Source: an uncultured cyanobacterium (GTDB taxonomy: Bacteria > Cyanobacteriota > Cyanobacteriia > Cyanobacteriales > Cyanobacteriaceae). Taken from it: a stretch of DNA of 64,000 nt. The stretch is from positions 448,001-512,000 of the forward strand of contig CAVVOP010000021.1 of assembly GCA_963749915.1 (NCBI GenBank), read 5' to 3'. A program made the translations under genes and the position numbers. The notes below the pieces were generated by a model, which was given only the letters and a program-made list of their open reading frames with translations, was not told where the DNA came from and did no database searches. This document shows, piece by piece, positions 1 to 64,000 of this stretch; position 1 is the stretch's first letter, and the number at the start of each line of letters is the position of its first letter.

Positions 1-295
1 GGTCAAGGCAAAACCGCAGAAAGCTTTTTTGCTGAGATGTTTGACCAATTAGATGAGGTTCAATGAGGGAAAAATAACGCCATGTGCAACTTAAAACGAA
101 AGAAGATGAATTTATCTTACCTGTATCGGCAAGTAATGCTGGTTTTTTTGTGCCTATTTTCAAAAATAAAATGTATTTGGGGGCAATCGATAATAAGAGA
201 TTATCAAAGGATAAATAAAAATCAGGAAAACTTATTTTAATTTCGGCTTGTTAATACTGATGAATCTTTTTGTGATTTATTCAGCAAACCCTACC

Positions 296-353
296 TATTA
301 CTTATTACTTTTCCCTCACAGTAATGTTTTCGGCACGCTTCCGAGGACGATTG
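296..353 (-). repeat. Dispersed ~45-55-bp repeat, copy 1
   Basis: TATTACTTATTACTTTTCCCTCACAGTAATGTTTTCGGCACGCTT on the + strand. Confidence 0.85.
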
Positions 354-357
354 GCAC

Positions 358-1806
358 TTAAAATCTAAGTTGTTCGAGTAAATTAACAAAAGGCTGCCAG
401 TTATTGGCTGTGGCAATCGAGTTCCAAACAGACTCAATTTGTGGTTGTAACAAGATAAATGAACTATTAGATTGTTGCAGCCGTTGAGCAATATCTTTCA
501 GTCCCCTTGGTGATTGCTGTAACAATAGTTGATGATAAAGCCAGCACCAACGCTTTAAAATAGCTAGTTCTCCTCCAGAGACCAGAAATTCTAGGTCGTG
601 GACAATAAAGTTAGCATCCTCGCGCCAGGGAAGAGAAAATCGTTGTTTGAGGGCGCAAAAAAACTGGTGATAGCCAACTTTGGTTAAAAATAACAATTGA
701 AGAGTCAAATCAATTAATTCTTCAGTTTCTAAACCAGATAACTGGGCAAACCCCAACTTGTGCAGCATTTGCTCATGGTAATACTGAGTGTAAAGTTGGG
801 GAAAAGTTTCTAAAATTGTCTCCATTGCCGAGAGCGGAATTACCGCTGAGAGGGGACGCTGTAACATTTCTAGATTCCAACGACAGATACTTGGCTGGTT
901 ACGATAACTATACCTTCCCTGGTGGTCAAAAGCAGCAGCTGTAAAATAGGGCTTGTAAGTATCGATAAAACCATAAGGTCCATAGTCGAAACTCTCCCCG
1001 GTAATCGACATATTATCAGTATTGAGAACACCATGACAAAAACCCACTGCCATCCATTGAGCTACTAATTGGGCGATGCGTTTTACCAGTTCGCCATAAA
1101 AGCTGATGTGGCAGTCTTGCTGCTGCCACAAATGAGGATAGTAATATTGAATTACATGATTTAATAGCTTCTGAATTAGATCGGGGCGATCATAATAATC
1201 TAACCGTTCAAAAGTACCAAATCGCAGATGAGAGCGACTAAAGCGTATCATAACCGCCCCGCGAACAGTCTCACCATCTCTAGTAAAGGCTTCAGTTTCA
1301 ATTAAACATAAACACCGAGATGTTTTAACTCCGGCATAATATAATGCCTCTGCAGCTAGGACTTCCCGCAGTCCACCCTTAAGAGTCAAGCGACCGTCCC
1401 TAGACTGAGAATAGGGAGTTTGTCCCGATCCTTTAGTACCAAAATCGTAGAGTTGCCCATCAATTCCCCGTACTTGACCATACAAAAACCCCCGTCCATC
1501 ACCTAAGTAAGGATTATATTGACCAAATTGATGACCATGATAGCGCAATGCCAAACAGGATTGTGGTCCTTGAAAACAACCGCCAAAATCGAGGAAATGC
1601 TGATCGGTAACTGTAGCTGAGTCTAGACCGAGAAAGGGCAGAAGCTTATTGTTACGAAAACGCAGGATAAGCTGAGAGAACTTAGCAGGTTGTACTTGGT
1701 CAAAAAAATCATTCCCCAAGGACTCTAAAGCGGGTTCGTAATTAAGATCGAAAAAAGGATTGTTAGTATATTGTAGTTCTTTCAATTTGAATGTAATTTC
1801 GCTCAA
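358..1806 (-). CDS. selO: SelO/YdiU family protein adenylyltransferase (AMPylase)
   Basis: Motifs LGDGR, KGSGQTPYS, GRLTLKGGLRE, GFCHGVLNTDN, FDYGP; TTG start overlaps the cupin stop codon. Confidence 0.9.
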   Translation of the reverse strand: MSEITFKLKELQYTNNPFFDLNYEPALESLGNDFFDQVQPAKFSQLILRFRNNKLLPFLGLDSATVTDQHFLDFGGCFQGPQSCLALRYHGHQFGQYNPYLGDGRGFLYGQVRGIDGQLYDFGTKGSGQTPYSQSRDGRLTLKGGLREVLAAEALYYAGVKTSRCLCLIETEAFTRDGETVRGAVMIRFSRSHLRFGTFERLDYYDRPDLIQKLLNHVIQYYYPHLWQQQDCHISFYGELVKRIAQLVAQWMAVGFCHGVLNTDNMSITGESFDYGPYGFIDTYKPYFTAAAFDHQGRYSYRNQPSICRWNLEMLQRPLSAVIPLSAMETILETFPQLYTQYYHEQMLHKLGFAQLSGLETEELIDLTLQLLFLTKVGYHQFFCALKQRFSLPWREDANFIVHDLEFLVSGGELAILKRWCWLYHQLLLQQSPRGLKDIAQRLQQSNSSFILLQPQIESVWNSIATANNWQPFVNLLEQLRF

Positions 1807-2426
1807 AAATGCTTGGCAGTATGATTAATTGGATCGAACTGAAATCTTTTGCTGCCATGAGTTTCACCATATAAATTAAAAGTTACCGTTGGTTCCTCTC
1901 CCACCGCTTCTATGGTATGAATTGCCTCGGTAGTAAAGCTAATAAGATCCCCTGGTTGGATAATTCGTTCGCTGACGCGATTGATTCTGTCGGGAAATTC
2001 GGCAGTAGGATCGCGCTTCCAGAAAGTATTTTTCTGTTTGCCCTGTAGTACCATTACTATGCCCCAAGTGCCGTGATTATGGATGGGTAAAGTTATCCCT
2101 GGCAAATTCATTTCTGTCTGGATAGTCATGGGAAATCCCAATTCATCGTATAGGGTTACCACAGAACCCCCTGTGTTTTGATTAGGTTCGGGCAGACGAG
2201 TTTTGACCGTGTAACAGTTAAGAATTAGTTTTCTAACTAGCATACGCAGTCCCGATAGAGAATTTTCTTCATCTATTCCTTCTTCTGCTGCCAATCTGAT
2301 CAGATCTTCCACTTCCGTCAAAAATCGATATAGTCGATATTCTTCTGCGATTAAATCCCACTCACGCACGGATTTACATAAATAGCAAATGCCATCTTCT
2401 TTTACCAACCAATCTGCTGTTTTCAT
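1803..2426 (-). CDS. Cupin / cysteine-dioxygenase-like protein
   Basis: PIHNHGTWG and AIHTIE metal-binding cupin motifs. Confidence 0.75.
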   Translation of the reverse strand: MKTADWLVKEDGICYLCKSVREWDLIAEEYRLYRFLTEVEDLIRLAAEEGIDEENSLSGLRMLVRKLILNCYTVKTRLPEPNQNTGGSVVTLYDELGFPMTIQTEMNLPGITLPIHNHGTWGIVMVLQGKQKNTFWKRDPTAEFPDRINRVSERIIQPGDLISFTTEAIHTIEAVGEEPTVTFNLYGETHGSKRFQFDPINHTAKHF

Positions 2427-2457
2427 CCTTTGCTTACTTAATACCGGTGACTAATAA

Positions 2458-2712
2458 CTAATAAATAAACACTTCTTGACTCTGACGTTCTGAGCGCAAT
2501 ATCTCAGCAATGCTTTCTGGTAGTTCTTCTAATCCCGTCTCACTCTCTGAGGCATTAACAGGAGAGGTAAAGGTAAAACAGGGGTCGCAATCTTTGGTTT
2601 CATCGTAAACTTGAATTACCCACTTATCAGGCAACCCTTCTACACCAATTTGCACCACATACCAGCGATCTTCTATGGCACAAGAATCGAGTACCAGAAA
2701 AAAATCTTTGAA
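2458..2712 (-). pseudogene. Small acidic hypothetical protein, possibly 5'-truncated
   Basis: Frame stays open upstream of the GTG at 2658 (LFKDFFLVLDSCAIEDRWYVVQIG...) to a TAA with no ATG. Confidence 0.4.
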
Positions 2713-2728
2713 TAGTTATAAATGGCAT

Positions 2729-2865
2729 ATTAGTTAAACCAATCCAAGCGTCAATTTTTTCTGGCTCAAATCCTGCTCGATTTCATGCCCTGCCGCCAAA
2801 AGTCGGGCTTTTTGCTTGGCATTGTTAATACATCCTAGTTTTTGATAAAAGATAACTCGTGCCAT
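2729..2865 (-). pseudogene. Nitrogenase-associated ArsC-family protein with internal deletion and frameshift
   Basis: N-terminus MARVIFYQKLGCINNAKQK..AAGHEIE is joined out of frame to the family C-terminus AGFEPEKIDAWIGL. Confidence 0.8.
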
Positions 2866-2911
2866 AATTGCCTCCATCAAATAATCATTATTAAAAAGTA
2901 TCTCAATTAAT

Positions 2912-3505
2912 TTAATTGGCAATCCCTGTCGTTAAATAATGAGCTTCTAGTAGAGAAGCAAGGTGATCGGGATGAACGTTAGCGTGCTTGACTTTACCAG
3001 GCATCAAAATGATGCTAGGAGCTTTTTTGCACTGCTTCTGACAGCCTGTTAGTTCGATGGTTACTCGGTCTTGTAATCCCAAGTGCTGGAGGGTTTCTGT
3101 CAAAGCCTGATAAAGTTGCTTTCCCCCCCGCTTAGAACAACTGGATTTGCGACAGAGCAAAATTTTACCTTTTTTGTTTTGTGTGGGGATAGAAGATGGT
3201 GAAACAGATGCAGATTGAGAAACCAGAGATTTATCTTCTCTACCAAGTATGGTGACTTGATCGCTTTTCAGTTTCAGTTTACTGGCATATCCAGAATCTG
3301 TTTGCTCCAAAACCACTGATAGGCGATCGCCCTCTACCAGTTTTCCGGGCAGAGTTTCTCGTAATTCTTTGGCCAGTTTGATCGGGATAATCCTCTCTCC
3401 AACTTGAACTTGAATATATTTAAGTTCGCCTCCGGGTTTGGGAATAAAACCAAGAAATTCTCCCTCTATTTGATATGTCGATGGTCGGACTTTTGTTGTT
3501 TTCAT
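2912..3505 (-). CDS. Thioredoxin-like [2Fe-2S] ferredoxin domain protein
   Basis: C-terminal CRKSSC...GCQKQCKKAP cysteine pattern. Confidence 0.75.
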   Translation of the reverse strand: MKTTKVRPSTYQIEGEFLGFIPKPGGELKYIQVQVGERIIPIKLAKELRETLPGKLVEGDRLSVVLEQTDSGYASKLKLKSDQVTILGREDKSLVSQSASVSPSSIPTQNKKGKILLCRKSSCSKRGGKQLYQALTETLQHLGLQDRVTIELTGCQKQCKKAPSIILMPGKVKHANVHPDHLASLLEAHYLTTGIAN

Positions 3506-3591
3506 GATTTTGTCTGTTGTATAAAATAAAAATCAATGACGATAGTTATTCCCTAGTGAATTTAGAAGTGAGATCCTCTAATGACTGAGAA

Positions 3592-4542
3592 CTAAAGCTT
3601 TTTTTCCTCGAAATCTTGGAACAGAGGCGTACTCAGATAACGTTCGCCGAAACTAGGTTGAATCATGACAATTAGTTTGCCTTCATTTTCATTTCTTTGC
3701 CCTACTTTTATGGCTGCGGCAAGGGCCGCCCCCGAAGAAATGCCTGAGAGCAAACCTTCTTCTTTGGCTAGACGACGACCATAACTAAAAGCCTCTTCAT
3801 TAGTTACGGTAATCACTTCATCAATCAATTCCATTTTGAGAACCTCTGGCACAAAACCAGCACCAATGCCTTGAATTTTGTGACCCCCTGGATTTCCCCC
3901 AGAAAGGACTGGGCTATCGGCAGGTTCAACTGCGATCGCCTGAAATTCCGGTTTGCGTTTTTTGATAACTTCCGCTATACCTGTAATCGTGCCACCAGTA
4001 CCCACTCCAGCTATCAAAATATCGATCTGGCCCTCAGTATCTGACCAAATTTCCTCTGCCGTCGTTTGACGGTGAATTTCTGGATTGGCAGCATTCTTAA
4101 ACTGCTGAGGCATAAAGGCATTAGGTAGGGTTGCTATCAATTTTTCAGCCATTGCGATCGCCCCTTTCATCCCTTCACTAGCAGGAGTTAGTTTCAACTG
4201 TGCTCCATAGGCTTTTAACATCGCCCGTCGCTCTTGACTCATACTTTCAGGCATGGTTAAAATGATCTGATAGCCTTTAGCTGCCGCCGCCATGGCTAGG
4301 GCAATGCCTGTATTGCCAGAAGTGGGCTCGACTAATACAGTTTTATGAGGGGTAATTAAACCAGCTTTTTCCGCAGCATTAATCATACTGACCCCGATGC
4401 GATCTTTGACAGAAGCGGCGGGATTCATGCTTTCCAATTTGACTACAATTTGAGCTAGACACTCTTGGGCAAAAGGAATTGAATTTAACCGTACTAAAGG
4501 GGTTTTCCCGACAAGTTCCGTAATGTTATTAGCAATTTTCAT
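3592..4542 (-). CDS. cysK: Cysteine synthase A
   Basis: [12 protein letters not shown]-lysine motif, [22 protein letters not shown]. Confidence 0.96.
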
Positions 4543-4682
4543 GAATGAATGGTCATTAATTATTAATTCTTGGTCATCAGTCTATTGGTCTGCCAATTTT
4601 GAAATGAGGGATAAAACAATTCTCCAAAATCCAAAATCCAAAATTATCCGTTCCCAGTCCCTCAAAAATATCTTGACAACCA

Positions 4683-4940
4683 CTATGCCTCGGTTGATAA
4701 TTCTGGATATAGACCCAATTGTCTGGCAAGTTGACGGGCAATAAAGACCAGAAATTGAGAACCTTCTTGGTTATTTTCATGGGCCATAATTGTGGCTACC
4801 TGCATGATGGTTCGGATGAAATTTTCATCTAGCAAGTGGGCACTGGCATCCAAAACCTCGGGTTCTGTGCCATTGGGACAACGGAGTAGGCGATCAATCA
4901 ACTTGAAATATTCTTCTTGGCGCTGCTGGTTATCACTCAT
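4683..4940 (-). CDS. Small hypothetical protein
   Basis: Co-oriented ORF with GAGG RBS inside the operon. Confidence 0.6.
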   Translation of the reverse strand: MSDNQQRQEEYFKLIDRLLRCPNGTEPEVLDASAHLLDENFIRTIMQVATIMAHENNQEGSQFLVFIARQLARQLGLYPELSTEA

Positions 4941-4965
4941 TAGTTGTTTTTCCTCAAACTATTGG

Positions 4966-5451
4966 TTATTCGTCTTCATCGGGGGATCTCGTGATCACTT
5001 CAAAGACGGTAGTGGCACAAAACTCACGGCTGTCATCAATTTCTCTAACTCTCTGGCTAATTATCTTGGCTTCCTCAATTCTGTCTAGCTGGGCAAGAAT
5101 TAAGCTCTGGGCAGCGTAGGCATTGAGGTACAATCGGATAGTGGGTTCTTGTTTGCGAGTTATTAAAATTGATTTGAGTTGCAACCACTCGTTTGGTAGA
5201 TTTTCAGTTGCCGTAAGTAAGCGCAAAACTTCTTGGGCAATAGATAGAGCCACCGTTGGTTTGTGCTTATAAAAAAAGAAACGATAGGCTCCAACTAAAA
5301 CATCAAGATTATTTCCCGATTTAACTAAAGCTTCCCTGATATATTTCTCTGCTAAAACAGTAGATTCCCAATTTTCGCCAGCTAAAAGCAATAATTGTTT
5401 GATTTCTGGTGCAAGATCACACCAAGAAAACTGGTTTTGGATCGTAGGCAT
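4966..5451 (-). CDS. Hypothetical helical (TPR-like) protein
   Basis: Co-oriented ORF; AYRFFFYKH and AYAAQSLILAQL helical repeats. Confidence 0.6.
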   Translation of the reverse strand: MPTIQNQFSWCDLAPEIKQLLLLAGENWESTVLAEKYIREALVKSGNNLDVLVGAYRFFFYKHKPTVALSIAQEVLRLLTATENLPNEWLQLKSILITRKQEPTIRLYLNAYAAQSLILAQLDRIEEAKIISQRVREIDDSREFCATTVFEVITRSPDEDE

Positions 5452-5465
5452 GATTCAACTCTTTA

Positions 5466-5984
5466 CTAGACAAAATGCGGACGTAGAGTTTCAACCCAAG
5501 TGGCGATACGCTCTTCAGTTTTTTCGCTTTCATTGACTTCATCAATCGGTAAGCCGACAAACTTACCCTCCCGCACGGCAAAAGAATAGTTAAAATCATA
5601 ATCGTCAGTGGGAACATCCCCAACTATTGTGGCCCCTGCTGATTTAAAATGATCGTATAAAATACCCAAAGCACTGACAAAATTCTCGCCATGAGTTCCA
5701 CAATCTCCAGCGCCAAACAAAGCAACAATTTTCCCAGTAAAATCTGGTCTTTCCTCTTCCATATCCACTAAAGGATCGCGCCAATCATTTTGGATCTCGC
5801 CAGAGCCCCAAGTAGAAGAGCCAAGCAGTAAGTAATCGTACTTCAACATATCGTCAAAATCGTCAAAATCTTCTTCCATGTTGTAGATATCGCATAATTC
5901 CTCATCGAAGTGTTCGACTATTTTCATGGCGATTTCTTCAGTTACACCGGCAGTACTGCCATAAAAAATCCCAATTTTGCTCAT
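5466..5984 (-). CDS. Long-chain flavodoxin
   Basis: IGIFYGSTAGVT FMN loop, STWGSG, ALFGAGD, KFVGLPID; start placed at MSKIG after AGGAG. Confidence 0.92.
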   Translation of the reverse strand: MSKIGIFYGSTAGVTEEIAMKIVEHFDEELCDIYNMEEDFDDFDDMLKYDYLLLGSSTWGSGEIQNDWRDPLVDMEEERPDFTGKIVALFGAGDCGTHGENFVSALGILYDHFKSAGATIVGDVPTDDYDFNYSFAVREGKFVGLPIDEVNESEKTEERIATWVETLRPHFV

Positions 5985-6019
5985 GATCATAACTCCTGTT
6001 AGTATTGTTGACTTTTTTT

Positions 6020-6313
6020 TTATGCAGGTAAAGGCTCGTGAGTATGGCATTTTTTGGGACAAATGCGAGCACAAGCTTCACAACCGATACATTTTTCGGG
6101 ATGGGCAATAATCATTACCTGACGTTCGATATCGTCATCATCATCTTCCTCAATGAAATCGCCAAATTCATTCATTGGTTGCAACATTAATACATCACGA
6201 CCGCAGACCTTATAACATCTGCCACAGCCCAGGCAAGTATCTTTGTTAATTGCTGTAATGAATTGGGGTTCCCAAGTTAATCCCCCTTGAGTCAAACCAG
6301 TTAATGTAGCCAT
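6020..6313 (-). CDS. fdxB: Ferredoxin III, nif-specific
   Basis: [11 protein letters not shown] and [12 protein letters not shown] with an acidic insert. Confidence 0.92.
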
Positions 6314-6382
6314 GATTGTTCTCCTTATTTAGTTAGATTAGGGAGTAGAGGCATTCTGGATGAATGTCTCTATTTGGTTAAA

Positions 6383-7015
6383 TTAAGCGATCGCTGGTTC
6401 AGTCTGTTGGTGACGAACCTTAAGAATTTCGGGATTGTCTAAGCAAAATTGTTGAAAAGGAGTAGTATCAGGGGATTTTTCTCCCTCTTGATAGGTTGCC
6501 TCCGCTTCCAAATCTTCCACTAAAGCCCAAGCATCAATGCACTCTTGCGAAGTTGCACCTTTAGCTTTGGCAATCGCGATCGCTCCTTCAATTGCCTTGT
6601 CTAATTCTCGACGTAGCAAAGGTACTTTGGGATTTTCGAGAAAATCCCCTTGATAAAGGATGTCGGTTTCGGAAACGATACCAAGTAACTGTCCTTTGAT
6701 GACTGGTGCGATACGGATACCAGTCAAGGCAAATAACCGAGCGACGTATTCAACACCTAAATCAGGATTGATGACAATACAAGGTTTGGTCATGATCTCA
6801 TAGACGCGCATATTGGCAGCGTCTTTGCCATAAGCCACTACCTTATTAACAACATCGCTATGGGTAACGATCCCGTAGGCATCTTGGTTATTGCGTAAGG
6901 TGACAATTAAAGCACGTAAGTTTTTGAATTTCATCAACTTAACCGCTTCTGCTACTGTTGCCGAACCACGAATAGTAGCGACCTCGTCAGTCATAATATC
7001 AGATGCTTTTAACAT
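6383..7015 (-). CDS. CBS-pair plus CP12-like domain protein
   Basis: Two CBS repeats, then SQECIDAWALVEDLEAEA...FCLDNPE resembling CP12. Confidence 0.8.
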   Translation of the reverse strand: MLKASDIMTDEVATIRGSATVAEAVKLMKFKNLRALIVTLRNNQDAYGIVTHSDVVNKVVAYGKDAANMRVYEIMTKPCIVINPDLGVEYVARLFALTGIRIAPVIKGQLLGIVSETDILYQGDFLENPKVPLLRRELDKAIEGAIAIAKAKGATSQECIDAWALVEDLEAEATYQEGEKSPDTTPFQQFCLDNPEILKVRHQQTEPAIA

Positions 7016-7131
7016 GACATTACAATCTCCAATATGTTGTGTGTTATTTTCCGGGAGCATTTACTGCTCTCATGGGGGAATAAATATCAACTATCTTTTC
7101 TGATCAATGTTTAGATTGACTGAAACCTCGA

Positions 7132-7332
7132 TTACAGTCGCTTGGCATTTAAGGTCTGGGGAAGTTTCAGATCATCTGTTAAATGGGGGAAAGCTAGCTG
7201 CCAACCATTTGCTAAGGTTAAAATCTGGCCTTCTGGAGTAGTAGTTTGCTCCACTACTTCCTCCTCTAAATCCTTTTTCGGCACATAGATTGATAAATGC
7301 CCAAGCTCATTTTTGTGTAACATGACTTTCAT
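7132..7332 (-). CDS. nifT: NifT/FixU
   Basis: YVPKKDLEEEVV...LANGW signature. Confidence 0.92.
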   Translation of the reverse strand: MKVMLHKNELGHLSIYVPKKDLEEEVVEQTTTPEGQILTLANGWQLAFPHLTDDLKLPQTLNAKRL

Positions 7333-7354
7333 GAGTTTTACCGGTGATTGGTGG

Positions 7355-8473
7355 TTAGTAGGTTTGGTTAGGGATGAGATTGATCAATTCGTTTGGAGTT
7401 AAGCTACGTTTCAACTCAACCGATAAGTCTCTGACTGCATCCACGAGTGATCGTGTTTCTTCTAAACTCAGAGCAATGCCGTATTGTTGTAAAAGATTAT
7501 TAACTAGATGTTTGCCAGAATGTTTACCAATGACTAAACGACGTTCCCCTCCTACTTCTTCGGGAGTAAAAGGTTCGTAAGTAGCTGGATTTTTGAGAAC
7601 TCCATGGCCGTGGATGCCAGATTCGTGAGCAAAGGCGTTCTCACCAACGATTGCTTTCCAAGGAGGAACATCGCAGCCAGAGGCTTTGACGACAAATTCC
7701 GAGATCTCTTTAAATCTGCTGGTATCGATGCCGATATTGAGGCCATAGATACGTTTAAGGGCCATAACTACCTCTTCTAAAGCTGCGTTGCCGGCTCTTT
7801 CCCCCAAACCATTGACGGTAGTATTGACCGATCTCGCTCCCGCCTGAATACCGGCTAAGGCATTAGCTGTGGCTAGGCCAAAGTCATTATGGGTGTGCAT
7901 TTCTACCGGAATACTTAGCTTGTTGACTAGCTCTTGTACTTTGTTATAGGTGGTTAGGGGATCGAGAATCCCGACGGTATCGCAAAAACGAAAACGACTG
8001 GCTCCCCAACCTTGTGCCGCCAAGGCCAGATCCAGTAAGAAGTTAGCATCAGCACGGGAGGAGTCTTCTCCCCCTACGGAAACATACAAACCGCGATCGC
8101 AAGCATAGCTAATGGTATCCTTTAGTCGATTTAAGACTAGTTGACAATTGCCTTGAAACTTGACAGCGATTTGGATTTCCGAGACAGGAACCGATATATG
8201 CACCCGTTGTAAACCACAGTTAAGAGAAGCATCAATATCAGAGCGCAAGGCACGATTCCAGCCAGTAAGCTGAGTTTTTAATCCCAGGTTGGTAATCTGG
8301 GTAATAGCTTCCACTTCAGTGCTACCCATGGCTGGGATGCCTACTTCCAGCTCCTGTATTCCAATAGCATCCATCAAAGTGGCAAAGACAACTTTTTCAG
8401 CGAGGGTGAAAGCCACGCCTGCGGCTTGCTCTCCATCTCGTAAAGTTGTATCATTAATGTAAATTTGTGCCAT
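7355..8473 (-). CDS. nifV: Homocitrate synthase
   Basis: DTTLRDGEQ, HTHNDFGLA, GLGERAGNA, HESGIH; nif context. Confidence 0.95.
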   Translation of the reverse strand: MAQIYINDTTLRDGEQAAGVAFTLAEKVVFATLMDAIGIQELEVGIPAMGSTEVEAITQITNLGLKTQLTGWNRALRSDIDASLNCGLQRVHISVPVSEIQIAVKFQGNCQLVLNRLKDTISYACDRGLYVSVGGEDSSRADANFLLDLALAAQGWGASRFRFCDTVGILDPLTTYNKVQELVNKLSIPVEMHTHNDFGLATANALAGIQAGARSVNTTVNGLGERAGNAALEEVVMALKRIYGLNIGIDTSRFKEISEFVVKASGCDVPPWKAIVGENAFAHESGIHGHGVLKNPATYEPFTPEEVGGERRLVIGKHSGKHLVNNLLQQYGIALSLEETRSLVDAVRDLSVELKRSLTPNELINLIPNQTY

Positions 8474-8502
8474 AACTATGTTGCTTAATTATTACAAAAG
8501 TT

Positions 8503-9045
8503 TTAAGAGGCCACAAACCCTAAAGTAAGACTATCGGTGGCGAGGAAGTGGTCGAGATGGAAGGCCCTTTCTTCGGTGGCAAGCAGAATTTGCTCGTACA
8601 GGTAACGAGTGGCACGATCGCCTAGACTCTCGGCTTGGGTTGCCTGACGACGAATTAACTCAATAATCGCTTGTTCGGCTTCTAAATTGTTTGTCAGCAT
8701 TTGGCGACAGTTAAAGATGCCATCTTCTTCTGGGGTAAAGCAACAAAGCTCCGCTAATTTGCTCAAGCTGGCTGCTGGAGTACCGCCTAAACCATTTAAA
8801 CGTTCTCCCAGATCGTGGGCGTGACCTTGTACAGCTTCGTAACTTTCTTGAAAATATTGATGGAGGGAATAAAATTCCGCACCTTCTACCACAAAATGAT
8901 GCTTTTGGTATTGCAGATAGAGACCTTGAAAACTGGCTAAGGCAATATTTAAGCCTTCGCACACAAGAGTTACGACTTGTTTGTCTAAGCCAATCGGATT
9001 ATTGGCAACTTCGCCAAAAGGTTGAATCACTAGTGTCTGTGTCAT
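8503..9045 (-). CDS. dps: Dps family DNA-protecting ferritin
   Basis: [19 protein letters not shown] ferroxidase residues. Confidence 0.92.
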
Positions 9046-9057
9046 GAGTTTGAGTTC

Positions 9058-9327
9058 CTAATTATTAAATGTGGATAAAACTGGGGTTGACCAGCATCGC
9101 TCTAACCAGTCGGTTAATTCAGCGCGATTGCTAGTGAATTGCTGCACAATACTGCGTAACAAAACAGCATTAATACAATAGTCAATTTGTACCCAGAGCG
9201 TTCCATCTTCAGGACACCAGCAAGGAATTTTTAATTCTTGCAGGCGACGATGGACACTCCAGCGATCACTGCGATTGATTTTGGCTATTTTAGTGACAAA
9301 AGCATCGGGAGAAGTGAATTTATACAT
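9058..9327 (-). CDS. Asr1405/Asl0597-family small protein
   Basis: [17 protein letters not shown] and WLERCW; usual neighbour of nifP. Confidence 0.75.
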
Positions 9328-10084
9328 GATTTTGAGGTTGATAGAGGGATAGTTTCTGTATCTGTTGTTCTAAATTCTCGATACGTTCGAGCAAAGAACG
9401 AATGATATGGGCCTCTGGATCAGGTAATTTGCCGTGTTCGAGGGGACAGCCATGGCCAGTCCGGGAGACAATGCGACCTGGAATTCCCACGACTGTGCAA
9501 TCATTTGGCACATTCCGCAGCACGATGGAACCCGCACCAACGCGAACATTATTACCAATATGAATATTTCCTAAAACTTTCGCCCCTGCACCAACAACAA
9601 CGTTGTTACCCAAAGTAGGATGACGTTTTCCTGTTTGTTTTCCCGTTCCGCCCAAGGTGGCATTTTGGTAGATTAAACAGTAATCTCCGACTATAGCAGT
9701 CTCGCCAATTACTACTCCCATCCCGTGATCGATAAATACTCCTTTACCGATAGTTGCACCGGGGTGAATTTCAATACCAGTGAGGAATCTTCCTAAGTGA
9801 GATAAAAATCGGGGAAACAGGGCAATTCGCTTTCCTAACAGCCAGTGGGCTAATCGATGCAAGACTAAAGCATGAACGCCGGGATAGCAGAGTACTACCT
9901 CTAGCCAATTATTGGCTGCAGGGTCGCGCTCAAAGATAATCTGAAAATCCGTCCAGATATTTGCCAGCCAAGGGATGTTTGCTAGCAAGTTATGGTGCTT
10001 GCTACTCTTTCTCTTTCCCTCTATTTTTATAACTGGCGGCTTTGGTACTGTTTGGATGGAAGATTTTTTGCCGGTGAGAAACAT
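9320..10084 (-). CDS. nifP: Serine O-acetyltransferase (nif-associated CysE)
   Basis: [26 protein letters not shown] and hexapeptide repeats. Confidence 0.93.
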
Positions 10085-10491
10085 TGGTTTTAGGAAATCT
10101 TTCTGTTAGTGGTTATCAAGATAAAATTCACGTTCTGAGATCTAGAAACAGTCAATAACTGTATGTAATGCTTATATCAGTACCTTTAATTTGGTCTTGA
10201 GCAAGACCCAAGGTTAGATTGATTAGATTAATTAATTTACACTCATCAACGGGGAAAGTTAGAGCGGCTAAGGGATTGGTCGAGCAATAAAAATTTTTTT
10301 AGGGTAGATTTACTGGTATTTTTCACCATGGTGTTAGTATTATTTGGGAGAGGCATTAGTATTTGGTACTCAAAGTTAGATTCTCTACAACTCAGTCGAG
10401 GTAGCCAATCGAGGGAGTATAGGGGCAAAAAAATCTCGTACTCAGGAAACCGCTCCCACTCACTTAGACAAAAAGCAGATGGAATATTGTT

Positions 10492-10507
10492 TGTAGCCTT
10501 TGTTACA
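10492..10507. promoter_or_regulatory. NtcA-binding site
   Basis: TGTA-GCCTTTGT-TACA matches TGTA-N8-TACA exactly. Confidence 0.6.
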
Positions 10508-10777
10508 ATTTGTCAAGATGTCTTCGGGACACAGAAAAAACTCAGGGGAAGGAGAATGTTACCATAGATACAGATTCGAGACAGAAACCGAATTTCGCAA
10601 CATGAATTGAATTCTGAGAAAGCTTTGGAGAGGTTTGACCAGCCTACTCCAATTTTTTTATCTAATATTACTCTCCTGACAATACTGCGGGGGTTTTGGA
10701 AAATATCAATGTGGTCGAGGGTAAGGCAGAAGGTAATAAATTCGTGAAAATTTTCTTTCTGAATTTTGAATTCTGAA

Positions 10778-10822
10778 TTTCCCTCCCAATAATGTTTTCG
10801 GCACGCAGGCGTGAGCAGTATT
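10778..10822 (-). repeat. Dispersed ~45-55-bp repeat, copy 2
   Basis: TTTCCCTCCCAATAATGTTTTCGGCACGC matches 310-338 at 27 of 29 positions. Confidence 0.85.
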
Positions 10823-11378
10823 ACCACCAGACTTGATTTGTTAAAAAAAAGTTAAATTAGATACAAACTTCAATTTTATTGTTATCATCAAATTAGTGAA
10901 TAGTTGTTGGTGAACAAACCAAAGAAGAAAAATAAAATCCGAATTGAGTGCAACAAACTTGCACTAGAACGAGGGGGTTCTAATCACTTGAAACCTAGTC
11001 GTTTAAAAAGGTATATGTTCATCGGTCTCTGGGAAGACAAATACCAGAGTGTCTGAAAATAAATACTAATAACCCATCAGGAAAATACTAGTCCCTATAC
11101 CCCTAAAAAAATTTTCTCTTCATCAGTTACTGCATAAATAAAGGGTTTAAGGGATTGAGTGCAATTCTAAGCAATCCAATAAAACTAACCGAGTACAAGT
11201 TTTAGCTTCAGTAAAAATCCGGATGATATAACTTCAATAACATCTCGAACGAATATCTGAATTCTAGACAGAGTAAATTTTCATCATTTATTTCTGGAAA
11301 GAAATTTAGAGTTTGAGAGCTTAGTTATTTTTTAATTTCTGTCTCAGTCCATATACCTTATTTACAGAAATCAATTCA

Positions 11379-12791
11379 ATGTCACCAACTATCAGCACTA
11401 CCCTAGCAGCAGAATCCAAGACTTCAAAAAGCTGTGGCTGTAGTTCTACTACACCCCAAAAAGTCGATCCCAAAATTCAAGAAAGGATCGAAAAACATCC
11501 TTGTTACAGTGAAGAAGCACACCACCACTATGCACGGATGCATGTGGCAGTAGCCCCAGCTTGTAACATTCAGTGTAATTATTGCAATCGCAAATATGAC
11601 TGTGCTAATGAAAGTCGTCCGGGGGTAGTTAGCGAACTACTCACTCCCGAAGAGGCAGCCCACAAAGTACTGGTAATTGGAGGGAAAATTCCCCAAATGA
11701 CAGTGTTGGGTATTGCAGGTCCTGGCGATCCTTTAGCGAATCCCCAACAAACCTTCCGTACTTTCGAATTAGTCGCTGATAAAGCACCAGATATCAAACT
11801 GTGCTTATCGACTAACGGGTTAATGCTTCCTGATCACGTTCAACGCATCAAAGATTTAAACGTAGATCACGTAACCATAACTATTAATATGGTTGATCCC
11901 AAAATAGGGACAAAAATCTATCCTTGGGTGCGCTATCAACGTAAACGTTGGAAAGGAGAAGAAGCATCTCAGTTGCTTCACGAGCGTCAGATGGAAGGCT
12001 TACAGGCACTGCAAGAAGCTGATATCCTCTGCAAAGTTAACTCGGTAATGATTCCCGGAATTAACGAAGAACACTTAGTTGAGGTAGATGAAGTAATTCG
12101 TTCTAAGGGTGCATTCTTACATAATATTATGCCCCTGATATCTGCCCCTGAACATGGTACTTATTTTGGCTTAACTGGACAGCGCGGACCGAACCCCAAA
12201 GAACTTAAAGCTTTACAAGACAAATGTTCTGGCAACATGAAGATGATGAGACACTGTCGTCAATGTCGTGCTGATGCGGTAGGTTTATTGGGTGAGGATC
12301 GTTCCCAAGAGTTTACTAAGGAAAAATTCTTAGAGATGACCCCGGAATATGACTTGGAAAAACGTCAAGAAGTTCATGCCGAGATTAAACAGACTAAAGA
12401 AGTCTTGAAGTCGGCTAAAGCTCGAAGAGCCACTGGGAAAAAACTTAGAGGAGAGAAAATCCTGTTGGCAGTAGCAACTAAAGGTGGTGGCTTAGTCAAT
12501 CAACACTTTGGTCATGCCAAGGAGTTTCAAATCTTTGAAGTTGATGGAGTAGACGTTAAATTTGTCGGACATCGTAAAGTTGATCATTACTGTCAGGGAG
12601 GTTATGGCGAAGATGCCACTTTAAAAAATATCATCGGTGCCATCTCCGATTGTAAAGCCGTACTTGCTTCTAAGATTGGGGATTGTCCTGAAGGAATGCT
12701 GCGCCAAGCTGGTGTAGAACCAATTCAAGGCTATGACATCATTGATAATTTGGCTTTAAATTTCTACAAACAGTTTAAACACCAGAAATAA
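11379..12791 (+). CDS. nifB: FeMo-cofactor biosynthesis radical SAM protein
   Basis: [31 protein letters not shown]-terminal NifX-like domain. Confidence 0.98.
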
Positions 12792-12804
12792 TTGGAGTAG
12801 AGCA

Positions 12805-13017
12805 ATGAATGTTACCATTACCCAGACTAACGAAAAAAGCGATCGCTATTGCCTTGAAGATTCCCCAGAACTAAAGACAAAACCATACTCGCCCTTGTTT
12901 TTAACTCATAATCTTTGTACTAATTGTCCCGACTATTACGACATACCTCCCTGTCAGACTGACTTTAGTGGTGACAGTGGTTGCTTTCCCGGCCTCGAAC
13001 TTCTAGATCACAATTAA
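12805..13017 (+). CDS. Small protein resembling half of a ferredoxin
   Basis: GGAG RBS; LCTNCPDYYDIPPC. Confidence 0.45.
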   Translation: MNVTITQTNEKSDRYCLEDSPELKTKPYSPLFLTHNLCTNCPDYYDIPPCQTDFSGDSGCFPGLELLDHN

Positions 13018-13031
13018 AGAGGATTCAGATT

Positions 13032-13394
13032 ATGACTTACAAGATCACTGAAAAATGTATAGCTTGTGCTAAATGCTTAACTCACTGTCCTACAGGATCA
13101 ATTGGCAAAAACGACCAGGGCAAATTCTCGATCAATCCCCTTCTTTGTAACGATTGTGTCGGCTCTTACGGAGTTGCCCAATGTATGGCAGGTTGTCCTA
13201 CCTCTCAAGGTTGTACTCCCGCAATCCCGGGTTTGATTAATTTGGCTTCTCAGACTACGGATAAATATTGGGATAACTGGTTCACAACTTATGAGTATCT
13301 GATTCTCAGGCTTAAGGCCAAAAAAGAAAATCCCTATTGGCAAAATTGGTTTGATCTTTATGCACAAAAATTAGACCACTTAATACATACTTAG
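13032..13394 (+). CDS. fdxN: 2[4Fe-4S] ferredoxin FdxN
   Basis: CIACAKCLTHCP and CNDCVG..QCMAGCP; lies between nifB and nifS. Confidence 0.88.
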   Translation: MTYKITEKCIACAKCLTHCPTGSIGKNDQGKFSINPLLCNDCVGSYGVAQCMAGCPTSQGCTPAIPGLINLASQTTDKYWDNWFTTYEYLILRLKAKKENPYWQNWFDLYAQKLDHLIHT

Positions 13395-13453
13395 AAATTT
13401 ATTAATTGAACAACTCAAGGAATATTAGATTCGTGTTAATTCAGGAGAAAGCA

Positions 13454-14662
13454 ATGAACGACTGCATTTATCTCGACAATAATGCCACAACCAAAATAGA
13501 TGAAGATGTTTTAGCCGCAATGCTACCTTATCTCACTATGTATTACGGAAATCCTTCGAGTATGCATACTTTTGGAGGACAAGTCGGGCAAACTATCCGC
13601 CAAGCCAGAACTCAAGTAGCCTCTCTGTTGGGAGCAGAAGAGTCAGAAATTATCTTTACCAGTTGCGGTACAGAGGGAGATAATGCAGCCATTCTTGCCG
13701 CACTGAAAGCTCAACCGAATAAGAAAAACATTATTACTACCGAAGTCGAGCATCCAGCGATTTTAAACCTATGCCGAAAACTGGAAAAAGAAGGTTATAA
13801 CGTTACCTATCTTTCCGTTAATAGTAAAGGACAAATCGATCTTGACGAATTACAAGCCTCCATAACAGGGAACACGGCAGTAGTTTCTGTCATGTACGCA
13901 AACAATGAAACTGGTGTAATCTTCCCCATCGAACAAATTGGGCAAATAGTTAAAGAATATGGTGCAATCTTTCATGTTGATGCTGTGCAAGCGGTGGGAA
14001 AAATTCCCTTAAACATGAAAACCAGTACCATTGACTTGTTAACCTTATCTGGTCATAAAATTCATGCTCCTAAGGGAATTGGTGCTTTATATGTTCGTAA
14101 AGGTGTTAGATTCCGTCCTTTATTAATTGGTGGACATCAAGAAAGAGGACGTAGAGGTGGAACTGAGAACGTTGCTGGTATAGTTGCACTGGGGAAAGCC
14201 GCCGAACTGGCACAGGAGCATCTAACCGATATTGATCAAGAAAAACAGCTACGAGATAAGCTGGAACAGGGTATTCTTTCCGCCATTCCCAACACCGCAG
14301 TTAACGGCGATCGAGTTAATCGATTACCCAATACAACTAATATCGGCTTTAAATATATCGAAGGGGAAGCAATTTTACTTTCTCTTGATCAATATGGCAT
14401 CTGTGCTTCTTCGGGTTCAGCTTGTAGTTCTGGCTCTTTAGAACCCTCTCATGTTCTCAGAGCTTTGGGACTGCCCTATAGTGTACTACACGGTTCGATT
14501 CGTTTTAGTTTATCCCGTTTTACCACGGAAGCAGAAATTGACGAAGTTCTTAAAATTCTACCTCCAGTTATTAATCGTCTGCGGGAAATGTCACCCTTTA
14601 ACAGCGATGATGCTGATTGGCTTAAAGAACAAGAACAAGCATTGCTTGCGGGTGTCAGGTAG
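13454..14662 (+). CDS. nifS: Cysteine desulfurase
   Basis: YLDNNATT, SGHKIH, SSGSACSSGSLEPSHVL. Confidence 0.97.
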   Translation: MNDCIYLDNNATTKIDEDVLAAMLPYLTMYYGNPSSMHTFGGQVGQTIRQARTQVASLLGAEESEIIFTSCGTEGDNAAILAALKAQPNKKNIITTEVEHPAILNLCRKLEKEGYNVTYLSVNSKGQIDLDELQASITGNTAVVSVMYANNETGVIFPIEQIGQIVKEYGAIFHVDAVQAVGKIPLNMKTSTIDLLTLSGHKIHAPKGIGALYVRKGVRFRPLLIGGHQERGRRGGTENVAGIVALGKAAELAQEHLTDIDQEKQLRDKLEQGILSAIPNTAVNGDRVNRLPNTTNIGFKYIEGEAILLSLDQYGICASSGSACSSGSLEPSHVLRALGLPYSVLHGSIRFSLSRFTTEAEIDEVLKILPPVINRLREMSPFNSDDADWLKEQEQALLAGVR

Positions 14663-14675
14663 TTTTTCACGCCCT

Positions 14676-14748
14676 CAGGTTAAAGTGCCTGTTCTCCATC
14701 ACTAACATTTATGCTCACAGGTTAAAATGCCTGTTCTCCATAACCAAC
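14676..14748 (+). repeat. Two 31-bp direct repeats with 42-bp period
   Basis: CAGGTTAAARTGCCTGTTCTCCATMACYAAC at 14676 and 14718. Confidence 0.85.
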
Positions 14749-14779
14749 TAACTAAATTACTAGCTACTAAGAAAAGAAA

Positions 14780-15691
14780 ATGTGGGACTATACAGACAAA
14801 GTAATGGAACACTTCTACAATCCTCGTAATCAAGGCAAGATTACGGAGAAGCAACAAGGAGAAGAAATTGTCACGGGAGAAGTCGGCAGTATTGCCTGTG
14901 GAGATGCTCTTAAACTGCACCTCAAAATTGACGAAGCGTCTCAAATCATTAAAGATGCTCGCTTCCAAACCTTTGGTTGCGCTAGTGCCATCGCCTCCTC
15001 TTCTGCCCTGACCGAATTGCTGAAAGGCAGAAAAGTAGAAGAAGCTCTACAACTAACTAACAAAGAAATTGCCGAATCTCTGGGAGGACTGCCCGAAGAG
15101 AAAATGCACTGTTCGGTAATGGGACAAGAAGCTCTAGAAGCTGCTATTTACAAATACAAAGGGATTACTATTGAAACCCATGAAGAAGATGAAGGAACTC
15201 TTATTTGTCGCTGTTTCGGCGTCACCGATACCAGAATTAAAAGAATTATTCGCGAGAATAATCTTACGACTGCGGAACAAGTTACTAACTATGTTAAAGC
15301 CGGTGGTGGATGTAGTTCGTGTTTACCAGATATCGACGATCTGCTCTATGAAATTACCACCGAGAAGGAAAAAAGCCTGGAGGTGGCAACAGAAGATTTG
15401 GCAAACGGCCATTCTCTACCAGTATCATTCCCCACTACTCAAACCCCAAAACTCCTAACTAATCTACAAAAGATTACCTTGATTCAAGGAGTAATCGACT
15501 CAGAAATTCGACCAATTTTAGCGGAAGATGGCGGCGATATTGAGCTATTCGACGTAGAAGGAGATAGGGTTAAAGTCATCCTCAAGGGTGCTTGTAATGG
15601 CTGTGCTTCTTCCACTGAAACTTTAAAATTTGCCATCGAAGCGACTCTCAAAGAACGGGTTTTACCCACTCTCTTGGTTGAAGCTGTCTGA
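14780..15691 (+). CDS. nifU: Fe-S scaffold NifU
   Basis: ACGD, FGCASAIAS, KMHCSV, CRC..GGCSSC, C-terminal Nfu GACNGC. Confidence 0.97.
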   Translation: MWDYTDKVMEHFYNPRNQGKITEKQQGEEIVTGEVGSIACGDALKLHLKIDEASQIIKDARFQTFGCASAIASSSALTELLKGRKVEEALQLTNKEIAESLGGLPEEKMHCSVMGQEALEAAIYKYKGITIETHEEDEGTLICRCFGVTDTRIKRIIRENNLTTAEQVTNYVKAGGGCSSCLPDIDDLLYEITTEKEKSLEVATEDLANGHSLPVSFPTTQTPKLLTNLQKITLIQGVIDSEIRPILAEDGGDIELFDVEGDRVKVILKGACNGCASSTETLKFAIEATLKERVLPTLLVEAV

Positions 15692-16159
15692 TGAAATGCA
15701 GAATGCGGAATGCGGAATGCAAAAGCCTTCCACCACAATTTATTCAACTACTAATTGCTAAAAAATGTTTTTCCTTTACCCCCACGATTACGGAGAGCGA
15801 TCTCCTCCAAAGCTTCACTCAGATCAGGATTAAAGATTGGCATCTTGTCAAGATGAACCCTTCGCCGGGAACGGAATTTCCCAGTAACACTAACTATCAA
15901 TCATCTGAACCTGGTTGCTCTCGACAATCCTGTGCCCTTGAGACTCAAACACTTGTTTAATCTATTATTTTCAGCAGAAATTGCCTCCAAGATTGAACAA
16001 ACCTAATCCATTCAGATCATCTCATCGTAACAGCTAAGAAATAAGGGTTCGTAGGGACGAAATTCCCCAGACTAAATATTACCAAACTCAGATTATTCTT
16101 ACTGAGCGGGATCTGAAATTGATTCAAGTATTGATTTCCATTAACCTTTAATAATTTAA

Positions 16160-17050
<891 letters not shown>

Positions 17051-17198
17051 CTTAGTTAACAGTGACCAGTCCACAGTAAACAGTGAAAAAAACTAAACGT
17101 AAATCGATTACTTACTATTTACTCAATAACTATTAGCTGAATAACTGGTCACTGATAATTGATAACTGAATAACTGATAAATTATACCGGAGAATATC

Positions 17199-18650
17199 AT
17201 GGCAACAACTGTAGAACAAAATAAAGAGCTGATTAAAGAGGTACTAGAAGCCTATCCCGAAAAGGCGGCTAAAAAACGCGAAAAACACCTCGGTGTTTAC
17301 GAAGAAGGTAATTCTGATTGTGGTGTCAAGTCCAATAAAAAATCTGTCCCTGGAGTAATGACCACCCGTGGTTGTGCCTATGCCGGAGCAAAAGGGGTAG
17401 TTTGGGGACCAGTTAAAGACATGATTCACGTCAGTCACGGGCCTGTAGGTTGCGGTTACTATTCCTGGTCTGGTCGTCGTAATTACTATGTTGGTACCAC
17501 TGGAGTTGATACTTTCGGGACCATGCAGTTTACTTCCGATTTCCAAGAAAGAGATATTGTCTTCGGTGGTGACAAAAAACTGGCCAAACTAATTGATGAA
17601 TTGGAAATTCTCTTCCCCTTAAGCCAAGGTACTACTATTGAATCTGAATGTCCTATAGGCTTAATTGGAGATGACATTGAAGCTGTGGCTCGCAAGAAAG
17701 CTAAAGACTCTGGCAAGCCTGTAGTTCCTGTACGTTGTGAAGGCTTCCGGGGTGTTTCTCAATCTTTGGGACACCACATTGCTAACGATACTGTTCGTGA
17801 CTGGGTATTACCTAAAGCTGATGAATATCGTAAGCTCCCTGAAGGCTTTGAATCAAGTCCCTATGATGTTAATATAATCGGTGACTATAACATTGGTGGT
17901 GATGCTTGGCCTAGCCGCAGACTCCTTGAAGCCATCGGTTTACGAGTAATTAGCCAATTCTCTGGAGATGGTAGCTTTAATGAAACCGTAATGACTCCTC
18001 TGGCTAAACTCAACTTAATCCACTGTTATCGTTCCATGAACTACCTCTGTCGTCATATGGAGGAAAAGTACGGTATTCCTTGGCTAGAGTATAATTTCTT
18101 TGGACCTACCCAAATTGCTAAATCTCTACGGAAGATTGCCGCTCAGTTCGATGAAACCATTCAGGAAAAAGCCGAACAAGTAATTGCTGAACATCAGGCT
18201 CAAATGGATGCGATCGTTGAGAAGTTTGGTCCTCGCCTCAAAGGTAAGAAAGTAATGATGATGGTAGGTGGACTACGCCCTCGTCACGTAATCCCAGCCT
18301 TTGACGACTTAGGGATGAATGTAATCGGTACTGGTTATGAATTCGGTCATGGAGACGATTATAAACGTACCGCTGATTATACCCAAGATGGCACCGTTAT
18401 CTATGATGATGTCAGTGGCCATGAGTTCGAGGAATTCGCTAAACAGCTAAATCCCGACTTAATTGCCGCCGGAATTAAAGAAAAATATGTCTTCCAGAAA
18501 ATGGCTTTGCCTTTCCGTCAGATGCACTCTTGGGATTACTCAGGTCCTTACCACGGTTATGAAGGTTTTGCTGTGTTCGCTCGTGACATGGATTTAGCGA
18601 TCAACAACCCCACTTGGGATTTAGTTAAAAATCCTTGGGAAACCAAGTAG
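17199..18650 (+). CDS. nifD: Nitrogenase MoFe protein alpha chain, uninterrupted
   Basis: [31 protein letters not shown]. Confidence 0.99.
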
Positions 18651-18839
18651 GAATCAATACTGTTCGGTTAGCCCCAAATTTGAAGTAAGTATTTTCCTTC
18701 GTCTTTCATTATCAAGCATTTGTGATTACTCGTATTTATTTGAGAGCCAAAACAAAAAATAAGTAATTTAAGGACGAAGGATTCAGAAAAAAACAAATTA
18801 GCCACAATTAAATAATATTTCAAACAGAGGAAGAGCATC

Positions 18840-20408
18840 ATGACTCAAAATACTGAAAATAATGTAACTGCACCCGTTTCAGAACCCGGTGTCATTCAAG
18901 ATCACTTCGATTTATTTCAAACCGATACTTATCAAGACTTATTTGAATACAAACGTCAGTTTGAAGGCGCCCACAGTAAGGAAGAAGTAGCGAGAATTGC
19001 CGAATGGACCAAAACCTGGGATTATCGTGAGAAAAACTTTAGCCGCGAAGCCCTAACTGTCAACCCAGCCAAAGCTTGTCAACCTCTAGGTTCTCTCTTT
19101 GTGGCTGCTGGTTTTGAAGGAACTTTACCCTACTCTCATGGTTCTCAAGGTTGCGTTGCCTATTTCCGTACTCACCTAACCCGTAATTTTAAAGAACCCT
19201 TTCAAGCGGTTTCTTCCTCCATGACTGAGGATGCAGCGGTATTCGGCGGACTCAAAAATATGATCGAGGGGCTGGCAAACTCCTATGCCCTCTACAAACC
19301 TAAAATGATTGCCCTGTGTACTACCTGTATGGCTGAGGTAATCGGTGATGACTTGGGTGCATTTATTCAAACCTCGAAAAATGAAGGCTCTATTCCCCAA
19401 GATTTTCCTGTTCCCTATGCTCACACTCCTAGCTTTGTTGGCTCTCACATTACTGGTTACGACAATATGCTAAAAGGTATTCTGGAGTGTCTGACCGAAG
19501 GTAAGAAACAAGAAACCACTAACGGTAAGTATAATTTTAATTTGGGCTTTGATGCTTATGTTGGCAATACTCGTGAACTAAAACGAATTCTCCAATTATT
19601 TGAGCTCGATTACACCATTCTCTCGGATAATTCCGATGCCTTTGATTCTCCTAACACTGGTGAGTTCCAAATGTATAATGGTCTAACCAAACTGGAAGAT
19701 GCTGCCGATTCAATTAACGCCGAAGGTACTTTCTTCTTCCAAAAATACACTACCCCTAAAACTCGGAGTTATATCGAAAAAGATTGGGGACAACAAACCT
19801 TTAATTTCCGTCCTTTTGGCATTCGTGGTACTGATGAGTTTCTGACTAAATTATCGGAAATTACTGGTAAGCCTGTACCGCAAGAATTAGTAGCAGAAAG
19901 AGGTCGTGCTGTTGATGCTATTACTGATTCCCAAGCTTGGATTCACGGCAAACGCATTGCTCTTTACGGCGATCCTGATCATGTATTTGGTTTAGTTAAC
20001 TTCTTACTAGAATTGGGTGCAGAGCCAGTACATATCGTTGTTACCAACAGCAACCCTGAATTTGAAGAGGAATTGCAAGCTGTTTTAGATGCTAGTCCTT
20101 ACGGAAAAGATGCCACTATCTGGGGGAAAAAAGACCTCTGGCACTTACGCAGTTTATTATTTACTGAACCAGTAGATCTCATTATTGGCAACTCTTACGG
20201 TAAGTATCTCTGGCGTGATACCCATACTCCTTTAGTGCGCATCGGCTATCCCATCTTCGATCGTCATCATATGCACCGCTATGAAACTTTAGGTTATCGG
20301 GGAGCTCTCAACCTCCATAACTGGATTATTAATACCATCCTCGACGAACTCGATCGCCAGACTATCATTCCGGCGAAAACTGATATTTCTTTCGATCTAA
20401 TTCGTTAA
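18840..20408 (+). CDS. nifK: Nitrogenase MoFe protein beta chain
   Basis: NPAKACQP, HGSQGC, TTCMAEVIGDD, GYPIFDR, terminal FDLIR. Confidence 0.99.
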   Translation: MTQNTENNVTAPVSEPGVIQDHFDLFQTDTYQDLFEYKRQFEGAHSKEEVARIAEWTKTWDYREKNFSREALTVNPAKACQPLGSLFVAAGFEGTLPYSHGSQGCVAYFRTHLTRNFKEPFQAVSSSMTEDAAVFGGLKNMIEGLANSYALYKPKMIALCTTCMAEVIGDDLGAFIQTSKNEGSIPQDFPVPYAHTPSFVGSHITGYDNMLKGILECLTEGKKQETTNGKYNFNLGFDAYVGNTRELKRILQLFELDYTILSDNSDAFDSPNTGEFQMYNGLTKLEDAADSINAEGTFFFQKYTTPKTRSYIEKDWGQQTFNFRPFGIRGTDEFLTKLSEITGKPVPQELVAERGRAVDAITDSQAWIHGKRIALYGDPDHVFGLVNFLLELGAEPVHIVVTNSNPEFEEELQAVLDASPYGKDATIWGKKDLWHLRSLLFTEPVDLIIGNSYGKYLWRDTHTPLVRIGYPIFDRHHMHRYETLGYRGALNLHNWIINTILDELDRQTIIPAKTDISFDLIR

Positions 20409-20430
20409 TCAATCACATTTCTCTGTAAAT

Positions 20431-20533
20431 GTAGGGTGGGCATTGCCCACCTTATGTCCGAACTTTCCTAAGTGGTTACAAGAGCGTGATTCGATAGCAG
20501 ATTTTGTTGGGTTTCTTGCCTCAACCCAACCTG
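20431..20533. repeat. Pair of REP-like palindromes after nifK
   Basis: GTAGGGTGGGCATTGCCCACC and GTTGGGTT..TCAACCCAACCT. Confidence 0.6.
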
Positions 20534-20562
20534 CAATATTTAAATCTTCAAGGAGGAGAATA

Positions 20563-20826
20563 ATGAAATTAGGTGAAGTGGAACTCGATCAAGAACCAGC
20601 TTTTGAGCTTGATACTAAAGTTAGAGTCCTTAAAAAAATTCGCAATGATGGTACTTTCCCTGGCAAGCAAATTGGTGAAACTCTAGCTAACAAAGGAGAT
20701 GAAGGATACATCATTTCTATTGGTACATACTTGCAAACTGCTTACATCTATTCGGTTCATTTTCTGGAAAATGGAAATGTCGTAGGTTGCCTAGGGAAAG
20801 AACTAGAATTAGTTACTGAAAACTGA
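20563..20826 (+). CDS. nifZ: NifZ
   Basis: IRNDGTFPG, GTYLQ..IYSVHF; start after AGGAGG. Confidence 0.92.
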   Translation: MKLGEVELDQEPAFELDTKVRVLKKIRNDGTFPGKQIGETLANKGDEGYIISIGTYLQTAYIYSVHFLENGNVVGCLGKELELVTEN

Positions 20827-20834
20827 AGAAAATT

Positions 20835-21149
20835 ATGTTTACTTATCCCGAAAATCATCCTAACTCCCTAACTAAAACCAAAAAATTTCCCCTCGATCCT
20901 TTCTATCCCTTACGATGTTGGGTAGATAATATCGAAGTAAATAACGAAAAATTTGCTCGTTTTCTTTGTAATTTAATTCCCTGTACCTGTCCTTTTGAAA
21001 GGGATGTAACTATCTGGGGAAAAACCTTTCATATTCCTGCTTTGTGTAAACTCAACCCTCTCTATAAAGAGGTTGTCAATTTGCGCTTCCGTGCTCTTAT
21101 TTATTTAGAAGGCGATTGTGGGCAGGATATTGGCCAATATATTTGTTAA
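20835..21149 (+). CDS. Mo-dependent nitrogenase C-terminal-domain family protein
   Basis: IPCTCPFERD, HIPALCKLNPLY, LRFRAL. Confidence 0.85.
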   Translation: MFTYPENHPNSLTKTKKFPLDPFYPLRCWVDNIEVNNEKFARFLCNLIPCTCPFERDVTIWGKTFHIPALCKLNPLYKEVVNLRFRALIYLEGDCGQDIGQYIC

Positions 21150-21151
21150 CA

Positions 21152-21180
21152 ATTACGAATTACGAATTACGAATTACGAA
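21152..21180 (+). repeat. Heptamer short tandem repeat (ATTACGA)n
   Basis: Four tandem copies visible. Confidence 0.85.
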
Positions 21181-21281
21181 TGAGTAGGACAAAATGTTTA
21201 GATTTCTAAAATCTAAAGCTTGTAGTGAGCGAAGCGAATCCAGCCAAAATCGAAAATCCAAAATCTAAAATCTAAAATCCC

Positions 21282-22658
21282 ATGACCAAACCCAAAATCG
21301 CTGACCTTCTTAATGAACCCGGTTGCGAACACAATCACAAAAAAGGTAAAGGTAACAATAAGGCTTGTACTCAACAGGCCAAACCGGGTGCCGCTCAAGG
21401 TGGATGTGCCTTTGATGGAGCCTCGATCGCCCTTGTTCCCATTACCGATGCGGCTCACTTAGTTCACGGACCGATCGCCTGTGCGGGCAATTCTTGGGGT
21501 AGTCGCGGGAGTCTTTCCTCTGATGCGACCACCTATAAAATCGGTTTTACCACGGATATTGGGGAAAATGACATTATTTTTGGCGGCGAAAAAAGACTAT
21601 ATCAAGCCATCGGCCAAATTGTCAAAAGCTATAATCCTCCGGCTATCTTTGTTTACTCAACTTGTGTTACTGCACTGATTGGGGATGATTTGGATGCGGT
21701 TTGCGAATCAGCTACTAATAAATATGGCACTCCCATTATTCCAGTTCACGCTCCCGGTTTTGCGGGGAGTAAAAATCTCGGTAACAGGCTAGCTGGGGAA
21801 TCCCTGTTAGATTATGTGGTTGGCACTGCTGAACCTGAATACACTACCCCCTATGATATTAATCTGATTGGGGAATATAACATAGCCGGGGAACTTTGGG
21901 GGGTATTACCCCTCTTTGAAAAAGTGGGGATTCGCGTTCTGGCTAAGATTACTGGCGATGCAACTTTCTCGGAAATTCGTTATGCTCATCGTGCCAAACT
22001 CAATGTGATGATCTGTTCTAAAGCGCTGATTAACATGGGACGAAAAATGGAGGAGCGTTATGGTATTCCTTATATCGAAGAGTCTTTCTATGGTATTGCT
22101 GATATGAACCGCTGTTTACGGAACATTGCCCAAAAATTAGGGGATGAAGCCTTACAACAACGAGTAGAAACTCTGATTGCCGAAGAAACCACCAAACTTG
22201 ATTTAGCTCTTATTCCTTATCGTGCCAAACTCAAAGGCAAAAAAATGGTGCTATATACAGGAGGGGTAAAAAGTTGGTCAGTTATGTCAGCCGCTCAAGA
22301 TTTGGGCATGGAAGTAACCGCAACTAGTACAAAAAAAAGTACTGAAGAGGATAAAGCCAAAATTAAACAGTTATTGGGTAAAAATGGCATTGCTCTGGCT
22401 AAAGGTAATGCTCAAGAATTATTACGAGTTATTGAAAAAACCAAGGCAGATATGCTCGTAGCCGGAGGACGGAATCAATATACAGCCCTCAAAGCTCGTA
22501 TTCCGTTCCTAGATATTAACCAAGAACGCCATAAACCTTACGCCGGATATGTGGGACTGCTGGAAATGGCTAAAGAATTCGATCGCGTCCTTCACAGCCC
22601 TATTTGGCAACAGGTTCGTCAACCAGCACCCTGGGAAACAGTGAACAGTAATCAGTAA
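21282..22658 (+). CDS. nifE: FeMo-co scaffold NifE
   Basis: GGCAFDGA, HGPIAC, YTGGVKSW. Confidence 0.98.
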   Translation: MTKPKIADLLNEPGCEHNHKKGKGNNKACTQQAKPGAAQGGCAFDGASIALVPITDAAHLVHGPIACAGNSWGSRGSLSSDATTYKIGFTTDIGENDIIFGGEKRLYQAIGQIVKSYNPPAIFVYSTCVTALIGDDLDAVCESATNKYGTPIIPVHAPGFAGSKNLGNRLAGESLLDYVVGTAEPEYTTPYDINLIGEYNIAGELWGVLPLFEKVGIRVLAKITGDATFSEIRYAHRAKLNVMICSKALINMGRKMEERYGIPYIEESFYGIADMNRCLRNIAQKLGDEALQQRVETLIAEETTKLDLALIPYRAKLKGKKMVLYTGGVKSWSVMSAAQDLGMEVTATSTKKSTEEDKAKIKQLLGKNGIALAKGNAQELLRVIEKTKADMLVAGGRNQYTALKARIPFLDINQERHKPYAGYVGLLEMAKEFDRVLHSPIWQQVRQPAPWETVNSNQ

Positions 22659-22681
22659 ACAGTTATCAATCTTTAAACGCC

Positions 22682-24028
22682 ATGACTACTACCATTATCA
22701 AAACCAAAAAATCTGTAGCTGTCAATCCCCTCAAACAGAGTCCACCTTTGGGTGCAGCCTTGGCTTTCTTGGGATTGAAGGGAATTGTGCCTTTATTTCA
22801 TGGTTCTCAAGGTTGCACTGCCTTTGCCAAGGTACTGTTAGTGCGACATTTCCGAGAAGCGATTCCCTTAGCAACCACTGCTATGACCGAAGTTTCAACC
22901 ATTTTAGGTGGTGAAGAAAATATTGAACAGGCGATACTAACCCTAGTAGAAAAAGCTCAACCTGAATTGATTGGTTTGCTAACTACAGGGTTAACCGAAA
23001 CCAGGGGGGATGATATGCAAGGGATCCTTAAATCGATTCGTCAGCGTCATCCCGAACTAGATTATTTACCGATTATCTTTGTTTCTACTCCCGATTATAA
23101 AGGGGCTTTGCAAGATGGTTTTGCCGCTGCGGTAAACTCAATTGTTGCTACCGATTATGGTCAAACTATGACGGTAGAAACCTTCCCGGAAAAGCCTTTA
23201 CCAGAACAAATAACTATTTTAGCAGGCTCATTGCTCGGTCCTGGGGATGTGGAGGAAATCAAGGAAATCGTCTCTGCCTTTGGTTTAAAACCCATAGTTA
23301 TCCCTGATTTATCTGGTTCGGTGGATGGACATTTAGATGATGATTACAATACCAAAACCCCAGGGGGTGCTTCCTTATCACAATTACAACAACTAGCTCG
23401 ATCTCAGTTTACTATTGCCATCGGCGAAAGTATGCGTTCGGCGGCGGAAATCTTACAACAAAAATTTGCTACGAGTTATGAAATTTTACCCCGCTTGACA
23501 GGTTTAGGTACAGTAGATCAGTTTTTGTGGTTATTAGCCCAGATTGCTACCAATAAAAATCAAAGAGATTCGCCCCTCTTACCTCGAATACCGCCTAAGT
23601 ACCAACGTCAGCGTCGTCAGCTACAAGATGCCATCCTCGATACCCATTTTTATCTGGGGGGCAAAAAGGTTTCTTTAGCATTAGAACCTGATTTGCTTTA
23701 TCAAACCAGTTGGTTGCTGAAGGAAATGGGAGCGGAAATTCAAGGGGCAGTAACCACTAATAACTCCCCGTTACTCTCAGAATTACCCTTTGAGCAGGTG
23801 ACGATCGGGGATTTAGAAGATTTGGCAGTTTTCGCTGAAGGTTCGGATCTGATCATTACTAATTCCCAAGGAAAAGCCCTTGCTGACAAACTAAACATAC
23901 CCCTTTATCGTCTGGGTTATCCCATTTACGATCGTCTGGGAAATGGTTCTCGTTGTCTCGTGGGCTATCGAGGTACAATGCAATTTTTGTTCGATCTCGG
24001 CAATATTTTTATTGAATTAGGGCATTAA
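22682..24028 (+). CDS. nifN: FeMo-co scaffold NifN
   Basis: NPLKQSPPLG, HGSQGCTAF, LTETRGDD, GYPIYDRLG. Confidence 0.97.
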   Translation: MTTTIIKTKKSVAVNPLKQSPPLGAALAFLGLKGIVPLFHGSQGCTAFAKVLLVRHFREAIPLATTAMTEVSTILGGEENIEQAILTLVEKAQPELIGLLTTGLTETRGDDMQGILKSIRQRHPELDYLPIIFVSTPDYKGALQDGFAAAVNSIVATDYGQTMTVETFPEKPLPEQITILAGSLLGPGDVEEIKEIVSAFGLKPIVIPDLSGSVDGHLDDDYNTKTPGGASLSQLQQLARSQFTIAIGESMRSAAEILQQKFATSYEILPRLTGLGTVDQFLWLLAQIATNKNQRDSPLLPRIPPKYQRQRRQLQDAILDTHFYLGGKKVSLALEPDLLYQTSWLLKEMGAEIQGAVTTNNSPLLSELPFEQVTIGDLEDLAVFAEGSDLIITNSQGKALADKLNIPLYRLGYPIYDRLGNGSRCLVGYRGTMQFLFDLGNIFIELGH

Positions 24029-24126
24029 GAATTGTGAGTGATTTTTTTCTCAAAAATAATCATCAATTTCATTTTTATTCCCAATTTTCTGACCCAGTAA
24101 CTTTGTCAGTTAGTTGTTTTTACTAA

Positions 24127-24180
24127 AAAGCCTTGGGCAAAAAATCCCGAACCTTTGATTTTGATGATGAAGAGGAATAG
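24127..24180 (+). pseudogene. nifX: 3'-end relic of a third nifX copy
   Basis: Encodes KALGKKSRTFDFDDEEE*, matching the nifX tail KALGKRSHTFDFDDEQL at 25055-25107. Confidence 0.8.
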
Positions 24181-24218
24181 TTTTTCCCGCCATACTCAAA
24201 ATTAACTACTAATTAATT

Positions 24219-24692
24219 ATGACTACTACTATTGTTAAACCGGAAATTGATACTAGCATCATTGAACAAAGTGCTTTTCTCCAAGAATTAGTGCTTCAAG
24301 TACGAGCAAGGGACCATCATAACATTTATCGCAGTTGCCAAGATGAGTTGATCCTAGCTAATTACTTGATCACCAAAGACAAGAAAAACCAAATTTTGGT
24401 AAAACGAGATGTGGATTCACTCACCGAATTAAAGATTTTCTGTTTTTATCAAGCGATCGCCTCTGGAATCGAAAAACAAACGGGCAAATTCTCTCAAGTG
24501 GTGATGAGTCTTTCCCCTGAAGGCTTTGGCAAAGCCAGTATCTGGACAGGTCCTCTCATAGTATTGTCTCGTACTTTGAAAAACGCTCAGTATTTTGGCT
24601 ATCCTTCCCTGAAGAGATTGGCATCTCAAGGTGAAACATTGGTTAATTTTGGCATCAAAACCAGCGATTTATTAGCAATAACTAATATTTAG
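24219..24692 (+). CDS. NifX-associated DUF269 protein, divergent copy
   Basis: Clear paralog of 25605-26081 (FLQELVLQVRA, IEKQTGK, EGFG, FGYPSL). Confidence 0.88.
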   Translation: MTTTIVKPEIDTSIIEQSAFLQELVLQVRARDHHNIYRSCQDELILANYLITKDKKNQILVKRDVDSLTELKIFCFYQAIASGIEKQTGKFSQVVMSLSPEGFGKASIWTGPLIVLSRTLKNAQYFGYPSLKRLASQGETLVNFGIKTSDLLAITNI

Positions 24693-24705
24693 GAGATTTG
24701 AAACC

Positions 24706-25107
24706 ATGAAAGTTGCCTTTGCTACCCAAGATAACGTTCATATCAATGCTCACTTTGGTTGGGCAAAAAAAGTAGATATTTATGATGTTTCTTCTGAAGG
24801 TTATGAATTCCTCAACACGGTTGAGTTTGGCGGTGATCTTAAAGAAGACGGCAACGAGGACAAGTTGATTCCCAAAATTAAGGCTGTTAGTGGTTGTCAA
24901 ATTGTTTATGTTTCTGCCATTGGAAGCAGTGCGGCCTCTAGTCTCTTAAAACATAATGTTACCGCTCTAAAAGTTGAAAACCAAGACAATCGAATTACCG
25001 ATGTTCTCAACAGTTTGGTAGAAACATTAGATAGTCCTCCTCCTTGGTTGCGTAAAGCCTTGGGTAAAAGATCCCACACCTTTGATTTCGACGATGAACA
25101 GTTATAG
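24706..25107 (+). CDS. nifX: NifX, copy 1
   Basis: INAHFGWAK, EDGNEDKL, PPPWLRKAL. Confidence 0.93.
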   Translation: MKVAFATQDNVHINAHFGWAKKVDIYDVSSEGYEFLNTVEFGGDLKEDGNEDKLIPKIKAVSGCQIVYVSAIGSSAASSLLKHNVTALKVENQDNRITDVLNSLVETLDSPPPWLRKALGKRSHTFDFDDEQL

Positions 25108-25139
25108 AGAGATAACTAATATTTAGGAGATTTGAAACT

Positions 25140-25544
25140 ATGAAAGTTGCCTTTGTCACCCAAGATAACGTTCACATCAATGCTCACTTTGGTTGGGCAA
25201 AAAAAGTAGATATTTATGATGTCTCTTCTGAAGGGTACGACTTCCTCAACACAGTTGAATTTGGCGGAGAACTAAAAGAAGATGGCAACGAAGACAAATT
25301 AATGCCCAAAATGAATGCAGTTGCCGATTGCACGATCGTCTATGTTTCAGCGATCGGAGGCAGTGCTGCATCTCGTTTACTTAAAAACAAGATTACTCCC
25401 CTAAAAGCGGAAAACCAAGAAGATGAAATCGCCGATGTTCTCGACAGTTTAGTGAAAACATTGGATAATCCGCCTCCTTGGTTGCGCAAAGCTCTGGGTA
25501 AAAATGCTTCTAGGTTTGATTTCGAGGAGCAAGAAGAATTGTAG
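25140..25544 (+). CDS. nifX: NifX, copy 2
   Basis: INAHFGWAK, SAIGGSAA, PPPWLRKAL. Confidence 0.95.
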   Translation: MKVAFVTQDNVHINAHFGWAKKVDIYDVSSEGYDFLNTVEFGGELKEDGNEDKLMPKMNAVADCTIVYVSAIGGSAASRLLKNKITPLKAENQEDEIADVLDSLVKTLDNPPPWLRKALGKNASRFDFEEQEEL

Positions 25545-25604
25545 GAATTTAGAATTACCCTCTCCTGGCTACTTACTCCTAGTAAAAATTAACGACAAAC
25601 AATT

Positions 25605-26081
25605 ATGACTACTACAATTACTAGACCGGAAACTACTACTAACATTGTTGAAGAGAGTAACTTTCTTCAAGAGCTAGTACTTCAAGTGCGTGCTCAAGAT
25701 CATTATGGCGTTTATCGCAGTTGGAAAGATGAATTGGTACTAGCCAATTATGTGGTTAGTAAAGATAAGAAAAGTAAGATTTCTGTGGAAGGAGATGTTG
25801 ATCCCGCCACGCAATTAAGGATTCTCTGTTTCTATCGAGCGATCGCCGCTTGTATCGAAAAACAAACGGGTAAACTCTGTCAAGTTGTGATTGATCTTTC
25901 CCATGAAGGCTTTGGCTGGGCAATTATCTGGACTGGGCGCTTGCTGGTATTATCTCGCACCCTAAGGGATTCTCAACGCTTTGGCTATCCTTCCCTCCAG
26001 AAATTGGCGGCTCAGGGGGAAAGATTGGTCGATTCGGGGATCAAAAACATCGAGAAGTTTCCGGAAGCGGCGAATGCTTAG
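25605..26081 (+). CDS. NifX-associated DUF269 protein, canonical copy
   Basis: RAQDHYGVYRSW, LSHEGFGWA, TLRDSQRFG. Confidence 0.92.
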   Translation: MTTTITRPETTTNIVEESNFLQELVLQVRAQDHYGVYRSWKDELVLANYVVSKDKKSKISVEGDVDPATQLRILCFYRAIAACIEKQTGKLCQVVIDLSHEGFGWAIIWTGRLLVLSRTLRDSQRFGYPSLQKLAAQGERLVDSGIKNIEKFPEAANA

Positions 26082-26132
26082 ATTCCTTTAACAGTAAATA
26101 GTTATCAGTTGATTGAGCATCAAAACACGAAC

Positions 26133-26369
26133 ATGATTACAGTTGAAGTAAACACCCCAACCCCCGAAGCTGTTGCTGAGTTAAAGAAAAAAATCAAACG
26201 TCTCAACAGTAAGGCTGGGCAAATGAAGATGGATTTACACGATCTCGCCGAAGGTTTGCCCACAGATTACCACCTCCTTATTGAGGAAGCGACTAAAACT
26301 TACGATATTTATCGTGAATTAGCCGAACTCAAACAACAATTAAAAGCTTGGGAGAAGCAATTATCATGA
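26133..26369 (+). CDS. DUF683 / CCE_0567-family (Rop-like) protein
   Basis: KAGQMKMDLHDLAEGLP. Confidence 0.9.
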   Translation: MITVEVNTPTPEAVAELKKKIKRLNSKAGQMKMDLHDLAEGLPTDYHLLIEEATKTYDIYRELAELKQQLKAWEKQLS

Positions 26370-26713
26370 TTATGACTAACAGTAAACCAAAAACCTTAAC
26401 AGCATTCCAAAACTTAGTAGATGCGGAAGATTACTTACAATTTTTTGACATCGAATATGATCGCGATTTTGTTAATATCAATCGCCTCCATATTTTAAAG
26501 CAATTTTCTCTGCTGATTAAGGAAGTAGATCAAGCTTTTCCCGAAGTCAGGGAAACAGAAAGATTAGAGAAATATGCAAGTGCCTTGGAGGAAGCTTATC
26601 AGGTTTTCTTAACCTCTAGTCCTCTGGAAACCAAGTTATTTAAAGTATTTCAAAGCAAACCGAAAAACTTTGTTTCCTTAGAAGAGCTAACCAAAAAGAC
26701 CACGGGAAAATAA
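26366..26713 (+). CDS. nifW: NifW
   Basis: AEDYLQFF, INRLHILKQF, KLFKVF. Confidence 0.93.
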   Translation: MIMTNSKPKTLTAFQNLVDAEDYLQFFDIEYDRDFVNINRLHILKQFSLLIKEVDQAFPEVRETERLEKYASALEEAYQVFLTSSPLETKLFKVFQSKPKNFVSLEELTKKTTGK

Positions 26714-26748
26714 GCCAAAACCAATAACGTAACGGAGGACAATGAATA

Positions 26749-27534
26749 ATGTTAACACCGAAAGAATTAGAACGCTATAGCCGACAGATACAGCTTCCTG
26801 GTTTAGGCAAAGAAGGACAGAAAGCGCTAAAAAATACCACTGCTCTGGTTTCTGGGGTAGGGGGTTTGGGCGGTACTGTCGCTGTTTACCTAGCGGTTGC
26901 TGGTATTGGTAAGTTAATTCTAGTTCGAGGTGGTGGGTTACGTCTCGATGATCTGAATCGTCAGATTTTGATGAGCGATGACTGGGTGGGTAAACCTAGA
27001 GTTATCAAAGCTAAAGAAACTCTCACCCAGATTAATCCTGACGTAGAAGTTGAGGCGATCTCCGAATATATCACGGCGGATAATGTCAATTCTCTTGTCC
27101 AACGTTGTGATCTTGCCCTCAGTTGTGCTCATAATTTTCCCGAACGAGATTTACTCAATGCTGCCTGCGTGAGTTGGCAGAAGCCCATGGTAGAAGCTGC
27201 CATGAATAGCATGGAGGCTTATTTAACCACTATAGTTCCAGGTAAAACCCCTTGTCTGTGTTGTTTGTTCCCGGAAAAACCCGACTGGAATCGCCGTGAC
27301 TTCGGCGTACTCGGTGCGGTTTCTGGAACTCTTGCCTGTCTAACTGCCTTAGAAGCAATCAAGCTAATTACTGGGTTAGGGAAACCTCTTTTGGGACAGT
27401 TACTCAATATGGATTTAGCTAATCTCGAGTTTCGCAAACTCCGTCTGTACAAAGATCCTGATTGTCCAGTCTGTGGAAAAGCTTCTAGTGATGCAGTGAG
27501 ACAAGTAGATCGAACAGCAGTTTTATCCCCCTAA
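26749..27534 (+). CDS. hesA: HesA (MoeB/ThiF family)
   Basis: RYSRQ, GVGGLG, LNRQ, CLCC and CPVC. Confidence 0.92.
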   Translation: MLTPKELERYSRQIQLPGLGKEGQKALKNTTALVSGVGGLGGTVAVYLAVAGIGKLILVRGGGLRLDDLNRQILMSDDWVGKPRVIKAKETLTQINPDVEVEAISEYITADNVNSLVQRCDLALSCAHNFPERDLLNAACVSWQKPMVEAAMNSMEAYLTTIVPGKTPCLCCLFPEKPDWNRRDFGVLGAVSGTLACLTALEAIKLITGLGKPLLGQLLNMDLANLEFRKLRLYKDPDCPVCGKASSDAVRQVDRTAVLSP

Positions 27535-27627
27535 ATCTCTCTTTAAAAGAAAAACTTTCCCTAACAACACAGCTTAAAACTAACAACAAACTAATCTTAC
27601 AAACAAATAACTAAAAGGAGAATTTCC

Positions 27628-27996
27628 ATGACAGTTTTCTTAACCGAAAAAGCCGCTTTCAGACTTCGTAGCTTTATCCGTGCTAATACGGATGAAACTA
27701 CTCCTGAAAAAGGAGTTCGCGTAGCCGCAGTTGATGGCGGATGTAGTGGCTTCGAATATGCTTTAGATGTTGTTGATCGTCCCCAGAGCGATGATCTAAT
27801 TTATGAACAAGATAAAGTCAAAATTTACCTCGATCATAAAAGTGCTCCCTTCTTAAATGGTATTGTCATTGACTTTGTGGAAAGTCTAACTCAAGCTGGA
27901 TTCACTTTTGAAAATCCTAATGCTACGGATAGCTGTGGTTGTGGCAAATCTTTCTCGGTGGCAGATTGCACTCCCGAACCTGTGCCCTGCAGCTAA
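27628..27996 (+). CDS. hesB: HesB / IscA-type Fe-S carrier
   Basis: GGCSGFEY and CGCGKSF. Confidence 0.93.
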   Translation: MTVFLTEKAAFRLRSFIRANTDETTPEKGVRVAAVDGGCSGFEYALDVVDRPQSDDLIYEQDKVKIYLDHKSAPFLNGIVIDFVESLTQAGFTFENPNATDSCGCGKSFSVADCTPEPVPCS

Positions 27997-28034
27997 CCTG
28001 GATTATTCACCAAAATCAATAACAAAATAATTGA

Positions 28035-28367
<333 letters not shown>

Positions 28368-28447
28368 ATAAATCGTCATTGGTTCCTCTTTGTTTGTTCT
28401 TCTCTTTGAGTTACTCATGACCAATAACTGAAAAATACACAAGACCA

Positions 28448-28825
28448 ATGACCAAAAACAAAAAAATCTGGAAACAAGTTGTTTATAAAATTGGGGTTTG
28501 GATAACCGCCGAAATTTGGCTCAATCTGATCGGATTAGATAACATTGCTGATTACAGTGAGTTTACTTTTGCTCAAGATTTAGACATAAATCTGAAAAAT
28601 GACAGAAAGGTCAAAATTACTCAGTATCCACCCCAATTTTGTCCTCAGGTAAATGATTTTTGCCCTATACCACCAACAGTAGCTAACCCAACAGATCTGG
28701 CAGAAGATAGCTGTAAGGTTAAAGTGGAAATATTCAAAAACAAATGCCAACAACTTGCACAACCTTGTCTAAAAATAGTGTGTTTCCTGAGCTCATACAC
28801 ATCCAATATTATTAATCAACCATAA
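28448..28825 (+). CDS. Hypothetical protein
   Basis: Co-oriented ORF with Cys-rich C-terminal half. Confidence 0.5.
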   Translation: MTKNKKIWKQVVYKIGVWITAEIWLNLIGLDNIADYSEFTFAQDLDINLKNDRKVKITQYPPQFCPQVNDFCPIPPTVANPTDLAEDSCKVKVEIFKNKCQQLAQPCLKIVCFLSSYTSNIINQP

Positions 28826-28838
28826 TTTATTAATTAAG

Positions 28839-29189
28839 TTGATAATGATTAATCAAGAACAATTCACTAAAGAATATATCAGGATTATCAACAATTATTA
28901 TCCCACGGCGGGTCGATTATTACGCCGTTGTTTGCTAAAAATTCTCAAGTTAAATGTCTATCACGCTAATAAGTATTCTTACTATTTAGCTATTTATTAT
29001 CCAGAGCGATTAGGTGCTCGTTTATTAGAGCAACAAGACCTTTTTAGAGAAGCAGCAGAAAATATGGGATTACTAGAAGTAGTTTTTAAAAATGCTAACC
29101 ATTTAGTCAAAGACCCACTTTCGAGCATAAAACAGCAAGATTTCCGTTTCTGGTTAGAGTTATGTTGGATTGCCAATGATGCCGACTAA
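28839..29189 (+). CDS. Hypothetical protein
   Basis: Co-oriented ORF. Confidence 0.55.
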   Translation: MIMINQEQFTKEYIRIINNYYPTAGRLLRRCLLKILKLNVYHANKYSYYLAIYYPERLGARLLEQQDLFREAAENMGLLEVVFKNANHLVKDPLSSIKQQDFRFWLELCWIANDAD

Positions 29190-29203
29190 TTTTTTTAAGG
29201 AGG

Positions 29204-29431
29204 ATGAAGATGTTAGTAATTAGTTTACTTGTTTTATCAATATTTATAGTAGCAATTATTTTAAGTATTCATAATAGTGATGAAGTTCACCAACTAGTTG
29301 CTTTTTTATCGATATTTATTACTCTGATTTGTGTGTTTATCTTAACTCCTCTTCTGCTAAAAGGTGTATTGGTATTATTGTTTTTTACTATAGGAAATAA
29401 AATATTTCCTGCTCATCGCAGTTTAAAATAA
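29204..29431 (+). CDS. Small hydrophobic membrane protein
   Basis: AGGAGG RBS; hydrophobic segments. Confidence 0.55.
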   Translation: MKMLVISLLVLSIFIVAIILSIHNSDEVHQLVAFLSIFITLICVFILTPLLLKGVLVLLFFTIGNKIFPAHRSLK

Positions 29432-29695
29432 TCTTTTATCACTTATTATTCACTGATCATTATAGTAGCTAACATTGAATTTTATCAATCTCAATTCTAG
29501 TAACTATATATATAGCAGTCCTAAATACTCTGTAGCAAAAATCGAGAGCGATAGAGAAAACAAATATTAGATAACTCAGGATAAATAATCAACTTAGAAA
29601 TAATAAAAGACTGATAATTAATGACAGTTTTGTATCTATATTTACGGTTATTTAAAAAGTTATTGTTAAGATAAAATATTAATGAAAAAAATAAA

Positions 29696-30322
29696 ATGGA
29701 TTGTCACGACTGTTATCAAAACTGTCAATCAAAAAGACAGAATACAGGGTGGAAATTATTTGGTTTTGGCTCGAGAAAATCAGCAAGAAAAAATTTTTCC
29801 CACCACTCTCAAACCACTATTGCTTTAGTCGGTTCACCCAATGTTGGTAAGAGTTTATTGTTTAACCTCTTAACTGGGACCTACGTAACGGTTTCTAATT
29901 ATCCGGGGACAACAGTAGAAGTAGCCCGAGGCAATGCCATAATTGCTGGAGAAAACATCACCTTTCTCGATACACCGGGCATGTATTCGCTGATTCCGAT
30001 TACCGAAGAAGAGAACGTCGCCAGAAATTTAATTATGAACCAGACAGTGAATTTAGTAATTCACGTCGTCGATGCTAAACATTTAGGCAGAATGCTTAAT
30101 CTTACCCTGCAATTAATAGAAGCTCAATTACCAGTATTACTGGTAGTCAATATGATTGACGAGGCGCAAAAATTAGGCATTGGGGTAGATGAAAATCAAT
30201 TAGCCTACCAACTAGGGATTCCTGTTATCACTATGGCAGCAGCACAAAAATTAGGACTGAAAAAATTAACTGCAAAGGTAGCCGATTATGTCCAGTCAAC
30301 TTCTTTATCCGCCACTTATTGA
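29696..30322 (+). CDS. feoB: FeoB GTPase domain (split feoB, N part)
   Basis: GSPNVGKS, NYPGTTV, DTPG, VNMID; N-terminal CHDC..C. Confidence 0.9.
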   Translation: MDCHDCYQNCQSKRQNTGWKLFGFGSRKSARKNFSHHSQTTIALVGSPNVGKSLLFNLLTGTYVTVSNYPGTTVEVARGNAIIAGENITFLDTPGMYSLIPITEEENVARNLIMNQTVNLVIHVVDAKHLGRMLNLTLQLIEAQLPVLLVVNMIDEAQKLGIGVDENQLAYQLGIPVITMAAAQKLGLKKLTAKVADYVQSTSLSATY

Positions 30323-31730
30323 AGTCGCAATTGCTCGCATTGAGTCTTTACTGAGTGATCAGGCGGAAAACCAAATTTCCCGACGCAGTCTTGCTCTTTT
30401 ACTACTGCAACAAGACCCCATCTTGCGCTCGCAGCTAGAGCAAGAACCCTATTTTCCTGAAATTGAGAGGGTTATTAACGAGACTCAGGCAGGGATGTCT
30501 GAATCATTAAGTTTTGCCATTGCCCAATCCCGTCATCAATTAGCGATGGCGATTGAACAAGATGTTACGATTCAACCGCAACAGCCAAGAGCTTTTAAGT
30601 ATGAGTGGTTGCATCAGTTAACCGTTCATCCCTTAACGGGAATTCCCCTGCTTGCTTTAGTTCTCTACTTCGGTGTCTATCAATTTGTTGGGGTATTTGG
30701 TGGGGGAATATTAGTCGATGGGATTGAAGGATTTTTTGAGTCCCAGATTAATCCTGTGGTTAATACCGTTGTCGCTGTCATTTTCCCCTGGCAAATCATT
30801 CAAGATTTGTTGGCTAACGATTATGGAATTATTACTTTAGGAATTCGATATGCTGTCGCCATCGTCTTACCCATTGTCACGACTTTCTTTTTAATGTTTT
30901 CCCTCTTAGAAGATAGTGGTTATTTACCCCGTCTATCTTTACTGGTAGATGGATTGTTTAAAATCATCGGACTTTCAGGGCGATCGGTTATTCCTCTAAT
31001 TTTAGGATTAGGCTGTGGTACTATGGCAACTCTAGTCACTCGCACCCTCGAAAGTAAACGAGAACGAATTATTGCTACTTTACTCTTAGCTCTAACTATT
31101 CCCTGTTCAGCTCAACTAGGGGTTATTTTAGGCTTACTTTCCCAAGAACCTACTGCTCTATTTATCTGGGCTGTGGTGATGGTGGCAATCTTTTTGGGCA
31201 TTGGTTTTTTGGCAGGGAGAATTATACCCGGAAAAGCCTCTTGTTTCTATATGGAGATTCCCCCCTTAAGAGTGCCGAGTCTCGAAGCTATTCTCACTAA
31301 AACCTATGTGCGTCTTAAATGGTACTTTGGTGAAATTTTGCCGTTGTTTATCTTGGCTTCAATTTTAATTTGGGCAGGTAAACTTACGGGGTTATTCGAT
31401 GTTTTAGTCAGAGGATTAGAACCAGTAATGCTGTGGTTGGGATTACCCCAAGAATCCGCCCCAACGTTTTTATATGGCTTTTTCCGTCGTGACTACGGGG
31501 CAGCAGGAATGTTTGACTTGCACTCTTCGGGAATTTTGGCTGGTCAACAATTAGTAGTAGCTTCTGTAACACTAACTCTCTTTATTCCCTGTATCGCTCA
31601 ATTACAATTTATGGTGAAAGAAAGGGGAGTAAAAAATACAATTGCGATCGCTAGTTTTGTCGTTTTCTTTGCCTTTTCTTTAGGCTATGTTCTCAATCAA
31701 TTATTAACTATTCTGGAGGTTAGCTTTTAA
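30288..31730 (+). CDS. feoB: FeoB membrane domain (split feoB, C part)
   Basis: LEDSGYLPR, LGLGC, IPCSAQ, FYMEIPP. Confidence 0.9.
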   Translation: MSSQLLYPPLIEVAIARIESLLSDQAENQISRRSLALLLLQQDPILRSQLEQEPYFPEIERVINETQAGMSESLSFAIAQSRHQLAMAIEQDVTIQPQQPRAFKYEWLHQLTVHPLTGIPLLALVLYFGVYQFVGVFGGGILVDGIEGFFESQINPVVNTVVAVIFPWQIIQDLLANDYGIITLGIRYAVAIVLPIVTTFFLMFSLLEDSGYLPRLSLLVDGLFKIIGLSGRSVIPLILGLGCGTMATLVTRTLESKRERIIATLLLALTIPCSAQLGVILGLLSQEPTALFIWAVVMVAIFLGIGFLAGRIIPGKASCFYMEIPPLRVPSLEAILTKTYVRLKWYFGEILPLFILASILIWAGKLTGLFDVLVRGLEPVMLWLGLPQESAPTFLYGFFRRDYGAAGMFDLHSSGILAGQQLVVASVTLTLFIPCIAQLQFMVKERGVKNTIAIASFVVFFAFSLGYVLNQLLTILEVSF

Positions 31731-31731
31731 A

Positions 31732-31989
31732 ATGTTTACTCAAGGTTTCTCCGTTCACTATTCTCCCCTAAATTTCTTGGCAACTAAAACCGAAGGTATT
31801 ATTACTGGCATTAGAAATAAAGACGACAAAATTGTCAGAAAGCTGTTGTCAATGGGAATTAATGCAGGAATGCCTATCACCTTGGAACAAAAATTCCCTT
31901 CTTTTGTGATTAGAGTAGGTCAAACTCGAATTGCCCTCGATCAAGAGATTGCTAGTTCGATTAAGGTTAAAGTTACTACAAAAAATTAG
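31732..31989 (+). CDS. feoA: FeoA
   Basis: RKLLSMGI..G motif; follows feoB. Confidence 0.88.
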   Translation: MFTQGFSVHYSPLNFLATKTEGIITGIRNKDDKIVRKLLSMGINAGMPITLEQKFPSFVIRVGQTRIALDQEIASSIKVKVTTKN

Positions 31990-32095
31990 TTATTGGTTAA
32001 GCTAAGACGCACTTATTTCGCAATGCTTAACCCCTTACAGCAAGGAGATCATAGCTTAAAAAATGTTATCGATCTAAAAAAATAGGAGAAATATT

Positions 32096-32932
32096 ATGAT
32101 AAATAATTGCACAAAAATATTAGGGTTTTTAAGTATTAGTATTCTGTCATCATTCTTAATTGGTGGATGTGATCAATTGAGTAACATTAAACTAGAAAAT
32201 CCCAGTCTAGCTACCCCATCAACTCAATTAACTTTATCAGCAGCAGCAAGTTTAAAAGATGTTATAGAAGAAATTGAGTCTCTTTATCAGCAAAAACATC
32301 CTGAAACCGAAATAATTTACAATTTTGGCTCTTCTGGCTCGTTACAACAGCAAATTGAACAGGGTGCACCAGTAGATGTCTTTATTTCTGCTGCACCAAA
32401 GCAAATGAATGAGCTAGAAAAAAAAGGGTTATTACTAACAGAAACTCGCCGAGATTTATTGAAAAATCAGATGGTTTTAATTACTAGTACCAGTAATAAT
32501 AAAAGTAATTTGCAAGTCGATGATTTTAAGGATTTAACTAATAAAGAAATAACCACAGTTGCTTTAGGAGAACCAGAAAGCGTTCCTGCGGGAAAATATG
32601 CCCAAGAAGTGTTAAATTTTTTTAAAATCGCTGATCAAGTAAAACTTAAAGCCGTTTACGGTAAAGATGTCCGTCAAGTGCTTAATTACATTGCTACAGG
32701 TAATGCTGATGCAGGAATTGTCTATGGTACCGATGCCCAATTTTCCGAAAATGTGAAAATAGTGGCGACAGCACCAGAAAACGCTTATTCACCCGTAATT
32801 TATCCCATTGCTGTCGTTAAAAGTAGCGATCATCCCGAAGCCGCAACAGAATTAATAGAATTTTTTACCACCCCCGAAGCCCAAGCTGTATTTAAAGAGT
32901 ATGGCTTTGTCTCTGTGAACAGTAATCAGTAA
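32096..32932 (+). CDS. modA: Molybdate ABC transporter binding lipoprotein
   Basis: SAAASL, GSSGSL, VPAGKYA, GIVY; lipobox-like Cys. Confidence 0.95.
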   Translation: MINNCTKILGFLSISILSSFLIGGCDQLSNIKLENPSLATPSTQLTLSAAASLKDVIEEIESLYQQKHPETEIIYNFGSSGSLQQQIEQGAPVDVFISAAPKQMNELEKKGLLLTETRRDLLKNQMVLITSTSNNKSNLQVDDFKDLTNKEITTVALGEPESVPAGKYAQEVLNFFKIADQVKLKAVYGKDVRQVLNYIATGNADAGIVYGTDAQFSENVKIVATAPENAYSPVIYPIAVVKSSDHPEAATELIEFFTTPEAQAVFKEYGFVSVNSNQ

Positions 32933-33067
32933 GCAGGAGGGAGATAGAAGGTAGAGGCAATACTGTTCGCTTAAGGAAGTATGAATGTGGTCTGGGGCAG
33001 GAGGCGGGAGTTAGCTTGGGTCCGTACAGCAGTCAATAAATAATCAATAATCAATAACCAATAACCA

Positions 33068-33664
33068 ATGACAAAATTAACTATCAAACGAGATTGGAAA
33101 ACCTATTATAATGCAGTAGCCAATCGTCCACCCAGGAAAACTCTGTTAACAGCTTTAACTGCTTGTAAAAATCCTGGATTGGCCATGGATCTTGGTTGTG
33201 GAAATGGCAGGGATACCGTGGAAATATTAAGGCACAATTGGCAAGTATTGGCGATTGATCAAGAACCAGAGGCGATTAAGAGTTTATTAGCTCGTTTTAA
33301 TCTCGATATTCCGCAATTAACTACTCAAATCGCTCGTTTTGAAGAGTTACAATTGCCTCAAAACGTGGATTTAATTAATGCCAGCTTTTCTTTGCCCTTT
33401 TGCTCTAGGGAAGTTTTTCCTAGCTTGTGGAATCAAATCTTTAACTCTTTAGTTAGTGGTGGTAGATTTTCTGGACATTTATTTGGCGATCGCGATTCTT
33501 GGTGTAATAGTGAATTAATTAACTGTTTTACACGATCGCAAGTAGAAAACTTATTACAATTTTATGCAATCGAACTACTAGAAGAAGAAGAACATCAAGG
33601 GACAACGCCACTAGGAGAAGATAGATACTGGCACATTTTCCATATTGTGGCTCGTAAAAAATAG
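33068..33664 (+). CDS. Class I SAM-dependent methyltransferase (TehB-like)
   Basis: DLGCGNGRD motif I; WHIFHIVARK end. Confidence 0.8.
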   Translation: MTKLTIKRDWKTYYNAVANRPPRKTLLTALTACKNPGLAMDLGCGNGRDTVEILRHNWQVLAIDQEPEAIKSLLARFNLDIPQLTTQIARFEELQLPQNVDLINASFSLPFCSREVFPSLWNQIFNSLVSGGRFSGHLFGDRDSWCNSELINCFTRSQVENLLQFYAIELLEEEEHQGTTPLGEDRYWHIFHIVARKK

Positions 33665-33678
33665 CTTAGGAGCAAAGT

Positions 33679-33736
33679 CAATACTGCTCTAAAGTGTGCC
33701 GAAAACTTTACTGTGAGGGGAAAGTAATAAGTAATA
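33679..33736 (+). repeat. Dispersed ~45-55-bp repeat, copy 3
   Basis: CAATACTGCTC..GTGCCGAAAACTTTACTGTGAGGGGAAAGTAATAAGTAATA; reverse complement of the copies at 296-353 and 10778-10822. Confidence 0.85.
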
Positions 33737-33786
33737 ATTAATAAGTAAATTGACAAGATTAAAGTTTTTAATTCCCTCCACAAAAC

Positions 33787-35622
33787 ATGATTGATTTAGA
33801 TTTATCTCCCATTTGGATTTCCTTAAAAACTGCTACTACTGCCACGCTGATTACTTTTTTCCTTGGTACTATGGCAGCGTGGTGGATGTTGGGTTATCGA
33901 GGTAAATTGAAAGAAATAATTGAAGGCTTATTCACTGCTCCTTTGGTACTTCCCCCCACGGTAGTTGGTTTTTTATTATTGTTATTATTGGGAAAAAATG
34001 GGTTTATCGGTAAAATATTAGCTTCTTTTGGCGTTACCGTTATTTTCTCTTGGTATGCCACTGTTATCGCTTCTACAGTGGTGGCTTTTCCCTTAATGTA
34101 TAAAACTGCTTTAGGAGCATTCAAACAAATCGATGGGAATCTCATTGCTTGTGCTAGAACTTTGGGCGCTTCAGAAGGAAGGATTTTCTGGGAAATTATT
34201 CTCCCCTTAGCCAAACATGGTCTAATTGCTGGTACTTTACTCGCTTTTGCTCGTGCTTTGGGGGAATTTGGGGCAACTTTGATGTTAGCTGGTTCGATTC
34301 CAGGGAAAACTGAAACAATTCCCATCGCCATTTTCTTTGCTGCTGAAGGTGGGGCAATGGATCGAGCTTTGGTGCTAGTTATAATTATGCTAGTAATTTC
34401 TTTAGGAGTAATTACGGCAGTTAATTATTGGACGGAAAGTAATAAGTATCATCACTCAAAGCTCCGTCTTAGGAGAGAAAGAATTTTCGCTCTGTTTTCG
34501 AGGATGTCAGTAAAACGACAAAAACCTCTAGATTATCCCCTACCTCAAGCTGAGATTGAGTTAATTGTCGATATTCAAAAACAACTCCCCGGATTTTTAT
34601 TAAATGTTAGTTTTCACAACGATCAAACACCCTTAGGATTACTAGGAGCTTCTGGAGCGGGCAAAAGCCTGATTTTACGCTGTATTGCTGGATTATCTCA
34701 TCCAGATCGAGGACGTATTGTTTTAAACGGGAAGGTCTTGTTTGATTCAGAACAAGGCATCAACTTACCACCACGGGATCGCGCCTGTGGTTTTTTATTT
34801 CAAAATTACGCCCTGTTTCCCCATCTAACTATTGCCGAAAATATTGCCTTTGGTATGCCGTCAGGAAAATCTAAGGGAGAAATTAAACAAGAAGTAGAGC
34901 GGCAATTAATCGCGGTGGACTTATCAGGTATCGGGGCTCGCTATCCTCAGGAGCTTTCGGGAGGACAGCAACAGAGGGTTGCTTTAGCTAGAGCTAAAGC
35001 AAGCAAACCAAATATCATGCTTTTAGATGAACCTTTTTCAGCTTTAGATACTTATTTACGTGATAAGCAGGAAAAAATTCTCAGAAATAACCTAATTCGC
35101 TATCAGGGAGTCACTTTATTTATTACCCACAACCTAGAAGAAGCCTATCGAGTATGTCCTAAACTCTTGGTGGTAGATCAAGGACAAATAATCGCTCATG
35201 GTAGGAAACAAGATATTTTTGAGCATCCTCGTAATTTAAGAACCGCACAATTAACTGGGTGTAAAAACTTTTCCCGGGTTCTGGTAATGGGCAGACAGCA
35301 AATTAAAGCAATTGAATGGGGTTGTATCTTAAAAGTAATAGAACCACTGCCAGAATCCCTCAAATATGTGGGTATTCGTGCCCATCAGCTAATTTTTCCC
35401 AACATAGATGATCAGGTAAATACTTTCCCTTGTTGGTTAGCGACAATTAGTGAAACCCCACACCGCATGACTTTGTATCTCAAGTTAAACCAATCAGCTA
35501 ATCATCCTGAAGATTATCATCTACAAGCGGAAGTCTTTAAAAATAAATGGATGGAGTTAAAAGATCGTCCCTTTCCCTGGAAAATTCAACTCAATCCATT
35601 ACGACTTATATTAGTAAACTGA
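33787..35622 (+). CDS. modB: Fused molybdate ABC permease and ATPase (ModBC)
   Basis: PLVLPPTVVG and ARALGEFGAT, then GASGAGKS, LSGGQQQR, LLDEPF. Confidence 0.93.
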   Translation: MIDLDLSPIWISLKTATTATLITFFLGTMAAWWMLGYRGKLKEIIEGLFTAPLVLPPTVVGFLLLLLLGKNGFIGKILASFGVTVIFSWYATVIASTVVAFPLMYKTALGAFKQIDGNLIACARTLGASEGRIFWEIILPLAKHGLIAGTLLAFARALGEFGATLMLAGSIPGKTETIPIAIFFAAEGGAMDRALVLVIIMLVISLGVITAVNYWTESNKYHHSKLRLRRERIFALFSRMSVKRQKPLDYPLPQAEIELIVDIQKQLPGFLLNVSFHNDQTPLGLLGASGAGKSLILRCIAGLSHPDRGRIVLNGKVLFDSEQGINLPPRDRACGFLFQNYALFPHLTIAENIAFGMPSGKSKGEIKQEVERQLIAVDLSGIGARYPQELSGGQQQRVALARAKASKPNIMLLDEPFSALDTYLRDKQEKILRNNLIRYQGVTLFITHNLEEAYRVCPKLLVVDQGQIIAHGRKQDIFEHPRNLRTAQLTGCKNFSRVLVMGRQQIKAIEWGCILKVIEPLPESLKYVGIRAHQLIFPNIDDQVNTFPCWLATISETPHRMTLYLKLNQSANHPEDYHLQAEVFKNKWMELKDRPFPWKIQLNPLRLILVN

Positions 35623-35760
35623 AGTACTTCACTCCATAGACTAGGGCTGTTACAAATTATTCCGGCACAGTGCCCGAATTGAAAGGTTACCAATGAACAA
35701 TCTACCTTAGTAATCTTCACTATGCTAATTAATAAATTGTCCTTTCTATCTTGAGATATT

Positions 35761-38427
35761 ATGCCAGTTACTAACCTTCAAGAACTTGAAGAACTCATCC
35801 AACGAGTCAAAACGGCCCAAGAAAAATATGCAACCTTTAGTCAAGAACAGGTTGATTTAATATTTAAAAAAGCAGCCTTAGCTGCCAACGCAGCCCGAAT
35901 TCCTCTCGCCAAATTAGCGTCCCAAGAGACACAAATGGGTGTAATCGAAGATAAAGTGATTAAAAACCATTTTGCTTCCGAAATTATTTATAATAAGTAC
36001 AAACAGGAAAAAACCTGTGGCATTATCGAAGAAGATAGATCTTTTGGACTGCAAAAAATTGCTGAACCCGTTGGTATTCTCGCCGGGATTGTTCCTACGA
36101 CTAACCCCACTTCTACGGCTATTTTTAAAGCCTTAATCACCCTAAAAACCCGTAACGGGATTATCTTTTCTCCCCATCCAAGGGCAAAAAACTGTACCAT
36201 TGAAGCAGCAAAGGTGGTTTTGGACGCAGCAGAAGCGGCGGGGGCACCAGAGGGGCTAATTGGTTGGATTGACCAACCTTCTGTTGAATTATCACAAGCT
36301 TTGATGCAGCATCGCCATATTAATCTTATTCTGGCTACAGGGGGGCCTGGTATGGTGAGGGCTGCCTATTCATCAGGTCGTCCTTCCTTAGGAGTGGGCG
36401 CAGGTAATACTCCCGCCTTGATTGACGACACGGCTCATATTAAAATGGCTGTTTCTTCAATTATTCTCAGTAAAACCTTTGATAATGGCATGATTTGTGC
36501 GAGTGAACAATCAGTCATTGTGGAAGATTCGGTGTATGAAGAAGTCAAACAGGAATTTCAGGAACGGGGTGCTTATTTCCTTAATCAGGAGGAGAAAGAC
36601 AAAGTTGCTGATATAATGCTGAAGGATGGTCATATTAATCCCCATGTAGTGGGTCAATCGGTGCAAAAATTAGCTGCATTAGCGGAAATTACTATTCCCA
36701 AAGATACTCGTGTTCTCATTGGGGAAGTAGAAAATATTGGCCTCGATGAACCCTTTTCCTATGAAAAACTTTCCCCTATCTTAGCCATGTATCGGGCGCA
36801 AAATTTCCAGGATGGGGTAGAAAAGGCTGAAAAATTGGTCGCCTTTGCTGGAAGGGGACATACGGCGGTTCTTTATACTTCTCCCGACAACCGTGACCAC
36901 ATCAAACGCTATGAAGATCAGGTGGAAACAGCAAGAGTGCTGATTAATACACCGTCATCTCAAGGAGCGATCGGAGATTTGTACAATTTTCGCTTAGATC
37001 CTTCTTTAACCCTTGGTTGTGGCACATGGGGCGGAAATTCCATCAGTGAAAATGTTGAACCTGCCCATCTACTGAATATTAAAACCGTGGCAGAAAGACG
37101 GGAAAATATGCTGTGGTTTCGAGTTCCTCCCAAAGTCTATTTCAAATATGGTGCATTATCCGTTGCTGTTCGCGAATTAGCTGGAAAAAAACGGGCATTT
37201 ATAGTCACCGATAAACCCTTATTTGACTTGGGAATGACTGCCATCTTAGAAGATGTTTTAGAGGAAGTGGGATTAAAATATGACATTTTCTATGATGTTG
37301 AGCCGGATCCTTCCTTAGAAACGGTTCAGCGTGGTTTAGCCCTAATGAAAACCTTTAATCCTGACGTTATTATCGCCTTAGGCGGGGGTTCTCCCATGGA
37401 TGCAGCCAAAATTATGTGGTTGCTGTATGAACATCCCGAAATCGAATTTGAAGGTTTAGCCATGCGCTTTATGGACATTCGCAAGCGCGTTTATGAGTTA
37501 CCCCCATTAGGAGAAAAAGCCATCATGGTATCGATTCCTACCACCTCTGGGACAGGTTCTGAGGTCACTCCTTTTGCTGTTGTTACAGACCGACGGAATA
37601 ATATTAAATATCCTTTGGCGGATTATGCCTTAACCCCGACAATGGCCATTGTTGATCCTGAATTAACCCTGAATATGCCGAAAAAACTAACGGCTTACGG
37701 AGGAGTTGACGCTTTAACTCATGCTTTAGAGGCTTATGTCTCGGTTTTAGCCTCAGAATATACCAACGGGATGGCCTTGGAAGCGATTCGACTGCTGTTT
37801 AAATATCTACCCAGTGCTTACGAAAATGGGGCAAAAGACCCGAAAGCACGGGAAAAGGTCCACTATGCAGCGACAATGGCAGGAATGGCTTTTGCTAATG
37901 GGTTTTTAGGCATCTGTCATTCTCTGGCGCACCAATTGGGCGGAATTTTTCATATTCCTCACGGGTTAGCCAATGCTTTGATGATTCCCTACGTTATTCT
38001 CTACAATGCCACTGATTCACCCTTCAAACAAGCCACCTTTTCCCAGTACAAATATCCCAATACGACTTGGCGTTATGCTCGTATTGCCAATTATTTAGGG
38101 TTACCGGGAGAAAGTGACTTAGAAAAGGTGGAAAATCTGGTCTTAGCCATTGAGCAGTTAAAACGTCGCTTGGATATTCCCTCTGCCATTAAGGATGTTA
38201 TCCCTGAAAGTGAAGCGGAATTCTATGCTAAGGTTGATAGTTTAGCAGACCAAGCCTTTGATGATCAATGTACAGGTGCAAATCCTCGTTATCCTTTAAT
38301 TAGTGATTTGAAGGAATTACTGATTCAAGCTTATCAGGGTGATTTACCCTTTAAAATTGTCCAGAATCGCAATGGCAGTAGCAAAAAGGTAGAGGTGCTT
38401 GGAGATCCTCAACCATTACGATCTTAA
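35761..38427 (+). CDS. adhE: Bifunctional acetaldehyde-CoA/alcohol dehydrogenase
   Basis: TTNPTST, FDNGMICASEQ, TLGCGTWGGNS, GGGSPMD, GTGSEVT, HSLAHQLG. Confidence 0.97.
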   Translation: MPVTNLQELEELIQRVKTAQEKYATFSQEQVDLIFKKAALAANAARIPLAKLASQETQMGVIEDKVIKNHFASEIIYNKYKQEKTCGIIEEDRSFGLQKIAEPVGILAGIVPTTNPTSTAIFKALITLKTRNGIIFSPHPRAKNCTIEAAKVVLDAAEAAGAPEGLIGWIDQPSVELSQALMQHRHINLILATGGPGMVRAAYSSGRPSLGVGAGNTPALIDDTAHIKMAVSSIILSKTFDNGMICASEQSVIVEDSVYEEVKQEFQERGAYFLNQEEKDKVADIMLKDGHINPHVVGQSVQKLAALAEITIPKDTRVLIGEVENIGLDEPFSYEKLSPILAMYRAQNFQDGVEKAEKLVAFAGRGHTAVLYTSPDNRDHIKRYEDQVETARVLINTPSSQGAIGDLYNFRLDPSLTLGCGTWGGNSISENVEPAHLLNIKTVAERRENMLWFRVPPKVYFKYGALSVAVRELAGKKRAFIVTDKPLFDLGMTAILEDVLEEVGLKYDIFYDVEPDPSLETVQRGLALMKTFNPDVIIALGGGSPMDAAKIMWLLYEHPEIEFEGLAMRFMDIRKRVYELPPLGEKAIMVSIPTTSGTGSEVTPFAVVTDRRNNIKYPLADYALTPTMAIVDPELTLNMPKKLTAYGGVDALTHALEAYVSVLASEYTNGMALEAIRLLFKYLPSAYENGAKDPKAREKVHYAATMAGMAFANGFLGICHSLAHQLGGIFHIPHGLANALMIPYVILYNATDSPFKQATFSQYKYPNTTWRYARIANYLGLPGESDLEKVENLVLAIEQLKRRLDIPSAIKDVIPESEAEFYAKVDSLADQAFDDQCTGANPRYPLISDLKELLIQAYQGDLPFKIVQNRNGSSKKVEVLGDPQPLRS

Positions 38428-38452
38428 ATTGTAGTTTAAACAGATCTTCTCC

Positions 38453-38486
38453 ATCCCTCTTGTTCCCACTGAATCAGAGGGATTTT
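38453..38486. terminator. Stem-loop between convergent genes
   Basis: ATCCCTCT...AGAGGGAT followed by a T run. Confidence 0.5.
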
Positions 38487-38523
38487 AGCTACTAGATAGA
38501 GATCGCCTGAAATAAACTAAACT

Positions 38524-39168
38524 TTAAAATCCGGCAAAACCACTTGCTGCCAAGTAAACCTCATTCCAAGAAGGTGGTCTATAATCTTGATTCAAAACCT
38601 GATCGACATATCTCACCACGGGGGGCAATTGTTCCCCTCTAATTTCTCGTTTCAGAAACATTCTTAATTTGGTTTCCCAGTCTTGAGGATAGTTTCTGAT
38701 GATGGGATGTTTGATAACCAGCGATTGATATTCCCCTTGATCTGGATCAACAATTACATCCAAACTAAGAAGGCCCAAAGAGCGAACAAAAATCCCAGTA
38801 GCGGCAATGACAAAATTGGCGTTAATTCGTCTTTGTTTCAGGACAACTACAAAATGTCCTCCTTCGGCAATATGATAAACTAATGCGTTAGGGTCTTTGA
38901 CTGGTTGAACTTCAACATTGTAGCCTTTTGTCAGTCCTTCTTCTAAGGTAAGATCTTCATATTCTTGTTCGGGATGGGGGAGATAGATCGTAAATTGATG
39001 TAAATCGAGCCAAGGATTGTGTCCCGTTTCGTTAGTCGAGTGCTTGCCAGAATTGTATTGTTGGCGCCGTATCTGTTGACCAACATAACTCTCGCCATCG
39101 CAGATATTAATCAGAGCCATGTTAAGAACGCATTGCTCGAACCGACTAAATGTTCCTAAAACTTGCAT
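38524..39168 (-). CDS. Hypothetical protein
   Basis: 214-aa ORF with AGGAGG RBS. Confidence 0.75.
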   Translation of the reverse strand: MQVLGTFSRFEQCVLNMALINICDGESYVGQQIRRQQYNSGKHSTNETGHNPWLDLHQFTIYLPHPEQEYEDLTLEEGLTKGYNVEVQPVKDPNALVYHIAEGGHFVVVLKQRRINANFVIAATGIFVRSLGLLSLDVIVDPDQGEYQSLVIKHPIIRNYPQDWETKLRMFLKREIRGEQLPPVVRYVDQVLNQDYRPPSWNEVYLAASGFAGF

Positions 39169-39261
39169 AATTTCCTCCTTGATCTTTTGTTATTTGTTGT
39201 TCAGGAAAAATTAATAACTAAGAATCAATAACTAAATAACTAATAACCAATGACCATTTAT

Positions 39262-39636
39262 TTAATCTTCATCCAAAGCAGGAAACGCCTCTTCAATCTC
39301 CCATAAAACACTTTGGTTGGCAATAAACCAACTGCGAGTTTCTGGAGTTAATTGAGCCCAAACTAAGTCAAGGTCAATATGAGGAGATTCGTAACGATAT
39401 TTTTTCCCAAGAGAGCGCAAATTTTCAGTAACGCCGAGAGGAATCCCAAAATCTAACCAATTTACTTCAACTACTTTGCCAAATATCCCACCAGTAGGAT
39501 CGTAAATTAATTGGGCTACTCGAATTAAATCGGCAAAATGGGTAGGTCTTAGTCCTGTTATTTGCTGAATTTCTTGAACACGCTGTTTATTTTGTTTTAT
39601 GTTCATAATTTGTTCTTTTTTATTCTCGGAAATCAC
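39262..39636 (-). CDS. Hypothetical protein
   Basis: Co-oriented ORF; start may be the ATG at 39606. Confidence 0.7.
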   Translation of the reverse strand: MISENKKEQIMNIKQNKQRVQEIQQITGLRPTHFADLIRVAQLIYDPTGGIFGKVVEVNWLDFGIPLGVTENLRSLGKKYRYESPHIDLDLVWAQLTPETRSWFIANQSVLWEIEEAFPALDED

Positions 39637-39659
39637 CTTACTAAACTAATCACCAAGGA

Positions 39660-40391
39660 CTAACCAACAGCTGTATAGTTTTTCAGCCGTTTATCGGCTG
39701 CAATCCCTAAAATCTTAGCTAACCAGGGAGGTGGAGAAGTTGCCAGTGCTTTTTGTAAGTCGGCTAATATTTCTCTGGCCGAACCGCCTTGTTCTATTTT
39801 CATGGGATAGATATTAGCTTGGATGACTGTAGCGGCAGCAGGCCCACCAATGGAAACAACGTAGAGAATAGCACAATCTCTAATTAAATTAACTCGGAAT
39901 CTATTTTTTTCTTCGGCTAGATCTGCTTCTACTGCCGAGCGAACATCGATCAATTTGAGTTGGTCTGCGGATAGTTGATAAATTAAATAACGATGACAAG
40001 AACCAAAATGTCCGTCTAATTGCTCTGCATTATTGGAAGCTACAGCAATTCTAATGGAGTTAGGCAGATCTCCTTCTTGATATGACTCAATCGGTAAAGA
40101 TTCTTTATAATAGTCCTGTTCACCCCATAAGATTTGTACCGCTTCTTTGAAAGCTTTTATGTCACTATTATCCGCATCTTCGCCTTCCCATTCGTTATCA
40201 ACTTCGTAAATATTACCAAAAGATTTTTTTAATTGAGTGACTGTAATTTTACTAAGGGATTCTTGGGTAATCTCATCGTCTAGATGGATTTGCAAAGCCT
40301 CGATTAAATCCTTGATAGATACATCGGGTAATACCTTAGCCGCTAAAGCAATTCTGAGGGCGACTTCGTTGGAAATAGGTTGAGTAGTCAT
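39660..40391 (-). CDS. NafY/NifY-like FeMo-co carrier (N-terminal domain plus NifX fold)
   Basis: ALRIALAA N-terminus; LDGHFGSC, SIGGPAAA, SPPPWLAK. Confidence 0.85.
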   Translation of the reverse strand: MTTQPISNEVALRIALAAKVLPDVSIKDLIEALQIHLDDEITQESLSKITVTQLKKSFGNIYEVDNEWEGEDADNSDIKAFKEAVQILWGEQDYYKESLPIESYQEGDLPNSIRIAVASNNAEQLDGHFGSCHRYLIYQLSADQLKLIDVRSAVEADLAEEKNRFRVNLIRDCAILYVVSIGGPAAATVIQANIYPMKIEQGGSAREILADLQKALATSPPPWLAKILGIAADKRLKNYTAVG

Positions 40392-40960
40392 TTCTTTACT
40401 CCTAAATTTAATTGATTGATTGAAAGGAGAATGCAGAATTTAGATTTTAGATTTTAGAATTTCAGAATTAGACATTTTCTGCATTCATTAGGGCTTAGGC
40501 AATTCAGTATAACTAAAGTAACAGTCAGCTCGATGCCCCGTCACTAAGCCTACGGGGTTCCTAACTTAATTCTCCCGATTCGACCGATTAATTTTCATAC
40601 TGTTGCTCTAGCTTAAGAAATTTATAGCAGTTAATTGTTTTTAGAACAAAACTGGGGACTCAGATTAGATTAATTAAGGTTGTACTTACAGGGTTGAAAT
40701 CTAGCCATAATAAGTTAAATTAAATTTTCTTAGGATAAGGCACGAGTATTTTTGATTAGAAGTACAGGTATTTTTAGTGGGGTTATTGAAGAAATTTATT
40801 TAAGCTCAAAGTTAATCAAGACAAGAAGATGAAGTAATTATCTGGTTGAATTGTAGAGTGATCCCTTTGTACTCGAACTCAAATTACTGCAAAAAGTCCA
40901 CCCAGTGTTACAACAAGATATAGAAGTTATCAGTTGTTAATTGTTAATTGTTAAGTCTTT

Positions 40961-42988
40961 TTATACGGAAGCTAAAACTTGAGAAGTAACTTTATCAGGT
41001 ACTTGATCTAAATGATCATATTGCCAATTAAAGAATCCTACCCCTAAACTTAGGGATCGCAATTCGATAATAAAATCTTGCATTTCCCCTTGAGGTAGAT
41101 AAGCATTCACCTGATCCCAATTTTTCCAATTGGACATAGTATCATAACCCAAAATTTGTCCTCGATGAGTACTGACCAACTGTAATACTTTAGATGTAAA
41201 TTCAGACGGTACAGATATATCTACTTGCAAAATTGGCTCAAGTAAAATCGGCTCACATTGTACCATCCCCTCCGTCATCGCAATCCGTGCCGCTTGCTTA
41301 AAGGCTTGTTCTGAGCTATCGACGGCATGATACGAACCATCGGTAAGGGTGACATCAATATCTACTACGGGATAGCCCAAAGGTCCTTGTTGTAAATATT
41401 CTCTGACCCCGGTTTCCACCCCTGGAATATACTGTTTAGGTACTACGCCGCCAACAATAGTTTGATGAAATTGGAAGCCCTCCCCACGAGAAAGAGGTTT
41501 TATCTCTAGATAGACATCGCCAAACGCCCCATGACCACCACTTTGATGTTTATAACGCCCGTGAATTTTGATGGATTTACGGATGGTTTCTTTATAAGGA
41601 ATTTTCGGATTTTTGGTAATCATCAATAAGTTATACTTATTTTTAAGCCGTTCGAGGGTGACTTGTAAATGTATTTCGCCCTGTCCCCACAAAATAACTT
41701 CATGAGTATTTTCGTCTTGTTCCCATTTCAAAGAGGGATCTTCTTCTAAAATTTTGGCGATCGCACCAGAAATTTTTACTTCATCTCGGTGATTTTCAGC
41801 GGTAACAGCTTTAGGGTAAACAGGTTCAATAATTTGAGCTTTAGGGAGAGACTTAATTTCTTGACCAGCATTTGTGAGAGTATCCCCTGTTTTTATGCCT
41901 TCTAAACGCCCTAACACTACAATTTGACCGACGCTAGCCGAATTTAGGGATTTTTGTTGACTACCCATTAACTGATAAATACCGCCAACCCTTACCCCGT
42001 TGAGGGTCATGCCATCAGTTAAATTACCTTGCCACACTCGCACTAAAGACAATCTTCCCCCCTGTGCACTATAGTAGGTTTTCAATACTTGGGCAATAAC
42101 AGTGTCCGTATCGGAAGTGAGTTGTTTTAAACCTCGTCTTTCGGCAGTTATCGTTGGTTCTGGTGCTTCTTTTATTAAACTATCTAATAATGGACGCACT
42201 CCATAATCATTTTGGGCAATACCGAAAAATACAGGGACAATCAAATCAGCACTTAAATCTTGTTTTAAATCCCTGATAATTTCTTCCTTAGAAGGCTCAA
42301 TTTCTTCTACTAATTCTTCCAATAAATGATCATCAAAATCTGCCAAAATCTCCAACATCTCTTGCCGTGCTTCGGTTTCCGCCTCTTTCAACTCATGGGG
42401 AAAAGCCACTAAATCCGCCTCGCTACCCTGATGATAATGGTAGGCTTGTTCCGTAATTAAATCGATATAACCGATGATATCTTGAGCTTTTTTGATGGGG
42501 TATTGTTGAGGTACCAGAGGACGACTAGAAACATCTTTGATAGCTTTGAGCACCTCCATGAAACTATCTTGGGATCGATCCATTTTATTGATATATACTA
42601 GGTGAGGGATTTGCCACTCATCCAAAAATTGAAATAAGGGTGCAAGGGTTAAAACTTTATTTACAGAAGGCTCACAGACGATAATAGTGCAACCAGAACC
42701 CACTAAGGCATTATAGGTTTCTTGCATAAATTCTACGGAACCTGGACAATCAAGAAAAGTAAAATTAATGCCCTTATATTCGGTATAAGCAGAGGATACT
42801 TCCACACTCATGTTACGGTTTTTTGCCTCTGGGGAACTATCACTGACGGTATTACCGTCATTTACATTACCTTTGCGATTTATCGCACCTGAAACGAATA
42901 ATAAACTCTCTAACAAAGTCGTTTTTCCAGTAGAATAAGGACCAACGATCGCTATATTTCTCATAGATATACTAGTATTTTGATTCAT
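40961..42988 (-). CDS. Elongation factor G paralog (EF-G2-like)
   Basis: GPYSTGKTT, DCPG, NKMD, GQGEIHL, HQSGGHG, DGSYHAVDSSE. Confidence 0.9.
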   Translation of the reverse strand: MNQNTSISMRNIAIVGPYSTGKTTLLESLLFVSGAINRKGNVNDGNTVSDSSPEAKNRNMSVEVSSAYTEYKGINFTFLDCPGSVEFMQETYNALVGSGCTIIVCEPSVNKVLTLAPLFQFLDEWQIPHLVYINKMDRSQDSFMEVLKAIKDVSSRPLVPQQYPIKKAQDIIGYIDLITEQAYHYHQGSEADLVAFPHELKEAETEARQEMLEILADFDDHLLEELVEEIEPSKEEIIRDLKQDLSADLIVPVFFGIAQNDYGVRPLLDSLIKEAPEPTITAERRGLKQLTSDTDTVIAQVLKTYYSAQGGRLSLVRVWQGNLTDGMTLNGVRVGGIYQLMGSQQKSLNSASVGQIVVLGRLEGIKTGDTLTNAGQEIKSLPKAQIIEPVYPKAVTAENHRDEVKISGAIAKILEEDPSLKWEQDENTHEVILWGQGEIHLQVTLERLKNKYNLLMITKNPKIPYKETIRKSIKIHGRYKHQSGGHGAFGDVYLEIKPLSRGEGFQFHQTIVGGVVPKQYIPGVETGVREYLQQGPLGYPVVDIDVTLTDGSYHAVDSSEQAFKQAARIAMTEGMVQCEPILLEPILQVDISVPSEFTSKVLQLVSTHRGQILGYDTMSNWKNWDQVNAYLPQGEMQDFIIELRSLSLGVGFFNWQYDHLDQVPDKVTSQVLASV

Positions 42989-43384
42989 AATTTCTGCTCC
43001 TAATGTGAGGGTAATTTTCAGATTAACTAATTAGGTTTTAATCCTAGAATCTTCGATTAATCAGAGTTTTGATAAAATTGGCTATATTTTCACACTAACT
43101 TATTTCTGACTTTTAGAGGTAGATAATGTTATTTATCTTAAATATTAATCAAATTGTAAAGTTTTAATTTTAATTATGAATTTTTTTTACCTAATTTTAA
43201 CAAAAATAATTAATTAACTATCAACTATCAACTATTTTTGTTTGTCACGTTACATTTAGTTTGATCATAGTTAGGGATAATATTATAGGGGTTGTGGAAA
43301 GCAGCAGGTATTTCTGTATTTTGGGACTATAACCCGAACTAATTTGTAATTGATTATCGATGAATAAACACTTGAGTAAGAAAA

Positions 43385-45082
43385 ATGAAACCATTGATTA
43401 TTGTTTCTGCATTAGGCTATACGGGATACAAAATTTATAATTTATTAAAGCTACAAGATGCCAATGTTGTTGGCATCAGCGATCGCCCTATGATCACTCA
43501 AGTTGATGATAAAATTATTGTCGGCGATTTACGCTCACCTCAAGTATTAATGGAAGCGGGAATAAAACAAGCCTGTACTATTGTGTTAGCTAGTAGCGAT
43601 GATGCCTTGAATGTGGCCATTTTGACTCAAGCAAGAATTCTCAACCCAAAAATTCGCATCGTTAATCGTCTCTATAATCATACCCTCGGGACAAGGTTAG
43701 ATCATACTTTGCCGGATCACTTTACCATGAGTGTTCCTTCCTTAGCCGCCCCTATTTTTGCCTTTGCCGCTTTAGGAAATCAAGCCATTGGCCATTTGAA
43801 ATTATTTGAACAGACATGGGCGTTGCATGAAGAAGTTATTACCGGAGAACATCCCTGGTGTGGGTTAAGTTTGGCCCGATTGTGGGATAACCTTGACCAG
43901 ATGTTGATTTATTATCTACCAAAAAATGGCGAAATGGACCTTGTTTCCGCAGTGGTGAAGGATCAAACCTTAGAATTAGGAGATCATCTAATCTTAGCCA
44001 ATAAAGCCAAAATTAACCCTAAACGTCCTTTTTTCTTGTCTCAATGGTTTAAAGCCTTTTTCAATGTCGGCACTTATAAGCAATATGCACAGTCCATAAT
44101 TATGGTGACATTAACCCTGTTAACCCTAATTTTCTTAGCGACATTTACTTATTTATGTGTCAATTGGGAAATTTCTCCAGTGGATGCCCTTTATTTTAGC
44201 GTGGGTATGATTACTGGTGCTGGGGGGAAAGAAGAAGTAGCGGAGTCCGCACCCGGTATAATTAAAGTTTTCACGGCGATTATGATGATTGTCGGTGCCG
44301 GAATTGTCGGTATTTGTTACGCTTTAATCAATGATTTCGTCCTAGGCAGTCGCTTAAAACAATTTTGGGATGCTGCTAGAGTGCCAACCAAAAATCATTA
44401 TCTCGTCTGTGGTTTGGGTAATGTGGGCATGGAAATTGTCAGGGAACTGCATCAACAAGGCCATGAAATTGTTGTTATTGAACCTGATCAGAATAACCGA
44501 TTTTTGCACTCAGTGCGATCGCTGGGTATTCCCGTCATTGTGGAGGATGCCTCTTTAGCAGATACTTTACAAGCGGCAAATATCGAAGGGGCCAACTCTA
44601 TTATCGTCGTGACGAGCAATGATATGATTAATGTAGAAATCGCCTTAACAGTCAAAGCCTTAGTGCCGAAAATCCCTGTTATTTTAAGAGTACAAGATAA
44701 TCAATTTGCTGAATCTGTCAAAGAAGTATTTCAATTTGAAAATGTTTTATCACCCACCGAACTAGCTACTCATTCCTTTGCGGCGGCGGCATTGGGGGGA
44801 AGAATTTTAGGGAACGGTATGACCGATGACTTATTATGGGTATCACTAGCAACAATGATCACTCCCAATCATCCGTTTTGTGAAAAAATTGTCAAAGAAA
44901 TTGCCACAGAGGCAGATTTTGTACCTCTTTACATATCGAGGGGAATGGATAACATTCACAGTTGGAATTTACTCAACACTAAACTAATGAATAACGATGT
45001 CTTATATTTAACCATGCCTGCTACGAAATTAGAGCAACTTTGGCGAGTTTCCCCTTCTTCTCCTTTACTAATTTCTCGTTAA
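43385..45082 (+). CDS. TrkA/RCK-domain potassium channel protein
   Basis: Two TrkA-N folds (CGLGNVG) flanking the DALYFSVGMITGAG pore region. Confidence 0.85.
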   Translation: MKPLIIVSALGYTGYKIYNLLKLQDANVVGISDRPMITQVDDKIIVGDLRSPQVLMEAGIKQACTIVLASSDDALNVAILTQARILNPKIRIVNRLYNHTLGTRLDHTLPDHFTMSVPSLAAPIFAFAALGNQAIGHLKLFEQTWALHEEVITGEHPWCGLSLARLWDNLDQMLIYYLPKNGEMDLVSAVVKDQTLELGDHLILANKAKINPKRPFFLSQWFKAFFNVGTYKQYAQSIIMVTLTLLTLIFLATFTYLCVNWEISPVDALYFSVGMITGAGGKEEVAESAPGIIKVFTAIMMIVGAGIVGICYALINDFVLGSRLKQFWDAARVPTKNHYLVCGLGNVGMEIVRELHQQGHEIVVIEPDQNNRFLHSVRSLGIPVIVEDASLADTLQAANIEGANSIIVVTSNDMINVEIALTVKALVPKIPVILRVQDNQFAESVKEVFQFENVLSPTELATHSFAAAALGGRILGNGMTDDLLWVSLATMITPNHPFCEKIVKEIATEADFVPLYISRGMDNIHSWNLLNTKLMNNDVLYLTMPATKLEQLWRVSPSSPLLISR

Positions 45083-45149
45083 TGTTATAGAACTGTCAAC
45101 AGGTGCTAACATTGAGGTTGTTATTTTGTTAATTATTCACTGAAAAAAA

Positions 45150-46016
45150 GTGTTACCTCGTCATTACCTTTTCTCTATCCTTGCTTGTCTCAGTATTTTT
45201 TCTTTTACCCCTAGTATTAAAGCTCAAGCCTTATTACCCTATACTCCTGAATTAAACGCCGAATTTTTAGATTCTTATGGATCTCAATTATTGCAAGATG
45301 CTGTTCAGTTAATGCGTTTTCGAGAATTTGAACTGGCTTTATCAAGGGCAAAATTAGCGGTACAATTATCTCCTAATCATTATGAGCCTTGGTTTATTTT
45401 GGGGACGTTAAATATTCAAGCTGGAGAGATAGAAGCTGGAGTCAAGGCTTTACAAGAAGCCAAAAGATTAGCCCCTGAAGATTCAAGTGTACTCTTTTCT
45501 CTGGGTAATTCCTATTTTCAGTTAGGAGATTATGATTTGGCGGTGAAAGAGTTACAGGCAGGTTTGAAAATAAATACGGAAATGCCGCAAGCCTATTTTG
45601 ATTTAGGGAATGCTTATTTTAAATTAACGAAATATTCAGAAGCCATCGCCTCTTATCAAAAAGCGGTTAAATTAGAAAAAGAATTTTGGCCAGCCATCAA
45701 TAATATCGGTTTAGTTGAGTACGAAAAAGGTCAAGTTGATAAGGCGATTGAATCATGGCGTCAAGCCCTAACTGTTGAGAAAAATCAGGCTGAACCAACA
45801 TTGGCGATAGCCGTGGGATTATATAGACAAGGGAAAAAACCGGAAGCCATCCAATTAGGGAAAGAAGCCTTGAAAATTGATAATAGTTACGGAAATTTGG
45901 AATATTTAAAAGAAAATCTTTGGGGAGAAAAATTATTAGCTGATACCACTAAATTTTTCCTAGATCCCGCTATTGCACCGTTAGTAGGGAAAAAACCATC
46001 CCTTCCCTCAGAATAA
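45150..46016 (+). CDS. Secreted TPR protein
   Basis: Signal peptide and LGNSY/LGNAY/IGLVEY TPR repeats. Confidence 0.85.
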   Translation: MLPRHYLFSILACLSIFSFTPSIKAQALLPYTPELNAEFLDSYGSQLLQDAVQLMRFREFELALSRAKLAVQLSPNHYEPWFILGTLNIQAGEIEAGVKALQEAKRLAPEDSSVLFSLGNSYFQLGDYDLAVKELQAGLKINTEMPQAYFDLGNAYFKLTKYSEAIASYQKAVKLEKEFWPAINNIGLVEYEKGQVDKAIESWRQALTVEKNQAEPTLAIAVGLYRQGKKPEAIQLGKEALKIDNSYGNLEYLKENLWGEKLLADTTKFFLDPAIAPLVGKKPSLPSE

Positions 46017-46413
46017 AATCATCGTTTTACATTGCAACAGTTTGATATCTAACTCATTCTTATACCTGTTAAATTCTCATCAACACAGGCAATAAGAACT
46101 GATTTTTGCCCTTATGGTTGGTTATAACTTAATTATTGATACTCACTCTTTTTAAGGGTGGTTTTTGGCGAAGTTTTTTGTAAATGGTTCTAAAGATGAT
46201 AAACTGAGAACTTATAATAAATCTGACGATGCACAGATCACTTACAGCCGTTTTCAGATTCATCAATAATAGTGACAATTGTGAGCTTTTTGCCGAACTT
46301 GTAGATTTTATTCTATAATTTTTGTGGCAAATTAACATAACTAATTTTTAAATTATTTTATTCATCCACTTCTCGAATACTAATTATTAGCAATTAATCT
46401 TAGTTTATATAAT

Positions 46414-49400
46414 ATGTCAACTTTACATGGTAGCTTTTTAATAAAAAATGAACGAAAATATTTTTTTATTTGGAGTGAAGAATGGAAACAATTAGAGAGG
46501 GAAAAATATGATTTAGAAGCTGAATATTTATATCTTTATCCTTTTTTACTTGATCAACCTACAATTTTATATTCTTTTTTAGAAAAATATAGTTACGCTG
46601 GTTCTTTACAAGATTATAAAGATAATTTAGATAAAATTTGGCAATGGGAAATGGTGTTATTTCCCTCTCAAAAAAAACCTAAATCTAAAACAGTTATTCC
46701 CCTTTTATATGAACAATTTATGGGTATTAGTAACAAGTTGAGTACTGTTATTTTGTACCCTTGGGAAATAGGAGGTTTTAAATTAGACATTTTTCAATTG
46801 TTAGATTTTTTACCTAAATTACCTTTAGGTAAAGTTAGTTATATCGGATCAGACCTGCGTTTTTGGAGTCATATTTATCGCTGGAGTTTAGACTTAATTT
46901 GTCGGCAGAAATTTTTGCCCTGTATTGATGAAAAAAATAAAACTTTTTGGCAACCATTACTAGATAGTAACATCGATCAAAGCAGACTGGCTCATTTCAT
47001 CCAATCAATGCCTTCTCTGTGTCGTTGTTATGTAGAATCAGAAGATGATCCGATTATTCCACAACAAGAATTAATACTGGATTTTTTAGGCACAATTTTG
47101 GATGCACAAGTAAGAGAACTTTTAAACAATTATTCCCCTATTCCGAATAATGATTTAATGATTCAGCCATGGTTAGAATCCCTAAATAGTAAGGAAAGTT
47201 TTACTTCCAAATTATCCTCATTAGATGGTAAAAGATTAAAAATGGCTTTTGACAATTGGACCTTACCCATTCAAGATAATTTAATAACTTCTGATTATCA
47301 ATTACTAACAAAACAGTATCGAATTTGCTTTAAATTACAACCTCCCATTAGTCAAAATCAAACAGATAATTATGATAATTGGAAATTAAATTATTATTTA
47401 CAAGCATTGGATAATCCTGATTTTTTATTACCCACTGAACAAATTTGGACACACCCTTATCCCGAACTAGATATCGACGATCGCACCATTGAAAATCCCC
47501 AAGAAATTATCTTAAAAGGTTTAGGATTAGCCAGTCGATTTTATCAACCTATTGCTAGAAGTTTAGAGGAATCTATGCCTAATTTTTGCACTTTAAATGC
47601 CATTGAAGCCTACCAATTTATTCGTAGTATCGTTTGGCAATTACAAGACAATGGTTTAGGAGTAATTTTACCCGATGGTTTAGCTAGTGGCGTTGATGAG
47701 AAACGGTTGGGAGTAAAAATTGAAGCCAAGGTTAACCAGAAAAAAGGTGAAAGATTAAACTTAAATAGTCTGCTGAATTATAATTTAAAAGTCGCCGTTG
47801 GGGATAAAACCTTAACAAAAAAAGAGTTTCAAAATTTATTAGCCCAAAAATCTCCTATTGTGGAAATAGATGGACAATGGTTAGCCTTACAACCCGCCGA
47901 TGTTAAGGCCGCTGAAGATATTTTAAATCAAGCGGAAAATAATATTAATTTAACAGTAGAAGATGCCTTAAGATTAAGTAGTGGTAATGCAGAAACCATC
48001 GCTAAGTTGCCTGTTATTGCCTTTGAAAGTAGTGGTGCTTTAGCCGATTTAATTAACAGTATTAATGATAATCAAAAAATTGAAGTTTTACCTACTCCTA
48101 AACATTTTAAAGGTACTTTACGTGCTTATCAACAAGTTGGATTTAGTTGGTTATATTTTCTAGAAAAATGGAATTTAGGGGCATGTTTAGCGGACGATAT
48201 GGGTTTAGGAAAAACTATACAATTAATCGCTTTTTTATTAACCTTAAAAGAACAAAAATTATTAAACAAACCTAGTCTTATTGTTTGTCCTACTTCAGTA
48301 CTAAATAATTGGGAAAGAGAAATTCAAAAATTTGCACCATCATTAAAAGTAATTATCCATCACGGAGAACAAAGAAGTAAAGAAAAAGTATTTCTAAAAG
48401 AAGCTCAAAAAGTTGATGTTATTATTACCAGTTTTGCTCTAATTTATCGTGATTTTGACACTTTAAATATGATAGAATGGCGGGGAGTTATTCTTGATGA
48501 GGCTCAAAATATTAAAAATCCCCAAGCTAAACAAACCCAAGCCGTACAAGAGTTGAAAACAGAATTTAGAATCGCTTTAACTGGTACTCCCGTCGAAAAT
48601 CGTCTATCAGAATTGTGGTCAGTTTTAGAATTTTTAAATCCAGGTTATTTAGGTACACAACAGTTTTTTCAACGACGTTTTACCATACCCATCGAACAAT
48701 ATGGAGATCAACATTCTTTACAAACTTTACGATCTTTGGTACAACCTTTTATCTTACGGCGTTTAAAAACAGACAAAAATATTATTCAAGATTTACCAGA
48801 AAAACAGGAGATGAATGTTTATTGTGGCTTATCGTCTGAACAAGCTCAAATATATCAAAATTTAGTAGAAGAATCTTTGGTAAAAATTAACGAAAGTAAC
48901 GGTATTAAACGTCATGGATTAGTCTTAACTTTATTGATGAAATTAAAGCAGGTTTGCAATCATCCTGCCCATTTGCTAAAGGAAGAAACGCTAGATTTTT
49001 CTCCCAGATCCGGTAAATTGTTGCGATTAGAAGAGATGTTAGAAGAAGTTGTGGACGAGGGCGATCGTAGTCTAATATTTACACAATTTACAGAATGGGG
49101 AAATCTATTGCAACCTTATTTAAAGCAAAAACTAGGGGTTGAAGTACTATTTTTATCGGGGAGTACCAAAAGAGAAAAACGTCAAGAAATGGTCGATCGT
49201 TTTCAAAATGATCCCCAGGGACCACCCATTTTTATACTATCTTTAAAAGCAGGGGGAACAGGTTTAAATTTGACAAAAGCAAACCATGTTTTTCACTATG
49301 ATAGATGGTGGAATCCTGCGGTAGAAAACCAAGCAACAGATCGAGCTTTTCGCATAGGACAAAAACAAAATGTACAAGTGCATAAATTTGTCTGTAGTGG

Positions 49401-49548
49401 TACATTAGAAGAAAAAATTAACGATATTTTAGAAAGTAAAAAACTACTAGCGGAACAGATAATTAATACCGGAGAAGACTGGCTAACGGATTTAGATACA
49501 GATAAATTAAGAAATTTATTAGTCTTAGAAAGAAATGCTGTGTTATAA
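46414..49548 (+). CDS. SNF2/SWI2 family helicase
   Basis: LADDMGLGKT, DEAQ, LTGTPVEN, DRWWNPAVENQATDRAFRIGQ. Confidence 0.95.
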   Translation: MSTLHGSFLIKNERKYFFIWSEEWKQLEREKYDLEAEYLYLYPFLLDQPTILYSFLEKYSYAGSLQDYKDNLDKIWQWEMVLFPSQKKPKSKTVIPLLYEQFMGISNKLSTVILYPWEIGGFKLDIFQLLDFLPKLPLGKVSYIGSDLRFWSHIYRWSLDLICRQKFLPCIDEKNKTFWQPLLDSNIDQSRLAHFIQSMPSLCRCYVESEDDPIIPQQELILDFLGTILDAQVRELLNNYSPIPNNDLMIQPWLESLNSKESFTSKLSSLDGKRLKMAFDNWTLPIQDNLITSDYQLLTKQYRICFKLQPPISQNQTDNYDNWKLNYYLQALDNPDFLLPTEQIWTHPYPELDIDDRTIENPQEIILKGLGLASRFYQPIARSLEESMPNFCTLNAIEAYQFIRSIVWQLQDNGLGVILPDGLASGVDEKRLGVKIEAKVNQKKGERLNLNSLLNYNLKVAVGDKTLTKKEFQNLLAQKSPIVEIDGQWLALQPADVKAAEDILNQAENNINLTVEDALRLSSGNAETIAKLPVIAFESSGALADLINSINDNQKIEVLPTPKHFKGTLRAYQQVGFSWLYFLEKWNLGACLADDMGLGKTIQLIAFLLTLKEQKLLNKPSLIVCPTSVLNNWEREIQKFAPSLKVIIHHGEQRSKEKVFLKEAQKVDVIITSFALIYRDFDTLNMIEWRGVILDEAQNIKNPQAKQTQAVQELKTEFRIALTGTPVENRLSELWSVLEFLNPGYLGTQQFFQRRFTIPIEQYGDQHSLQTLRSLVQPFILRRLKTDKNIIQDLPEKQEMNVYCGLSSEQAQIYQNLVEESLVKINESNGIKRHGLVLTLLMKLKQVCNHPAHLLKEETLDFSPRSGKLLRLEEMLEEVVDEGDRSLIFTQFTEWGNLLQPYLKQKLGVEVLFLSGSTKREKRQEMVDRFQNDPQGPPIFILSLKAGGTGLNLTKANHVFHYDRWWNPAVENQATDRAFRIGQKQNVQVHKFVCSGTLEEKINDILESKKLLAEQIINTGEDWLTDLDTDKLRNLLVLERNAVL

Positions 49549-49608
49549 AACTTTAGGGTAACTGTGCTAATAATTCATCAAAAATATGTTATGATGTCTG
49601 GTGGTTAA

Positions 49609-49682
49609 CGGGATGTAGCGCAGCTTGGTAGCGCACTTCGTTCGGGACGAAGGGGCCGCAGGTTCAAATCCTGTCATCCCGA
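49609..49682 (+). tRNA. tRNA-Pro(CGG), CCA not encoded
   Basis: Acceptor CGGGATG/CATCCCG, anticodon arm CTTCG-TTCGGGA-CGAAG, T-loop GGTTCAAATCC. Confidence 0.96.
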
Positions 49683-49708
49683 TTCTAATCAAACCTGTTG
49701 TACATTAT

Positions 49709-49835
49709 CAAAATCGAGGTAAATTAATCTTAGATGCAAGTTGTCCGCCAAGACAAAGAAGACCAAGAAAAGAAACCAGTAGAATTTGGGGGTAAAATAA
49801 GTGCCAGTATTTATGAAAATTTTGTCTTTTTAGAT
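49709..49835 (+). pseudogene. IS5-family transposase fragments
   Basis: NRGKLILDASCPP joined out of frame to KPVEFGGKISAS..FVFLD. Confidence 0.7.
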
Positions 49836-49836
49836 A

Positions 49837-50246
49837 ACTGACGTTACGCAAAGAGTCATAAATCAGGTTAAAATGACAAAATGAAACAACAACTCAAAGA
49901 ACCCTATAGTGATTATCTAATTAGTTCTTTCAATCAAGTGACTGCCACAGGCTTATCATCAGCATTGAAAGGAAATGTCAGCCATGATCAGGTGACAAGG
50001 TTTTTGTCCGGAGAAGAGATGACAAACAAACAACAAAATCGAATACTGGTTTAGCTAAATCACCAACAAAGTGTATTAAAACTCAGTGTAATCATATTTT
50101 TATGTCAATATATGCAGCGTTTCAATTAGAATGCCTAAAGATCAAGCATAAGGTCAATCATTTTGCTCTTCGGAGTCGTATTTACATTAAGGCACTCCAA
50201 GAAGCTATGACAGAGTTACAGTTGCTCAAGGCTGCGTAACATCAGT
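49837..50246 (+). mobile_element. Internally deleted IS701-family element (MITE-like)
   Basis: Terminal IRs ACTGACGTTACGCA and TGCGTAACATCAGT (13/14); N-terminus YSDYLISSF..TATGLS..SHDQVTRFL and C-terminus LAKSPTK..TQCNHIF..NHFALR. Confidence 0.82.
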
Positions 50247-50302
50247 GAATAAGCTGAAAAATAAACAAGGTGCGTTACACTTCATTAACGTACCCTACAA
50301 GA

Positions 50303-50395
50303 TATGACTATTTGGTATGTTACCCAGAAAGTTTCGTCTTTTTATCCTGTAAGGATTGACTATCAGGAAAGTTTCCGCATAATACATAGTTAGCC
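50303..50395 (+). other. attI-like integron platform, copy A
   Basis: GAAAGTTTC boxes at 50327 and 50367; core GTTAGCC at 50389; homologous to 53191-53355. Confidence 0.72.
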
Positions 50396-50411
50396 TTAAA
50401 GGAACAAACAC

Positions 50412-51236
50412 ATGTCCCAAGATATCCCGGTACGTGAACCATTCCGAGTGCCCTTTCGTTCATTCACCCCGTTTCTGCTGATCTCGTTTGGATTGGCTTG
50501 GGGTATCCTTGGAATGTACATCCTTCTTCCAGAACGAATGGGAGCGGTGTTCGGGCAACTCACCGGCAATCACCCGCTTTTCTTCCTAGCCGTATACGCG
50601 CCTGCTATCGCAGCCTTCACTCTAGTTGTCCGCTACGGCGGATTTACAGGCCTGCGGCGCTTCTTCGGGCGTGTGTTGCTCTGGCGCTGCAGTGCTGCCT
50701 GGTACGCTTTTCTGATCATTGGCATACCTTTGATCTTCATCTGCGGTTCCTGGCTCAGGGGAAACCTTTTCACTGAACCCTTTCCATTCCCGTCCTTTCA
50801 GTCTTTGGTCGCGGCGTTGGTCCTTGCCGCAATCAAAGGCCCGATGGAAGAGTTTGGCTGGAGGGGGCTCGCACTTCCTCTTCTTCAAAGAAAGTTCGCT
50901 CCGCTCTGGGCCGGACTGATTCTTGGAGCCATCTGGGCACTTTGGCATTTGCCGGCCTTCCTGTTGAGCGGAACCCAGCAGAGCGAGTGGTCATTCACCG
51001 CGTTCTTTGCTGGATGCCTGGCGATAAGCGTCATCGTAACGGCACTGTTCAATGAGTCGAAAGGCAGCATTTTGCTGTCGGCGTTTTTCCACTTCTCACT
51101 CATGAATCCTATCTTTCCTGACGCCCAGCCCTATGACACATACCTGTTGATCGTTGTTGCTGTCCTGATCGTCTGGCGGAAACGTAATAATATGTTAAAA
51201 AGACAAGGTGCTGTAGTGGAAGTAATTTCGCATTGA
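50412..51236 (+). CDS. CPBP (CAAX/Abi) intramembrane metalloprotease, cassette gene
   Basis: EEFGWRG, WALWHLP, SILLSAFFH; visibly GC-richer. Confidence 0.9.
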   Translation: MSQDIPVREPFRVPFRSFTPFLLISFGLAWGILGMYILLPERMGAVFGQLTGNHPLFFLAVYAPAIAAFTLVVRYGGFTGLRRFFGRVLLWRCSAAWYAFLIIGIPLIFICGSWLRGNLFTEPFPFPSFQSLVAALVLAAIKGPMEEFGWRGLALPLLQRKFAPLWAGLILGAIWALWHLPAFLLSGTQQSEWSFTAFFAGCLAISVIVTALFNESKGSILLSAFFHFSLMNPIFPDAQPYDTYLLIVVAVLIVWRKRNNMLKRQGAVVEVISH

Positions 51237-51248
51237 AAGGCAGCCGAT

Positions 51249-51267
51249 GGCTAAATCGACGTTAGCT
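51249..51267 (+). other. Collapsed attC (core boxes only)
   Basis: GGCTAAA-TCGAC-GTTAGCT. Confidence 0.55.
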
Positions 51268-51277
51268 ATTTATTCAA

Positions 51278-51682
51278 ATGAAAACTAATATGAATGCTTT
51301 GTTCGCAAAAGCTATAGCAATTTGGTTATTAATTGCAGCAGGAGAAATATTGAATGGAAATTTCCGTGTCAGATTCCTGCATAGAAGATATGGAATAAAT
51401 CGTGCCAAGAAAATTAGTTTCTTCACGGGGATCACAATAATCTATACGATATGCTGGTATACGCTACCCTGGGTCAATCCCGCAAACTTGCAAGACTGTT
51501 TCCTGATAGGTCTGATCTGGATGCTCTTAATGCTTTGCGTTGATATTTACTTTGGAAGGTACGTATTCCGTGTCAAATGGATTAAGATATTAGAGGACTT
51601 CGATCTAAGAAAGGGTAACCTGCTTGGTATAGGCATGGGATTGTTATTTTTCTGTCCGACTATCGTATATCTACTGACTTGA
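51278..51682 (+). CDS. Hypothetical membrane protein, cassette gene
   Basis: Hydrophobic ORF between GTTAGCT (51261) and attC (51716). Confidence 0.75.
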   Translation: MKTNMNALFAKAIAIWLLIAAGEILNGNFRVRFLHRRYGINRAKKISFFTGITIIYTICWYTLPWVNPANLQDCFLIGLIWMLLMLCVDIYFGRYVFRVKWIKILEDFDLRKGNLLGIGMGLLFFCPTIVYLLT

Positions 51683-51715
51683 AACAATACCGGCTCCTAA
51701 TAAGTGAGACCAAAA

Positions 51716-51775
51716 GGCTAACAAGGCTAATACAGCCGACGCAAAAAGGCGCGCGGCTGATTAGCGGCGTTAGCT
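51716..51775 (+). other. attC recombination site (60 bp)
   Basis: GGCTAAC-AAG-GCTAAT(A)CAGCCG...CGGCTGATTAGC-GGC-GTTAGCT: R''/R' and L''/L' boxes with one extrahelical base. Confidence 0.9.
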
Positions 51776-51778
51776 TGA

Positions 51779-52384
51779 TTGATCGATTCTAACCACACAA
51801 AACTGGTGAGTGAAATGCATAGTATAGCGGAACTTTGCGATAATCTCGTAACAGCTTATGAAGCTAAAGGGCAGGCGGTCTCTCAAAACCTGAAGCCCGG
51901 TATTTCCGAGTCTGCATATGCCAGGGCCATTGGTTTTGACCTCCAAGAGATCCCGCCTGCTGTGCTCAAGCTGTATCAATGGCGCAACGGTTGCGCCGAT
52001 GAAGAGGCTGAAGCGCTGTTTTTATTTAGAGACAACTGCTTCATCAGTGCCGAGCGAGGCAAAGAAGAACTCAACCAAATCAGAAAGTTCTATAGCGCTG
52101 ACGATGAGGATCGATTTGACCTTAGTCGCGTGATTCCCATCGCTGCTTTCGAGGGTTCAGTATTCGCAGTGATAACTGGCAAACATAACTTTGGACCTGA
52201 ACTCGAGTATCCGGTCGTCAGTATCTTTGAAGGCATTGACCTGTTGTTCAGCTCTATTGAGGCCATGTTGCATACCTGCATTGCCTGGGTCGCTCACCCT
52301 GACTGGGATCCTTATGATGCACTTCCCAGGGATGTAGAACTTGAGATTTGGAAGCGGTTGAATCCGGCAGTAGACCTGGGGTGA
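51779..52384 (+). CDS. SMI1/KNR4 (SUKH) family protein, cassette gene
   Basis: LKPGISE...IPPAVLKLYQWRNG, IPIA; start may be the ATG at 51815. Confidence 0.75.
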   Translation: MIDSNHTKLVSEMHSIAELCDNLVTAYEAKGQAVSQNLKPGISESAYARAIGFDLQEIPPAVLKLYQWRNGCADEEAEALFLFRDNCFISAERGKEELNQIRKFYSADDEDRFDLSRVIPIAAFEGSVFAVITGKHNFGPELEYPVVSIFEGIDLLFSSIEAMLHTCIAWVAHPDWDPYDALPRDVELEIWKRLNPAVDLG

Positions 52385-52439
52385 TAGCCAATCCCGCTGC
52401 CAATCGCCACATTACATTAGTTTGTTCTTCAGCTAAAGT

Positions 52440-52559
52440 AAAGCCACCTAAAACGTTCCCCTCAAAACGGCTCAGTCTTTAAAATTACAGGGGCAGCCAG
52501 ATTGGTCAGAGAAAATTGACCAATATTTATACGAGGAAACTCTCTCCAACAATGATTGA
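52440..52559 (+). pseudogene. Antitoxin remnant
   Basis: LKTAQSLKLQGQPDWSEKIDQYLYEE..* overlaps the PIN gene start; no intact 5' end. Confidence 0.55.
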
Positions 52560-52849
52560 AGTTTTTTTAGATACTTCTTTTGCGATCGCCTTATCTTCTG
52601 TCACCGATCGAAATCATGAACTGGCTGTTAAACTTGCCAATCAACTTGGGACTGACGGAAACCGTTTGGTCACAACTCAGGCGATTTTGCTGGAAATAGG
52701 TAATTCGCTTTCTAAACAAAAATACAGGGCAGCGGCAATCCAACTTTTGGAATCTCTCGAAACTGACCCCTGTGTCGAAGTCGTTTTATTAACTGACAAC
52801 CGATATCCATTTTCAGCAGGCAGGTTTTCGAGCATTGTTAAGGGACTAA
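52552..52849 (+). pseudogene. vapC: VapC/PIN toxin with internal deletion and frameshift
   Basis: VFLDTSF..TTQAILLE N-terminus; C-terminus LTTDIHFQQAGFRALLRD* in another frame. Confidence 0.8.
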
Positions 52850-52988
52850 TCCTCTTACATGAATCCTAACTTAGCCGTTATTTTGAAAAAAAGAGGAAGG
52901 CATTTACGATATTGAGTGCTTTTTATTTGATCTTATCTCACTGCAAATGCGAGCTTGCTTACTATGTTAACTTAGTTTTAGTGAAAAG

Positions 52989-53047
52989 GCGATCCCGCAG
53001 GGATCTGCTTCGCAGGGCGCATCTTTGATGCAGCACTACGCGATCGC
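52989..53047. repeat. Small dispersed repeats associated with HIP1 (SDR5-like)
   Basis: GCGATCCCGCAGGGATCTGCTTCGCA and GCGCATCTTTGATGCAGCACTACGCGATCGC, short hairpins built on HIP1 halves. Confidence 0.5.
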
Positions 53048-53062
53048 ACTGAATACGTATTA

Positions 53063-53161
53063 TCAAGAAAAGAGATAGCTTTTCTCTGTCTTATAGTAAT
53101 AATGTTTCACCCAAATTACATTTCTAACTTGTTCGAGCAATTTTTGAGGAGGTTTTGACAT
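53063..53161 (-). pseudogene. intI: Integron integrase N-terminal relic
   Basis: MSKPPQKLLEQVRNVIWVKHYYYKTEKSYLFS* matches the IntI N-terminal pattern KLLxQVRxxIRxKHYSxxTExxY; divergent from attI. Confidence 0.8.
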
Positions 53162-53190
53162 AGAATGATATTCAGAAAAAGTCTTGATAT

Positions 53191-53355
53191 TATGACTATT
53201 TGGTATGTTACCCAGAAAGTTTCTGGCTATTATCAAAAAATATACGGAAAATTTCGTGATATCATTCTATATGGGTTTGATATCCAGAAAGTTTCAGCTT
53301 TTTGTGCTGTAATAGTTAGCTAGAAGGAAAGTTTCTTTATAATATATAGTTATGC
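53191..53355 (+). other. attI-like integron platform, copy B
   Basis: GAAA(G/A)TTTC boxes at 53215, 53247, 53287, 53327; TATAAT at 53338; core GTTATGC at 53349. Confidence 0.78.
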
Positions 53356-53398
53356 CCCCCAAAAAACAACGACTATCACATCCACAATCCAAATAAAG

Positions 53399-54115
53399 AT
53401 GCGAAATCGTTTTTTGCTATCCATCTTTACACTCGCAGCTCTGGTAATTTGCACTGCGCACCGATCTGTAGCGCAGAACAAGTCTGCTAATGGCGATGTC
53501 ACATCTGCAACACTATCGGACATTGCCAATCTAATCACGTCCATTGCGCAGATCCTTTGGCCTGTGCTATTCCTGATTCTTCTTTTCTTACTCCGTCACC
53601 AAATTCGCGCTTGGTTCGAATCGGGGGCGGAAATTGCTTGGGAGTTCATGGGCAATAAGCTCGTTGTGAAGCCATCACAAGTCGTTAGACCACCAGTTGG
53701 CGAGAGTGCCGAATCTGTGCAGTTATCTGCTATTGAGTCGCGTGACCCAATACCGGTTGATTACTATTTCATAAACCACACATCCTTCCTTCGTCTGGAC
53801 AAGCAAGCGGAATTCCAGACTCGGACAGGCGTTAAAGCCCCCCACTACGATATCCGCGTGATCGTAGATTCTTACTATCGCGGTGCGTTAGACCGAGTAA
53901 AGTATGTGAAATATCTGCTACATCCAGCATATCCGGAACCAATTCAAATCCGTTCACAGGCAGCGAACAAGTTTTTGCTTAAAGAACTCGCAAATGGTGA
54001 GTATGTCCTCATCGCACAGGTGTATCTGAAAGATCGTAAAGAACCCCTCATTCTTCAACGTTATATTACTTTGTACAAAGACGGTCCCAGATTGGATATT
54101 CCGCACGAGGCATAA
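53399..54115 (+). CDS. Membrane-anchored pYEATS-domain protein, cassette gene
   Basis: Signal/TM N-terminus; LDRVKYVKYLLHPAYPEP...KFLLKELANGEY; stop codon lies inside the attC R'' box. Confidence 0.72.
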   Translation: MRNRFLLSIFTLAALVICTAHRSVAQNKSANGDVTSATLSDIANLITSIAQILWPVLFLILLFLLRHQIRAWFESGAEIAWEFMGNKLVVKPSQVVRPPVGESAESVQLSAIESRDPIPVDYYFINHTSFLRLDKQAEFQTRTGVKAPHYDIRVIVDSYYRGALDRVKYVKYLLHPAYPEPIQIRSQAANKFLLKELANGEYVLIAQVYLKDRKEPLILQRYITLYKDGPRLDIPHEA

Positions 54116-54193
54116 CCAGGCGATGGAGCTGCTATTTCGAGGTTTTTCGCTTCGTTTTAGTTTTTTCGTCGCCGCTCATCTTTGTCGTTATAC
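54110..54193 (+). other. attC recombination site (84 bp)
   Basis: GCATAAC (exact complement of GTTATGC at 53349), GATG(G)AGC/GCTCATC, GTTATAC. Confidence 0.88.
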
Positions 54194-54244
54194 CGCCATT
54201 TTTCCATGTACAGTGAGCTACATGTAGGCGTAAAAATTGGTTCG

Positions 54245-54733
54245 ATGAGCAACAAGGTGATACATGAGTTTACGCGTTGAAATAGATGGGAGTTGGTCAG
54301 CGGAAGATTTTGCGCGAATGTTTGCTTCAGTAAATGACATTCTCCGCTTTGCCGATTACCGCGAAGATTGCGAGGCAGATTTGCCCTTCAACAATCTATG
54401 TTTGGCGTAAGCTTGACGAAACTGATTGATGGAGCAAATCTTGCTCGTTCCTTTGAATCTCTGGAAAGTGATGAAGGCTTAATGGTGCCCCGTTGCACAT
54501 ACGCTTCGCCAGGGGTTACAGATTTCACAGGTTTAGGACAAGCATTAGGTCATCTCAAAGACGTAATTATCAAGCTAATTGATGTCAAGGCTGCATCTCG
54601 TGAAAGAAACATAAGAAATCAGATATTGGAAGAAGAGTTACAGGCAGCCGCACTAAAAAACGTGCGTGAAAAGATAGCGATATTAAAGGAGCCCTCCTTC
54701 TGCCTTCTGCCTTTCAACTCCTGCCTTCTTTAA
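54245..54733 (+). pseudogene. Frameshifted and truncated cassette gene
   Basis: MSLRVEIDGSWSAEDF.. at 54264 stops early; continues in the 54368-54733 frame (YASPGVTDFTGLG) and runs into TGCCTTC host repeats; no attC. Confidence 0.6.
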
Positions 54734-54742
54734 TCATCAACT

Positions 54743-55483
54743 TTATGGGCAATTTTCAGATTCTGTGGTTTTTACTTCTACTTTTTCATAACCTGCAATT
54801 TGCATTAATCGACTAATTAAAATTACTGCTTTTTCGTTGGCCTGATCTAAGATTTTTTGCTGACAAGCGGTTTCTTTTATTTTTATTAAAGTTTGACGCT
54901 GTGCTTGGGTTTGTAATTGTGGGGCCACATCAGGGCCTAAGTTGAGAAAACCTCGGTCGTAATCATACACTTGGGATTGATTGACGTCTATTTTTTCCTC
55001 AATAATTTCTGGTGCTGGTAATGTGATTTTAAGTTTATTTCCGTCAATGAGAATATCTTTAGCCCTCATGTTACTTAAATCTAATCCTGCTTTTACCTCT
55101 CCTCTGGCTACATAAAGTAAATTTGTTTTGCCGATGACGATATTACCCAATTTACGACTAGATGAAGTTGGCACAATAGCATCCATGACAAACTTTATGG
55201 TGGTTAATTCACTAATGGCTTGAACTTGTTTGACAATTAAATGAGGGTTATTGATTTGTGGGGGGGTAATTTCGTGATCAATAATCTGGATTATCCCCTG
55301 TAAAGTGTTATGTGCACTCTTCCAAACTCCCAATACACCGAAAAGAATTATCAAGGTTAAACTGCTGGTCATCAAAGCAGTGTTTTTCAACAGCCGGGAA
55401 CTGAAAATAAATGGTTTAGAACTGTTCATCAAAAGAAAAGGATACTTTTTGCAATTCTGAATATTATAACTGAGACTTTGCAT
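54743..55483 (-). CDS. DUF4230 domain protein
   Basis: ARGEVKAGLDL, ITLPAPEI, ILDQANEKA. Confidence 0.8.
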   Translation of the reverse strand: MQSLSYNIQNCKKYPFLLMNSSKPFIFSSRLLKNTALMTSSLTLIILFGVLGVWKSAHNTLQGIIQIIDHEITPPQINNPHLIVKQVQAISELTTIKFVMDAIVPTSSSRKLGNIVIGKTNLLYVARGEVKAGLDLSNMRAKDILIDGNKLKITLPAPEIIEEKIDVNQSQVYDYDRGFLNLGPDVAPQLQTQAQRQTLIKIKETACQQKILDQANEKAVILISRLMQIAGYEKVEVKTTESENCP

Positions 55484-55649
55484 CAGTACAAAAATTGACC
55501 GTATTCGTCAACAAAATCAGTAACTACCTTTGAGTAGTAAAATATTTGAAGAGAATTAATTACCAAGCCCTATTAAAATAAAAACTTGCTAATTAGACAA
55601 TATAAATTGATTAAGTTCTCTGTTCTAAGGGAATATATACTGAACTTTT

Positions 55650-56504
55650 ATGATAACCGAAAAAATTTTTGGCAAAAAAAATCCTGTTATTGGTGTCGTT
55701 CATTTATTACCTTTACCGACCTCCGCTAGGTGGAGGGGCAGTTTACGGGCAGTAATGGAAAGGGCTGAACAAGAGGCTACAGCTTTAGCCGCAGGGGGTG
55801 TTGATGGTATTATTATCGAAAATTTTTTTGATGCACCTTTTACTAAAGATAATGTAGATCCTGCTGTGGTTAGTTCTATGACTTTAATAGTTGATCACAT
55901 TATGAGTTTAGTCATGTTACCCATTGGCTTAAATGTACTGCGAAATGATGCTAAAAGTGCTTTGGCGATCGCCTCCTGTGTTGGTGCAAGTTTTATTCGG
56001 GTAAATGTCTATACGGGAGTAATGGCAACAGATCAAGGTTTAATTGAAGGAAAAGCCCACGAAGTCCAACGATATCGTCGAGAATTGGGGGATGATATCG
56101 CCATTTTCGCCGATGTTTTAGTGAAACACGCCCGTCCTTTAGGTACTCCTAATTTAACCACTGCGGTACAAGATACCATTGAAAGAGGTTTAGCTGACGC
56201 AGTAATTTTATCAGGATGGTCAACGGGGTTACCTCCTAGCATAGAAGATTTAGAATTAGCACAATCCGCCGCCAAAGGTACACCAGTATTTATTGGTAGC
56301 GGTGCTACACCGGAAAATATCGCCGATTTGATGACTTTTGCTGACGGAGTGATTGTCTCAAGTTCCTTAAAACGTCATGGTAAAATTAACGAAACCATTG
56401 ATCCCAGCAGGGTTTCACGGTTTATTGAAGCGGCACAAACTCCCATAGCTTCCCCCGAGTCTGCTTCTTCTCCCGCCACAAAAACAGCTGATCAAGCCTC
56501 ATAA
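55650..56504 (+). CDS. btpA: Photosystem I biogenesis protein BtpA
   Basis: IGVVHLLPLP, ENFFDAPF, NVLRND, DVLVKHA. Confidence 0.92.
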   Translation: MITEKIFGKKNPVIGVVHLLPLPTSARWRGSLRAVMERAEQEATALAAGGVDGIIIENFFDAPFTKDNVDPAVVSSMTLIVDHIMSLVMLPIGLNVLRNDAKSALAIASCVGASFIRVNVYTGVMATDQGLIEGKAHEVQRYRRELGDDIAIFADVLVKHARPLGTPNLTTAVQDTIERGLADAVILSGWSTGLPPSIEDLELAQSAAKGTPVFIGSGATPENIADLMTFADGVIVSSSLKRHGKINETIDPSRVSRFIEAAQTPIASPESASSPATKTADQAS

Positions 56505-56558
56505 TTAAACTGTTAAAATTCAGATAAACATTAATTTAATTCTCTATAGATAATCATT

Positions 56559-57566
56559 ATGCTTCGTCGTCGTCGTAACCTGCCTTGGATTCAGCGCAAA
56601 TCTCGATTTATCATTGGTACGATCGCCATTGTCGGTTTAATCTTAACCATCTATCTAACTATTATCAAACTAATGGGAGGAGATGTTGCTTGTACTGCTG
56701 ATGCCGCCGGTGGCTGTGATAGCGTGTTAAATAGTTCTTATGCTTATCCTCTCGATCCTCAAGGTAAAACAGGCCCACCTTTGAGTATATTCGGTTCATT
56801 AGCTTATCTTAGCATGGCTATGTTTGCCTTAACCCCTTTATTTATTAACCCCGAAAAAAACAAAGAATTAAGACAAAAATTAGAAAAATCTACCTGGTGG
56901 CTAATGCTGGTGGGTAGCTTTACTATGGCGGCTTTTAGTCTTTATCTAATGTATGTTTTAGCCTTCAAAATTCAAGCAGTATGCCCTTATTGTATTGGTT
57001 CAGCGTTATTTTCCTTGACTTTGCTAACATTAACTATTGTTGGTCATGATTGGGAAGATATGGGACAAATTTTATTTACAGGAATGACAGCGGTATTGAT
57101 TACTCTCGTTAGTGCGGTGGGAGTTTACTCTAATGTTAACACCGTAGTGACAGAAGATCCTGCCGTAGAGTTGGCTGCCGGGGAAAAAATACCAGTTCCT
57201 CAAGCACAAACAGCACCACAACCGCCTTTGGGGTGGGATATAACTACTACTTCAGGAGAAGCTGAAATTTCTTTAGCAAAGCACTTGGCTTCTAAAGGTG
57301 CAGTAATGTATTCTGCTTATTGGTGTCCTCATTGTTACGAACAAAAACAGCTTTTTGGCAAAGAAGCATTTAAAGAAGTTGGTAAGATAGAATGTGATCC
57401 CAAGGGTATTGCACCTGCACCTCAAAAATGTGTGGATGCTAAAATTCGAGCTTTTCCTACGTGGATTATTGATGGGAAAATTCATGAGGGTGTGCAAACT
57501 TTGGACCAATTGGCAAAATTAACTGGTTATACTGGCGAGATGAATTTTAAATACACAATGCCATAA
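56559..57566 (+). CDS. VKOR-thioredoxin fusion (thiol oxidoreductase)
   Basis: GCDSVLNSSYA and CPYC in VKOR; WCPHC in the Trx domain. Confidence 0.92.
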   Translation: MLRRRRNLPWIQRKSRFIIGTIAIVGLILTIYLTIIKLMGGDVACTADAAGGCDSVLNSSYAYPLDPQGKTGPPLSIFGSLAYLSMAMFALTPLFINPEKNKELRQKLEKSTWWLMLVGSFTMAAFSLYLMYVLAFKIQAVCPYCIGSALFSLTLLTLTIVGHDWEDMGQILFTGMTAVLITLVSAVGVYSNVNTVVTEDPAVELAAGEKIPVPQAQTAPQPPLGWDITTTSGEAEISLAKHLASKGAVMYSAYWCPHCYEQKQLFGKEAFKEVGKIECDPKGIAPAPQKCVDAKIRAFPTWIIDGKIHEGVQTLDQLAKLTGYTGEMNFKYTMP

Positions 57567-57584
57567 TCAATTAACAATTAACAA

Positions 57585-58751
57585 TTAACAATTGCCAATT
57601 CTTCCCCAATGTAATTTCTTTTGTTGATTATCCCATTGCCAACGGATTAAATTAGCGGGGGAGTTTACCTGTAAAGTTGGCAAATTAATAGCTTTACGGG
57701 GTGCATCAGTGACAAGAGCGATCGCCTGTTCTACATCACAAATACCCCATTTAACCAAATTTTCTGCCCCGACCAATAAGGGTAAAGTAGTGCCAGATAA
57801 TGTGCCATCAGGTAATCTAGCAGTGCCGTTTTTTACCTCAATAGTGCGCTCATCCCAAGGGTAAAAACCTTCAGATAATCCTATGGGCGATAAAGCATCA
57901 CTCACTAAAAAAATCCCCTGCTGATAATTGCTAGCTTGTAAAATTAGCTTTAACATCGTCCGACAAACATGATTACCGTCAGCGATTAAACCACAATAAA
58001 CATAGGGATTAATAATGGCTTCACCTAATAGTCCGGGTTGCCGATGATGAAGGTTAGGCATGGCATTAAAAGCATGTGTTACCATAGAAGCACCTTGCTC
58101 AAAAGCATCCTTAGCCTGTTGTGCCGTTGCCAGAGAATGCCCTAAACTAATGACAATACCCTGAGAATGTAAAAAGGGAATAACGTCTCCCTTGGTGTCT
58201 AATTCTGGTGCAAGGGTGATAATTTTAACAATATTAATATATTCTCCCAAAACTTGTTTAACATTATCTAAAGTTAGGGGTAGTAAATATTCCGCAGGAT
58301 GAGCTCCTCTTTTATCATAATTTAAAAAAGGTCCTTCTAAATGAACGCCAATTATTTTCGCTTGTTGAGGTTTTTTGGGTAAATTTATATGCTCATTAAT
58401 TACCCTTAAAGATTGATGAATTTTTGTGATTGAAGTTGTCACGATAGTGGGTAAAAATTGATCGACTCCCACTCGCCATAAATAAACACAAATTTCCTCA
58501 AGTTTATTCAGATCTTCAAGGGTTAAGTCGGGAAAAGCTAGCCCTAAACAGCCATTAATTTGTAAATCTACCCCCCCTAAGGAAAGCCAATCACTTTGTA
58601 AATCTAAATCCCCTTGAGGACATAAATTAGTATCTTTTATAGAAGTAATTAAATTATTTTCAATGGTGATAGTCTGTAAATTTTCATAACCAATTAATCG
58701 GGCATTGGTGATAGCTTTAGTAATAATCTTTTTAACTGCCATATTTTCCAT
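57585..58751 (-). CDS. nagA: N-acetylglucosamine-6-phosphate deacetylase
   Basis: HLEGPF, GAHP, TLAPE, LGHS, THAFNAM, IADGNH. Confidence 0.93.
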   Translation of the reverse strand: MENMAVKKIITKAITNARLIGYENLQTITIENNLITSIKDTNLCPQGDLDLQSDWLSLGGVDLQINGCLGLAFPDLTLEDLNKLEEICVYLWRVGVDQFLPTIVTTSITKIHQSLRVINEHINLPKKPQQAKIIGVHLEGPFLNYDKRGAHPAEYLLPLTLDNVKQVLGEYINIVKIITLAPELDTKGDVIPFLHSQGIVISLGHSLATAQQAKDAFEQGASMVTHAFNAMPNLHHRQPGLLGEAIINPYVYCGLIADGNHVCRTMLKLILQASNYQQGIFLVSDALSPIGLSEGFYPWDERTIEVKNGTARLPDGTLSGTTLPLLVGAENLVKWGICDVEQAIALVTDAPRKAINLPTLQVNSPANLIRWQWDNQQKKLHWGRIGNC

Positions 58752-58925
58752 ATATCCATATAGGATCTTCTATATTATTAGACGTCATTATTAAACTTCT
58801 TAAAGGGTATTTTTCCATATTATCCATATTATCCATTGATTTAGCTTATTGGAGAAAAAAAAGACGCAAATTTGCCATATAATTGAAGATGTTGACCTAC
58901 TGAGTTATTCAAGAGAGATAAATCA

Positions 58926-59429
58926 ATGATCGAAATGAAGGTAGCGGCAATAGCTTTAGATGCTGTGACTCGCAGTCCTATAGTACTTTTAAAGGATGCT
59001 ACTGGGCGCCGTGCCTTACCAATATATGTAGGGCAAGATCAAGCCAGATCTATTATTGGAGTATTAGAGCAACAACAACCCCCTCGCCCTATTACTCATG
59101 ATTTGATAGTTAATATCTTTTCGGCTTGGAATTTAAAATTAGATAAAGTTATCATTAACTCACTACAGGACAACACTTTTTATGCTTTATTATGTATGAA
59201 ATTGGGCAAAAAAGAGAAAAATATTGATTGTCGTCCCAGTGACGCGATCGCTATTGCTGTGCGTACAGGATGTCCGATTTGGGTAATGGAAGAAGTGCTT
59301 TTAAATGCTTCGATTCCCGTCGATAGAGAAGCGGATGATGAAGAAAGAGAGGCTTTTCGGGATTTTGTCGCCAATTTAAGTCCAGAAGAACTAATTCGCC
59401 GTGCCAGAAAAAGCAGTGAGGAAAGTTAA
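58926..59429 (+). CDS. Bifunctional nuclease family (DUF151)
   Basis: LPIYVG, PRPITHDL, DCRPSDAIAIA. Confidence 0.9.
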   Translation: MIEMKVAAIALDAVTRSPIVLLKDATGRRALPIYVGQDQARSIIGVLEQQQPPRPITHDLIVNIFSAWNLKLDKVIINSLQDNTFYALLCMKLGKKEKNIDCRPSDAIAIAVRTGCPIWVMEEVLLNASIPVDREADDEEREAFRDFVANLSPEELIRRARKSSEES

Positions 59430-59468
59430 CAATTAACAATTAACAATTAACAATTAACAATTAACAAT
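59427..59468 (+). repeat. Heptamer short tandem repeat (TAACAAT)n
   Basis: About six tandem copies; the same unit occurs at 57570-57592 and, reversed, at 40934-40955. Confidence 0.85.
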
Positions 59469-59529
59469 TTTAAGGGGATGATGAACTTGATATTTATGCT
59501 CTTGAAGATGGAGAACTGATAAAATTAAG

Positions 59530-60657
59530 ATGAAATATCGCCGTTTTGGGAAAACTGAGCTAAATTTATCGGTGTTTTCCCTAGGTTTAATGGGTTGTTG
59601 TTATGCACAATCTCAGTTATTAGAAACCGTTAAAAAGGCTTTAGAATTAGGAATAAATCATCTCGAAACCGCTAGAGGTTATGGGGAAAGTGAGGCATTT
59701 TTAGGGATAGCTTTAAAAAACTTAAATATTGCTCGTGAAAAGATCTTTATTACCACTAAATTTACTCCTATTAATGATGGTAAAATCGTACAACAGTGGC
59801 TAGATGAATCTTTATTTCGTTTAGGTGTTGATTATATTGACAATATCGCAATTCACGGGATTAATACATGGCAACATTTAGAATTATTAACCCAAGAAAA
59901 TAGTTGTTTAACATTTTTACAAGAGGCAAAAAAAAAGGGTAAAATAAAGCATATTGGTTTTTCAACTCACGGTAGTTTAGAGTTAATTTCAGCAACAATT
60001 TCTACGGGTTTTTTCGAGTTTGTTAATCTCCATTATTATTATTTTTTTCAACGTCATGCACTTATTATTGAATTAGCCAAAAAAGAAGATTTAGGAATTT
60101 TTATTATTTCTCCGGCAGACAAAGGTGGACGTTTACATCAACCTTCGGCGAAATTAAGCCAAATTTGTCAACCTTTTGCCCCTTTGCTCTTAAATTATCG
60201 TTTTCTCTTGAGTGATTGCCGAATTACAACCCTAAGCGTTGGTCCGAGTAACCCTGATGAATTAATTACTCCGTTATCGGTAGCCGATAATGATCAAGAA
60301 TTAACGACTTTAGAGTTAGCAACCTTCGAGAAGATAGAAAAAAATCTCGCAAATACTTTAAAAAGCGATCGTTGTTTACAATGTTATCAATGCTTACCTT
60401 GTCCTGAAAATATTAACATCCCTGAAATTTTGAGACTCCGTAACTTAGGAGTTGGTTTGGAGATGGCGGAATACGCAAGTTATCGTTATCAGATGTTAGA
60501 AAATGCCGGACATTGGTTTTGGGGTCAAAAAGCTGATAAATGTACGGATTGTGGTGAATGTTTGCCAAAGTGCCCTGAAAATCTCAACATTCCCGAATTA
60601 TTAAGAGATAGTCATACTAGATTTAATGGTAGTGCAAGGCGACGTTTATGGGAATAA
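59530..60657 (+). CDS. Aldo/keto reductase with C-terminal 4Fe-4S domain
   Basis: ETARGYG, IGFSTH, CLQCYQCLPCP, CTDCGECLPKCP. Confidence 0.9.
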   Translation: MKYRRFGKTELNLSVFSLGLMGCCYAQSQLLETVKKALELGINHLETARGYGESEAFLGIALKNLNIAREKIFITTKFTPINDGKIVQQWLDESLFRLGVDYIDNIAIHGINTWQHLELLTQENSCLTFLQEAKKKGKIKHIGFSTHGSLELISATISTGFFEFVNLHYYYFFQRHALIIELAKKEDLGIFIISPADKGGRLHQPSAKLSQICQPFAPLLLNYRFLLSDCRITTLSVGPSNPDELITPLSVADNDQELTTLELATFEKIEKNLANTLKSDRCLQCYQCLPCPENINIPEILRLRNLGVGLEMAEYASYRYQMLENAGHWFWGQKADKCTDCGECLPKCPENLNIPELLRDSHTRFNGSARRRLWE

Positions 60658-60775
60658 TAAGGGATTGAAAATATAGAGTAAAAGATTGATTGGTAATCAT
60701 AGTAAAAACTTCTTTTTCCTTGATCACCAATCGCAATTTTTGAATAATTAATACCATTTTCTTCGCCTTTATACT

Positions 60776-61921
60776 TTAGCTAATGTCATCGCCAAACAAG
60801 TCCAATTCTCCTTGGGGAACGGTAACAATAAATTTTGTGCCTTCATTTTCTTTGCTTTTAATTTCTATTTTTCCTCCCTGTAAATCTACTGCTTTTTTTA
60901 CTATTGATAATCCTAAACCATTACCCTTTATTTTACCCACATTATCGGCTCTTTCAAAAAGGGTAAATAGTTTCTCTCGGTAATTTTCTGGGATTCCGAT
61001 ACCTTGGTCTTCTATTTCTAAGATAATTTGTGTTTCTTGACAGTTTATTTTTACAGTAATTTTTCCCCCGTCAGGAGAGTATTTGATGGCATTAGAAATT
61101 AAGTTATTAAGAATATGATTGAGAATTTTTTGGTCTAAATATACTTGATGATTTTCTTTATTTGTATATAATTTTATCTCATGATTTTCTGATAAATTAT
61201 TATATTCATTTACTATTATCTTGAGATATTCTACTATATTAAATTTTTGCGGAGAAAGGGCAATTTTTCCTTCTTCTGCCCTACTTATTAGTAATAAATC
61301 CTCAAGGGAATCTGTCATTTTGAATACGGCAGATTTAATAAAATTAAAGTACCTTTCTTTTTTCTCTGACGGAATGCGATCGCCATAATCCCTAATTAAT
61401 TCAGTATAACCGAGAATATTAGTTAAGGGAGTGCGTAAATCATGAGAAGCGGTAGCTAAAGCCTGAGTTTTGATTTGATTTATTTTTTTCTCCTCCGATA
61501 AATCCACTTCTCTCTTCATATCTTCTTCATACTTTGCTAAGGCGATGGATATAGTAGTACAAACATCAACCATTTTATAAGGTTTCACTAAATAACCATA
61601 AACGGGGGTAGATTTAGTACGCTTAAGAGTATTAGCGTCAGCATAGGCACTAAGATAAATTATGGGAGTTTTATGTTCACGATAAATGGCTTGTGCGGTG
61701 GTGATACCATCCATCTTCCCTTTTAACATAATATCCATTAAAATCAGATCAGGTTGAGATTCTCCCACTTTTTGGATCGCTTTTTCTCCTGAGTTAACGA
61801 TGCCACAAATTTGATAACCTAGTTTTTCTAAATCTAAGGCCAGACTCTCGGCGGCAATTAATTCGTCTTCCACTATCAGAATTTGTGCAAGTTTCATTTT
61901 TGTTTCGTCTATATTTTTCAT
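60776..61921 (-). CDS. Hybrid receiver plus histidine kinase
   Basis: IVEDE/MDI receiver, SHDLRTPL, NAIKYS, DQGIG, GLGL. Confidence 0.92.
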   Translation of the reverse strand: MKNIDETKMKLAQILIVEDELIAAESLALDLEKLGYQICGIVNSGEKAIQKVGESQPDLILMDIMLKGKMDGITTAQAIYREHKTPIIYLSAYADANTLKRTKSTPVYGYLVKPYKMVDVCTTISIALAKYEEDMKREVDLSEEKKINQIKTQALATASHDLRTPLTNILGYTELIRDYGDRIPSEKKERYFNFIKSAVFKMTDSLEDLLLISRAEEGKIALSPQKFNIVEYLKIIVNEYNNLSENHEIKLYTNKENHQVYLDQKILNHILNNLISNAIKYSPDGGKITVKINCQETQIILEIEDQGIGIPENYREKLFTLFERADNVGKIKGNGLGLSIVKKAVDLQGGKIEIKSKENEGTKFIVTVPQGELDLFGDDIS

Positions 61922-61934
61922 GAATCAACAGAGG

Positions 61935-64000
61935 TTAGGGAGTGAATGTGATTAAAAAAACAGTGCCTTGATTATTGGTATCCACTGATATTTCAGCGTC
62001 TAATTGTTGACTTAATAATCTTACTAATCTTAATCCTAAAGAGTTATTTTTTTCCCAGTCTAAATCTGGCGGTAATCCGATACCATTATCTCTTATTTCC
62101 AATTTTACCCTTTCTTTCTCTTCTACTTCTACTGCCAAATTAATGGTAACTTCTCCTTCTCCCGTGGGAAAAGCGTGTTTAAAGGCATTGGTGACTAATT
62201 CATTGATTAATAATCCGGCTGGAATGGCGGTTTCAATACTTAAATGACATTCTTGTAAATGGGTAACGGGTTTGATGCCTGTGTGATAGTGGTTATAGGA
62301 AAGAAACAAATTGGATACCAATTGATTAATGTAGTCGGCAAAATTGATCTCAGAAAGGTCATTGGATCGGTATAATTGTTCATGAATTACTGCCATTGTC
62401 TGAATCCGATTTTGACTGTCTTGAAAGAGGTCTTTTACCGCTTCGTCTTCTACATAACTAGATTGTAAATTCAGCAATCCGGAGATAACATATAAATTAT
62501 TTTTTACCCGATGATGGACTTCTTTAAGTAAAATTTCTTTTTCTTGTAAAGATTTAAACAGCTTTTCTTCCGCTTGATGTCTTTCCGTTACATCCGTAGA
62601 AATACCATCAATGCTTACTGCCCTACCGTAATGATCATACACGATATGGGATCGTTCTCGAATCCAACGAGTATCCCCTGTAGATAACTGAATTTTATAT
62701 TCTAACTCCCAGTTTTTACCATAATCGTTTTGTAAAATGCCTAACTCGTAACTTTCCATAATATCCGCCCAAGTATTTTCTACTAATTGACGGTATTCTG
62801 GTACTACCATCTCTAATAAAATACCTCGATTGGCTAAAATATCCGCTGGAGAATAACCATATAATATTTGGCAAGCAGGGTTGATATAACGTGGCTGTAA
62901 ATCTGGTAATGACATTGACCAAACTACGTCTTGCAAAGAACTTAATACACTATTCAATCTGGCTTCACTCTGCTGTAAAGAGGCTTCTGCTTGTTTGCGA
63001 TCGCTAATATCATTAATTACAGCTATAAAGTAAGAAGGATCAACAGCGACCCATACCACCGACATAGTTAAGTTAACCCACAAAAATTGACCATCGGCAC
63101 AACGAATACGAATTTCCCTTTCAAAAGTGGCATGATAACCAGCTAATAAACCTGATAAATCCGTGAGAGTAGGGGAAACATCGTCGGGGTGAATTAAGGA
63201 ATGAAAATCTACACCCACTAACTGATCACGAGTATAATCCATTAATTGGATAAATTTATCGTTAACTAATACTAGCTTACCAGGTAAACTCACTTGTACA
63301 ATACCTACCGCCGCCTGATTGAAAATGCTACGAAAACGTTGTTCACTTAATTTTAATCGTAATTGTGCCAGTCTAACTTCTTCGATGTCTTGTCCACAGG
63401 CAATAATACCAATTCCCTGACCATGATTGTCCGTGAAACGGTTAACATTCCATAACAATGTCCTCTCATCACCATTGGCTGTTAAGATTTTATTCTCTAA
63501 ATTTCGTTGAACTGTTCCGACCTTTAAAGTTATATTTAATTTATCTCTCAAAATATCTCTTTGATCAGGGGCAATAAAGAGTAGGAAATAGTCCTCCCCT
63601 AATACCGAGTCTCTTTGCCAACCAAAGACTTTTTCCGCTTCCTCGTTCCATTCCAGGATACGATATTCCTGATTAAGTACCACTAAAACAGTCCCCGCCG
63701 TTTGTACAAATGTCCTTAATTGGGTGGTAGTTTGTTCTAATTCTTCCGTGCGATCCTTTACCCTTGTTTCTAACTCCTCATTGAGACTACGCAATTGAGA
63801 TTCTGCCTGTTTTGCAAGAGTTATATCTCTAGCAACGGCGTAAATAATGCCTTCTTCATAGGGGAGACTTTTCCACGCCAACCAACGATATTGTCCATCG
63901 TTTGTTAACCAACGATTCTCGAAATTGACACTAGGGAAACCACTACTCAATTTTTCTAACTCTTGTTTCGTGATTTCTACATCGTCAGGATGCACAAAGG
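61935..64000 (-). CDS. Multi-PAS sensor histidine kinase (HisKA_2 type); 5' end lies outside the window
   Basis: Repeated PAS/PAC motifs (HPDD, WLAW), EVHHRVKNNL, NAFKHAF, DNGIG. Confidence 0.9.
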   Translation of the reverse strand, partial: FVHPDDVEITKQELEKLSSGFPSVNFENRWLTNDGQYRWLAWKSLPYEEGIIYAVARDITLAKQAESQLRSLNEELETRVKDRTEELEQTTTQLRTFVQTAGTVLVVLNQEYRILEWNEEAEKVFGWQRDSVLGEDYFLLFIAPDQRDILRDKLNITLKVGTVQRNLENKILTANGDERTLLWNVNRFTDNHGQGIGIIACGQDIEEVRLAQLRLKLSEQRFRSIFNQAAVGIVQVSLPGKLVLVNDKFIQLMDYTRDQLVGVDFHSLIHPDDVSPTLTDLSGLLAGYHATFEREIRIRCADGQFLWVNLTMSVVWVAVDPSYFIAVINDISDRKQAEASLQQSEARLNSVLSSLQDVVWSMSLPDLQPRYINPACQILYGYSPADILANRGILLEMVVPEYRQLVENTWADIMESYELGILQNDYGKNWELEYKIQLSTGDTRWIRERSHIVYDHYGRAVSIDGISTDVTERHQAEEKLFKSLQEKEILLKEVHHRVKNNLYVISGLLNLQSSYVEDEAVKDLFQDSQNRIQTMAVIHEQLYRSNDLSEINFADYINQLVSNLFLSYNHYHTGIKPVTHLQECHLSIETAIPAGLLINELVTNAFKHAFPTGEGEVTINLAVEVEEKERVKLEIRDNGIGLPPDLDWEKNNSLGLRLVRLLSQQLDAEISVDTNNQGTVFLITFTP

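Follow-up and report, generated by a model that had tools for sequence, protein, structure and literature searches.

Within the 64-kb window, the whole stretch of cyanobacterial DNA analysed here, a tRNA-Pro(CGG) gene (49609..49682, plus strand) is the left neighbour of a series of integron remnants, and nothing indicates that it belongs to them. It is followed by the internally deleted remnant of an IS701-family element (49843..50240, plus strand; NF049921, E 3.2e-11), which retains terminal inverted repeats, has further copies elsewhere in the genome, and occupies the place where the intI of a first integron head would be expected. A 35-bp dispersed palindromic repeat (50269..50303), which we take to be REP-like and which has four further copies in the genome, cuts the left end of this head 1 (50304..50395, plus strand). 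Behind head 1 lie cassettes A and B, and between the two platforms there is a reading-frame fragment, presumably antitoxin-like, with a 3'-truncated PIN/VapC gene (52446..52869, plus strand; PF01850, E 7e-7). A 60-bp GC-rich insert (52988..53047), with HIP1 at its end (GCGATCGC at 53040) and a partial copy on C31, precedes a stub of intI, head 2 (53167..53355, plus strand) and cassettes C and D. Across the region the tRNA was the sole Rfam match, and PADLOC matched 0 of 7 proteins.

Cassette A (50390..51769, plus strand) carries two genes, a CPBP/CAAX protease (50412-51236; PF02517, E 9e-13) and a 134-aa membrane protein (51278-51682). Cassette B (51770..52384, plus strand; core GTTAGCT) carries an SMI1/KNR4-like gene (ATG, 51815-52384) with an Atlas lead of 0.95 and no Pfam match, a 75% homologue of which likewise follows GTTAGCT; its attC is unrecognisable, and the attC model has no match at 52385. 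Cassette C (53350..54187, plus strand) encodes a membrane-anchored pYEATS protein (53399-54115; PF20305, E 1.3e-9; 196 homologues). Cassette D (54188..54734, plus strand; core GTTATAC) holds a pseudogene (54264-54690) that has an internal deletion and a frameshift when judged against P0121-P0123, and its 3' end is cut by a dispersed repeat (54692-54734) with copies in the genome. The core of cassette A is the exact complement of its R'' box GGCTAAC. As the preliminary description had recognised, GTTATGC at 53349, the core of cassette C, likewise complements GCATAAC at 54110 at every base, and this R'' box contains the stop codon TAA of the pYEATS gene. Core and R'' are complementary at 7/7 positions in cassettes A and C, cassettes B and D being without a recognisable attC. 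The same description had each same-strand, GC-richer gene start after a GTTRRRY-like core, which fails for the 134-aa gene on both counts: its GC is 0.38, and the GTTAGCT before it, at 51261, is degenerate and internal to a two-gene cassette. A cassette boundary at 51261 was ruled out, as metagenome contigs cross the position and the attC model has no match there.

With a covariance model trained on 18 attC sites from other genomes, the bottom strand scores 35.4 bits at attC1 (51716..51775, minus strand, 60 bp) and 33.3 bits at attC2 (54110..54193, minus strand, 84 bp); elsewhere in the 64-kb window the highest score is 10.7 bits, and the top strand of attC1 reaches 14.7 bits. R and L boxes, an extrahelical base and bottom-strand bias are present in both. 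Both had been described as well-formed hairpins, and on the model both are attC sites, but only attC1, a bottom-strand hairpin with extrahelical bases, folds better than its shuffles (z -5.3; 0/200). In attC2 the boxes are intact and the stem is weakened, and 159 of 200 shuffles fold as well (z +0.8). By size attC2 fits the 84-88-bp type of cyanobacterial arrays. Two attC sites in one orientation, 2.3 kb apart, with no profile-detectable intI nearby (our own covariance model and TIGR02249), place the region in the CALIN class.

The DNA of cassette A occurs at ~96-97% identity in groundwater, vent, estuary and marine-sediment metagenomes. In five of the eight runs compared, out of 20 runs listed, the near-identical DNA begins exactly at 50389, the GTT crossover (X6, X7, X9, X10 and X14, from five studies), and no near-identical copy was found in 400 other genomes of the cyanobacterial phylum. 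These dark-habitat and sediment runs support the earlier proposal that foreign, non-cyanobacterial cassettes were captured here, for cassette A only; it is not supported for the others, and relatives of the SMI1-like gene are commonest in cyanobacteria.

At this locus intI is left as a 5' stub (53063..53161, minus strand; MSKPPQKLLEQVRNVIWVKHYYYKTEKSYLFS) of 32 codons, ~30 of them alignable. The IntI N-terminal pattern reported for this reading frame holds up: the stub aligns to IntI residues 1-30 with 73% identity (E 8.8e-7, whole-genome scope) and to an intI DNA profile (E 4.3e-8), and its intact IntI match scores 470 bits on TIGR02249. The stub itself reaches only E 0.017 against Pfam Phage_int_SAM_4 and is absent from the TIGR02249 output even at E 1. 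Scrambled IntI text (HL.V, STQ, NAFLFF), suspected near 52885-52955, did not rise above shuffled controls in two tests and was rejected: in DNA alignments of 52850-52985 to four close intI genes 227-427 of 500 shuffles do at least as well, and when 64 IntI proteins served as a frameshift-tolerant profile the real sequence was equalled or exceeded by 129 of 300 shuffles (23 of 300 in the expected columns only). No IntI remnant was found left of head 1.

Loss of the integrase, as originally suggested, extends to the whole genome, which is rated 100% complete: it has eight head remnants and no intact intI, and a search for an intact copy elsewhere found no IntI above the family cut-off. The other recognisable intI copy, on C22, keeps part of the IntI-specific insertion and has two internal deletions, and on C8, C21 and C13 the gene is cut at the same place, after ~7 codons. 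Decayed heads are the rule in this order and the present case is not rare, with intI intact beside 2 of the 29 closest heads. HIP1 was ruled out as the cause of truncation (4 of 33 breakpoints have it nearby, against an expected 2.9; p 0.33). A self-mobile integron with a recombination site at the intI 3' end was also rejected, no conserved flank being visible by eye among the listed loci of 80.

The intI-attI-cassette architecture first proposed, with intI divergent from the attI core GTTATGC at 53349, is confirmed by the stub, the attI, the attC sites and the cassette limits. What does not stand is a single integron, as a second attI head at 50303-50395 had been missed and gives the left array (50390-52384) an attI of its own. 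Head 2 consists of five 25-bp palindromes (53167, 53207, 53239, 53279 and 53319, in steps of 40, 32, 40 and 40) and an attI with L box TTATAAT (53337-53343) and core GTTATGC (53349-53355) on the plus strand. Head 1 is a collapsed version with two units (50319, 50359), L box GCATAAT (50377-50383) and core GTTAGCC (50389-50395); one metagenome contig joint suggests its uncollapsed form. In 25 of 31 close heads the last unit is followed by L box, 5 or 6 bp and GTT, and conservation ends at the GTT with unrelated DNA behind. Together with the metagenome junctions of cassette A, these 25 heads place the crossover of a simple attI site within the GTT, beside intI. As a candidate Pc promoter for the cassettes, head 1 also contains a sigma-70-like TTGACT-16-CATAAT (50356-50383), a 10/12 consensus match found in head 1 only; regional matches number 9 vs 9.1 by chance, and the -10 coincides with the L box. 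The -10-like TATAAT likewise coincides with the L box more widely, and of the close heads 10 of 25 have a -35 box, of the distant ones 2 of 32, while head 2 has none.

The spacer between intI and attI is a ladder of 25-bp palindromes with a 40-bp period, each half of which has the profile of the attI L box. Upstream-unit halves (156), attI L boxes (32) and attI R boxes (31) have T3, A4, C7 and G9 in common, and T, C, G and A at identical spacing recur in the L'' arm of attC (18 sites). Measured without any motif, the autocorrelation at 39-42 bp exceeds that of every one of 60 shuffles in the DNA preceding 38 of 42 cyanobacterial intI genes vs 1 of 21 others, although the 38 cases are not independent because cyanobacterial IntI proteins fall mostly into one clade (quick tree). 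Genome-wide, 20 of 21 matrix matches of at least 19 bits fall in heads, a scan that is partly circular because the matrix was seeded on these heads. The L box matches the units of its own locus only slightly better than those of other loci (0.664 vs 0.633; 18 of 25). Unit arms pair equally well within a unit (0.672), across the spacer (0.671) and between different units (0.666), which fits double-stranded binding sites rather than hairpins. There are no DR1 and DR2 of the attI1 type, the five units here being palindromic with boxes in alternating orientation; we take the left half of the last unit to sit at the DR1 position. No description of the ladder was found in print.

We propose that the region consists of two integron heads in tandem, both lacking a functional intI and each pairing an attI with a few captured cassettes, and that the ladder is likely an array of putative IntI boxes that aids attI loading and represses intI. 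Taken as a whole this account seems to us probable, if far from secure, and dead sedentary integrons are the best reading of the locus. Each palindrome would present two inward-facing putative IntI boxes, 11 bp apart, with neighbouring units 15 bp apart. These 15 bp would be one helical turn above the 5 bp of the attI simple site; only the last pair would recombine, and the rest would bind in phase. The first unit ends 5 bp from the intI start codon, and the ladder likely served as both enhancer and autorepressor. An IntI of the cyanobacterial clade may have inserted the cassettes by attC x attI recombination, and intI would have been lost later, as happened in most relatives, through deletion and the insertion of an IS. 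The heads have probably been retained as predicted promoters of the first cassette and as targets that an integrase could use in trans.

For the tandem layout, the likely origin is uptake by transformation of an allelic fragment, a head with its array, that came to lie beside the resident one. Since the two heads in this window have no left flank in common, this step rests on other genomes: in G141 and G197, 356 and 399 bp of flank plus head are duplicated at ~90% identity with different cassettes behind. The preliminary description of a once-active integron beside tRNA-Pro is upheld as regards cassette capture and integrase loss, whereas a special role for the tRNA is not shown. In contrast to a tRNA-targeting genomic island, there is no second tRNA fragment at the right end and no other integrase in 49550-54900. 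The DNA downstream of the tRNA differs in four congeners, and empty-site mapping found the two flanks not adjacent there.

A more far-reaching hypothesis, which we offer only tentatively, is that cyanobacterial integrons swapped SOS control for an IntI-coated, helically phased operator ladder, and that heads without intI spread across the genome as promoter-bearing docks, which together would make up a dispersed integron with many sites, reloaded each time an intact intI enters the cell in passing. It draws on the copies on C8, C21 (212.8 kb) and C23, which have both flanks in common and carry cassettes unrelated to one another, each with its end exactly at the same GTT, and on the common breakpoint of intI on C8, C21 and C13.

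Other explanations appear considerably less likely. A regulator or nucleoid protein of the cyanobacterial host, rather than IntI, may bind the ladder, the integrons being dead all the same. Host factors do bind other attI regions, according to the available part of PMC8876359, and the period is nearly confined to cyanobacterial hosts, but one Chloroflexi locus of the same IntI clade (L069) has it too. Furthermore, the attI L box itself forms the last half-site and has the same profile as all other halves, and the concentration of strong matches in heads, partly circular as it is, leaves no sign of a regulon; we regard this alternative as unlikely. It is similarly improbable that the ladder is a by-product of repeated duplication of the attI end unit and concerted evolution, with no function past the last unit. 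Unit number does vary from 2 to 6, with collapse by inter-repeat deletion as in head 1, and left arms of the same orientation resemble one another more than any other class does (0.74). Against this, a 40-41-bp period is kept in Pseudanabaena, Leptolyngbya, Nodosilinea, Spirulina and other lineages despite drift in the sequence, and beside an intact intI 3-4 units are commonest (24/45). We also see little likelihood in a single integron that acquired a second attI region at the locus itself, by internal duplication or by attI x attI recombination, rather than two joined alleles. Heads 1 and 2 have 33 identical bases in common, and attI x attI recombination is on record (PMC4792948, in its available part); however, for the attI-proximal part of head 1 the C22 head is the closer match, with 84% over 73 bp against 77% over 79 bp for head 2, and ~670 bp of unrelated DNA, including the toxin-antitoxin remnant, separate array 1 from the intI stub. 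Single-stranded, attC-like hairpins or a cruciform are very improbable and such a role was rejected, for although every unit is palindromic and the 15-bp spacers show slight self-complementarity (2.6 vs 1.8 of 7), pairing shows no excess within units or across spacers and the attC model has no match on heads.

Returning to dead sedentary integrons, their reach may be wider than integrase counts convey. As far as the available text of PMC4889954 goes, attI sites are unknown for most integrons and not searchable, so loci such as this one are called CALIN or missed. Our head profile finds heads in 63 of 400 genomes of the order (two candidates per genome scored), most without an intact intI, and across the phylum IntI above cut-off occurs in 11 of 301 genomes. 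These figures suggest that gene capture by integrons shaped cyanobacterial genomes beyond what intI counts show. Through cassette A, a cyanobacterial chromosome is connected with a pool of cassettes that circulates in dark habitats.

Cyanobacterial integrons, an attC model for them and intI decay are already known (PMC4889954, PMC8352920, as available to us). The sedentary chromosomal integrons of Xanthomonas (10.1101/2025.06.18.660453) and CALIN (PMC4889954), in the parts accessible, resemble this region in the divergent intI-attI-array layout, canonical attC, intI broken by deletions or stops, and frozen arrays. In Xanthomonas, however, intI lies at one locus (ilvD) with few exceptions, whereas here eight head remnants are scattered, two of them in tandem. 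Arrays are short here, with 1-3 cassettes, and heads were not found in 19 other searched genomes of the family.

No cyanobacterial LexA-like box was found in this lineage, and 5 of 45 cyanobacterial heads, in other lineages, have one (1.6 expected). Control of intI by LexA in the SOS response resembles the ladder in that an operator-like element lies over the intI promoter region; the portion of PMC3108266 available connects intI inactivation with the absence of LexA control, in keeping with the decay described above. The ladder would be a concrete answer to how integrases stay restrained in groups without an E. coli-type LexA box (PMC3108266, same portion). Finally, the class 1 attI1 (PMC4792948, PMC3146285, in part) is like the sites described here in its L-R simple site, GTT crossover and core-like boxes upstream, and most surveyed environmental attI sites are without even the DR1 and DR2 repeats (PMC3146285, in part). 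Whereas attI1 has two direct repeats in ~65 bp, the present heads have up to nine upstream boxes, in alternating orientation and with a fixed 40-bp period that reaches the start of intI.

The locus, which is bordered by an SNF2 helicase gene and tRNA-Pro on one side and by a DUF4230 gene on the other, is a decayed integron with two heads instead of one, where a head comprises a spacer built as a ladder of palindromes and attI with its L box and GTT core. An integron origin is almost certain, and the full mechanism put forward here is somewhat favored. The preliminary description had read a single decayed integron, and although decay and integron both stand, its singleness does not, as a second head was found at 50303-50395. 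The IntI N-terminus that it saw in a 32-codon ORF (53063-53161) is borne out: residues 1-30 of an intact cyanobacterial IntI, a protein with a TIGR02249 score of 470 bits, align to it at 73% identity (genome-wide E 8.8e-7). Both proposed attC hairpins match, on the bottom strand, an attC model built from 18 heuristically picked sites beside intI genes of other genomes, after 2 of 20 aligned sites were left out for poor alignment: attC1 (51716-51775) scores 35.4 bits and attC2 (54110-54193) 33.3 bits, the next-best score anywhere in the window being 10.7 bits. Of the two, only attC1 folds beyond its shuffles. The supposed scrambled IntI text at 52885-52955 proved no better than chance, and a search for an intact intI elsewhere in the host genome found no IntI above the family cut-off. 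Between HIP1 and a HIP1-like word lies a GC-rich 60-bp insert (52988-53047, one partial copy on contig C31), which resembles small HIP1-associated repeats.

Head 1 is identical to head 2 over 50303-50335 (53191-53223 in head 2) and 77% identical over 50314-50392 (53274-53352). It ends in GCATAAT-5 bp-GTTAGCC, and the GTTAGCC core is the exact complement of the attC1 R'' box; therefore 50390-51769 is one two-gene cassette (A). Public metagenomes, compared in 8 of the 20 runs listed, bear out this limit. Matching begins exactly at 50389 in contigs from groundwater (covering 50389-51766, 45 differences), a vent (50389-51614, 52 differences), marine sediment and an estuary, and a contig of a further run (X14) has a loose end at 50389. 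A comparison with 400 further genomes from the phylum, two candidates being scored per genome, found no near-identical cassette A DNA and one 67% match. In the gap that separates the genes of cassette A, 51250-51267 reads GGCTAA-6 bp-GTTAGC, and because this resembles the scar of a deleted attC, two older cassettes may have fused to form it; the contigs from other habitats continue across this stretch. At C11:78031-78217, 187 bp of a related CAAX protease gene, at 88%, stand alone without cassette signals as a scrap of foreign DNA. Cassette B, like a 75% homologue, begins at GTTAGCT, and its attC is lost. The left side of head 1 is taken up by a dispersed repeat and a remnant of IS701. One near-identical metagenome contig (X1, record 7) has 44 different bases to the left of 52434, a hint that in a sister strain the PIN fragment has another left neighbor. 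Behind head 2, cassette C encodes a membrane-anchored pYEATS protein, whose named homologues, a minority among the 120 listed, are non-cyanobacterial, and cassette D is a pseudogene with an internal deletion.

Aligning 34 heads reveals about 190 conserved bases from the intI start and then an abrupt loss of similarity past GTT, where 25 of 31 close heads carry L box-5/6 bp-GTT. The spacer between intI and attI consists of 25-bp palindromes centered on GAAA-N-TTTC. Head 2 has five of them, in steps of 40, 32, 40 and 40, and head 1 has two. A GTDB search with an intact IntI supplied intI loci for comparison (the best 80 of at least 575). At least two units precede intI in 36 of 45 cyanobacterial loci versus 1 of 22 others, as counted by a matrix seeded on close heads, with 13 loci left out because the flanks were short or the N-terminus was missing. 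A motif-free periodicity test was positive for 38 of 42 cyanobacterial intI genes versus 1 of 21 others (17 loci left out; groups assigned by record title, two 'uncultured bacterium' records being placed under other). In a quick tree these IntI proteins fall mostly in one clade, and the counts therefore reflect conservation, not independent origins. Because the unit halves share T3, A4, C7 and G9 with the L and R boxes of attI, and because arms pair no better within units than between them, the ladder is read as a predicted series of IntI boxes, repeated along double-stranded DNA. The gap between units is 15 bp, against 5 bp in a simple site, and the ten additional bases would leave the boxes in phase but not recombinogenic. 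In this lineage 5 bp separate the end of the first unit from the intI start codon, so IntI bound there would block its own promoter. A LexA-like box of the cyanobacterial type is carried by 5 of the 45 heads, where 1.6 would be expected, and by none in this lineage. Four Nodosilinea or Leptolyngbya-type loci (L078, L079, L082, L097) have this motif near the intI start, in the first 130 bp upstream, making SOS control of intI possible there.

Decay of intI is the rule near heads of this type. Among genomes of the order, 63 of 400 were found to have the head, and within the family 0 of 19. The 29 best heads have an intact intI beside them in 2 cases and a broken one in 21; in the other 6, one of which lies at a contig end, no intI was detected. 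In a 19-genome set, mostly well assembled and chosen for carrying a head, uninterrupted IntI occurs in 2 genomes and at least three stubs in several, and across the phylum 11 of 301 genomes have an IntI above the family cut-off. No association was found between HIP1 and intI breakpoints. In two other genomes (G141 and G197) the second of two tandem heads duplicates 356 and 399 bp of flank plus head at about 90% identity, with different cassettes, a pattern that an allelic fragment inserted by transformation would give; the flanks in the window are too eroded to show it. In G141 and in genome G351 (L189 and L193), a clpB-like gene is followed directly, at its 3' end, by a two-unit mini-head with only an intI trace; the G141 mini-head is tandemly duplicated.

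The host genome (4.69 Mb, 34 contigs, completeness rating 100%) is Geminocystis-like, as judged from its BtpA, which shares a 90% cluster with that of Geminocystis sp. NIES-3708. It holds head remnants at eight places: two in the window (C21:448001-512000), others at C22:156.7, C8:876.8, C21:101.7, C21:212.8 and C13:3.9 kb, and a weak one at C31:4.45 kb. At least eight further attC sites came from a search that scored 150 of 322 candidates and whose output lacked attC1. The C22 remnant (154.9-157.3 kb) is a second full five-unit head, with two internal deletions in intI and, labeled by eye, a frameshifted McrBC-like pair as first cassette. At C13:1.0-3.9 kb, a two-unit head with attI precedes a 2.85-kb cassette whose core, GTTATGC, exactly matches its attC and whose frameshifted gene appears by eye to be DNA-methyltransferase-like. 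Loci at C8:875.7-880.0, C23:10.5-16.9, C21:212.7-214.0 and C13:0.9-4.0 kb form a family with a common AT-rich left flank. One and the same tyrosine-recombinase-like gene precedes those on C8 and C23, suggesting a plasmid-type element that bears an intI-less attI platform. On C8, C21 and C23 the same sequence also follows the last attC (213.8 kb on C21, 16.7 kb on C23), and the cassettes in between are without similarity, which suggests that IntI was active after the local intI had been cut. Alternatively, cassettes may have been lost differentially from a shared array that predates the split of the copies, or the flank may have been converted later. Three attC sites that stand alone, without a head close by (C21:194930, C21:611343 and C22:232747, the last downstream of a 637-aa gene starting past a matching core), are likely off-target cassette insertions. 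Unrelated to the integron, five near-identical AT-rich repeats containing GAAAGTTTC (C8:309670, C19:62913, C22:568217, C32:136730 and C34:34966) are probably an IS end.

Literature searches on integrons, which covered few subscription papers, turned up neither a phased ladder of palindromes nor cyanobacteria with heads in several copies. Published work (PMC8352920, PMC4889954, 10.1101/2022.02.06.479319, PMC8618304, PMC8876359, PMC3607928 and 10.1101/2025.06.18.660453) records integrons and an attC model for Cyanobacteria, the existence of CALINs, and mobilization of CALINs in trans; intI inactivation is described as frequent (43-46%) and tied to absent LexA control (PMC3108266), and attI1 as having two direct repeats (PMC4792948, PMC3146285). 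An attI built as a ladder and the scattering of heads that lack an integrase, of which we found no printed account, are a variant of an integron system that is itself already known.
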